DNA of 48,284 nt from an uncultured delta proteobacterium (GCA_963745035.1 CAVUVW010000001.1:1-48284); one strand, 5' to 3'; counted from the first letter of the stretch, positions 1 to 48,284 are shown. Numbers and translations are program-made. Notes: a model not told the origin generated them from the letters alone.

Positions 1-17
1 TGAGTCCTACCTTTATC

Positions 18-1272
18 ATTGAATTGAATTTGATTTAGTTCGACGAACTCAAGACGCACGGTCCGATTCACACCGCCCCCTCCTGGATGGACTCGAGGCG
101 CAACGTTGTTGCAGTGGTTGGTTGATTTTATTGAAGCGTCGTTCAGTTCAATCTTGCGTCGAAATTAGCCCTTTCTCCCTCGCCAAATCCGTTTTCCTTC
201 TGTCAAATAGTCGTTACCGCAACTACCGCGTGCATGATAGGCTCAAGACGAGGTGCGCGATGGAGAAAGTTGGTTGGTCATCAATCTTAGTTGCTGCGAT
301 GCTGTTTGCTTTTGCAGTGTTAGCCGACGCGCAGCAGCCGGCGAAAGTCCCTCGTATAGGTTATCTGGGGAACACCGCTTCTGGTCAAGCAGGCGCGGTG
401 GGCATGAAGACGTTTCGTGAACGTTTGCGTGAGCTCGGCTACATCGAGGGACAAAACATCACAATCGAGCCGCGTTTTTGGGAGGGGAAAGTTGAGCGAC
501 TGCCCGATCTCGCTGCTGAGCTAGTCCGTCTCAACTGTGACGTCATCCTTACGACTGGGACAGAAGCGGCACAGACTGCCAAAAACGTGATCAAGACAAT
601 TCCCGTCGTCATGGCGTTCGGTTCGGATGCCGTAAGGCGTGGCATCGTCGCGGACCTCGCGCGTCCCGGTGGAAACATCACGGGGCTGACCTCTATTGGC
701 TCCGAGCTAAACGGAAAACGGCTCGAACTACTCAAGGAAATTGTCCCCAAGCTTTCGCGGGTAGGCCATCTCTGGACTCCGACCAATCCAGATCATACGG
801 ACTATCAAGTGAAAGAGACAGAGACCGTGGCTCGGTCTTTACGGCTGGCGATTCAATCCTTAGAGGTGAAAGGGCCTGACGACTTCGAAGGGGCATTTCA
901 AGACGCAACCCAAAAGCGTGCTGGCGCCCTTCTGGTGGCAGGAGGTGGGTTCTTCGCTTTTCACGCAAAACGGATCGTCGATCTAGCGGCAAAGAGTCGA
1001 CTTCCAGCGATGTATAACAACAATCAGTATGTCGAGACGGGTGGACTGATGACTTATGCTGAGGACCGTCCTTACCAGCACCGGCGCGCCGCCGAGTACG
1101 TGGATAGGATTCTGAAAGGCGCCAAACCTGCCGATCTACCCGTGGAGCGGCCAACCAAGTTTGAGCTGGTGATTAACCTAAAAACTGCCAAACAGATCGG
1201 TCTGACGATTCCGCAGAAGGTACTGGCGAGAGCGGACAAGGTAATCAAGTAACGCCAGGATTGAATTGAATT
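18..1272. repeat. 13-bp direct repeat ATTGAATTGAATT at 18-30 and 1260-1272 flanking the SBP gene
   Basis: Exact match read from the sequence. Confidence 0.6.
260..1252 (+). CDS. ABC transporter substrate-binding protein (PF04392 ABC_sub_bind type), orphan
   Basis: Signal peptide ending ADAQQ, PRIGYL, LARPGGNITG and ADLPVERPTKFELVINLKTAK motifs; ATG at 260 is more plausible than the TTG at 122. Confidence 0.9.
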   Translation: MEKVGWSSILVAAMLFAFAVLADAQQPAKVPRIGYLGNTASGQAGAVGMKTFRERLRELGYIEGQNITIEPRFWEGKVERLPDLAAELVRLNCDVILTTGTEAAQTAKNVIKTIPVVMAFGSDAVRRGIVADLARPGGNITGLTSIGSELNGKRLELLKEIVPKLSRVGHLWTPTNPDHTDYQVKETETVARSLRLAIQSLEVKGPDDFEGAFQDATQKRAGALLVAGGGFFAFHAKRIVDLAAKSRLPAMYNNNQYVETGGLMTYAEDRPYQHRRAAEYVDRILKGAKPADLPVERPTKFELVINLKTAKQIGLTIPQKVLARADKVIK

Positions 1273-1365
1273 CTCCATCAACGCAATCTGCGTGAGATCG
1301 AATTGGGCTCGCGGGCCTCGCCGCGCTGCAGCAGGGTCCCCCGCGAGAACGAACTTGATTCCGAA

Positions 1366-1820
1366 TCAAGTGCTCGGGGTCGGGGCTTCGGCCTCTGCCT
1401 CGCCCATTTCCTCGATGATGTCCTGAAGAGATTCAGTTTTCCCCGCCTTCTCAAATCCAAACCGCTGAAGATTTCCAGCCAAGCTATTCACCACGCCGCG
1501 TCTATACCCGTCCAGCGTATGCAGCGCCTTCGGATTGTTCCGCGCCTTCTGGTTGGACTCCATCACGCCGTCGATGGCTCTGTTCACGGCCACCAACCAC
1601 GCCGCGTCCGATGCGATCACCTCGGCAAGCACGCGCATGGCGGTGCTGACCTGCGCCTCGCCGCCCTTGTCGTTGATTAAGCCGTTAAGGATTTCTTCCC
1701 GGATGGACTGCTCTGCAGGTGTGAGAGCGCCGTTTACCCGTCGTTGCGAGATCCCCGCCGACCATGTCTAAACGCGTTCTGATTGCGTGGTGGGCCGCTC
1801 TTCCCGCGTATCCCTGCCAT
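1366..1820 (-). pseudogene. Frameshifted phage terminase-small-subunit-like hypothetical protein
   Basis: ATG at 1820 reads MAGIRGKSGPPRNQNAFRHG; a 1-nt shift near 1760 joins it to AGISQRRVNGALTPAEQSIREEILNGLINDKGGEAQVSTA and then to the 1366..1638 ORF. G-P-x-N-x-N-A-x-x-H-G is typical of terminase small subunit-like N-termini. Confidence 0.55.
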
Positions 1821-1916
1821 GAGGACAGGATAGCGGAGACAGCGCCATTTTGCCTGTGAATAGCGCGATTCGATCTGTCAGACGAGATTCTATTCGATTT
1901 TAGATGGGATTTCTGA

Positions 1917-2010
1917 CCGACAAAGTAAAGGCAAAGCTAAGAAATTCTTCTTTGTTTCCGAATGGTTAGAGGTGCTACGAGAATTAATAATCCTCGTGTC
2001 GGTCAGGTTC
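1917..2010 (+). mobile_element. Degenerate att remnant resembling tRNA-Phe (AATCCTCGTGTCGGT at 1989-2003), preceded by arm-like repeats GACAAAG/GGCAAAG
   Basis: Matches the anticodon-stem 3' strand and variable loop of bacterial tRNA-Phe(GAA); shares AATCCTCGTG with the site at about 9499. Confidence 0.45.
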
Positions 2011-2188
2011 ATTTTGGTCGCGTGCGCAACAATGATATTGCGGCTGCGCAACGGCTCCGTTGATTTCTTCGGCTGCGGTTTAAAATTGCTCGCCTATCAT
2101 GAAGATAGTTTAACGGCTTGGAGCTTTTTGTAGCGTTGTTTATTTGTCAGGATGTTAAAAACTGAACTCCTCTCGTCCGGGAGACCCT

Positions 2189-2419
2189 ATGCAGAGGAAA
2201 GAAGCCGATGGTCACATAATTGAAGCGACTGCGACGCAAAATGCTGACACTAGTCGTTGGAACGTGCGGGTCGTGGTTTCTTGGGAGAAGGGAACCGATG
2301 TCACGTTTCAACCGTTTGATGGTCCGCCTGAGGGTTTCGAAACCGAGGCCGAAGCTGAAGCCTGGGGAATTGCGCTCGGTCAAAAATGGATTGATGACGG
2401 GAAGCCCTCCCTTAGCTAG
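2189..2419 (+). CDS. Small hypothetical protein, family copy 1 (W...VSW...F-x-T-x-x-EAE-x-x-G...K-W-ID)
   Basis: RBS GGAGA; aligns by eye with 2913..3155 and 3859..4091. Confidence 0.75.
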   Translation: MQRKEADGHIIEATATQNADTSRWNVRVVVSWEKGTDVTFQPFDGPPEGFETEAEAEAWGIALGQKWIDDGKPSLS

Positions 2420-2538
2420 GCTACTGTTCTGCATTCCGTAAAGTGTCTTCTTATGATGTGAAATCCCATTGTCGGCTTTCTGACAATCAACCAATCATTT
2501 GACACTGTGTAACGATTTATTGTATTCGACTCGGCGCT

Positions 2539-2847
2539 ATGAAATTGCGCGAACACCCCGGGATAAGCCTCGTTAGCTGGATTGCAATGTCCGGATCACA
2601 AAAAGAACAAATAGCCTATGACCGTTCCATACTGACAAACGTTGCCCTCTCTCGGGTTCATCCGATAACGATTTGCTATCTTACGACTCAACTTGAAGAT
2701 GAAACCTACATGGGCACCCTGTTGTGCAAGAATCCCAATGTTTGCCGTACAATTTATGCCCTGCTTCAAAAGAACATAGGTAAACCGATAGGTGAGATCG
2801 GCGAACTTGAATTGCCGGATGACCCTAGCAATACGCTGATGGCATGA
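2539..2847 (+). CDS. Hypothetical protein (102 aa)
   Basis: ATG ORF with protein-like composition; TTGACA at 2499 upstream. Confidence 0.7.
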   Translation: MKLREHPGISLVSWIAMSGSQKEQIAYDRSILTNVALSRVHPITICYLTTQLEDETYMGTLLCKNPNVCRTIYALLQKNIGKPIGEIGELELPDDPSNTLMA

Positions 2848-2912
2848 GAACGTTTTTTCGGTGGCTTTCCCGAACACGCTACAAAACCAGGATTTTCTAA
2901 TCAGGAGGAACC

Positions 2913-3155
2913 GTGAGGCGTCTATACGGTGGCCGCAGGATCGAATCGGTAGTGCATCAAACCCCAGATGAAAAATGGATCGCGAGCGTCATGGTCTCCT
3001 GGGGTAAAGAGGGTTTCGAGCAATTCAAGCCGTTACAACCGCAACACACCTTCGATTCAATAGCTGAAGCGGAAGCCTGGGGCATCCGGTGCGGAAAGAG
3101 ATGGATCGACCGGCAAACAAGCACAATTACCGGTTACAATGGCGCCCGCATTTAA
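2913..3155 (+). CDS. Small hypothetical protein, family copy 2
   Basis: RBS AGGAGG before GTG; VSWG...FDSIAEAEAWG...KRWID matches copy 1. Confidence 0.75.
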   Translation: MRRLYGGRRIESVVHQTPDEKWIASVMVSWGKEGFEQFKPLQPQHTFDSIAEAEAWGIRCGKRWIDRQTSTITGYNGARI

Positions 3156-3354
3156 GCGCACTGTTCTTGTTTTTTTCTTCGGTGACGTTCTCTTCAGCTT
3201 ATTTATTTTTATCTTCATCCATTGGTTAAGATCTGAAATTATGTTTTTCCACAAACAGATTTATTTTTCTGGCTATAATCTGCTCCTGGTGCTCAGGAAT
3301 TTCCTCCAAGGTTTCGAAAACCTACTCCCGGCATTTCTCTAGGAGAAATAGAAG

Positions 3355-3531
3355 ATGATCTTCTATAGCCGCGACGACAAGCCCGTGGAAGTAAACACAT
3401 ACAATTTCAAGCAGATAGTAAGAGGTGGAATTCAAGGAGCTGGCTTAGTCCAGGTCGAGTTTAAGGACGGCTCCAAAGAATGGGTGAAGGCGACCGATGA
3501 GGAAATTTTGAAGGCCGGAACAGAAGAATAA
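3355..3531 (+). CDS. 58-aa hypothetical protein MIFYSRDDKPVEVNTYNFKQIVRGGIQGAGLVQVEFKDGSKEWVKATDEEILKAGTEE (below ORF-track cutoff)
   Basis: AGGAGA RBS at 3341, ATG at 3355, TAA at 3529-3531; translated by hand. Confidence 0.6.
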   Translation: MIFYSRDDKPVEVNTYNFKQIVRGGIQGAGLVQVEFKDGSKEWVKATDEEILKAGTEE

Positions 3532-3858
3532 AGCGGATATTTAGTTCGGTTTTACAACTGTTGTCGCGCCACGCAATTTTCAAAAATAGCTTGCTAATGT
3601 CGCTCCTCGAACTCATAGGCTTATCGCATCCTCTATCGCGATCGTCGAATTCGCGTACAAATTCATCGCGCGCTGGTGTTCAAAAAAAACTTTCAGGTGG
3701 GACTTTTGTTCTCATCCCACGCTTGCCCTTTTTAAAAAATCTAAATTGTTCACAGCTTTTGCCACCATACTATTAAATTTTATCCTCCGGCCGGAAAAGT
3801 CTGGATATCGATTATCGATTGCGGTAATTCTCACCGTAAAAGCCGGGAGAGCGGATTT

Positions 3859-4091
3859 ATGGAAACAATTTACAAAGGCCACAATATTAATTCTGTCGCT
3901 ATGCCAGATGCGGAAACGAGAAGGTGGTGGTTGCGGGTTTCAATTGTTTGTCCTGCAGCACCAGGGAGGCCAAACCGGGAAGAAAAACCGGTAATTGTGA
4001 GAAGCTTTTTTACTGAAGTTGACGCAGAAAAAGCCGGGGAGTGGCATTTGCAAAACAATGGATCGACGAGAGTGAATCAACTCTACAGTGA
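3859..4091 (+). pseudogene. Small hypothetical protein, family copy 3, frameshifted in a G-run at 4036-4039
   Basis: YKGHNI...WW...FFTEVDAEKAG, then the family C-terminus VAFAKQWIDESESTLQ* continues in another frame from 4041. Confidence 0.65.
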
Positions 4092-4303
4092 TTTGCGTTC
4101 ATTCTCGTAGGGCGGTAGTGATGGATCATCCAGATTCGGCTGGAGGGGCGTGTTCTCGTAAGCCTTCGTCATATCTCCCACATTCTTATTCAGAAAGTCT
4201 TTGATCGCCTTCGTTACCTTCTACCACTCCGGCGTTCTCGCGAGGCCGCAGGCTTCCATGAGAGCCAGGGTTGCCGCTTCGCTCAGCGAGGAAGGGATCG
4301 GAT

Positions 4304-4540
4304 ATGATTGACACAAGAAGAACGGGAATTCGTTGTCGTGCAAAAAAATTGATCCGTGATCACGGGACAAAGATTGAGCCTGATAACCAGGGCACTATTG
4401 TTTACGAAATTGAAGATGTGGAGCGACAACTGATTCTAGTAGAATGGGATGGCGGTCCATCGCTATACGTGTTTCCCAACGAAATTGAAATCACGGGCAC
4501 CCGTGAGTCACGACGGCATCAAACCGATCGTGGTGAATAA
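4304..4540 (+). CDS. Small hypothetical protein, beta-rich (SH3-like pattern)
   Basis: GTIVYEIE..RQLILVEWDGG..YVFPNEIE; ATG at 4304 after a purine-rich RBS. Confidence 0.65.
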   Translation: MIDTRRTGIRCRAKKLIRDHGTKIEPDNQGTIVYEIEDVERQLILVEWDGGPSLYVFPNEIEITGTRESRRHQTDRGE

Positions 4541-4655
4541 CACGTCCAAATAGGCGTCTAACTTACATAATCTGATGGAGCCGAGTGGAGGGAGGCACCA
4601 TTGGGTTGTTAGTTTGGGACGTAAACGACAATATGTTCACGAGGAGGATTCATAA

Positions 4656-4886
4656 ATGAAACGCTTTCTGAGTGTTCTAGTTACTTCTGCATTTTTGGCT
4701 TCGGCAGCGTACGCTGCGGAAGGTGATAAGAAGGTCGGCGTTACAGGTGAAGAGAAGAAAACCGACGGCAAAGAGAAATCCGCTGACACCAAGGCCGGCG
4801 CCACGGGCGAAAGAAAAGCCCGCGATACGAAAGTCGGCTTTGAGGGTGAAGAGAAAAAGGCTGAAGAGAAAAAAACAACCAAGTAA
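4656..4886 (+). CDS. Small secreted Lys/Glu-rich, probably disordered protein
   Basis: RBS GAGGAGG; signal peptide ending AYA-A; internal repeat KVGxxGEEKK. Confidence 0.8.
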   Translation: MKRFLSVLVTSAFLASAAYAAEGDKKVGVTGEEKKTDGKEKSADTKAGATGERKARDTKVGFEGEEKKAEEKKTTK

Positions 4887-4903
4887 GTTTCTCGATTTTC
4901 GCC

Positions 4904-4930
4904 GGGCGAGGTGACCCTCCCACCTCGCTC
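4904..4930 (+). terminator. Hairpin after the 4656 gene, probable terminator between convergent genes
   Basis: GGGCGAGGTG...CACCTCGCTC stem. Confidence 0.5.
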
Positions 4931-4981
4931 GAATTCCCATCTCATTTTCCAAATTATCGCCAGGTCTAATTCAGGCTAATT

Positions 4982-5377
4982 CTACACTATAGTTATCGGA
5001 GTGCGTAGCACTATGGACAGAAGATCCGAGCTCACCTTGTTGTTGAGGTCTCGTTTCAGTTCGCGCAGGTCTTCCTTGTACTCGCGTCGGCTATCCTGCA
5101 GGTTCTCCTGTGACTCACGGATTGCGGCTTTATCCCGAGCAAGTTCGCCTCTGCTCGCTCCCGAGCGTTTGTCCTGTTGATACTCGCGTCGGTCTTCTTT
5201 CAGCTCGTTGCGGTCTCGTTCCAACTCTTGCTTGCTTTGCCTGAGCTCCCGACGGTCTTGTTGAATCTCCCGTCTTTCCCGCTCCGAACGGTGGTCGTCT
5301 GCCAGCCCGACGGACGGCAGCATGATCAATGTTCCGATGAATATCGCACTTTTGAAAAAGTCATTGTGTCGCGTCAT
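4982..5377 (-). CDS. Secreted coiled-coil protein with D-R-R-E-L/Y heptads, C-terminus possibly truncated
   Basis: RBS AAGGAGGT before ATG at 5377; hydrophobic signal segment followed by charged heptad repeats. Confidence 0.7.
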   Translation of the reverse strand: MTRHNDFFKSAIFIGTLIMLPSVGLADDHRSERERREIQQDRRELRQSKQELERDRNELKEDRREYQQDKRSGASRGELARDKAAIRESQENLQDSRREYKEDLRELKRDLNNKVSSDLLSIVLRTPITIV

Positions 5378-5405
5378 TGAGCACCTCCTTCTGGGAGAAC
5401 AGAGA

Positions 5406-5420
5406 GCAAGCATTATGCCT
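5406..5420 (-). promoter_or_regulatory. Putative sigma54 -24/-12 promoter (AGGCAT-AATGC-TTGC)
   Basis: GG-N10-GC spacing about 30 nt upstream of the 5377 start. Confidence 0.5.
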
Positions 5421-5601
5421 TCCGCAGGTGATTGATTTTGCGACGGTTGCCGAGGTGGTGCTTTCGCACCGTCAGGGAAAATCATAAACGCCAATCATAG
5501 TTTATACCGTCGGCCAGAGCCTGAGAGCTATTCGAACGAGGGAGCGATCTCAAAATGTACACACGTCATTCGCGTATAGGCAGGTGATAAAGCAGTCGAT
5601 C

Positions 5602-5856
5602 TCATGGTGACGGGAAAGGTGAGGCCGGAATAAGAAAGATTCTTTCGTCTGCATCCAGTTTGAACTTTTTTCCTGTTTTAAGGCACAACGCGGTATGACC
5701 CCTGAGCGCAGAGACCTGTGGAGGTGCCACGCGACCGCGAAACAGCTCTGCAACACTTTGCTTCCGTTCCACAATGTCTATCAGATAGAGTCTCATCAGA
5801 AGCGGATGCTCACCGTCACAGTCCTCGCAATGAAAAACGACGTCATAGACCGGCAT
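5602..5856 (-). CDS. Small hypothetical protein, possible Zn-binding (CEDC...H...C)
   Basis: ATG ORF of 84 aa with CxxC. Confidence 0.65.
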   Translation of the reverse strand: MPVYDVVFHCEDCDGEHPLLMRLYLIDIVERKQSVAELFRGRVAPPQVSALRGHTALCLKTGKKFKLDADERIFLIPASPFPSP

Positions 5857-6015
5857 AGTATCTTTACCCAGATGAGGTTCCGGCTCATAATGAAAGCATA
5901 ACAGCGCAAGTTGTGCGATCTAGAGCTTCAGTCTGCGGAGCGTGGATTTGTATGGAATCGCAAAGATGTTCTCGCTGATTAGAACAGCTCTTCTCGACCC
6001 CGAGGATGCACCGGC

Positions 6016-6082
6016 GCTGGCGATCACCTCGGCCAGCACTCTCATGGCCGTGCTGATTTGGGGTGTCACCGCCTTTGTCTGC
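6016..6082 (-). pseudogene. Fragment of a second copy of the terminase-small-like gene (ADKGGDT/QISTAMRVLAEVIAS)
   Basis: Near-identical at protein level to NDKGGEAQVSTAMRVLAEVIAS of the 1366-1820 gene. Confidence 0.7.
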
Positions 6083-6094
6083 TGATGGATCTTC

Positions 6095-7093
6095 TTACCG
6101 CAACTGCAATCTTTGAGGGGCTGCTGCGGACGGCACTACGATGGGGCTTATGAAATGCCCGAACGCGAAAGGCCTACGTCCCACCGCGACGGTCCCCAGG
6201 GGAAAGCTTGGGGCCGTGGCGATCAGAGTGATGGTATTTGAGCCGGTGTTTGCCACGTACACAAGTTTCCCGTCAGGGTGTACTGCAACTCCACCAGGAC
6301 TAATTCCCACTCCCACCCATCTCACGACCGTGTTCGAAGCCGTGTCGATAACCGAGAGGGTGTTGTCGAGGGAGTTTGTCACGTAGACACGGCTCCCGCT
6401 ACCGTGTACCGCAACTCCAATGGGCCAAACTCCTACCTCCACGGTTCCCACAACTGTATTCGAAGCCGTGTTGATAATCGACATGGTGTTGCTGTTCCTA
6501 TTTGTCACATAGACACGGCTCCCATCAGAGTGTACAGCCGCGCCGTAAGGGAAACTCTCCACCGGCACCGTCGCTATCACAGTGTTTGAGGCCGTATTGA
6601 TGACAGAGACAGTGTTGTCCATCGCGTTTGCCACATAGACACGGCTCCCATTAGGTTGTATCGCCGCGCCTAAAGGGAACCTTCCCACCACTACTCTTGC
6701 TATCACAGTGTTTGAAGCCGTATCGATGACAGAGACGGTGCTATCGCCGTTGCTTGTCACGTAGGCACGGCTCCCATCAGCGTTTACCGCCACACCCTCA
6801 GGGGAATTCCCAACTGCGACCGCTGCTATCGCAGTATTCGAAGCTGTGTTGATCACAGAGACGGTATGGTCGATGGAATTTGCTACGTAGACACGGCTCC
6901 CATCGGGGTGTACCGCAACTCCTTTAGGGCGAGTTCCCACCTGCACCGTCTTCACATCATTCGAAGCCGTGTCGATAACCGAGACGGTGTTGTCCTCTAG
7001 ATTTGTGATGTAGGCAAACGGAGCCCCTGTACCCATGTCAGGGAAGTAGAATAAGACCGATATAAGACCGATAGCTCGAATGAGGTTTCGCAT
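6095..7093 (-). CDS. Secreted YVTN-repeat beta-propeller protein (YncE-like, about 7 blades)
   Basis: Repeats of GVAVHPDGSRVYV(T/A)N..DNTVSVIDTASN with 126-bp DNA periodicity; N-terminal signal sequence. Confidence 0.92.
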   Translation of the reverse strand: MRNLIRAIGLISVLFYFPDMGTGAPFAYITNLEDNTVSVIDTASNDVKTVQVGTRPKGVAVHPDGSRVYVANSIDHTVSVINTASNTAIAAVAVGNSPEGVAVNADGSRAYVTSNGDSTVSVIDTASNTVIARVVVGRFPLGAAIQPNGSRVYVANAMDNTVSVINTASNTVIATVPVESFPYGAAVHSDGSRVYVTNRNSNTMSIINTASNTVVGTVEVGVWPIGVAVHGSGSRVYVTNSLDNTLSVIDTASNTVVRWVGVGISPGGVAVHPDGKLVYVANTGSNTITLIATAPSFPLGTVAVGRRPFAFGHFISPIVVPSAAAPQRLQLR

Positions 7094-7534
7094 ATCGAAT
7101 CTCCTATTATTGCGGCCTCCTTAAACGAACATGTATGGGCAACCCTTTCGCTCGAACAGCCTTCAACTCGACTGCTTCTTCGTGCTCACTAAATACAGCC
7201 TGTCATAATATTGCTTGAGTGAAAGGGCCCCTTTCGAGCTGGTTGGTTGACCTAGTCTCACTCAAACGCGCTAGTCTCCGCGTAATTCTGGAGGTGGACA
7301 ATGCCCTATCGTCGGGGCCTTTCGATGATATGACGATCCTGACAATAAGAGAAAGCGATGTTAAGCAGCCACCATTTTTTTTAAATCCGTCCGAGATACC
7401 TAATGTTAGTTCACATCCGTCACCATTCGGCCGCATGAGTCATCCTTGCGAAGTTACTCGCAGCGTCGTCTTGCTTTCGGGACGAGTGTTATCCGTGAGA
7501 GGTGAAATCGTTCATTAATTCTCAAACCCGTCGA

Positions 7535-7549
7535 TGGCATGCCGCTTGC
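7535..7549 (+). promoter_or_regulatory. sigma54 promoter TGGCAT-GCCGC-TTGC
   Basis: Near-consensus -24/-12 box 35 nt before the BON gene. Confidence 0.7.
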
Positions 7550-7583
7550 GCTAGTTTCATGGGATCAAACAAGGAGGAGTGAA

Positions 7584-7973
7584 ATGAAAATTTTTATTGT
7601 ACTGCTGTTCTCCGTACTGCTCATCGCCGGTTGTTCGAAGGATAGGTCGGACGACAAACAAGTTTCTCAAACTAATGTAGAACCTGATAACTCCGGCCGC
7701 AACGTCCAAGACCGTGACAACCAGAACAAGACTTCAGGAGATCAGTCCGAGAGCGAAGCAGATCGAACGATTAGTCAAAACATAAGAGCTGCCATTACAT
7801 CGGACGATTCTCTTTCTACCAATGCAAAAAACGTCAAGATTATAACAAGCGATGGCACCGTGACACTGCGGGGACCCGTGAAGAGTGACAAGGAGAGAGC
7901 GGAGATCGAAGCGAAAGCGAAACAGGTCGCTGGCGTCAAGAGGGTGGAGAACCAATTAGAGATCGCCAGCTAA
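7584..7973 (+). CDS. BON-domain (OsmY-like) lipoprotein
   Basis: RBS AAGGAGG, lipobox LIAGC, BON motif GTVTLRGPV..AKQVAGVKRVENQL. Confidence 0.9.
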   Translation: MKIFIVLLFSVLLIAGCSKDRSDDKQVSQTNVEPDNSGRNVQDRDNQNKTSGDQSESEADRTISQNIRAAITSDDSLSTNAKNVKIITSDGTVTLRGPVKSDKERAEIEAKAKQVAGVKRVENQLEIAS

Positions 7974-7993
7974 ACTAACTATAGGAGAACATT

Positions 7994-8557
7994 ATGGCTA
8001 AAGCAGTTTTCGGATTAGTTGACAGTGAAACTCAGGCCGAACATATCGTTGATGGCCTTAAGGCTGCCGGGTTTTCCAATAATGATATTTCGGTTTTATT
8101 CCCTGACAAATCAGGCACGAGAGATTTTGCACACGAGCAGAATACCAAAGCGCCCGAAGGGGCTGCGACAGGGGCCGGCACAGGCGGAGTCCTTGGTGGA
8201 GTGCTTGGCTGGCTTGTGGGGATCGGGTCATTGGCTATTCCCGGCGTCGGACCATTTATTGCTGCCGGGCCGATCATGGCCGCCTTGGCAGGAGCGGGTG
8301 TCGGCGCTGCGGTTGGCGGACTTTCGGGTGCCTTAATTGGATTAGGTATTCCTGAGTATGAAGCCAAGCAGTACGAGGGAAAAATAAAAGCAGGTAACAT
8401 TCTCATTTCCGTCCACTCGGAAAACAGTGATGAAGTTAAGCGCGCAAAGGACATGTTTGAGCACGCCGGCGCGCATGATGTTTCCTCGACCGGAGAAGAA
8501 AGCGTCCCTGATAAAGACAGATCCCAAACAACCGTCGGTTATCGCGAACGGTCATAG
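7994..8557 (+). CDS. General stress protein with glycine-zipper membrane segment (YflT/DUF3341-like)
   Basis: GAATGAGTGGVLGG..IPGVGPFIAAGPI..GIPEYEAKQYEGKIKAGNILISVH pattern. Confidence 0.85.
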   Translation: MAKAVFGLVDSETQAEHIVDGLKAAGFSNNDISVLFPDKSGTRDFAHEQNTKAPEGAATGAGTGGVLGGVLGWLVGIGSLAIPGVGPFIAAGPIMAALAGAGVGAAVGGLSGALIGLGIPEYEAKQYEGKIKAGNILISVHSENSDEVKRAKDMFEHAGAHDVSSTGEESVPDKDRSQTTVGYRERS

Positions 8558-8605
8558 TTTCCGAAAGGCATAAAAGTGAATTGGTCGAAATAGTAAGGAG
8601 AGAAA

Positions 8606-9199
8606 ATGAATACGGAACACTTGCAGCAGCTTCTTTATGAAGCGTTAGAAACCGAGATGGGCGGAGTGCAGGTCTACAAGACGGCGATACATTGTGCGGT
8701 GAACGAGGATCTCAAAAAAGAATGGGAAGAGTATCTGGAACAAACCCAAAATCATGAGCAAATCGTTCGGGAACTCCTCGGTAAGTTTAATCTTGACCCC
8801 GATACCGAAACTCCAGGACGCAAGGTCGTGCGGCATATCGGCGAATCGTTAGTAAAGGCGATGGAAATGGCGCTGGAGTCTGGCAAACCTGAAGCCGCGC
8901 AGATCGTCGCCGCGGAATGCGTAGTCGAAGCGGAGACCAAAGATCACTTGAACTGGGAGCTTATCGGTCAGCTTGCCGAGAAAACCAAAGGAGATGATGG
9001 CAAGGCCCTAAAGGAAGCCCACGAACAGGTGGAGGAGGAGGAAGACGAACACCTGTATCATAGTACCGGGTGGGCTCGGGAATTATGGATAGAGTCGCTC
9101 GGGTTACCTGCTGTAATCCCCCCTCCCGAAGAGGAAAAGAACGTTAAGACGGCAATAGGGGCTGCCCGCGCGAAGCAAAGCCGCCAAGAAATGCTGTAA
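8606..9199 (+). CDS. Ferritin-like protein (DUF892-related)
   Basis: ETE..VY, EQTQNH, ETKDH and EEDEH diiron-type helices. Confidence 0.8.
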   Translation: MNTEHLQQLLYEALETEMGGVQVYKTAIHCAVNEDLKKEWEEYLEQTQNHEQIVRELLGKFNLDPDTETPGRKVVRHIGESLVKAMEMALESGKPEAAQIVAAECVVEAETKDHLNWELIGQLAEKTKGDDGKALKEAHEQVEEEEDEHLYHSTGWARELWIESLGLPAVIPPPEEEKNVKTAIGAARAKQSRQEML

Positions 9200-9218
9200 C
9201 TATACCGCGACGTTAACG

Positions 9219-9253
9219 AAAAGCGCGCGTCGCTCTGGCTACGCGCGTCTTTT
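9219..9253 (+). terminator. Intrinsic terminator of the stress operon
   Basis: GCGCGCGT...ACGCGCGT stem followed by CTTTT. Confidence 0.6.
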
Positions 9254-9354
9254 ACATCATGATTCTGACGGCAGCTTCCGGCTTCTTAACAGTCTAAGAT
9301 GATCATCGGCTGAAGGCTCTCTGCTCCGTTTATTCTCGCCCGGCGTTCTCGCGA

Positions 9355-9513
9355 CTTTGTCACAACTTTGCCAGAACCATTTGCTCGAATCGGTTCGAAT
9401 CGGTAAAATCGACCGGCTACGACCGCCGTTAAACGCTTGAATAGATACACATAGCGACCAATGGTGTCACATAGTCCCGCACCAGTCGCAGGACTGAAAA
9501 TCCTCGTGCCGGG
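9355..9513 (+). mobile_element. att-site remnant: arm-type repeats CTTTGTCACAA/CTTTGCCAGAA followed by a tRNA-Phe anticodon arm AGGACTGAAAATCCTCGTG
   Basis: 9490-9508 reproduces the tRNA-Phe(GAA) anticodon stem-loop without D-arm or acceptor stem. Confidence 0.65.
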
Positions 9514-9901
9514 TATTCCGCGGGAGCCCGTACGGAGCCCGGAGGCCCCGACCTACTGATTGACCGTTAGTTGCCTCAAGAAAATAGTAGCTGTTTTCTC
9601 GCCCGATCTGAGAACCAACGTTTCCCGGAAGTTTCCAGCTGCGGTGCTGTGGTAGTGGACCCGTGCCGGCTTATATCGATGTTCAGCGCGGTCCCAGAGG
9701 CACAGCCGAATCAGCCGTCTGCCGGCTACTATATTCGAAACGAAACCGTGCACAACGGTTCTTTACGCTGTGACACTGCCTCCACCAAACCTCTTCCTCT
9801 GGGTTTGCCGCTCTCGGCTACCAAGCGGGTAGTCGTATGCGGATGGGTCGCCGCGATTCGCTACGTGATCGCGGACGAACGATGCGCGGCCGCATTTCAG
9901 T

Positions 9902-10147
9902 CTAGAATTCCCGCTCGACGTTAAGACGGATTCCCTCTTCGAGGGCCAACACAATGTCGGGATAGATCCGCTTCACGATGTCGAGAAGCTCTCGCGCTTC
10001 GTCGACTTTACAGCGGACCTCAACGGCGCTCGCTTTGCCGTCCGGTCCGTGGACGATAATTCCATTTTTCAACATCCTGAAGGCAAGCTTGAAGGTGTCA
10101 CACTTGTTGAGAAACGGTTCGTAGTGCTCGATGGGTATAGAGACCAT
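9902..10147 (-). CDS. Hypothetical protein (81 aa)
   Basis: Protein-like part of the 9902..10276 ORF from MVSIPIEHY. Confidence 0.6.
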   Translation of the reverse strand: MVSIPIEHYEPFLNKCDTFKLAFRMLKNGIIVHGPDGKASAVEVRCKVDEARELLDIVKRIYPDIVLALEEGIRLNVEREF

Positions 10148-10454
10148 AAGGGGATGGTGACTCTCCCTCTTTGACGCACGACCGAGTGGCAATATGACAA
10201 GTAAGGTGATTTGGGCATATTTTTGGACACGGGACAAGTTCATTTTCAAAAGGAGATCCGTCAAATTCACCCGCACTCGAGCTCATCGCTTTTTGCGCGC
10301 TGAATCCATCAGCACGTCACCGCGAACCGCTCCGCTGTCTGCAAACATGCCCCATCTGAAATCGCGTGGATTTAGAATTTAAATCGATGCGCCTCTTCAT
10401 TTCGGTGATTTTTATTCTATTCTAAACAAGGGATAACCGCTCGGGTAGAGAGCT

Positions 10455-10640
10455 ATGAACATTGTGGAAGTCGTCGATGAGTTGGCCGCCATCGAGCGCG
10501 ATGTGCGCAGGATTGAAATGCTGATCGAATACATTGGCGCGCTCAGCGAAGAGGAGCTCGAGAAGGCATGGCCGCGCATTTGTAATTTACTTAAGGCGCA
10601 GGGTTCCACGCTTCATCCCGTAGTGATGCCGCTAGACTAA
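10455..10640 (+). CDS. Small helical hypothetical protein
   Basis: ATG ORF of 61 aa, amphipathic. Confidence 0.5.
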   Translation: MNIVEVVDELAAIERDVRRIEMLIEYIGALSEEELEKAWPRICNLLKAQGSTLHPVVMPLD

Positions 10641-10916
10641 TTGCAATCAGAGTTCGCGGGGACATCCCTGGAGTTTCGCCCGTCCATATTCACTACGCCT
10701 GCCTCGATAGCCCTGCGCATCGTTTTGGCTTGTTTTATCTTTGAAACGCAATTATCGGCCGACGTCCTACTATTCGGACGCAATGAATCGGTGGTGTAGC
10801 AATATTGCTGTCCTAGCCTCTCCCTTCCGCCGGTGGCACGCTTGCTGCGCACCTTCTCGTCAATTCGGCGGGATCCAGGCACGATCCGACCGCCGCCTCT
10901 AGTCCGTTGTCGGTTT

Positions 10917-11432
10917 ATGGTTCATGCCAACTTGTTAAGAATCATTGGGCAGGCGTTGGAGCTAACCAATGCTACAGTTTTCGAATTGGAAAAGCATGGG
11001 CAGTACTATGTCACCTGGAGCACTTCATTGGATGCCGACAAATGGATTTCATACTACGGTCTCGCCAAAAACTCTTCAGATGCAGGCGGCCGGGAGTCGC
11101 AGGCTCATCGCTCGTTGTGTTTCAAATGGTCAGACATATCTCGCCTCGATGGTCAGGCTAACAAACGCAGACGTCATCAAGCGTCGTCGTACGTGCAAAA
11201 CTCGAATAAGCTGCCCCAGCTTTTGCGTACCGTGGGTGACTATCTCGATCGCAACGCGATCAGTGCGTTCCATCTTTCCTGGACTCCGGAGCTAGTCTAT
11301 ATCGTGACGCTGCCTGTGAACGACTTGGTAGTTGAACGATTTCAACTCACAGCCGAGAAACTTCAACAATTGTCTTTGCACACACGATTGAGACGGTCCA
11401 GGCCTCATCTTTTGCCGTTCCACGTGAAATAA
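10917..11432 (+). CDS. Hypothetical protein, paralogue of 21515..22192 (two internal LRxxGxxLE/D repeats)
   Basis: LRIIGQALE..FELE / LRTVGDYLD aligns with LRALGQALE..FDLE / LRGAGSYLD. Confidence 0.7.
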   Translation: MVHANLLRIIGQALELTNATVFELEKHGQYYVTWSTSLDADKWISYYGLAKNSSDAGGRESQAHRSLCFKWSDISRLDGQANKRRRHQASSYVQNSNKLPQLLRTVGDYLDRNAISAFHLSWTPELVYIVTLPVNDLVVERFQLTAEKLQQLSLHTRLRRSRPHLLPFHVK

Positions 11433-11577
11433 AATCTCCCTTTTCAGCCGCGGCACTTGCCTTTTTCATGCGTGAGCTGGTCGAGAAAAGAGACGATTTT
11501 CATGCCACTGCGTTTTGTGAAAAAGAGTTCGGGGAATCTTCTCAACCTTGCGCGAAGCAAATTTTTGACCTGTGGCG

Positions 11578-11602
11578 GGTTCGAGTCCGGTTAGGCCTAC
11601 CA
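11578..11602 (+). mobile_element. attR-like duplicated tRNA 3' end (T-loop to CCA, tRNA-Ile-like) marking the island boundary
   Basis: GGTTCGAGTCCGGTTAGGCCTACCA with no 5' tRNA half upstream; GC-rich core genes start downstream. Confidence 0.75.
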
Positions 11603-11881
11603 ATTCTTTCCCGGTTCTTCGGTCCGAGCGTCTTGCGCCGCGCCCACTCGCGCCGTCCGTGTGGCCCGACGCCACGGCTTAAGGCGCTTCCGGAACGGCC
11701 TCGTGCAGCATTCGCGCTCTTGAAACGGCGAACCATAACGCCGGCGCGACCCGGTGGCGCGACAAAAGTGCTTTGGCTGCACGCAACGGGGCTTGTTTCA
11801 GCGGTCGGTTTCACGTAGAAATCGAAGTCTCCCCAGGGCATTCGAGTGTGCATTGCGCAGAGGTAAGCCAGAGCCTTGACG

Positions 11882-13033
11882 ATGAAAATCGCGCTTGCTC
11901 ATAAGCGCTTGGAGCTTCGCGGCGGCACGGAGCGCGTGCTTTATCGCACCGCGGAAGGATTGCGGGATCGCGGCCACGAGGTCCATTTATTCTGCCAGCA
12001 ATTTCGGATTCCTCCGCCTCCCGGAGTATGGAGCCATCACGTTCCCGGCCTCGCGCGGCCGAGGAGCGTGCGCGCCCTGACGTTTGCCTTTTTCGCTCCC
12101 AGGGTGATCGCCCGACACGACTGCGACGTGGTGATGAGCTTCGATCGTATTCTGCGCCAGGATATCTTCCGTAGCGGCGGAGGGCCGCGGAAATTGCTAC
12201 TCGAGAAACTGAAAAAACACAGCGGTATTCTCAAACGACTTTGGTATTCGATCAGCCTGTATCATCATGTGGTTGTGGGCATTGAGAGTCTCCAGGTCCG
12301 GGGCAACAAGAGCGGCAAGATCATCGCCGTTTGCGATCAGTCGAAGCGGGAATTCACCGACGTTTACGGCGTCGCCGAGGATCAGGTGGTCGTTGTTCAC
12401 AATGGTGTGGATTGCGATCGCTTCGACCCCCACCGGCGCCTTCACGAGGGCAAGGCCCTGCGCGCGGAGCTGGATATCCCCGGCGATGCTCCGGTGGTAT
12501 TGTTCGTCGGCACGGGCTTTAGGCGCAAAGGTTTGGACCGGGTCCTCAATCTATGGTGTCGCCATGAGCTGCCGGGCGTATATCTCCTGATCGTTGGTAA
12601 CGATGCAAAGCTGCAGAATTATCGCAGGCAGTGGAAGAGACAAAAAGAAGTGATCTTCGCTGGTCCGCAGGACAAGGTGGAAAACTACTATGCCTGCGCC
12701 GATCTTTTGGTCCTGCCGGCGATCCAGGAAGCTTTCGGCAATGTGGTTCTCGAAGCTCTCGCCTCCGGCTTGCCGGTGGTAACGGTTGCTGGCGTCGGCG
12801 CCATGGATCGAGTCAACGGCGCGCTCTCCGACGGCATCTTGTCCAATCCCGACGACCCTCTAGAACTCAAGGCTAAGATCTTGCAGATGCTCAACCGCGG
12901 CCGATGGTCTTTGCTTGCGCAGGAGGCGCGACAGACGGCCGAAAGATTTACATGGGATAGCTATCTAGATCGACTCGAACAGATGCTGGTCGAGTGTTGC
13001 CGCAAGCCTGCGCCTTTACTGTTCAGCAATTAG
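11882..13033 (+). CDS. Glycosyltransferase family 4 (WaaG/RfaG-like)
   Basis: GGTER, RKG and EAFGNVVLEALASGLPV motifs. Confidence 0.9.
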   Translation: MKIALAHKRLELRGGTERVLYRTAEGLRDRGHEVHLFCQQFRIPPPPGVWSHHVPGLARPRSVRALTFAFFAPRVIARHDCDVVMSFDRILRQDIFRSGGGPRKLLLEKLKKHSGILKRLWYSISLYHHVVVGIESLQVRGNKSGKIIAVCDQSKREFTDVYGVAEDQVVVVHNGVDCDRFDPHRRLHEGKALRAELDIPGDAPVVLFVGTGFRRKGLDRVLNLWCRHELPGVYLLIVGNDAKLQNYRRQWKRQKEVIFAGPQDKVENYYACADLLVLPAIQEAFGNVVLEALASGLPVVTVAGVGAMDRVNGALSDGILSNPDDPLELKAKILQMLNRGRWSLLAQEARQTAERFTWDSYLDRLEQMLVECCRKPAPLLFSN

Positions 13034-13226
13034 CGCCGCATGCGGGCCACGGCGCTTAGCGATCCATACGGCTAACGCGTCGGGCCATTCCGCCTCATTC
13101 TTTGATCGAAGGCCGAAATCTCCCAATCGAGCACTAGCATGCGGGTGAGGCATGCGGATTTATGCTCTGATTTTGGGATTTTCGCGCACTCCCGATTGGT
13201 ATCGCGCTTGCTCTAGGTCGGACCTC

Positions 13227-13895
13227 ATGAGCATCACGGAGAAGAAACTCGACACGTTGGAGCCTTCGGACGCCGCTACTCCGGACACCGAGAAGCTACT
13301 GCTTGCGCGCATGGAGAGCAGCGCGAACAGCGATGATTATTTTCGCTGGATGCTTTTCGTGGTTGGTTTTTACCGGGGAATAAACAAAATCGACGCCGCG
13401 GTGCGGCTGCTCGAGGATTTCATAAAAGTAAGCAAGGACGTGGAACAGACCGCTCATTGTTATCTCGCGCTTGGGCAGATCGTCACGGACGAGCAACGGC
13501 ATGAGCCGGCGCTCGGCTACTTTACTGCGGCCTTGGAGCTGGGGCCGAAAAAACGCAAAGTTCTCTACGTGCTCCACAACAACATCGGCTTTTGTTTCAA
13601 TTCCCTCGGACGCTTCAGCGACGGCGAAAAGCACTGCCGGGAGGCGATTGCCATCGACTGGACACGGGCCAGCGGCTATCGCAACCTAGGGTTAAGTCTC
13701 AATGGCCAGAAAAATCTCGCGGGCGCGGCTTGGGCGCTGGTGGAAGCCGTAAAGGCGGACGAGACGGACAATCGCGCCCGTGTATTGCTCGAGAAACTCC
13801 TCGCTTTGCACCCGATCCTCGGCGTCCAGTGCCCCTGGGTTACGAATATTCTGGACTCGGACCCGAGCGCCCTTCCCGACATGCCCTTGATGTGA
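13227..13895 (+). CDS. Tetratricopeptide repeat protein
   Basis: TPR patterns CYLALG, HNNIGFCFNSLG, YRNLG. Confidence 0.8.
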   Translation: MSITEKKLDTLEPSDAATPDTEKLLLARMESSANSDDYFRWMLFVVGFYRGINKIDAAVRLLEDFIKVSKDVEQTAHCYLALGQIVTDEQRHEPALGYFTAALELGPKKRKVLYVLHNNIGFCFNSLGRFSDGEKHCREAIAIDWTRASGYRNLGLSLNGQKNLAGAAWALVEAVKADETDNRARVLLEKLLALHPILGVQCPWVTNILDSDPSALPDMPLM

Positions 13896-14252
13896 GAAGA
13901 CGTCATCGCGGCCTAGCGACGCCCTGCACCGATCCAGGCCTCATTTCCCTCATTTTGGCTATCTGTTCTTAACTGAGTTTGGTCTGTGCCGAGCGCAGCA
14001 ACTCGCATCCCAGCTCCCCAAAATCCCCAGTGAGATTGATTCACACTTATGGACGCACTGCTTCCGTCGTAAAGACGCTTTTACTGTCTCTCCGCTGATT
14101 GCGGTTCACCAGCAAATACCATTCACCACGCTCGGCGCCGTTAGTCTATGTTGCCATTATGGCGCCGCAACGATCCCGCATAAAAGTTGCGCGTCTGCCG
14201 CCTTGCAGTAACAGCAGGGGTGGAAATTCGTTATTATTTCCCCCGCATCGGG

Positions 14253-14281
14253 TTGACATTCATTTTTTTCGATGAGATAAG
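14253..14281 (+). promoter_or_regulatory. Putative sigma70 promoter for lrp-gltBD
   Basis: TTGACA, 17 nt spacer, GATAAG in an AT-rich tract. Confidence 0.4.
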
Positions 14282-14321
14282 AACATTAAGATTTCAATGC
14301 CTTTGTCTTAATTTTATTAAC

Positions 14322-14807
14322 TTGCTCGATAGAATAGATTTAAAAATAGTTTATATTCTGCAAAATGACGGTAGAAGGCGGCTTGCCGACATCGCCGAGG
14401 AAGTCGACTTGTCGGCCCCTGCCGTTATGGAGCGGGTAAAAAAGCTCGAGGCCGGTGGCGTGATCCGCGGCTATCAGGCGCTGATTGATGGTAAGAAGGT
14501 CGGCAAGGACATCACGGCGTTTATCGGCGTCTCCGTGGGCAATCAACGCGACATCGACAAGTTTGCCGTTCAAATGATGCGCTACGCCGATGTGTTGGAG
14601 TGCCACCACGTTACCGGCGAGGAGAGCTTTGTCTTGAAAGTGAAATCGGCGAATACCGCCGCTTTGGAAAAGCTGCTCGGCGATATTCGTTCGGTGGAGG
14701 GCGTGACGCGCACGGTAACGAAAGTCGTGTTATCGACAGCGAAGGAAGGTTTGAGGCTCGAACTCGATGCCTGCGCGGTGGAAAATTCGACGCCAAAAAG
14801 AAAATAG
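14322..14807 (+). CDS. Lrp/AsnC family transcriptional regulator
   Basis: LDRIDLKI..LQNDGR..HTH and ECHHVTGE RAM domain; start codon uncertain (TTG 14322). Confidence 0.92.
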   Translation: MLDRIDLKIVYILQNDGRRRLADIAEEVDLSAPAVMERVKKLEAGGVIRGYQALIDGKKVGKDITAFIGVSVGNQRDIDKFAVQMMRYADVLECHHVTGEESFVLKVKSANTAALEKLLGDIRSVEGVTRTVTKVVLSTAKEGLRLELDACAVENSTPKRK

Positions 14808-14873
14808 TTTGGGCTACGTGACCGCAAGCGGTCGCCATATCGTGCGCGGTAATTTTCAATGAGGGATGAAGCT

Positions 14874-19472
<4,599 letters not shown>

Positions 19473-19617
19473 CAGGCATTTCGAACCGCAGTTTTGAATT
19501 CGTTGTTTGAATCGAGCGCGCCCGCATCGATTCAAAATTTAAAGCCTGACGATCTTCCTATGTCGCGCGCGTCGACAGCGCGCGGTGTCGGTATCATTTT
19601 GAGGAGTAGAGTAAGCG

Positions 19618-21102
19618 ATGGGCAAACCAACCGGCTTCATGGAATATGAGCGAGAGCTGCCGAGCGATCGCTCGCCGCTCGAGCGCATCAAGGACTGGAA
19701 CGAGTTTCATGAGCATTTCGCCGATGAGAAATTGCGCCGGCAGGGCGCACGCTGCATGGACTGCGGCATTCCGTTCTGTCACACCGGCCAACTGATCAGC
19801 GGCATGGCATCGGGCTGCCCGGTGAATAATCTGATCCCGGAGTGGAACGACCTCATCTATCGCGGTCTCTGGCAGGAAGCGCTCCAGCGCTTGCACAAGA
19901 CCAACAATTTTCCTGAATTCACCGGCCGCGTCTGCCCGGCGCCCTGCGAAGGCTCTTGTGTGCTCGGTTTAAATGAGCTGCCGGTGACGATCAAGAACAT
20001 CGAGGCCGCGATTATCGACAACGGTTTTGCCCAGGGATGGGTGACCGCTGAAACTCCGGAGAAGCGGACCGGAAAAAAGGTCGCGGTGATCGGTTCCGGG
20101 CCCGCCGGCCTGGCGTGCGCCGCGCAACTCAATCGCGCCGGCCATCTCGTCACCGTTTATGAGCGCGACGACCGCATCGGCGGGCTGCTCATGTACGGCA
20201 TCCCCAACATGAAGCTCGACAAGAAGATCGTCCAGCGGCGCGTCGATTTGATGGCCGAGGAGGGCGTCAAGTTTATCACCGGCGCTCACATCGGCGTCGA
20301 CGTGTCGGCGGTGGAACTGAAAAGCCAATTCGATGCCGTCGTTGTCTGTACCGGCGCGACCAAAGCGCGCGATCTGGCGATTCCGGGCCGAGAGTTCAAG
20401 GGAATCTATATGGCGATGGAATTTCTCCGCGCCAATACCAAGAGCTTGCTCGACTCGTCCCACAAAGACGGCGCTTTCATCTCCGCCAAAGACAAGAACG
20501 TGATTGTCATCGGCGGCGGCGACACCGGCACGGACTGCGTCGGCACGGCGATGCGCCATGGCTGCAAAAGTCTGACCCAGTTGGAAATCCTGCCGCGCCC
20601 GCCCGACACCAGGCAGCCCGATAATCCGTGGCCCGAATGGCCCAAAGTCTACAAGCTGGATTACGGCCAGGAAGAAGCCGCCGCCCGCTTCGGCGCGGAC
20701 CCGCGCATCTATCTTACCACCGGCGAGAAATTCGTCGGTGACGATGCCGGCAACGTCAAGGAGCTGCACATCTACGACGTCGAGTGGGCCAAGAACGAAC
20801 AGGGCGCTTTTATTCCCAAGCGTATGCCAGGCTCCGAGAAAATTCTGAAAGCCGATCTGGTGCTGCTGGCGATGGGTTTTTTGGGGCCGGAAGACGCGGT
20901 TCTCACCCAACTGGGAGTCGAGCGCGATCCGCGCTCCAACGCCAAGGCAGAATATGGCCAGTTCGCCGCCAACGTTCCGGGCATCTTCGCCGCCGGCGAC
21001 TGCCGGCGCGGGCAGAGCCTAGTGGTGTGGGCGATCAATGAGGGGCGCGGCGCCGCCAGGGAATGTGACCGCTTTCTCATGGGCACAACCAACCTGCCGT
21101 AA
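19618..21102 (+). CDS. gltD: Glutamate synthase small subunit
   Basis: [52 protein letters not shown]. Confidence 0.98.
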
Positions 21103-21306
21103 ATCGCCTCGACACGCGCCTGGCACGATGCCGCATCAGCCCGTCCGCCACGTATGGACAGCCATTGCGACTTGCGTCGAAACCCTCGTACAGGCTCGCA
21201 TTTCGCTGCCTTTTCTGACTCGCCACCTTGTCACCGCTGACAGCTCGAAGACAAAATTGCGACGATATTCGTTGAATATCTTGGAAGATTTTACCCATCC
21301 GCGACG

Positions 21307-21321
21307 TGGCATTGTCGTTGC
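21307..21321 (+). promoter_or_regulatory. sigma54 promoter TGGCAT-TGTCG-TTGC
   Basis: Near-consensus -24/-12 box upstream of the riboswitch leader. Confidence 0.7.
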
Positions 21322-21375
21322 TCTTCACCGTGTCAGCAGAGTGGAGCCAAACTCCGAAAGGCTAAACTCTTTGTT

Positions 21376-21485
21376 GCTCGCCTGAAAAGCCGAACTCGTC
21401 GCGAGGCGAGGGCGGAAAGCCACGGATCACGAAGAGCATCCCGCATCAGCTTCGCTACCGTGATCGCCGAGCTGCCGAAAGCGAA
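21376..21485 (+). ncRNA. Cyclic-di-GMP-I (GEMM) class riboswitch
   Basis: AAAG-CC-GAA-CTCGTC-GCGA-GGCGAG-GG-C-GG-AAAGCCACGG-(long P3)-GCCGAGCTGCCGA: P2 with GNRA tetraloop, conserved AAAGCC junction and 3' GCTGCCGA, as in deltaproteobacterial GEMM-I RNAs. Confidence 0.85.
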
Positions 21486-21514
21486 CGATTCATATAGGCG
21501 GTTTGGAGTCAGAT

Positions 21515-22192
21515 ATGAAGCAAAACCTCGCCAAAAATAAGATTGTTGTCGTTGCAGACAACAGCTCTCCTGCGCAACCCGACGAGACGAACGTAGAGGA
21601 TTCCCGCAATTTTGCTCGCGAACTGCGGGCCCTCGGCCAAGCGCTCGAAAAGTTCAGGTTTTCCGCCTTCGACTTGGAACTCATAAGCGGAACCTACTTG
21701 GTCAAGGGCACGGCGACGTCCACCGACAATATAAAGTTTTCGTTTTCGCGATTTGTGGGCGAGTTGCTGCGCGGCTCCGCGGCTCGCACAACCATGACTT
21801 GCACGGGCAGCCAAATCGATCTGCGATTTTCGCCCGAGGAGATCGAGCGCTTCGATATGCGGGGTAAAATCAAGCGCCAGGACTCCGGTAAGATGCCCGA
21901 TCCTTACAGCATCTCCCAGATTCTCCGCGGTGCGGGCTCGTACTTGGACAATCGCGACGGAACGCAATTGGTGGGAGTTTCGCTGAAGGGGAAATGGGTC
22001 ACCGTGAACTACCAGACCGTTGAAGGACGGCTGGAGCGAGCCCAGCAGGATCTCGAATACTTTTACGATTATTGGGTAAAGATGTATTTAAAACGCAGCA
22101 ACCGCGTAAAGCCTCCGCTCCCCAGCGATCCAACGGTACTTGTAACCTGGCAAGGTATCCAACGGGCGCATGGAGTTTCCAACGCGGGCTAA
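21515..22192 (+). CDS. Conserved hypothetical protein with internal duplication, downstream of the riboswitch
   Basis: RBS GGAG, ATG at 21515; paralogue at 10917. Confidence 0.8.
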   Translation: MKQNLAKNKIVVVADNSSPAQPDETNVEDSRNFARELRALGQALEKFRFSAFDLELISGTYLVKGTATSTDNIKFSFSRFVGELLRGSAARTTMTCTGSQIDLRFSPEEIERFDMRGKIKRQDSGKMPDPYSISQILRGAGSYLDNRDGTQLVGVSLKGKWVTVNYQTVEGRLERAQQDLEYFYDYWVKMYLKRSNRVKPPLPSDPTVLVTWQGIQRAHGVSNAG

Positions 22193-22330
22193 ATTCCCGC
22201 GATAGCCGGACGGCGATCTAAATCAGCGGCGACTTGTTTGTCGTCAGTCGCTGTCCCCGCAGCCGATTATCCCGCGTTCTCTTCGGTTCGCCATTCGCCA
22301 TCTCGTCGTACGAAGCGGCTCATCATTCAA

Positions 22331-22360
22331 TTGACAAGTGAAATCGCGGCTTGTTATGTT
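22331..22360 (+). promoter_or_regulatory. Putative sigma70 promoter
   Basis: TTGACA, 18 nt spacer, TATGTT with extended TG. Confidence 0.5.
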
Positions 22361-22463
22361 TCCCGAGCCACGGTGATGGAAATAGTTGCCAGCCATTTGC
22401 TTCCCGCGGCGCGACGATTTTGCCTCGTTGCACGAAACATTCGCCTGAAAGGATTCGCCGGTC

Positions 22464-23315
22464 ATGCCTGAATCTCCTATCCGATGGCCCAACAACGCGC
22501 GCCTCGCTTTTGTCTTGGGAATTGCCTTTGAGGCCTGGGACAAAAGCAAGCCTTCGCAGGGGGGCGCGCTGCAGTCGCCGCTGCCGAAGGACGCGCTCTG
22601 GAAATGGGACTGGTCGACGGAGACCTTCCGTGAATTCGGCCCGAAACATGGCCTGAAGCGCCTGCTCGATATCTGCGATCGATATAATTTAAAGGTGAGC
22701 ATGCCGGTCAACGGCCTTAGCTGCGTCTACTATCCGGAGCTCGTAAAGTACGCTCACGCCCGCGGCCACGAGATGGTCGCGCACGGCTGGGACCAAGGCG
22801 AGCGCCTCTATATGCTGACGCGGGAACAGGAGCGGGACAATATTCATAAAACCATCGACGCCATCGTTAAAGTCACCGGTGAGCGTCCAACCGGCTGGTC
22901 CTCGCCCGGCGTGCGCCCAACCGACAACACGCTGGAGCTGGTTCTCGAAGCGGGGCTGGAATATCATTGCGACTTTCATGACGACGAGATGCCCTATCCG
23001 ATCTGGCTGGGCGATAAGCTGCTGATCGAGTTTCCGCATCAATACACGATCAACGATCATCGGATGCAAGAAGAGGGAACGCGGCACGAGTTTTTCGAGA
23101 AATTCAAAGACGAGTTCGACTATCGCTACAAGATCGGTCCCGACAATCCGACGATGATGAATGTGATCACCCACGCCTATCTGAGCTCGCGCATCCCGTT
23201 GATCGACACCTTCGAGCAGATTATCAGCTATGCGACGAGCCACAAAGATGTCTGGCTGGCGCGCCGGGGCGATATCGCGGCGTGGGTGCGGAAGCAGGTG
23301 TCGGAGAACAAATAG
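22464..23315 (+). CDS. Polysaccharide deacetylase family protein (CE4, PuuE/allantoinase-like)
   Basis: WPNNARLA, GHEMVAHGW, GERPTGW, DDEMPY motifs. Confidence 0.85.
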   Translation: MPESPIRWPNNARLAFVLGIAFEAWDKSKPSQGGALQSPLPKDALWKWDWSTETFREFGPKHGLKRLLDICDRYNLKVSMPVNGLSCVYYPELVKYAHARGHEMVAHGWDQGERLYMLTREQERDNIHKTIDAIVKVTGERPTGWSSPGVRPTDNTLELVLEAGLEYHCDFHDDEMPYPIWLGDKLLIEFPHQYTINDHRMQEEGTRHEFFEKFKDEFDYRYKIGPDNPTMMNVITHAYLSSRIPLIDTFEQIISYATSHKDVWLARRGDIAAWVRKQVSENK

Positions 23316-23372
23316 TCAAAACGTGCCAATCGCTTCAGATCCGAATCGGCGATAAACCGAGTGCGCTACCCG

Positions 23373-24341
23373 CTACTTAACCCATAGATTATTGACATCG
23401 CCGATATTGGGCAGCAGGCCGAGGGAAATTCCGGACTGCAAAATCTTATTCTGCGACGCAAAGAAGCTCTCGCCCCATTTGTCCGCAAAATTGGCCTTAT
23501 TCACTTTGAGCCCCGCGGCGATCTCCTGGGGGTTGCTCAGGTTGAACAGCTCCTTGGCTTTGGATCTGAAGAACTCCTCGTCCTGCCCGTTCTTGATCAT
23601 CTGCACGGCCTCGGCGTAGGAGCTGCGGATCGCTTTGACCAATTGCGGCTGTTTTTCCACGGTTTCTTTCAGCATTCCGACGCTGGACTTGAGCGGCGGC
23701 GCGCCGAAGATATTCTCAAGCTCGATATCGAAGTCGGCTAGGACGCGATATTTCCCGGACATCACAAGCCTCGTCGTGTGCGGCTCGAACATATTGATCG
23801 CTTCGACCTCGCCGCGCTCCAGCAGCGCGATCAGCGCGCCGGTTTCCGCCGGCACGTTCTGAAAGTCTTTTTCGATGTCGAGCTTCAGCTCCTTGGCGAT
23901 GACCGCTGAGAAGAAATAGGCGCCGGTCACGCGCGCGAAGTTGCCGAGTTTTTTCCCTTTCAGGTCGGCGAAGCTCTTGTAGGGCGCGTCTTTTTTCACC
24001 AGCCAGGAGTTGCCGGACCAGATCTGGGGCGCGACGAGCCGGATGTCGGTGCCGCTTTTTACCAGGTTCACCGCCGTACTCGGCTGCATCGCGCTGGCCA
24101 CGGCCCGGCCGAGCTTCACCGCGTTGGCTGCTTCGGTGAAGTCCATCATCATGTTATTGATCTTGATGCCGTACTTGGCGTCGAGCTTTTTGTTCTCGAT
24201 CAGCGCGGCGACATAGCCGGATTGGCCGGCGGCGCTGGTCGCGATGTTCACCGCTTGCAAGGCTTGCCCCGCCAGAGTTGGGGAGCCTGAAACGGCAAGG
24301 AACAGGAGTGCGGTGAACGCGAGCGCGGCGCTGGTTTTCAT
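23373..24341 (-). CDS. NitT/TauT (SsuA/NMT1-like) ABC substrate-binding protein
   Basis: Signal peptide from MKTSAAL, DLKGKKLG; ATGA overlap with the ATPase gene. Confidence 0.88.
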   Translation of the reverse strand: MKTSAALAFTALLFLAVSGSPTLAGQALQAVNIATSAAGQSGYVAALIENKKLDAKYGIKINNMMMDFTEAANAVKLGRAVASAMQPSTAVNLVKSGTDIRLVAPQIWSGNSWLVKKDAPYKSFADLKGKKLGNFARVTGAYFFSAVIAKELKLDIEKDFQNVPAETGALIALLERGEVEAINMFEPHTTRLVMSGKYRVLADFDIELENIFGAPPLKSSVGMLKETVEKQPQLVKAIRSSYAEAVQMIKNGQDEEFFRSKAKELFNLSNPQEIAAGLKVNKANFADKWGESFFASQNKILQSGISLGLLPNIGDVNNLWVK

Positions 24342-25096
24342 GAGTTTCCCTCCGTCAAAGTCACTTTGGTTTCCAATTGGGCGGCAAAGCCATAAATCTC
24401 GGGTCCCCAGCGGCGCGGCGTCGGGAGCGGGTTGGTCACATACTCGGCGAGCCTTGCCGGCCGCCGGGTGAGAGTAACGACGAAATCGCTCATGTACGCC
24501 GCTTCGGCGAGGTTGTGGGTCACGAAGAGAACCGTCCGATGCAACTGCTCGCACAGCCGGCGCGTGGTCTCGCGCAGTTGCCGCGCCGTCAGTTCGTCGA
24601 CGCTGGCGAAAGGCTCATCCATCAAGACCACGTCCGACTCGACCGCGAGCGCGCGCGCTAGGCCGACGCGCTGGCGCTGCCCGCCCGATAAATACAAAGG
24701 GAACTGATTGGTGTACTCTTCGAGGCCGACGAGCCGCAGATATTGTTCGATGCGCGAGCTCCAGCCGTCGCGCGCCACGCCGGCGCCCTTCAAGGCGAGA
24801 GCGAGATTCTCGCCGATGGTTTTCCACGGCAGCAGGCGCGGGCTCTGAAAGACGTAGCCGATCAGCGGCCGTGCATGATTCTTGCCTTCGGCCAAAAACT
24901 GGAGCTCGCCCCGGTCGAGCTTTTCCAAACCGACGACGGAGTTGAGCAGAGTGGACTTGCCGCAGCCGGAAGGGCCGATCAAGACCGTGACGCAGCCGGC
25001 GCGCGCGGCGAACGACAGCCGATCGATAATTTTAAAAGGGTTGCCGTCCTCGCGGCGAAACCATTTCTCGGCGTCTTTGACGACCAGCTCGGCCAC
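24338..25096 (-). CDS. NitT/TauT ABC ATP-binding protein
   Basis: GPSGCGKST, LSGGQRQR, MDEPF, VTH. Confidence 0.95.
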   Translation of the reverse strand: MAELVVKDAEKWFRREDGNPFKIIDRLSFAARAGCVTVLIGPSGCGKSTLLNSVVGLEKLDRGELQFLAEGKNHARPLIGYVFQSPRLLPWKTIGENLALALKGAGVARDGWSSRIEQYLRLVGLEEYTNQFPLYLSGGQRQRVGLARALAVESDVVLMDEPFASVDELTARQLRETTRRLCEQLHRTVLFVTHNLAEAAYMSDFVVTLTRRPARLAEYVTNPLPTPRRWGPEIYGFAAQLETKVTLTEGNS

Positions 25097-25960
25097 TCAG
25101 CGCCTCCAGACGTCGATCTTCGGGCGCCAGGCGGTCAGCCGGCGCTCGGCGAAGTTGATTATGCCGTATTCGATCACGATCATGGCGAGAACAAAGGTGA
25201 GGGTCCAGGCGATGACGCCTTCCATGTTGAAGACTTGGTACGATTTCATGACTTGGTAGCCGACGCCGTTGCTGGTACCGAACATCTCGACCACGACCAC
25301 GACTTTCCACGCCAGACCCAGACCATAGCGGGTTGCGGCGAAAATATTCGGCACCAGTTGCGGCAGAATGACCTGGGAGATCTTCATCCACTTGGTAAAG
25401 CGAAACACGTGGCTCATGTCCATCAGCTCTTTGTCGAGCGACTTGACGCCCGCCCAAATATTGATGACGAGCATGGGAAAGATCGTGACCGTGACGGCGA
25501 AATAGGGCGAAAACTCATTGATGCCGAAAAGCATCACGGCGATGAGCGCCCACATGAGACCCGGAATCGTCAGGCCGAGCACGACGAGCGGCTGGAAGAA
25601 GCGCTCGCCCATGGCGACCGTGCCCATGTAAATGCCGACGCCGACGCTAAGCAGCATCGCGACGATCGAACCGACCAGAACGCGGCGCAGGCTTTGAACC
25701 ATGTGAAAGAAAAACGTGCCGTCGGAGAGCAGTCGCGTGGCTTCCTGTACCGTGCTCCAGGGACTCGGCAGCAGGCGTGGATAGAGCAAGTAGAGCCCCC
25801 ACCAGATCGCAATCACACTCGTCATCGCGAGAAGCGGCGGGAGCAGGCGGCCGGCGAGCTCTCTTCCCCCCGACGCGCCGAAGGCCGGCACCGTTTCGGC
25901 ACCGGCCACGCCCGAGCGGCGCGCGGTCATCAAAGACGGATTGTCGTGCTCGTAATCCAC
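25097..25960 (-). CDS. NitT/TauT ABC permease (SsuC-like)
   Basis: About six TM segments, LLPSP, AWKVVVVVEM. Confidence 0.92.
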   Translation of the reverse strand: MDYEHDNPSLMTARRSGVAGAETVPAFGASGGRELAGRLLPPLLAMTSVIAIWWGLYLLYPRLLPSPWSTVQEATRLLSDGTFFFHMVQSLRRVLVGSIVAMLLSVGVGIYMGTVAMGERFFQPLVVLGLTIPGLMWALIAVMLFGINEFSPYFAVTVTIFPMLVINIWAGVKSLDKELMDMSHVFRFTKWMKISQVILPQLVPNIFAATRYGLGLAWKVVVVVEMFGTSNGVGYQVMKSYQVFNMEGVIAWTLTFVLAMIVIEYGIINFAERRLTAWRPKIDVWRR

Positions 25961-26265
25961 ACGTAAATTACTGCAATAGAAGCGCGCGGGAAGTCAACCG
26001 CCGAGATGGGAATTTCGCGGCTCGCGCAACTCGCCCGTGAGCTTGCGGCGAGTCTTGCCTAGGCTTTCAGGCAACACTTGCAGGAAAGTGGCGCTCTTCG
26101 AGAGCGGACCCGCTCGCGAATACGCTCGCCGAGCTGCCAAGCGAAGTGTTGTCCTTGTGATTTTTCTAAGACAGCCAAGATCAAGGTGGGGCCGATGGCG
26201 GCTCGCGCAAGTCGCGCGCGGGCGCACCGGCGCGATGCAACGGTCGAAACGGAACGGTGAGCGGA

Positions 26266-26757
26266 TTATTCCGCCATGCGGCGGGCGGCGGCAAGGCCGC
26301 TTGCCTGAGCGACGATCTCCTCCACCGGCCTGTCGAGATCGAGAGGCCGGTTGACGCGCGCGTCGTCCCGCTCGGCGACCAAAGCGTAAATCTCCAGCCG
26401 ATTGCCTTCAGGATCGAGAAAATAGCAGGAAACGGTATTGCCCATTTCTTCGTAGGCATGGCTCACGCAGTGGTCGATGGGCACGCCGCGGGCTTTGAAG
26501 CGCTCATAGTAGGCTTTCACGTCCGCCGGTGTGTCGACGCGCCAAGCGATGTGCGCGATGATCTTCGCCGTGCCTTCGCGGCCTTTGGTCAGCGCGAGCT
26601 CGTGATCCTCCATATCGGGATCGGCGGTGAGAAACACCATACGCCCGGCGTGCTCGCGGTATTTTACCAGCCCGAGTACGTCCCGATAGAACGCGACCAT
26701 CTTTTCCAGATCGTTGACATGGAGCACGATGTGGCTCAGCCCTCTGATTTTCGGCAT
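26266..26757 (-). CDS. VOC (glyoxalase/extradiol dioxygenase) family protein
   Basis: LSHIVLHV, HIAW, YFLDPEGNRLE. Confidence 0.9.
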   Translation of the reverse strand: MPKIRGLSHIVLHVNDLEKMVAFYRDVLGLVKYREHAGRMVFLTADPDMEDHELALTKGREGTAKIIAHIAWRVDTPADVKAYYERFKARGVPIDHCVSHAYEEMGNTVSCYFLDPEGNRLEIYALVAERDDARVNRPLDLDRPVEEIVAQASGLAAARRMAE

Positions 26758-27012
26758 GGACGCCTCCTAGAGTTGCGACGCGTGGTCGTCTTTCGAACCG
26801 GTGCCGCGGGAGAAAGCCTATGCGATTGCTTTGGCCGATGTCAACGCAAATTTCGCGGGGAGGTTGACGTCCAAACCATCGCCAAAGGCGTTCTGCGCGC
26901 AATCAACGTTTGCGGGAAATCGCCTCCAACCCTCGACAACACCCGTCGTCGGCGTGCTATATGAAAGATGGCTTTATTGACCGACAAGGAATCAGAACAG
27001 GAGAGAAGAATC

Positions 27013-28014
27013 GTGGCAATAAAACGGCTCTCGTTGGTCGGCGTACTCGCGTTGGTTCTGTGCGGGGGATCGACTTTGTTCGGGCAGGAAAAAAAGCTCG
27101 AGCGATTTCGCACGGGCGGCGGTTCGGCATCGGCGGCGCAGATGTCGATCTGGTTCGCCAAGGAAGGCGGTTATTACGAGAAAAACGGCCTGAATGTCGA
27201 AGTCATCAGCATCCCGGGCAGCTCGCTCGCGCTCCAAGCGATGTTGTCCGGCGAGTTGCCGATCATCCAGGCGGGCGGCGCGGGACCGATTCAAGCCGCT
27301 CTTTCCGGCACGGACACGGTCGTGCTCGCCACCATCGCCAAGAAATTTAACTGGTGGATTTTCGTCCAGCCCAACATCACTCGCATGGAGGATCTGAGAG
27401 GAAAGATATTCGGCACGACGCGCTTCGGCACCCAGTCCGATCTGGCGTCGCGCATCGCGCTGCGCAAGGCCGGCATCGATCCCGAGCGCGATATCACGAT
27501 GGTGCAGACCGGCGGTCCCGCGGAAACGGTCAGCGCGATGGTAGCCGGCAAAGTGCACGCCGCGGCGATCAGTCCGCCGGCGACCATGCAGGCGCGGCGC
27601 GCCAAGTTGAAGGACCTGATGGATCTCTCGAATCTCGACGTCGAGTACCACGTCAACGGCGTGGTGACGACGCGCCGGTATCTCAAGACGAACGAAGACA
27701 CGGCGCGGCGCTTTCTCCGCGCCTACATCGAAGGCGCGGTGCGCGGCATGAAGGACAAGGCGTTCGCCATGAAAACCATGGGAAAGTACTTTCGCAGCGA
27801 GGACCGCGATCTGCTCGAAGAGACCTACGAGATGAGCATAAAAACCGGATTCACGGTGCCGCCGTATCCGGCGGGAATCGCAAGCTTGCTGCAAGATTTG
27901 GAGAAGACGTCGCCCAAGGCCAAAGGCGCCAAACCCGAAGACTTCACTGACGCCCGCTTCGTGCGCGAACTCGATCAAAGCGGATTCATAAAATCCGTGC
28001 TCGCGGGGCGGTGA
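27013..28014 (+). CDS. Orphan NMT1/SsuA-like substrate-binding protein
   Basis: Signal peptide, GYYEKNGLNVE, DLRGKIFG, FVRELDQSGFI; start uncertain (26968 or 27013). Confidence 0.88.
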   Translation: MAIKRLSLVGVLALVLCGGSTLFGQEKKLERFRTGGGSASAAQMSIWFAKEGGYYEKNGLNVEVISIPGSSLALQAMLSGELPIIQAGGAGPIQAALSGTDTVVLATIAKKFNWWIFVQPNITRMEDLRGKIFGTTRFGTQSDLASRIALRKAGIDPERDITMVQTGGPAETVSAMVAGKVHAAAISPPATMQARRAKLKDLMDLSNLDVEYHVNGVVTTRRYLKTNEDTARRFLRAYIEGAVRGMKDKAFAMKTMGKYFRSEDRDLLEETYEMSIKTGFTVPPYPAGIASLLQDLEKTSPKAKGAKPEDFTDARFVRELDQSGFIKSVLAGR

Positions 28015-28050
28015 GGTTCCCCGTAAAACAGCCGTGACTGGGGCATGATC

Positions 28051-28139
28051 TGTCATTCTGAGGAGCGCAGCGACGAAGAATCTGTTTTTGCTGTTACCGC
28101 CTGAACAAGCGGATCCTTCGCCTACGGCTCAGGATGACA
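28051..28139. repeat. REP/MITE-like doublet TGTCATTCTGAGGAGCGCAGCGACGAAGAATCT...GGATCCTTCGCCTACGGCTCAGGATGACA
   Basis: Long imperfect inverted repeat; half copy at 29078-29105. Confidence 0.8.
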
Positions 28140-28168
28140 TTCGGGTACTCGGCGGATAAAAGTTCTAT

Positions 28169-29054
28169 ATGGAATTACCTGATACTTTCTTTCGGGTCAC
28201 ATTGCTCGGCACGGGGGCGCCGCCGCCGCGCACGGACCGCTTCGGGCCAAGCACGCTCGTCGAAGCCGGCGGCAAGAAATTCATCTTCGACGCCGGCCGT
28301 GGCGCCATGCAGCGTCTGCATCAACTGGGCATTCCATTCGCCGATATCACGGGAATGTTTCTGACTCATCATCATTCCGATCACCTCGTCGGATTTCCCG
28401 ATCTTTGGCTCACGGGCTGGATCGGACGGCCGTGGGGCAAGCGCACTGTGCCGCTGCCGGTGTGGGGTCCGCGAAGGAACGCGGCAGATGATGGAACATT
28501 TGCCCAAGGCATTTCACGTCGATATTCGCGTGCGGAGCAAGAGCTATCCCGCCGATGGTGCTCAATTAGTGGCCCATGAGATCGGCGAAGGCACGGTTCT
28601 GGAGCAGGATGGGATAAAGATCAGCGCGTTCGAAGTCGATCACGGCGGCGAAGAACTGCCGGCTTTCGGCTATCGCATCGATTATCGTGGCGGCTCGGCC
28701 GTTTTGTCCGGCGACACGACGTTCAATGAAAATCTGATCGAGCACGCGCGCGGCGTCGATCTATTGGTCCATGAAGTGACCCTTGCCGCCGGCAGTGTTG
28801 CGGAAAGCCCACAGCAACTCAAACGCATAGCCGGTAACCACACCACCCCCGAGCAGGCGGGTGAAGTGTTCGCCCGCGCGCAGCCGAAACTAGCCGTGTA
28901 CAATCATCTCCTGCTCTTTGGCGGCGCCCGCGCCGAGGACCTGATTCCCGCCACCAGAAAAAAATATGTAGGTCCATTGATGGTTGGAGAAGACTTATTG
29001 CAGATCGATATCGGAGAAAAAGTCGAAGCGCGGTCGTTTCACTCGGCCGCTTAG
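28169..29054 (+). pseudogene. MBL-fold hydrolase (RNase Z/arylsulfatase-like) split by a +1 frameshift near 28472
   Basis: LLGTG, THHHSDH in the first ORF; SGDT, HE, HTT in the second; removing one base restores VWGP-EGTRQMMEHL. Confidence 0.85.
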
Positions 29055-29077
29055 CGCATCTATAACCTGCTTAAAAG

Positions 29078-29105
29078 AGATGCTTCGCTATAGCTCAGCA
29101 TGACA
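29078..29105. repeat. REP half-unit AGATGCTTCGCTATAGCTCAGCATGACA
   Basis: Same family as the right arm of 28051-28139. Confidence 0.65.
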
Positions 29106-29268
29106 TCCATGGCACTGAAGACGTTGTGCACCATCGGGTCGCTCAGGTGAGCTAGAAATTTGCGGATTGCGATCGCTACACACGCTCGGTTAGGCGTCTT
29201 TCGTTGATTTCAGATAAGGGCGGTGATATTCGCGATAGAGCACGTTGATGTTGGACGGTGATGTAGTG

Positions 29269-30267
29269 ATGAAAAAGTTTGTCTTCGCGAGTTGTCTGCT
29301 GTTCCTTTGCCTGATTGCAGGAAGAAGTAGTTTCGCTGCGGCGCGGCTCGAACCGCTGACCATCGGCTATTCCAATTTTACCGGCACCTATGCGCCGTTG
29401 TGGATCGCGGTCGAAGATCACCTCGGCGCAAAGCACGGCTTGGATTTGAAGGCGATCTATGCCGGCCGTATCCGGCCGCAGCAGTTGCTTGCCACCGGCG
29501 AGGTGCCCATCGTTCTCGCGACGGCGACCGGAACCATCACATCACATATTCTCGGCGTCAAAGATCAGGTGGTGGTGGCGACGATCACCAACAAGGTGAC
29601 CACATCGCTATTTTCCAAGCCCGAGATCAAGAGCGTGGAAGAGCTCAAAGGCAAAGTCATCGCGACGGGCAGGCCGGGCGCGTTCTTGGACGCGATGGTG
29701 CGCTATGTGCTCCGCAGCAAATTCAACCTGACGCCGGACAAGGACGTAAAGTTTCTGCCGTCCGGCGAGCCGGCTCTGAGCTTTCAAGCGCTGGAGCGCG
29801 GCGTGGTCGACGGCGCGGCGATGTCTTCGCCTTACATGTTCATTGCGCGCAAGGCAGGCATGCGGGAGCTGGCCAACTTCGACAAGATGGGCGTCGAGTA
29901 TCCGTACACGAGCGTCGTCGTACAGCGGCAAACCGCGGCCAAGAATCCCGAACTCGTGGAAAGGTTTCTCAAAAGCATCGCCGAAGGAATACACGTCTTC
30001 AAGACGAACAAACCTAAAACCTTGGCGGTGATGAAACGCTACATGAAAGGTGCCGATGACGAGATCCTCGACCAAACCTATCAGGCCACGCAAGCGACCT
30101 TGGAGGACGCGCCGCACCCCAACGTGCAGGTTGTGAGGGTCGCATTGGATATGCTGGCTTTGCAATATCCCAACGCGAAGCAGACCGACGCGAACCTGAT
30201 CGTCGAGCCGGCGTTTATGAAGCGCATCGAGGACAGCGGGTTTATCCGGGCGTTGTACAAAAAGTAG
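29269..30267 (+). CDS. Orphan NMT1/SsuA-like substrate-binding protein
   Basis: Signal peptide, ELKGKVIA, RIEDSGFIRALYK. Confidence 0.88.
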   Translation: MKKFVFASCLLFLCLIAGRSSFAAARLEPLTIGYSNFTGTYAPLWIAVEDHLGAKHGLDLKAIYAGRIRPQQLLATGEVPIVLATATGTITSHILGVKDQVVVATITNKVTTSLFSKPEIKSVEELKGKVIATGRPGAFLDAMVRYVLRSKFNLTPDKDVKFLPSGEPALSFQALERGVVDGAAMSSPYMFIARKAGMRELANFDKMGVEYPYTSVVVQRQTAAKNPELVERFLKSIAEGIHVFKTNKPKTLAVMKRYMKGADDEILDQTYQATQATLEDAPHPNVQVVRVALDMLALQYPNAKQTDANLIVEPAFMKRIEDSGFIRALYKK

Positions 30268-30271
30268 AACA

Positions 30272-30310
30272 CGTTCCAGACGTTCCAATCGTTCAAGTCG
30301 TTCAAAACGT
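30272..30310. repeat. Tandem 9-bp repeat (CGTTCMANN) x4
   Basis: cgttccaga cgttccaat cgttcaagt cgttcaaaa cgt. Confidence 0.85.
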
Positions 30311-30382
30311 CTCGGATCAAATCTCATCACATGATCGCGCGGCCTAGTTTCGCGCGACCAATTCAGAAAGGGAGAAGAACCC

Positions 30383-31423
30383 ATGCTCGATGGTAAATTG
30401 AGGATCGCGGCGACTTGCTATCACGTCCTGCATCAGGTGCCGGTCATGACGGCGCACGAGCTTAACTTTTTCTATGACGAAGGGCTCAAGACAGCGGACG
30501 GGTCGCTCGGCTACGAGATCCTGACCGATGCGATGGTGCCCTTCGGTCTGGAAAAGCTGGGCATTTCGCAAGCGATGAAGGAAAGGTCGGTGGACATTGC
30601 GCTCGATGTCCAGTCGCGCACGGTCTTTTACCAGCGCGCCCGCGGTGCCGATCTCTACATCATCTCGGGGTGGCGCAACCAGCACACCAACGTTTGGGTG
30701 GCGCCGCCGCATATCAAATCGCTGCAAGACTTGAAGGGCAAGCGGGTCGGCATCAGCGACTTCAACAGCATTCGTCACTGGGCGATTCAGATTCAGCTCA
30801 AGAAAGCGGGTCTCGATCTCGAGCGGGATGTCGAGTGGGTGCGCATCGGCGTCAACTCGCGGCTTCATCTCGAGGCGATCCGCAGCGGCCGAGTCGAATG
30901 CGCGCCGGTGCCGCCGTGGTACGCCAAAGAGTTGGTGAGCGAGGGTTGTAACGCGCTGGTTTCACCCGCGGATCAGTATCCGGACGGGCGCCCCGAGCGC
31001 ATCATCGCCGCCACCGGACGCATCCTCGAAGAGCGGCCCGATATGGTCAAAGCGTTTCTCAAAGGCATGATTCGCTCCTATTGGTTCGTGCGCGATATGC
31101 CGAAGAACTACGAATATATATCGAATCTCGAGAAGCGGCTGCGGCTGCGCAGCCCCGATCCTGAAGAGCGGGTCGTGAAGCATCTGCGCTCGGCGCAGGA
31201 TCTGGAGGCGATGCCGTTTCCGTTGGACGGCAAGGCAACCGGCTTCGAGGACATGCTCAAGGAAGAGGCGCGGCTGGGCGAATTGAATTACGAAGTGCCG
31301 CCGATCAAGGACGTGAGCGCGCAGGACCTGGTGGACGAGGCGTTCAAGGAACTTCGCGCGCGCAAGGAATTGGATGACGAGTTCCAGCGGCTCAAGGTGA
31401 TAGAGGAACGCTGGGGGTATTAG
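30383..31423 (+). CDS. NMT1/THI5-like periplasmic-binding-fold protein lacking a signal peptide
   Basis: IKSLQDLKGKRVG, PDMVKAFLKG; N-terminus MLDGKLRIAATCYH has no hydrophobic core. Confidence 0.8.
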   Translation: MLDGKLRIAATCYHVLHQVPVMTAHELNFFYDEGLKTADGSLGYEILTDAMVPFGLEKLGISQAMKERSVDIALDVQSRTVFYQRARGADLYIISGWRNQHTNVWVAPPHIKSLQDLKGKRVGISDFNSIRHWAIQIQLKKAGLDLERDVEWVRIGVNSRLHLEAIRSGRVECAPVPPWYAKELVSEGCNALVSPADQYPDGRPERIIAATGRILEERPDMVKAFLKGMIRSYWFVRDMPKNYEYISNLEKRLRLRSPDPEERVVKHLRSAQDLEAMPFPLDGKATGFEDMLKEEARLGELNYEVPPIKDVSAQDLVDEAFKELRARKELDDEFQRLKVIEERWGY

Positions 31424-31430
31424 ACGGATT

Positions 31431-31461
31431 TGTTCAAACCGTTCAAATCGTTCAAGTCGTT
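31431..31461. repeat. Tandem 9-bp repeat (CGTTCAANN) x3
   Basis: tgttcaaac cgttcaaat cgttcaagt cgtt. Confidence 0.85.
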
Positions 31462-31486
31462 TATGATCATAAATCAAGGAGTGTTC

Positions 31487-32515
31487 GTGAGGAAACCAAC
31501 TGCATTTTGGATGACGATGACTCTGGTGCTTGCGGCCGTGATGCCGCTGCACGCGCAATCGACAAACTTTTATGAAGGAAAAACGATTTCATTTTTGGTC
31601 GGCTCTTCTGCCGGCGGCGGCACCGATCTCACGGCACGCACGATTGCGCGTCATATCGAGCGCTACATTCCGGGGAAACCGCGCATCGACGTAATTAACA
31701 AACCCGGCGCAGGCGGAATGATCGCCGCCAATGAGCTTTACAATCTGAAGAAACCCGACGGTTTGAGCATCAGCACTCTCAATACCGGTGCGTTGTTCGC
31801 GACCGCGACGGGAAACGAAGCGATCAAGTTCGAGCTGCAGAAATTTCTTTGGGTCGGCCAGGCGTACGATGACGCGCAGGTGCTCTACCTCAAAACCTCG
31901 ACGCCTTACACGAGCTTCGATGCGATCAAAAAGGCCAACAGGGAAGGCAAGCAGCCCAAAATGGGCGCCCAGGCACTCGATCACACGAGCAACGTCGTGG
32001 TGAAGATCGCCGAGCAGATCTTCGGCCTGGATTTTCAGGTGATTCCCGGCTATCCGGGCACGCCGCAAATCCTGCTCGATATCGAACGCGGCGCGCTCGA
32101 CGGCCGGGCCCAGGGAATCGGCTCCTTGATGGCCACGCGGAAGGAATGGACCAAGAACGGCTACATCAAAATTCTCGCGACGTCGAAAAAGCGCCGGGAT
32201 CCCCGTGTGCCGGACATCGCGACGATGGAGGAGATGGCGCCGGCCGGTAGCAAGGGGTTGCTGCTGGCGTTGTACGCCGGACAGAATCTCGCGCGCTCCG
32301 TCGTTTTGCCGCCTGGTGTGCCCACGGATCGGGTGAAGATTCTGCGCGACGCCTTTGCCGCCATGACCAAAGATGATCAGTTTCACAAAGAGGCGGAGAA
32401 ACTGGGGCTGGAAGTCGACTTGATCCGCGGCGAAGACATGAATCGCGACATCGAAGGCACATTACGCGACAAGCGGCTGATGGATTTGTACCGCATGATC
32501 GCGTCGGCAAAGTAA
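31487..32515 (+). CDS. Tripartite tricarboxylate transporter substrate-binding protein (TctC/Bug-like), orphan
   Basis: FYEGKTI..AGGGTD..NKPGAGG..PDG, GYPG, PPGVP..LRDAF. Confidence 0.88.
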   Translation: MRKPTAFWMTMTLVLAAVMPLHAQSTNFYEGKTISFLVGSSAGGGTDLTARTIARHIERYIPGKPRIDVINKPGAGGMIAANELYNLKKPDGLSISTLNTGALFATATGNEAIKFELQKFLWVGQAYDDAQVLYLKTSTPYTSFDAIKKANREGKQPKMGAQALDHTSNVVVKIAEQIFGLDFQVIPGYPGTPQILLDIERGALDGRAQGIGSLMATRKEWTKNGYIKILATSKKRRDPRVPDIATMEEMAPAGSKGLLLALYAGQNLARSVVLPPGVPTDRVKILRDAFAAMTKDDQFHKEAEKLGLEVDLIRGEDMNRDIEGTLRDKRLMDLYRMIASAK

Positions 32516-32612
32516 AGGCAAAGGTAAAAAGGCAAAAGGTAAAGATGTCGGATGCGCATAGAATATACTCAGCATTTCTCGGCATTTTTTCTTTGAACTT
32601 TTTCCTTTTGCC
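32506..32612. repeat. About 7-bp tandem repeats (GGYAAAA)n with an inverted pyrimidine-rich copy
   Basis: 32506-32544 GGCAAA/GGTAAAA units; 32585-32612 TTTCCTTTTGCC units. Confidence 0.6.
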
Positions 32613-32617
32613 GTAGT

Positions 32618-34054
32618 ATGCCTTCCCTCGCTTTCCTGATCGATTTTGGCAGCACCTTCACTAAACTCGTTGCGGTCGACCTTGATGCGGCGCAATTGAT
32701 CGGCCGGTGCCAAGCGCCGTCGACTGTCGGCACCGACGTGCGCGACGGTTTGCTCGAAGCTCTCGCTGGTTTGCATGAGCGCTATTCTGTCTTCGACCGG
32801 AAACCGACGGACCTGTCTATTCTCCGAGGAAAAATCGTTTTTGCTTCGAGCAGCGCGGCCGGCGGTCTGCGCATCGCGGTCGTCGGCAATGTGCCGGGAT
32901 TGACGGTCGAGGCCGCGAACCAAGCCGCGCTCGGCGCGGGCGCGAAGATCGTCGGCTCGACGGCGTTCAAGCTCACGCATGAAAAAGTGCGCGAGCTTCA
33001 GGACCTTCGTCCGGACATGATCCTTTTGACCGGCGGGGTCGATGGCGGTGATGCCGCGACGATTTTGCATAACGCCGACCTGCTGGCCCAATCGGCGTTT
33101 TCAGCGCCGATCTTGGTGGGGGGCAACCATGTCGCGGCTGAACAAGTTGGCCATCTTCTCGCGCAAGGCGGCAAAGAAGCGCGCTTTGTCGACAATGTAA
33201 TGCCGCGCGCAGGAACCATCGACGTCGAGTCCGCGCGCGAAGAGATTCGCAAACTTTTCATGGAGCGCATTACCCACGCGAAGGGTTTGGATGACGTCAA
33301 GGAATTCGCCCCTGTCGTTTTGCCGACGCCGATGGCGGTCTTGGAAGGGATTCGCTTGGGCGCCGACGGCACGGCTGCGGAGCAAGGCTGGGGCGATATG
33401 CTAGTGGTCGACGTCGGCGGCGCGACGACGGACGTGCATTCCATCGGCAACGGCATACCGGCGGGGGAAAACGTCATCGCGCGCGGTCTGGCCGAGGCTT
33501 ACGCGAAGAGAACCGTTGAAGGTGATCTAGGCATCCGTTTCAATGCGGCAACCATTTTAGCGCGCATCGGACTGGAGAATCTTGCAGGCGCTTTGCGCCG
33601 CGACTTTCCGGCAGAAGCCGTATCCGACCAGGCCTTCAACGATTATGTCGAGGAGATCAGCACGGATACCGGCGCTGTGCCGCAGGCTCCATGGCATGCC
33701 GCGGCCGACGCAGTGCTCGCGCGAGCTGCGGTGGATCTCGCGGTGGTGCGTCACGTCGGCCGGCGCGAGAGAATCGTTGCTCGCGAAGGCGAAGCTTGGG
33801 TACACTCGGGAAAAGATTTGCGCGACACGCGCATCTTGATCGGCACGGGCGGTGTGTTTGTTCACAATCCGTTTGCCGCTTACATTCTTTCACAGCCGCC
33901 GGCCGGCGATGATCGCGTTCAAGCCCTACGGCCGCGACAACCGAATTTCTACATCGATTCTTCCTACCTGCTCTACGCCGTCGGACTGCTGACCGAAAGC
34001 CATCCCGACGCCGCGCTCCGGATCTTCAAGCGATATATCACGCGCATGGCCTGA
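32618..34054 (+). CDS. glmL: Methylaspartate (glutamate) mutase accessory/reactivating ATPase GlmL/MutL
   Basis: IDFGSTFTK, SSSAAGGL, LTGGVDGG, PTP, VDVGGATTDVHS, KRTVEGDLG. Confidence 0.88.
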   Translation: MPSLAFLIDFGSTFTKLVAVDLDAAQLIGRCQAPSTVGTDVRDGLLEALAGLHERYSVFDRKPTDLSILRGKIVFASSSAAGGLRIAVVGNVPGLTVEAANQAALGAGAKIVGSTAFKLTHEKVRELQDLRPDMILLTGGVDGGDAATILHNADLLAQSAFSAPILVGGNHVAAEQVGHLLAQGGKEARFVDNVMPRAGTIDVESAREEIRKLFMERITHAKGLDDVKEFAPVVLPTPMAVLEGIRLGADGTAAEQGWGDMLVVDVGGATTDVHSIGNGIPAGENVIARGLAEAYAKRTVEGDLGIRFNAATILARIGLENLAGALRRDFPAEAVSDQAFNDYVEEISTDTGAVPQAPWHAAADAVLARAAVDLAVVRHVGRRERIVAREGEAWVHSGKDLRDTRILIGTGGVFVHNPFAAYILSQPPAGDDRVQALRPRQPNFYIDSSYLLYAVGLLTESHPDAALRIFKRYITRMA

Positions 34055-34067
34055 GCCGAAGTTCGAC

Positions 34068-34181
34068 GGGCATATGCCATACGCCCCTACAAAATTTCTG
34101 GATTCCGGGTCGCGCTAGCTTCGCCAGCTTGCCCGGAATGACGATCGAATTATGTCGCGATCTTCTGAGTCACCACCCTAG
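34068..34181 (-). repeat. Composite repeat: GTAG-type REP (GTAGGGGCGTATGGCATATGCCC) next to a CTAG-ended MITE-like unit containing CGTCATTCCGGGC...CCCGGAATCCA
   Basis: Palindromes read directly between convergent glmL and LLM genes. Confidence 0.7.
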
Positions 34182-34201
34182 CGGGCTACCGATATCTTCG
34201 C

Positions 34202-35077
34202 CTACCGGACTCGGGCGGCGATTTCGGCGAGTAAATCCATCTGCTCCAGATCCTCGGCGCAAGGACGCAGGATGAACTCATCGACGCCCATGTCGGCCTG
34301 GCGTTTAATTGCGTCCGTGACAGAAGCGGTCGAAGCGGGCAGTGTACGCAAGCGTTTCGCGGCGAGGTCCGGATTGTAGCCGTAGTTGGCGCCGATGTAT
34401 CGGTTGGCGTGATCGGCGGATTTCGGCCCGAGCGCGAAATAGCTCGCGCCGACCCAGCGCGGCTTTCCTTGTCGCCCGGCTTGTTGCCACGCGTTTTCGA
34501 TCTCGCGCCACATTTTGAGCATCGCCTCGGGCTCGCCGCCGCCGGGCGCCATGTAGCCATCGCCCCATTTGGCGATGCGCTCCACAATCGCCGGCACGTA
34601 GCCGCCGATCAGCATCTCCGGCCCGCCAGGCCGCGGCGATGTCGGCCCAATCACGCCCACATCGCTAGAAAGCGCTTCACCGGCCCACAGCCGGCGTAAC
34701 AAAGAGAACTGTTCTTCGGATTTCTTGCCGCGCCGGTGAAAATCGTTGCCCGTCGCCGTGTAGTCGTTCTTCCGCACGCCGATGCCGACTCCCAACGTGA
34801 GCCTGCCGCCCGAGATCACGTCGATGGTCGCCGCTTGCCGCGCGAGGAGCGTGGTTTCCCGCGTCGGACCGATCACAACGCTGGTCATGAGACGGATGCG
34901 CCGGGTCGCTCCAGCAGCCAGCGCCAAAACCGAAAGCGGCTCTAACGATTGAGATACGACCCGATCAGTGACTACGAGACTCGAGAAAGGCCCCTGTTCG
35001 GCCCGCGCGGCCCACTCCAACATCAATTCGCCGGACGCGGCGGGGACGCGGCTCGGCAGTCCGATGGCGATGCGCAT
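34202..35077 (-). CDS. LLM-class flavin-dependent oxidoreductase (luciferase-like)
   Basis: MRIAIGLP, AAGATRRIRL, GGRLTLGVGIG. Confidence 0.92.
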   Translation of the reverse strand: MRIAIGLPSRVPAASGELMLEWAARAEQGPFSSLVVTDRVVSQSLEPLSVLALAAGATRRIRLMTSVVIGPTRETTLLARQAATIDVISGGRLTLGVGIGVRKNDYTATGNDFHRRGKKSEEQFSLLRRLWAGEALSSDVGVIGPTSPRPGGPEMLIGGYVPAIVERIAKWGDGYMAPGGGEPEAMLKMWREIENAWQQAGRQGKPRWVGASYFALGPKSADHANRYIGANYGYNPDLAAKRLRTLPASTASVTDAIKRQADMGVDEFILRPCAEDLEQMDLLAEIAARVR

Positions 35078-35210
35078 GAAAACCTCCCGGTTGACGAATA
35101 CTTCGACGTTGAATCTACCGTGAAAATATCGAGTCGCGCTAGCGGATGTCAAACTTGTGGTCGGCAAGTTTCCAGCGTTCATGCTATGTTGGGATCGAGG
35201 ACGAATCTCA

Positions 35211-37031
35211 GTGGTCCCGTGGTTGCAACAGTGGCGGAAGATCCGCACATCATTCACGCATACGCCCCAGGCGCTCAAGCTGGTGTGGGAAGCCAATCCA
35301 GTCGCCACGGTGGGATTAGGTTTTCTCACGCTGGGCGGAGCATTGCTGCCTGCGACCCAGGCTTGGGTCGGCAAGCTGATCGTCGATGGCGTGGTGGCAT
35401 CCATCCAGGGAGGGCAGGATGCCGAGCAAGTGAGGTCGGTTTTTTATTATCTCGTCCTCGAGCTGATCCTTTTTCTGCTCAGCGCCGCGATCAATCATTC
35501 GCGCCGCCTGATCCAGCAGCTCATCCAGCTCCAACTCGCCAATAGAATTCGCGCCCAGATCATCCGCAAAGCGCTGACGTTGGACATGGCCTTTTTCGAG
35601 CATCCGGACTTCTATGACAAGTTGCAGAACGCGCGTCGCGAAGGCGGCTACAAACCCGTCGAGCTGATCAACGACACGTTTCAGATCGTGCAAAACGTCA
35701 TCACGATGATCTCCTTCGCCATCCTGATGCTGCGCTTCAGCCCATGGCTCGTGCTGATTCTGCTCGCGACCAGCATCCCGGCGTTCATCGCCGAGACGCG
35801 TTTTTCGGAGCAGGGCTTCCGGTTGCTTACGCGCCGAGCGCCGGAGACGCGGCAGATCAACTACCTGTCAAGGCTGTTGACCGAAGACAGCGCGGCGAAA
35901 GAGATCAAACTCTTCAACCTGGGCGACAAACTGCTGGAGCGTTACACAACCCTATTCGCGAAATTTTTTGCGGAAGACAAGGCGCTCGCGGTGCGGCGCG
36001 CCGCGGTCGGGTTTAGCCTCGGCCTGATCGCTACCATGGGATTCTACGGGTCTTATGCGTGGATCGTTTGGCGCACCGTGCAAGGCAGCATCTCGTTGGG
36101 GGACATGACGCTTTATCTGACGATCTTTCGCCAAGGGCAATCTACATTTCAGTCAATCCTCGCCGCCGTCGGCAATATTTACGCGAACAATCTGTTCATG
36201 GCCAATTATTTCGAGTTTCTCGACATCGAGCCGAAGATGCAGGTCGCCGCGCCGGCGAAGAAATTGCCGGTCAGTATGGCTCGCGGCATCGAGTTTCGCG
36301 GCGTCGGCTTTCGCTATCCGGAAAGCGAGGAATGGGTGCTGCGCGATATCGATCTCACTATCCGTCCGGGAGAAAAGATCGCGTTGGTCGGGCACAACGG
36401 CGCGGGCAAGACGACCTTGATCAAGTTGCTGAGCCGGCTCTACGATCCCACCGAGGGCGTCGTCTTGCTCGACGGCATGGATGTTCGCGATATCGACCCC
36501 AAGGACTTACGGCAAAAGATCGGCGTAATATTTCAAGACTTCGTGCGCTATCATATGCCCGCCAGCGAAAACATCGGATTCGGCCAGATCGAAGCGGCGC
36601 ATCAAATGGAGAAGATCGTCGAAGCGGCGCGCAAGAGCGGCGCGCATGCGATGATCGAAAATCTGCCTGAAGGTTATCAGACCATGCTCGGCCGCTGGTT
36701 TCACGGCGGGCACGAACTCTCCCTCGGCCAATGGCAGCGCATCGCGCTCGCGCGTGCGTTCATGCGCGACGCCGAAATCCTGGTCCTGGATGAGCCTACC
36801 GCCTCGTTGGACGCGCAAACCGAATATGAGATCTTTCGCCATTTTCAGGAACTGACTGAAGGAAAGATGGCGATACTGATCTCGCACCGTTTCTCGACCG
36901 TGCGCATGGCGGACCGGATCGTCGTCATCGAGAACGGGCGGATTGCCGAAATGGGCAGCCATCAGGAACTGCTGCGCCACGAAGGCACATACGCTCGGCT
37001 GTTCAGCATGCAGGCGGAGGGGTACCGATAA
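35211..37031 (+). CDS. ABC exporter, fused permease and ATPase
   Basis: TM domain plus GHNGAGKTT, LSLGQWQR, LDEPT, ISHR; start uncertain. Confidence 0.93.
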   Translation: MVPWLQQWRKIRTSFTHTPQALKLVWEANPVATVGLGFLTLGGALLPATQAWVGKLIVDGVVASIQGGQDAEQVRSVFYYLVLELILFLLSAAINHSRRLIQQLIQLQLANRIRAQIIRKALTLDMAFFEHPDFYDKLQNARREGGYKPVELINDTFQIVQNVITMISFAILMLRFSPWLVLILLATSIPAFIAETRFSEQGFRLLTRRAPETRQINYLSRLLTEDSAAKEIKLFNLGDKLLERYTTLFAKFFAEDKALAVRRAAVGFSLGLIATMGFYGSYAWIVWRTVQGSISLGDMTLYLTIFRQGQSTFQSILAAVGNIYANNLFMANYFEFLDIEPKMQVAAPAKKLPVSMARGIEFRGVGFRYPESEEWVLRDIDLTIRPGEKIALVGHNGAGKTTLIKLLSRLYDPTEGVVLLDGMDVRDIDPKDLRQKIGVIFQDFVRYHMPASENIGFGQIEAAHQMEKIVEAARKSGAHAMIENLPEGYQTMLGRWFHGGHELSLGQWQRIALARAFMRDAEILVLDEPTASLDAQTEYEIFRHFQELTEGKMAILISHRFSTVRMADRIVVIENGRIAEMGSHQELLRHEGTYARLFSMQAEGYR

Positions 37032-37041
37032 GAACTCAGGA

Positions 37042-37080
37042 CGTTCAAGCCGTTCAAAACGTTCAAATCGTTCAAGGCGT
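37042..37080. repeat. Tandem 9-bp repeat (CGTTCAANN) x4
   Basis: cgttcaagc cgttcaaaa cgttcaaat cgttcaagg cgt. Confidence 0.85.
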
Positions 37081-37115
37081 CAGGGTCGGAAGATAATCGC
37101 AGGTGGGAGGCGTTA

Positions 37116-38096
37116 ATGAAGCGAAGGCAAACTTACATCGTAACTCTCGTCATATTATTCTCGGCTCCACTGGGAATTTGCAGCGCGGAGCCTTTTCGCG
37201 TCGGGTTTCCGTCGCTCGCCACCGGCTTCGCGCCCTCCTGGGTGGCGGCCGACAAGGGGATCTGGAAAAAGCATGGACTCGACGTGGAGCTGATTTTCCT
37301 GCGCGGCGGAGCGCGCACCGTGGCGGCGATGATCGGGGGCAGCGTCGATTTTATTATCGGGTCCGATCTCGGTGCGACCACGGCGATTCTTCAGGGCGCG
37401 AACATCACCCGAGTCGGGGTGACGACCAACACGCTCGGTTACTCCATGGTTAGCCAGCCGTCCGTCAAAACCGTGCGCGATCTGAAAGGCAAGATCATCG
37501 GTATCACGCCCGGGCGCGACGCCGCTTACGCCCGAGTGGTGAAGCTTCTGCGCGACAACGGCATGGACGCGAGCAAGGATGTGACCTTTCTCTCGGTCGG
37601 CGACGGCGGGCCCGCCGCGCGGGTGGCGGCTTTATCCAGCGGCGTTATTCACGCGACGATGTTCACGCCGCCTTCGGACATGATCTCGGAGAAAGCCGGC
37701 ATGCGCATTTTGACCAAGATCGATGTGGCGAACGTCGGCGGCGGATTGAATACCACGATGGCGGCTGTGCAGAAAAATCGCGCGCAGATGCTGCGCTTCT
37801 TGCGCGGCTACATGGAAGCGATTCATTACTTGAAGAACAACAAGGACGAGAGCCTGAGGATATTCTCCAAGTACGTGCGCAATCCGGATCTCGCCATCAT
37901 GGCGTATCTTTACGAGGAGATCTCGACGCGCGTCGAGCGCAGCTTGCGCCCGCAGTCCGACGCGGTGCGCGCGCTGTTGGAATTGGCCGCTTTGGATTTT
38001 CCGCAGGCCAAGCGATTGAGCGAGAAGGATAATTGGGATTTGAGTTTGATCGACGAGATCCAAAAATCGGGATTCTTGGATCAGTTATACAAATAG
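37116..38096 (+). CDS. Orphan NMT1/SsuA-like substrate-binding protein
   Basis: RBS GGAGG, signal peptide, KKHGLDVEL, DLKGKIIG, SGFLDQLYK. Confidence 0.88.
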   Translation: MKRRQTYIVTLVILFSAPLGICSAEPFRVGFPSLATGFAPSWVAADKGIWKKHGLDVELIFLRGGARTVAAMIGGSVDFIIGSDLGATTAILQGANITRVGVTTNTLGYSMVSQPSVKTVRDLKGKIIGITPGRDAAYARVVKLLRDNGMDASKDVTFLSVGDGGPAARVAALSSGVIHATMFTPPSDMISEKAGMRILTKIDVANVGGGLNTTMAAVQKNRAQMLRFLRGYMEAIHYLKNNKDESLRIFSKYVRNPDLAIMAYLYEEISTRVERSLRPQSDAVRALLELAALDFPQAKRLSEKDNWDLSLIDEIQKSGFLDQLYK

Positions 38097-38155
38097 ACGC
38101 GCTTGCGCGAGCGTGTGACCGCACAATTTCCACGCTATTGCCTCCCACAAGTTTG

Positions 38156-38232
38156 CCCTTCCCCTTTTTTTAAAAGAAGGGATCAAAGCAGCCGAAAACA
38201 ATTCCCTTTTGGAAAAAGGGTTAAAGGGGTTT
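38156..38232. repeat. Degenerate CCCCCTTT..AAAGGGG-type palindromic doublet
   Basis: CCCTTCCCCTTTTTTTAAAAGAAGGG ... CCCTTTTGGAAAAAGGG..AAAGGGG. Confidence 0.5.
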
Positions 38233-38544
38233 TGACCGCGAGTCCGGCTTATCCTGGTGTACTTTTAGATGAACTTCTGAAACAGGACACCAATCCGGCA
38301 GTCGCGCCGATTGCTGCGAACTCACAGGAAGAGTTTCGGATGCGTTTAGCTTGGGCCTATCCGATCGACAACCTCCACTGAGCGCGGAGCGGCGCGCCTG
38401 CGACAAGCTCGAGCACGGCGAACCGCCGCAGTGCTCGAGCAAGCGCTTGCTGCGGGGCACGCCTCATGCCCAGCCAGGAAAACTGCCCCGATGAGGTCGT
38501 GCCAACCGGATGAAATAGGGGTTGCAGGGTCGCCGAAAGATCGA

Positions 38545-38712
38545 CTAATTGCCTGTTGATTCGAATTCCGGTTCAGGCTTCGGCTTAGGCTTGGGCGCCG
38601 GCTTTGGTGCGGGCTCTTCCTGTGCCTGGCTGAGCGAAACGGTTGCGTTGATCACCGGGAGCCCCAACTGCAAGGCATAGATAAAGGATGTCAACAAAAC
38701 TATTTTTTTCAT
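38545..38712 (-). CDS. 55-aa secreted proline-rich peptide (…SQA-QEEPAPKPAPKPKPKPEPEFESTGN)
   Basis: RBS GGAGG, MKK plus hydrophobic signal peptide. Confidence 0.7.
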   Translation of the reverse strand: MKKIVLLTSFIYALQLGLPVINATVSLSQAQEEPAPKPAPKPKPKPEPEFESTGN

Positions 38713-38749
38713 GAGATTCCTCCAAGGGTTATTTTTAGAAACGCTGAAC

Positions 38750-38875
38750 TCACTCTCCACCACCGCCTTTAGACCCACTCGACTGTGACGGTTCACCGCT
38801 GTCTTGAGCTACTTCGGGACAACCAGTAAGCGCCAGCAGGGATACCAGCAAAACAGCGCTGCAGGTTGTTTTCAC
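38750..38875 (-). CDS. 41-aa lipoprotein MKTTCSAVLLVSLLALTGCPEVAQDSGEPSQSSGSKGGGGE (not in ORF track)
   Basis: Hand translation; lipobox LTGC; AAGGAGG upstream; GTG start (the better-spaced ATG is 1 nt out of frame). Confidence 0.6.
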   Translation of the reverse strand: MKTTCSAVLLVSLLALTGCPEVAQDSGEPSQSSGSKGGGGE

Positions 38876-38944
38876 AATTCATCGGCTTTCCTCCTTCTTG
38901 ATGTTGTCGTACGCCTCTCGGGAGGCGCCGCGGTCGGTGGTGCC

Positions 38945-38959
38945 GCAATTGCGATGCCA
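38945..38959 (-). promoter_or_regulatory. sigma54 promoter TGGCAT-CGCAA-TTGC
   Basis: Near-consensus -24/-12 box divergent from the HK/NtrC-family pair. Confidence 0.75.
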
Positions 38960-39106
38960 TTATTATGGGAGTCGATAACGCCGCCAAATCAACGAAGTAA
39001 ATATTGGGGGCGCGATGCCACGGTGTTGCAAGTTGAGATAGCCGGTGATGGTTCGGCAGTAGCGGTCGTTCGATTCCCTAGAAATCTATCGTGTTTTGCG
39101 TCATCG

Positions 39107-39155
39107 TTGCAGAAGACAACGCGCTGCGGCAAATTGCGACGTTGCGACTTTGCAG
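39107..39155. promoter_or_regulatory. Candidate enhancer (UAS) for a sigma54 activator
   Basis: Clustered imperfect palindromes such as TGCGGCAAATTGCGAC and GTTGCGACTTTGCA about 150-200 bp from the sigma54 box. Confidence 0.4.
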
Positions 39156-39180
39156 TGATTGATTCGAACTTGGCTCGGAC

Positions 39181-40722
39181 ATGAAACTCGGAACAAAGCT
39201 CATTCTTAGTTTGGTGGCGACATCGATCATCACCATGCTCTGCCACGGCTATCTGAGCATACAGCAGGACAGAGAAAACATTTTGAGAGAGATGCGCGTC
39301 GGCATGATCGGCCTCGGCCGTACCCTCCAAGCCGCACTGCGATTCATTTACGGCGATGCGCGCGACATCAAGGCAACTCAAAGCTTGATCGACGGGGTGG
39401 GACGGACCGGCAACATCCATGGCGTAGTCGTCTACGACCAAGCAGCCACACGAGTGGTGACCTCGGCGTCCTTGGCCGACAGCCCGGATTATCCCAATCT
39501 CGATGCCAGGCCGGTATTGAGCATCGACCCGCGAGAAGCGCTGCGCAGCGGTAATCTCGTCGAGGGTTACATCGAACACCCGGCGCATCCCGTCTACTAT
39601 CGGATCGAGCCGATCATCGACAGTCAAAACCAAGTCGTAGGCGCTGTTGTTCTTGGACGGCGCGGCTTGGGTTTTACCCAGGTCCTGGACGCCAGACGCA
39701 ATCGAATCGTCTTGACCACCTCGATTCTGATCGCCGTTCTTTCGCTATTTATTCTCTTGCTAGTGCGGCGCAACGTTTCCCGTCCGATCCAGGAACTGAT
39801 TCACCGCATTCGGAGCATCGGAGAAGGGCAATGGGAGAAGCGCATCGATGTTCGCGGCAACAATGAAATCAGCTCGCTGGCGCGCGAATTCAATCGCATG
39901 TGCGGCAGGCTGGAGGATATCTATGGCAGGCTCGTGAAGGAACAGCAGGACAGGCTGGGCCTGGAGCGCAACCTGCGCCAATCGGACAAACTGGCTTCGG
40001 TTGGCCAACTCGCGGCGGGGCTGGCGCACGAGATCGGCACCCCGCTCAATATCATCGGCGGGCGCGCCGAGTTTCTTCTGCGCCGACCGCGCAGCGATCA
40101 AGAGATCGGCCAGGGCCTGCAAATCATCCGCTCACAAATCGACCGCATCACCGGCATTGTCCGCCAGCTTCTGGAATTTTCCCGGCGCCGGGAACCGGCG
40201 TTTCGAACCCTCGAGCTGCTGCCATTACTGCAGAAGGTGACGATGCTTCTGGAACACAAGATCGTCGATAAAGGAGTGAACGTAAGGCTGGATCTTCCCA
40301 AAACTTTGCCGGCGATCCAGGCCGACCCCGATCAGTTGCAGCAGGTGTTCATCAACCTCTTTCTCAATTCTCTCCATGCTTTGCAGCGCGGCGGAACGAT
40401 TACGGTCAGATCCGCGACGGGTCGTAGTGACCGTGGAAACGGCGCCGCGCCCGCGGCGGGCGACAAGGTCGCCATTGAATTCGAAGACAACGGCGCCGGT
40501 ATTGCCGCGGAGCATCTCGGCCAAGTTTTCGATCCGTTTTTCACGACCAAGGATATCGGCGAGGGAACCGGGCTCGGTCTATCAGTGAGTTACGGGATTA
40601 TCAAAGATCACGGCGGGGAAATCCGCGTCGAAAGCCAGGAGGGCAGATTTACTCGGTTCACCATTGTTCTCCCCGCTGAAACTCATGTCGCCTATCCGGC
40701 AATGAGATCCGCCGCCGTTTAG
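39181..40722 (+). CDS. HAMP-domain sensor histidine kinase (NtrB/AtoS-like)
   Basis: Two TM segments, HAMP, LAHEIGTPLN, NLFLNS, DNGAGI, FFTTK, GTGLGL. Confidence 0.95.
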   Translation: MKLGTKLILSLVATSIITMLCHGYLSIQQDRENILREMRVGMIGLGRTLQAALRFIYGDARDIKATQSLIDGVGRTGNIHGVVVYDQAATRVVTSASLADSPDYPNLDARPVLSIDPREALRSGNLVEGYIEHPAHPVYYRIEPIIDSQNQVVGAVVLGRRGLGFTQVLDARRNRIVLTTSILIAVLSLFILLLVRRNVSRPIQELIHRIRSIGEGQWEKRIDVRGNNEISSLAREFNRMCGRLEDIYGRLVKEQQDRLGLERNLRQSDKLASVGQLAAGLAHEIGTPLNIIGGRAEFLLRRPRSDQEIGQGLQIIRSQIDRITGIVRQLLEFSRRREPAFRTLELLPLLQKVTMLLEHKIVDKGVNVRLDLPKTLPAIQADPDQLQQVFINLFLNSLHALQRGGTITVRSATGRSDRGNGAAPAAGDKVAIEFEDNGAGIAAEHLGQVFDPFFTTKDIGEGTGLGLSVSYGIIKDHGGEIRVESQEGRFTRFTIVLPAETHVAYPAMRSAAV

Positions 40723-40729
40723 CAATCTC

Positions 40730-42109
40730 ATGATTCCAGAACCGAACGCCAGACCGGCGCATATTTTGATCGTCGAGGACGATCGGGCCATGTGCCAGCT
40801 GCTTTTCGATCTGCTACGCGAGGACGGGTACGCGGTCGATGTGGCCCACGACGGCGAATCGGCGATTGAGAAGCACAGAACCGCGCGGTACGAGTTGACG
40901 ATCACCGATCTCATGATGCCCAAGATGAAGGGCATCGAGCTGATTCAGAGACTGCGTGAGGTCGACGGCGCCGCGCCCGTGCTGCTAATCACCGCATTCG
41001 GCACCATCGAGAGCGCTGTCGATGCCATGCGCGCGGGAGCATTCCACTACGTGACCAAACCCTTTCGCAACGATGAGATTTTGATCCAGGTGAAACGCGC
41101 GCTCGAACAACAACGACTCCATAAGGAACTCAAGCGTTTGCGCACCGAAGTCCAGGCGCGCGAACGTTTTCAGAACATTATCGGACAAAGCCAAACGATG
41201 CAGAAAGTGTTCGAGACCATCGCTCAAATCAGCGATCTGCCGGCCAATTTGTTGATCGAAGGGGAGAGCGGAACCGGTAAGGAGATCATCGCTCGGGCGA
41301 TTCATTTCAACAGCGCGCGGGCGACCGGCCCGTTCGTTGCGGTCAATTGCGCCGCGATACCGGAGAATCTTTTGGAGAGTGAATTGTTCGGTTATGTGCG
41401 CGGTGCTTTTACCGACGCCAGAAAGGACCGCCGGGGTCTGTTTCAAGAGGCCAGCGGCGGAATCTTGTTTCTGGACGAAATCAGTGAAATGCCGCTGGGC
41501 CTGCAGGCGAAGCTGCTGCGTGTCTTGGAAGACAAAGAAGTGCGCCCGTTGGGCGCGAATCAAGCGGAAAAGGTTGATGCCCGCGTGGTCTCGGCGAGCA
41601 ATCAACGACTCGAAGACTGCGTGCGCGCGGGCAGGTTCCGCCAGGACTTGTTCTATCGCCTAAATGTCATTCGCATCGAGCTTCCGCCATTGCGTGAAAG
41701 GAGCGAAGACATTCCTCTGCTGGTGAATCATTTCATCGAGAAGTTCACGCCTGATGCAAAGCGTCCCGTGGAAGGGATTCATCCGGAGGCATTGGCTGCC
41801 CTAAAGAGCCACGACTGGCCGGGGAACATCCGCGAGCTTGAGCATGTTATCGAACGCGCGGTACTCCTCGGCAAAGGACCGAACATTACGCCGGAGGATT
41901 TGCCGGGTCACTTGATGACACGCGGCGAAGGTACTTTTGTCGTCGCGCAGGCTCTCGCCAAGCAGCTCACGCTGCACGACCTCGAGCGTGAGTACATCGC
42001 CAAAGTGTTGGAACGAACCCACGGCAATAAAACCGAAGCCGCAAGAATTCTAGGAGTCGATCGGACGACGCTTTATCGCAAGCTGGAAGAATACAAGTTC
42101 AAGGAATGA
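40730..42109 (+). CDS. sigma54-dependent response regulator (AtoC/ZraR/NtrC family)
   Basis: REC domain, [31 protein letters not shown], Fis-type HTH. Confidence 0.96.
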
Positions 42110-42236
42110 GGAGCGACGGCATTGTCGGGGGAAATCCTTCTCCGGTCCTTCAGCCAAGGATGCAAATTCGCATCGACACTAGGTTTGCGCTCTTTTACGA
42201 AACTGGTTCGTTGCGTAATTTGCCTGTTCAGCGCGC

Positions 42237-42998
42237 TTAGCGGATCCCTTTGCGCTCCAGGAATGCCTTGAATCCCTCGCGCGGGGAGTTGGCTTTGAGC
42301 TTGTTCTTACGGGCGTTTTGCTCCGCGTCGAAGCGCTCGCGCCATTCCAGCCCGACGTCGTCATTGAGCAGCCTTTTGATGCCTTGCACCATACGCGGAT
42401 CGTTCTCCGCGATCTGTTTGGCCATCGTGAGCGACGCCTCGCGCAATTCGGCGCAGGGCACGAGCTGGTTGAGCAAACCGATGCGTTCCGCTTCTTCTGC
42501 TTTCACCGGCCGGCCGGTGTAGAGAAGCTCCTTGGCTTTCGGCATGCCGACCACAAGCGGCAGTGACCAGGTCGAGTTGGCGCGGCCATACTTGGCGGCA
42601 AGAAATTGAATCTCGGCATGCTCGCACCCGATGCGCAGGTCGAGCATGGTCGTCAGTTGGGCGCCCGCGCCGTAGGCCAGCCCATTGATCGCGCCAATGA
42701 TGGGTTTTGTGAAAGTGGCTAAATGCCAGTTGGCTTCGCGCCGTACTTCGGTGCGCGCGGCCATTTCCTCGGGCGTCGATTTGACCATTTGCATGATGTC
42801 GCCGCCTGCAGAAAAGGCACGCGGACCGGCGCCGGTCAATACAACGACGCGCACTTCGTCGTCGTTTTCGATCTTGGTCAATTCTTCATCGAGCTCGCAG
42901 GCAAGCTCGTAGCTGAGCGCATTCAATTTTTCCGGTCGATTGATCGTGATGATCGCGACCTTTTCGACTCGTTCGGAGAGAATGTTCTGATAGCTCAT
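42237..42998 (-). CDS. Enoyl-CoA hydratase/isomerase (crotonase) family protein
   Basis: INRPEKLNAL, AFSAGGD, KPIIGAING; RBS AAGGAG. Confidence 0.92.
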   Translation of the reverse strand: MSYQNILSERVEKVAIITINRPEKLNALSYELACELDEELTKIENDDEVRVVVLTGAGPRAFSAGGDIMQMVKSTPEEMAARTEVRREANWHLATFTKPIIGAINGLAYGAGAQLTTMLDLRIGCEHAEIQFLAAKYGRANSTWSLPLVVGMPKAKELLYTGRPVKAEEAERIGLLNQLVPCAELREASLTMAKQIAENDPRMVQGIKRLLNDDVGLEWRERFDAEQNARKNKLKANSPREGFKAFLERKGIR

Positions 42999-43069
42999 CG
43001 GCGACTCCTTTGATCCAGCGCGCATTACAACAGAAAGGCCATAAACGAGCAACTGAGCCAGAAGAGATG

Positions 43070-43283
43070 TCTCGCCAAGGCGCAAACGAGTAAGGGGGAA
43101 TACTGCGAACGTCTCAGCCATTTCCACGCACCCTATCCCGGCCTTTCCCCGTCAAGGGGAAAGGAGTGCCGAGGCCCTGCGCGGAAGTGCCACGAAAATT
43201 CGGAGCGGCTGCTTGCCAAGGTGCCAAGATAGTATGGGAAAAAAGAAATCTTCCGAACTTGGCGTCTTTGCGCCTTGGCGAGA
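43070..43283. repeat. MITE-like unit bounded by a perfect 17-bp inverted repeat TCTCGCCAAGGCGCAAA, with a nested CCTTTCCCC..GGGGAAAGG hairpin
   Basis: 43070-43086 is the exact reverse complement of 43267-43283. Confidence 0.7.
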
Positions 43284-43326
43284 GTCATTTCTCCGGGCAC
43301 GTCCAAACGAGGCCCGAGACTGCTTT

Positions 43327-44106
43327 CTAGCCCCTCACCGGTTCATACACCAAGGCTTGCTTGACGGCGGCGTCGATCTGCGGCGCCATTGGGCTTTGGA
43401 TTTCTTCGGCGATGTGGCCGATGGCGCCGAGGGTGCGCCCGATCAGAGCGAACGCTTTGGTGATCTGCCACGGATAGCCCATGTCGAGAGCGATGGCGCC
43501 GATGGCGCCGGTGACATTGACCGGAATCAAGCGCTTGCGGCGCTCGGTGGCCACCTTCGATAGGGCCTGGAGCAGATCGCAGTACTTTCCGTAGACGCCC
43601 GTCTCTTTGGCGATGCCGAACAGCGTGTCGGCGCGCGGGTCGCCTTCGGCGTGGGTGCGATGGCCGATGCCCGGCATGCGCTGTTTGCGCTTCGTGTAGT
43701 CGTCATAGATCGAAGCCGCGATGGCCGGAAAATCGGGATTCGTCGCATCGGCCGGCAGCGCTTGGACCAACATCTTTGCCGACCATTCCGAAGAGCCGAG
43801 ATGCACGCTGCCGGCGCCGCAGAGCGCCGCGGCTACTGCCGCTTGCATCGCTTCGGGAGCGCAGTGATAGATCAGACGCGCCGCGATGACGTGGGAGACC
43901 ATGCCGTGCTCGACGAGAATGACTAGAAGAGAATCGAGCATCCTCGCTTCGTTCGGCGTGGGCAACCGCCCGCGCAGGATGAGGGAAGTCATATCGGTGA
44001 ACGTGATCTTGCCGACCAAGTCCTTGTTCAAGTCGTAACCGCGCACGAGTATGCGATGCAGCTCGGCTTTGCCGATGCCTGTGACGATCTTTGCCTGTTC
44101 CGCCAT
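43327..44106 (-). CDS. Citryl-CoA lyase-like protein (citrate synthase superfamily)
   Basis: VRGYDL, EHG, GSVHLG, PGIGHR..H..DPR, NVTGAI. Confidence 0.88.
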   Translation of the reverse strand: MAEQAKIVTGIGKAELHRILVRGYDLNKDLVGKITFTDMTSLILRGRLPTPNEARMLDSLLVILVEHGMVSHVIAARLIYHCAPEAMQAAVAAALCGAGSVHLGSSEWSAKMLVQALPADATNPDFPAIAASIYDDYTKRKQRMPGIGHRTHAEGDPRADTLFGIAKETGVYGKYCDLLQALSKVATERRKRLIPVNVTGAIGAIALDMGYPWQITKAFALIGRTLGAIGHIAEEIQSPMAPQIDAAVKQALVYEPVRG

Positions 44107-44280
44107 GAGAGAATTCCTCCAGTGAAATTTGCTCTTCGGATACTAAGCCAGCTCGGCGCGTATGGTCAAATGGGGTATCGTTGTCCGGTTTATTTCCGGA
44201 GGTTTTCTGCGTAGAATGCCGGCAAGTTTGGGTGGAAGTAGATTCGAGATTTACGACGCGTTGGGGTCGAAGGGAGAAAT

Positions 44281-44320
44281 CACCCCCATCTTTCTCTTCC
44301 CCCGTCGAGGGGGAAGAGAT
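44281..44320. repeat. REP-like hairpin TCTTCCCCC-GTC-GAGGGGGAAGA
   Basis: Palindrome resembling the nested hairpin at about 43130-43165. Confidence 0.55.
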
Positions 44321-44386
44321 CGAAAAGGCCAAAGCAAAAGATTCCTGCCGAGTAACGATCCGGTTTTCTGAAGGAAGCGAGTGACG

Positions 44387-45631
44387 ATGGGCGACTACGT
44401 TAAGGAACACTACGATTTTCCGCTGACGAAAGTCAGCGGGAACAAGCCGCTCAAGGGTGTGCGGGTGATCGACGCCGGCAATATGGTGGCCGCGCCGTTT
44501 GCCACCGTCTTGCTCGCCGACTTCGGTGCCGACGTTATCAAAATCGAGCATCCCAAATACGGCGACGGCCAGCGCAAACTGGAACCGATCATGGACGGTA
44601 TCCCGCTCTGGTGGAAGTCTGTGTCGCGGAATAAGCGATGCATCACGCTCGATCTCGGGAAGCCGGAAGGGGCGGCTATCTTCAAGCAGCTCATCAAGGG
44701 CAAAGACGTGATTGTGGAAAATTACCGCCCCGGCACGTTTGAAAAATGGGGCATTGGACCCGACGTGATTCGCGGCATAGATCCGCGCATCATTCTCCTG
44801 CGCATCTCAGGCTTCGGCCAGACCGGGCCGTACAAAAACCGCGCGGGCTTCGGGCGTGTCGCCGAGGCGATGAGCGGACTCACGAATCTCATTGGCGAAC
44901 CGGACGGGCCGCCGATGTCACCGGGTTATCCGCTCGGTGATTTGATCGCCGGGATTTTTGGCTCGCTATCGATCATGATGGCGCTCTATCATCGCGATCT
45001 GCGCGGCGGCGAGGGGCAGGTGATCGACCTGGCGCTGTTCGAAGCGGTCTTTCGCTTTTTGGACTTCGATCCAATCCAATACGATCAATTGAAGACGGTC
45101 CATCACCGCACTGGCAACCGCGTCGCATACGTAGCGCCGAGTTCCATGTTCAGAACGAAGGAGGGGAAATACCTCACCCTCGCGGCCAGCACGCAGAGCA
45201 TCTGGTTGCGATTGGCCGAGGCCATTGGTCGCAAAGATCTCACGACCGATCCGAGGTTTATCGATAACTCGGCGCGCGTGATCAACTCGGTGGAAGTCAA
45301 TGGCATCGTCGGCGATTGGATCGAGAAACACACGCGCGATGAGGTGATTGAGCAGTTTGATAAATTCGGTGTCGCCTACTCAGCCGTGTTCGATATGGAA
45401 GACGCCTTCCGCGACGTGCAATATCGCGCGCGGGAAGCAATGGTGCGCGTGCCGGATGCCGACCTCGGCGAAGCGGTTGTGCAAAACGTCGTGCCGAAAT
45501 TTTCCGCTACGCCCGGTTCGGTGGATTTTCTTGGCCCGCAGATGGGCGCGCACAACGAAGACATTCTCTGCGGCGAGCTGGGGCTGTCAAAAGAACGCCT
45601 AAAGGAATTGAAAGACGCCGGCGTGATTTAA
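44387..45631 (+). CDS. CoA transferase family III (CaiB/BaiF)
   Basis: PLKGVRVID, LADFGADVIKIE, RNKRCITLDL, ENYRPG, catalytic GD(L). Confidence 0.95.
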   Translation: MGDYVKEHYDFPLTKVSGNKPLKGVRVIDAGNMVAAPFATVLLADFGADVIKIEHPKYGDGQRKLEPIMDGIPLWWKSVSRNKRCITLDLGKPEGAAIFKQLIKGKDVIVENYRPGTFEKWGIGPDVIRGIDPRIILLRISGFGQTGPYKNRAGFGRVAEAMSGLTNLIGEPDGPPMSPGYPLGDLIAGIFGSLSIMMALYHRDLRGGEGQVIDLALFEAVFRFLDFDPIQYDQLKTVHHRTGNRVAYVAPSSMFRTKEGKYLTLAASTQSIWLRLAEAIGRKDLTTDPRFIDNSARVINSVEVNGIVGDWIEKHTRDEVIEQFDKFGVAYSAVFDMEDAFRDVQYRAREAMVRVPDADLGEAVVQNVVPKFSATPGSVDFLGPQMGAHNEDILCGELGLSKERLKELKDAGVI

Positions 45632-45680
45632 TCCCACCTCGTTAATTCCCCACACCTTCCTGCGCCGTTAGTTTCTATTC

Positions 45681-45795
45681 CGTCATTCGCGCAGGCTTCT
45701 AGCGTGGTTCGACACGCTCACCACAGGCGAACTCTGACTGGACCCCCGACTAAAACATTCGGGGATGACAACTTTGAGACAGACCTCTTCGCTAG
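45681..45795. repeat. Nested REP-like elements (CGTCATT...ATGACA outer arms; GTGGTTCGACACGCTCACCAC inner)
   Basis: Palindromic units between convergent genes. Confidence 0.55.
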
Positions 45796-45861
45796 GCAGT
45801 GATGCCCGCTGCTGACAGGGGTTGTGCATTCCCAACGACGGGAACGAGCGTGGGCGTGTAT

Positions 45862-46971
45862 CTACGGTAAAATCTTCTTGGCAAATTCCTGTGCGGGCCG
45901 CCTGACGCTTTTGACTTTGTCCTCGCTCTGATTCTCGTGCTTCTGGAAGTCCGCCAGGCTGATGGTATCCTTTGCCGCTCTGATCCCGAATTCTTCCATC
46001 GACTTGGTGTCAACATCCGTGCGCCGCGTCGCCTGGCCCTGAGCAAGCGAGTAAATTTCCTGTCCTTCTTTGCTAAGAAGCCAGTTGATCAAGACCTTGG
46101 CCGCATTCGGGTGCGGCGGGTTTTTGAGCGCCACCGGTCCACCGTTGCCCATGGACACGTAGGTGCCTTCTTTTAGCGGCGGCAGCCATTTCACCGGTAG
46201 TCCCGCTTTGACGTAGGAAACAAAGCTGTAATACGTAGGGCCGATGCTGATGGCGATGGCGCCCTTGGAGAGCGAGTCGGCGACTTGCCGCCGGTCGGCG
46301 GCGAGGAGCGAAATCTGTTCGGTCAATTTTTTCAGATAAGCTTCGCCCTTGGTCGCCCAAAGAAATGCCCACTTGCCAGCAGAGGCGCCGCCTTGCCGCG
46401 GGTCCCATAGACCGATTTTTCCTTTCCATTTGGGTTTCAGTAGATCGTCATAGGCGCGGATCTCATCCGCCTTCACCTGATCGGTGTTGTACCAGATGTT
46501 GTCCTGCATGTAGGCAAAAGGCGAATAGGCAAAGCGCTTTGTGTGGTCGGTCCAGACATGGCCGCCCCACCAGTTTCTCGGTTCCTTGACTTCCGGCAGG
46601 ATCCAGTGCGATTCGAGCGGATCCACTGCGCCCATCGGAATCAGGCTGTGGTCCAGATTGTCGAACGTGCTGATGATCGCGTCAAAGTAGCGCACGCCGG
46701 CTTGATACTCGTCCGATATCCTGCGAACGATTTTCGCTGCGGTTCCGGGCACCACTTCGATTTCGAAGCCGAACTTCTTCTTGACTGACGATTCCAGCGC
46801 CTTTCGCAGCTCGACGCTGGGCGGAATACTCAAGACGACCTTGCCTTCTTTCTTCGCGGCTTCCAGCCGCTGGCTCCACTCGGTTTGCCACGGCGTCTGC
46901 GCAAATACGGGAGGGGAGAGAGCCAGCAAGGTGACTAAAGACAACCCGCAGCGAGAACCATTGAATCGCAT
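45862..46971 (-). CDS. Extracellular solute-binding protein (AfuA/PotD-like), orphan
   Basis: Signal peptide, AAKKEGKV, DLLKPKWKGKI, PHPNAAKVLINWLLSKEGQ. Confidence 0.88.
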   Translation of the reverse strand: MRFNGSRCGLSLVTLLALSPPVFAQTPWQTEWSQRLEAAKKEGKVVLSIPPSVELRKALESSVKKKFGFEIEVVPGTAAKIVRRISDEYQAGVRYFDAIISTFDNLDHSLIPMGAVDPLESHWILPEVKEPRNWWGGHVWTDHTKRFAYSPFAYMQDNIWYNTDQVKADEIRAYDDLLKPKWKGKIGLWDPRQGGASAGKWAFLWATKGEAYLKKLTEQISLLAADRRQVADSLSKGAIAISIGPTYYSFVSYVKAGLPVKWLPPLKEGTYVSMGNGGPVALKNPPHPNAAKVLINWLLSKEGQEIYSLAQGQATRRTDVDTKSMEEFGIRAAKDTISLADFQKHENQSEDKVKSVRRPAQEFAKKILP

Positions 46972-46986
46972 CGTGATCTCCCAAAG

Positions 46987-48284
46987 CTATTTCGCGGCCG
47001 GCACCGTCATTGCGTCCATGACGCCGTCGACCCAGTGAACGTGATCGGGGACCACTGTGGAAGTGCCGCGGACGCGGTAAACGCCCGGGTCGCGGGCGCC
47101 CGGCGGCGCCGTGCCCTTCTCGCGCAGCGCTCTCGCCGCGTCGAGCAATTTCATCCGCGCTTTGATCGTGCTGATATCGCCGGCACACAAGTGCTCCTTG
47201 GTGCGATCGAGGATCGGACCGGGCCCCTGGTTCTCGGTGACGCAAACATCTTGCAGGTTGACGCCGGCGATTCCCATGCGCCGCGACCTGTGGATGTCCC
47301 AATTGATCAAGTAATCATTGGATCTATTTGCCCTCATGCGGATATGGCCGAAGGGAATTGCGTTGCTCGGCGGGTCATAGGCCTCCTCGGCAAACGCTTC
47401 ACGGACTTTTTCGTCGGTATTCTTCGCAATCTCTTCGCTCGGATACCAGCGCACCTGCCATTTGACGCAGTTCTCGTCGTCCACCGGCACGAAGGCGCGC
47501 GCAGCTTTTTGATCGGCGCCGGGCGGCATGGTGTAGAAGGGCATAATAAATTGATTGACGCGCCAAAGATTCGTGCCGCCGCCCAGGGAACGCTTTGCGC
47601 CGTAGGTGAAGCCGGCCTCGCGATCGAAGATTTCCACGTCCTCGGGGGTTTTCTTTACGCCCAGGCGATTGGCTTCCCGTTGCTGCGCCGGCTGCTGTGC
47701 GTTCATTTCTTCATCGGACAAATCATAGGGCGAGTGCAGCCACATGACATGGGTGGGGTCGATGCCGCCCTCAAGCACCTGCAGGTAGTTCCCCTCCTGA
47801 TAAAACAACCTATATATTCGGTGCTCATCCGGGACGCGAAGAAATTCGAAGTCGGGAAGCTCGGGCACGTCCTTTGTTAGTCCCATATAAGTCCAGATGA
47901 TCCCGCCGCGCTCGACGCAGGGATAGCCGGGATGCTGCACGTCGTCTTTGAATTGCTGGTCCTCGGGAATGTTCGGCATCTCGATGCATTTGCCGTTCGT
48001 TGCATACTTCCAGGCATGATAAGCGCAACGCAGGCCGTCCGCTTCGACGCGGCCGAAATAAAGCGGCGCGAGGCGGTGCGGGCAGTAGGCGCCGATCAGG
48101 CCGACAGCGCCGGTAGTGGTGCGAAAGAGCACCAAATCTTCGCCGAGAAGTCGAACGCGCAGCGGTCTGCCGCCGGGTTCCTTTAACTGCGCCGTCGGCA
48201 CCACCGGAATCCAGTACTGGCGCATGAGATTACCCATCAACGTCGCCGGCCCGACCCGGGTGAGCGCTTCGTTTTCCTCGCGCG
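46987..48284 (-). CDS. Rieske aromatic oxygenase alpha subunit (phthalate 4,5-dioxygenase/LigX-like); 5' end beyond the window
   Basis: CPHR...CAYH Rieske motif, EGGIDPTH..LH mononuclear Fe site; the frame stays open to the window end (REENEALTRVGP). Confidence 0.92.
   Translation of the reverse strand, partial: REENEALTRVGPATLMGNLMRQYWIPVVPTAQLKEPGGRPLRVRLLGEDLVLFRTTTGAVGLIGAYCPHRLAPLYFGRVEADGLRCAYHAWKYATNGKCIEMPNIPEDQQFKDDVQHPGYPCVERGGIIWTYMGLTKDVPELPDFEFLRVPDEHRIYRLFYQEGNYLQVLEGGIDPTHVMWLHSPYDLSDEEMNAQQPAQQREANRLGVKKTPEDVEIFDREAGFTYGAKRSLGGGTNLWRVNQFIMPFYTMPPGADQKAARAFVPVDDENCVKWQVRWYPSEEIAKNTDEKVREAFAEEAYDPPSNAIPFGHIRMRANRSNDYLINWDIHRSRRMGIAGVNLQDVCVTENQGPGPILDRTKEHLCAGDISTIKARMKLLDAARALREKGTAPPGARDPGVYRVRGTSTVVPDHVHWVDGVMDAMTVPAAK

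Follow-up and report, generated by a model that had tools for sequence, protein, structure and literature searches.

A sigma-54 promoter motif and a c-di-GMP-I riboswitch aptamer precede the gene for an uncharacterised protein in an uncultured Binatia bacterium

The gene for an uncharacterised protein of 225 residues (P0001) in an uncultured Binatia bacterium is preceded by a conserved, near-consensus sigma-54 promoter motif, a 5'-terminal hairpin and a c-di-GMP-I riboswitch aptamer, and the pairing of promoter motif and aptamer extends well beyond this gene: all nine c-di-GMP riboswitch matches in the genome (seven of class I and two of class II) lie behind sigma-54 boxes. On balance, we consider it probable that the gene is a monocistronic unit that combines sigma-54-dependent transcription with translational ON control of P0001 by a c-di-GMP-I riboswitch. 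The host is a soil bacterium whose genome comprises 7.4 Mb in 28 contigs and is 92.6% complete; the window, i.e. the whole stretch of DNA analysed here, covers 48,284 nucleotides. A preliminary description had proposed a box, a hairpin, an aptamer and an ORF in this order, and all four parts are present, at most a few bases away from where it had placed them. From 5' to 3', the features are:

21307–21322, + strand: sigma-54 -24/-12 element TGGCAT-N5-TTGCT, with GG at 21308–09 and GC at 21320–21
21333, + strand: predicted transcription start, placed solely by the -24/-12 geometry (sigma-54 transcripts are expected to start about 12–13 nt 3' of the -12 GC)
21334–21376, + strand: 5'-terminal hairpin of the leader, AGAGU...ACUCU around AGCC...GGCU
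21378–21484, + strand: c-di-GMP-I (GEMM-I) aptamer including P1, from cmscan and the consensus structure
21378–81 and 21481–84, + strand: the two sides of the aptamer P1 stem, UCGC and GCGA
21389, 21416 and 21475, + strand: aptamer contact positions from the cmscan alignment, namely the G20 equivalent (g21389), the A47 equivalent (a21416) and the C92 equivalent (c21475)
21390–91 and 21414–15, + strand: aptamer C21-C22, paired with G45-G46
21467–21476, + strand: proposed switching strand CCGAGCUGCC, taking in the basal P3 3' strand, J3/1 and C92
21497–21506, + strand: proposed partner GGCGGUUUGG, sharing the first two Shine-Dalgarno bases
21505–21508, + strand: Shine-Dalgarno sequence GGAG, 6 nt 5' of the ATG; GGAG or GGGG is kept among orthologues
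21515–22192, + strand: ORF of P0001, 225 aa, with its ATG at 21515

In the arrangement that we propose, transcription would start at the sigma-54 (RpoN) promoter at 21307–22, so that an enhancer-binding activator should be needed. The leader of about 180 nt, with its terminal hairpin and aptamer, would add a second layer of control: without ligand, CCGAGCUGCC would pair with GGCGGUUUGG and cover part of the Shine-Dalgarno sequence, whereas binding of c-di-GMP would hold basal P3, C92 and P1 within the aptamer, leaving the ribosome site free and switching expression on.

The identification of the leader as a GEMM-I RNA, made in the preliminary description from the sequence, is borne out by cmscan, in which two Rfam models score above their cut-offs. 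The single Rfam match at the gathering score in a scan of the whole window is to RF03167 (c-di-GMP-I-GGC), at a borderline 59.9 bits against a cut-off of 59 (E 9e-12; 21380–21480), and the parent model RF01051 (c-di-GMP-I) gives 50.3 bits against a cut-off of 35 at 21379–21479. The riboswitch is also kept upstream of orthologues, with exceptions. Among the 28 loci that have usable upstream DNA and encode a relative at least 61% identical to P0001, 16 carry a GEMM-I match at the gathering score directly upstream (L015; L058, L059, L061–L069, L072, L073 and L076; L078) and 12 do not, which counts against the proposed arrangement; several of the 28 are near-identical, so the independent number is smaller. 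Among the exceptions, the aptamer region of L016 reaches only 25.3 bits, the alignment reveals altered or decayed aptamers at L060, L071 and L074/75, and the upstream regions of L070, L077/82/83 and L079–81 are different. More distant relatives from other genera of the family have the aptamer at L030 (52% identity) and L032 (42%); none was found at L031 (41%), and loci of paralogue type (at most 37% identity) have a GEMM-I match in none of 27 cases. Within the P0001 family, it is only the orthologous subgroup that carries the riboswitch. Run on 16 non-redundant leaders, RNAalifold recovers all three helices (P1, P2 and P3), and 7 of the 23 consensus pairs are backed by compensatory double changes; no variation occurs in P1 or in the outer pairs of P2, which are hence uninformative either way.

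The extra hairpin at the 5' end of the leader, likewise claimed earlier, is supported by its folding energy (21334–21376; MFE -14.1 kcal/mol, z -2.8 against 300 shuffles). Most orthologues are predicted to have a hairpin in the same place with a different sequence (mean z -1.4, with z < -1 in 11 of 16), the arms being AGAGU/ACUCU, GGAGUC/GACUCC, GGGGU/ACCCC and CGGGU/ACCCG; RNAalifold, run on the gappy alignment, did not recover it. Pairing between the 3' arm and the Shine-Dalgarno sequence was considered and dropped by eye, the Shine-Dalgarno variants GGAGUC, GGAGGC and GGGGUC not co-varying with that arm. Our guess is that this element serves as a 5'-terminal stabiliser.

How could the aptamer control P0001? 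Between 21000 and 22500 the plus strand has no terminator-like site, and the ATG follows the aptamer after only 30 nt, which makes translation the most likely level of control. The preliminary description had suggested that CGCCU in P1 (21379–83) pairs with AGGCG beside the ribosome-binding site (21496–21500); AGGCG is present in one of 14 orthologous leaders, that of the window itself, and GGCG in five more, and this version of the switch does not hold. When the leader is folded without constraints, the MFE structure joins CCGAGCUGCC to GGCGGUUUGG in a helix that runs into the Shine-Dalgarno sequence. Across 14 non-redundant orthologous leaders, 86.5% of the cells of this 9-pair switching helix can pair, compared to 36–51% when the partner is slid by 1–3 columns as a control. 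Two-sided compensatory changes were found in none of the 14 leaders, as the aptamer strand is invariant, and RNAalifold on the expression platform predicts a 3-pair hairpin only and not the switching helix. The best duplexes that the 16 nt at the 3' end of P3/J3-1 form with the leader further downstream are stronger than those with shuffled downstream sequence (mean z -2.26) and overlap the Shine-Dalgarno sequence in 11 of 14 leaders. They lie at or below 5% of shuffles in 7 of 14, and are no better than chance in L015, L063, L066, L078, L067, L073 and L058; among these, the L015/L063/L066 clade and L078 are weak (z -0.4 to +0.5). Enforcing the aptamer fold raises the unpaired probability of the Shine-Dalgarno sequence in 16 of 17 leaders, including all 14 non-redundant ones, and the probability falls in the 5'-truncated L061; for L061, L063 and L066, the enforced "aptamer alone" fold was not the GEMM fold. 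Conserved pairing, Shine-Dalgarno accessibility and the lack of a terminator together make a translational ON switch our preferred reading, at roughly even odds. A different outcome could result from kinetic control, given that P3 is the first helix to form as the RNA is transcribed.

The alternative that has to be taken most seriously, although we regard it as unlikely, is that the aptamer is real but works as an OFF switch, or acts via Rho-dependent termination or mRNA decay. Such a mechanism would fit the missing covariation in the switching helix and its absence from the RNAalifold prediction, as well as the half of the leaders in which the duplex does no better than shuffles, and a role in RNA stability would agree with the conserved 5' hairpin. 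Cyclic-dinucleotide aptamers that closely resemble one another include ON as well as OFF switches (PMC9262584). What tips the balance towards ON control of translation is that the short stretch between aptamer and ATG offers no terminator-like site, that most leaders place the complementary stretch on the Shine-Dalgarno sequence, and that this sequence becomes more accessible once the aptamer is enforced.

With respect to ligand specificity, the contact positions of the aptamer form the triad G20/A47/C92, which is the ordinary c-di-GMP set and is collinear with that of five canonical aptamers in the same genome; g21389 (position 20) and a21416 (position 47) are each invariant in 16 of 16 leaders. 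According to PMC6140456, the two guanines of the ligand pair with G20 and C92, one each, cGAMP riboswitches have an A at position 20, and G20 of Vc2 strongly disfavours cGAMP (KD 10 uM vs picomolar). By this rule, the G directly 5' of P2 (g21389), which the preliminary description had read correctly, predicts c-di-GMP. Judged by its triad, the aptamer would be a c-di-GMP-I riboswitch of ordinary specificity, with c-di-GMP as its likely ligand. The organism has GGDEF matches at 10 places in its genome, 6 of them full length, indicating that c-di-GMP signalling exists there. The cGAMP type of Geobacter (GEMM-Ib, e.g. Gs1761) shares the fold, and the window RNA is not of this type, having a G at 21389 where PMC6140456 gives an A at the equivalent of position 20.

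The aptamer is nevertheless not a typical copy of its class. Of the seven GEMM-I matches in the genome, five are canonical (…AAGGGCAAACC…GGGACGCAAAGCC…), and the window copy shares a variant form (…AAAAGCCGAAC…GGGCGGAAAGCC…) with the one at C13:647272-647372. RF03167 scores better than RF01051 for the window RNA, for its orthologues (61–67 bits) and for C13:647272. In common with RF01051 and Vc2, the window RNA has the three-helix aptamer, the G20/A47/C92 triad and a GNRA loop on P2. It differs from them in the closing pair of P2, which is flipped (C21-G46 instead of G21-C46) and lies directly beside the binding pocket, in having A19 (not G) and G23 and G43 (not A), and in a GAAA insert on the 3' side of P1, in addition to the extra 5' hairpin and the sigma-54 promoter. 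The mode of control differs as well: it is predicted to be translational ON here, whereas bioRxiv 10.1101/617340 describes Vc2 as an off-switch. With RF03167, its best-scoring model, it has A19 and the 3' end GCUGCCGAAAG in common; the model reads GCGAAgCc, with a G 3' of P2, where the window RNA and all orthologues have an A (GGAAAGCC). Membership of the GGC variant is rejected on this apparent defining base: the RNA scores above the cut-off of RF03167, but has A at 21416 where the consensus has G. The name "GGC" presumably stands for positions 20/47/92, as the RF03167 consensus suggests. The C21-G46 sub-variant is a new aspect of this RNA, and it means that the Rfam GGC model also catches RNAs with an ordinary triad, which matters for automatic annotation.

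These departures are also the main argument for a different ligand. RF03167 as the best model, the C21-G46 flip and the G residues at 23 and 43 could mark a variant subgroup that senses another cyclic dinucleotide, either 3',3'-cGAMP or both, and a register pairing GCC with GGC would place an A at position 20. We rejected this register, which came from our own reading of the sequence, on the grounds of a gap-free, collinear alignment to the canonical copies. It is the reason for retaining a cGAMP-type specificity at all, as an improbable reading: both covariance models give G20, A47 and C92 without any indel relative to the canonical copies, and the discrimination of G20 against cGAMP reported for Vc2 in PMC6140456 is strong.

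The second element of the arrangement is the promoter motif. The box at the locus, TGGCAT TGTCG TTGCT, matches TGGCAC-N5-TTGCW at 10 of 11 positions, in line with the near-consensus sigma-54 box noted previously. Of the 21 upstream regions in the alignment, 17 retain it, and it is present even beside the degraded-looking aptamers of L016, L060 and L071. As a candidate for a shared activator site, a 9-mer, CAAATTTGC, occurs with at most one mismatch in 6 of 8 non-redundant upstream regions, a weak signal given that shuffles reach a maximum of 4–5 (n=10). The genome has the proteins to use such promoters: there is one Sigma54_DBD match (rpoN) and 35 matches to Sigma54_activat, about 26 of them full length, and one sigma-54 activator is encoded inside the window (40730–42106), adjoining a histidine kinase.

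On the genome scale, TGGYAY-N5-TTGC is found on the riboswitch's own strand 32–77 nt upstream of all seven GEMM-I matches, and the 7.4 Mb contain 133 such sites when both strands are counted, with about 51 expected by composition. We also counted boxes under a rule set in advance from the textbook consensus, which demanded both GG and GC and a score of at least 9 out of 11. Such sites have a background rate in this genome of 8.4e-5 for each strand position (about 0.011 for every 130 nt), and they precede six of the seven class-I riboswitches in this genome, the seventh scoring 8. Five other genomes of the class have them at 10 of 18 riboswitches, and 19 more published genomes from the family at 13 of 22. 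For the family alone, a box scoring at least 9 lies upstream of 26 of 39 class-I riboswitches of the family (31 of 39 at a score of at least 8), compared to about 0.4 expected by chance; the 39 are those given a locus, a sample of the 58 family matches listed. We attach no P-value to this number since related genomes are not independent, and the excess over chance is plain regardless. Both c-di-GMP-II matches in the genome (55 and 49.1 bits) have sigma-54 boxes as well, TGGCAT-N5-ATGC 44 nt upstream in one case and TGGTAC-N5-TTGC 25 nt upstream in the other.

Could the -24/-12 motif be something other than a working promoter, conserved for a different reason, with the leader owing its transcription to a sigma-70 promoter or to read-through from gltD? 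The P0001 gene follows gltB-gltD (14859–21102) and is itself followed by genes for a polysaccharide deacetylase and an ABC transporter. A gltD-like gene lies 5' of the gene at all six loci inspected, Pfam-confirmed for L063 and L078 and in the form of ORFs of 494–516 aa at the gltD position for L066, L072, L015 and L016; the genes 3' of the orthologues differ between loci. There is also a weak sigma-70-like site at 21228–21257 (9/12 score). Four soil metatranscriptome runs, each from a different study, contain pieces of the ORF at 99% identity or more. One metatranscriptome contig corresponds to 21361–21510, from the aptamer through the Shine-Dalgarno sequence, and a contig from an RNA library (21206–21356) spans both the promoter and the predicted start, as would be expected either from gltD read-through or if the library contained DNA. 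All of these matches are contigs with partial coverage, carrying no information on strand, start or level, from libraries that may hold DNA. Weighed against them is the recurrence of the motif, upstream of every c-di-GMP riboswitch in the genome and of two thirds of those sampled in the family, at variable distances (25–118 nt from the riboswitch) and in unrelated gene contexts. For these reasons we give read-through or sigma-70 transcription only a small chance and take the motif to be a probable sigma-54 promoter.

Paralogues of P0001 in this genome have a sigma-54 box (score of at least 9) upstream in 2 of 16 cases, one of them at the ORF start, so that the P0001 family as a whole is not sigma-54 linked. 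In the openly accessible literature searched, we found no description of a coupling between sigma-54 and c-di-GMP riboswitches, and in PMC2996986 the riboswitch and sigma-54 terms appear in unrelated passages. The coupling is a new aspect in this sense, although such an absence is no proof of novelty. The same paper, on the G. bemidjiensis genome, reports that GEMM RNAs in Geobacter are followed by genes of the type found behind the other riboswitches of the present genome, which precede secreted fibronectin-III-like proteins.

P0001 has no match in Pfam or NCBIfam, in agreement with the preliminary description, which recognised no domain in the ORF, and PADLOC and PHROGs gave none for five family members. 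Across 48 members, Pfam and NCBIfam returned stray single matches only, and the best hit of a PDB profile search with P0001 has an E of 0.84. Searches for relatives gave 307 sequences at E <=0.001 in a word-indexed search and 411 representative clusters in an exhaustive one, with organism names of "Candidatus Binatia bacterium" and one "Deltaproteobacteria bacterium" MAG. With P0001 as the query, the protein family turned up in 11 of the 13 other genomes searched from a single Binatia family and in none of 187 genomes from 19 other families of the class. The family is expanded in this genome, with 17 matches, and the subfamily that includes C13:1465337 has an N-terminal four-cysteine ribbon. 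No fused or longer forms of P0001 were found at E <=0.001, which is weak evidence. The 74-aa ORF of L079 was considered as a Flp pilin, for which Flp_Fap gives only E 0.11 and 12.7 bits against a cut-off of 32.2.

An AlphaFold model built from 48 sequences (pLDDT 80.5, pTM 0.70) has low confidence at residues 1–30 and about 70–99. It depicts P0001 as a disordered N-terminus followed by a core of residues ~30–198 with two helix plus beta-hairpin repeats, the confident part of which is predicted to run helix, hairpin, strand, helix, helix, three strands, helix. Foldseek returned nothing at E <=0.001, and its PDB rows are PCNA-like at a TM of about 0.2, which we treated as noise. The best Z of a wide VIA-align search is 5.7 (rmsd 6.5 over 109 residues), where the usual noise is 7–8, and the ESM Atlas gave no usable match. 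The internal duplication claimed for the protein stands in part: residues 28–64 align with 128–165 (hhalign 82%, P 1e-5, 37 columns), making this a weak repeat. Both modules have the form "LRxxGxxL[ED] + beta hairpin", with L37, R38, G41 and R138 invariant in the alignment. We saw no signal peptide or hydrophobic segment by eye, and P0001 is probably cytoplasmic. With arginines on its symmetric helices, the protein could reasonably be tested first for binding of a nucleotide or nucleic acid, and it might act as a biofilm or motility effector, as proposed previously on the basis of its regulation.

FleQ, VpsR and FlrA are c-di-GMP-responsive activators of sigma-54 promoters, in which the protein itself binds c-di-GMP. 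The present system resembles them in coupling sigma-54 promoters to c-di-GMP, and differs in that the second messenger would be read in cis by the mRNA leader, 3' of the promoter. Putting these observations together, we tentatively propose that in this Binatia family both classes of c-di-GMP riboswitch are wired behind sigma-54 promoters as a rule. The result would be an AND gate with two inputs, an activator signal and c-di-GMP, defining a dedicated regulon. The riboswitch-linked P0001 would then be a new cytoplasmic output protein for c-di-GMP, possibly binding nucleotides or nucleic acids via its two symmetric LRxxG helices with their invariant arginines, and in one clade its gene would have come under a class-II aptamer instead. 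We hold this joint proposal to be possible, with the balance still against it in its entirety. Taken alone, the riboswitch is an ordinary member of a well-known class. If real, its coupling to sigma-54 would be a compact case of transcription-level and RNA-level signals joined at one gene, and it offers a way to predict the c-di-GMP regulon in an uncultured phylum. For the P0001 family itself, with more than 400 clusters and no family or fold match, the riboswitch provides a first handle on when the protein is made.

Seven further candidate cyclic-di-GMP riboswitches of G000, the genome of the window, and one of the aptamer's own sub-variant (with a flipped P2 closing pair), the sole other one in this genome, are found on the following contigs:

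C7:30341; C25:106723; C13:650683; C12:11681; C12:74681: the five canonical GEMM-I riboswitches
C13:647272-647372, minus strand: second aptamer of the window's sub-variant
C14:160435-160519, minus strand: c-di-GMP-II match, 55 bits
C26:91560-91644, plus strand: c-di-GMP-II match, 49.1 bits

Three of the five canonical copies (C7:30341, C25:106723 and C13:650683) sit upstream of large secreted proteins that start with a fibronectin-III-like module (…LSWxDNSxNEDGFxIER…), a likeness to Geobacter, where GEMM before fibronectin-III-like secreted proteins has been reported too. The C12:11681 and C12:74681 leaders are near-duplicates of each other; behind the former lies a shorter frame of 101 aa whose beginning looks like a signal peptide, and the reading frame behind the latter is disrupted. 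The sub-variant aptamer on C13 lies upstream of a 601-aa FAD-dependent oxidoreductase which, judged by eye on its N-terminal motif, resembles glycerol-3-phosphate dehydrogenase. Both c-di-GMP-II matches have a sigma-54-like box upstream, at 44 nt (C14) and 25 nt (C26). On C14, a hairpin and U8 run overlaps the 3' end of the aptamer, forming a terminator-type platform, and a 489-aa secreted repeat protein is encoded after these elements. Searching 245 nt upstream of eight non-redundant G000 sigma-54/riboswitch promoters on either strand, with at most one mismatch, placed the 9-mer CAAATTTGC at 6 of the 8, whereas the best count over 10 shuffles was 4-5; it is a weak candidate for an activator site common to them.

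Two other features of the window are a distant relative of P0001, the 225-aa ORF behind its riboswitch, and a pair of regulatory genes:

10833-11429, plus strand: distant P0001 paralogue (E 0.008 to P0001 residues 34-147)
39181-42106, plus strand: kinase/activator pair (HAMP-HisKA-HATPase; receiver-AAA-HTH_8)

The paralogue, 10 kb upstream of the P0001 gene, has a TGGCACGCTTGCTGCG motif where its reading frame starts. The histidine kinase and NtrC-type sigma-54 activator lie 18 kb downstream of the promoter at 21307.

Orthologous loci in related genomes show altered leaders:

L060:800-994: leader lacking the outer P2 pairs
L079:2352-3657: P0001 orthologue with class-II-like aptamer; same in L080 and L081

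The L060 leader is missing outer P2 pairs on both strands (…GAAAAGCUCUCC…GGGGAGCGGAAAGCC…), a matched two-sided deletion, and its aptamer scores under Rfam cut-offs; this could be a genuine shortened variant or else an assembly error. In the L079/L080/L081 clade (orthologues ~61% identical to P0001), GEMM-I is absent at the gene. Here, a sigma-54-like box, TGGCACAGTCTATGC, stands ~650 nt upstream of the orthologue, and a c-di-GMP-II-like aptamer begins ~26 nt past the start of that box, scoring 46-47 bits (E ~2e-7) against RF01786, under the cut-off of 53.5, and, for L079, 40.9 bits against RF03169 (cut-off 40). Downstream of the aptamer sits an ORF of 74 aa that contains a G-QGLVEYT motif, followed 220 nt later by the P0001 orthologue; this ORF is reminiscent of an Flp pilin, but its match to Pfam Flp_Fap has an E of 0.11 only. 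A similar small ORF also lies upstream of the P0001 orthologue at L074. In L079-L081, the riboswitch class may have been swapped at one gene.
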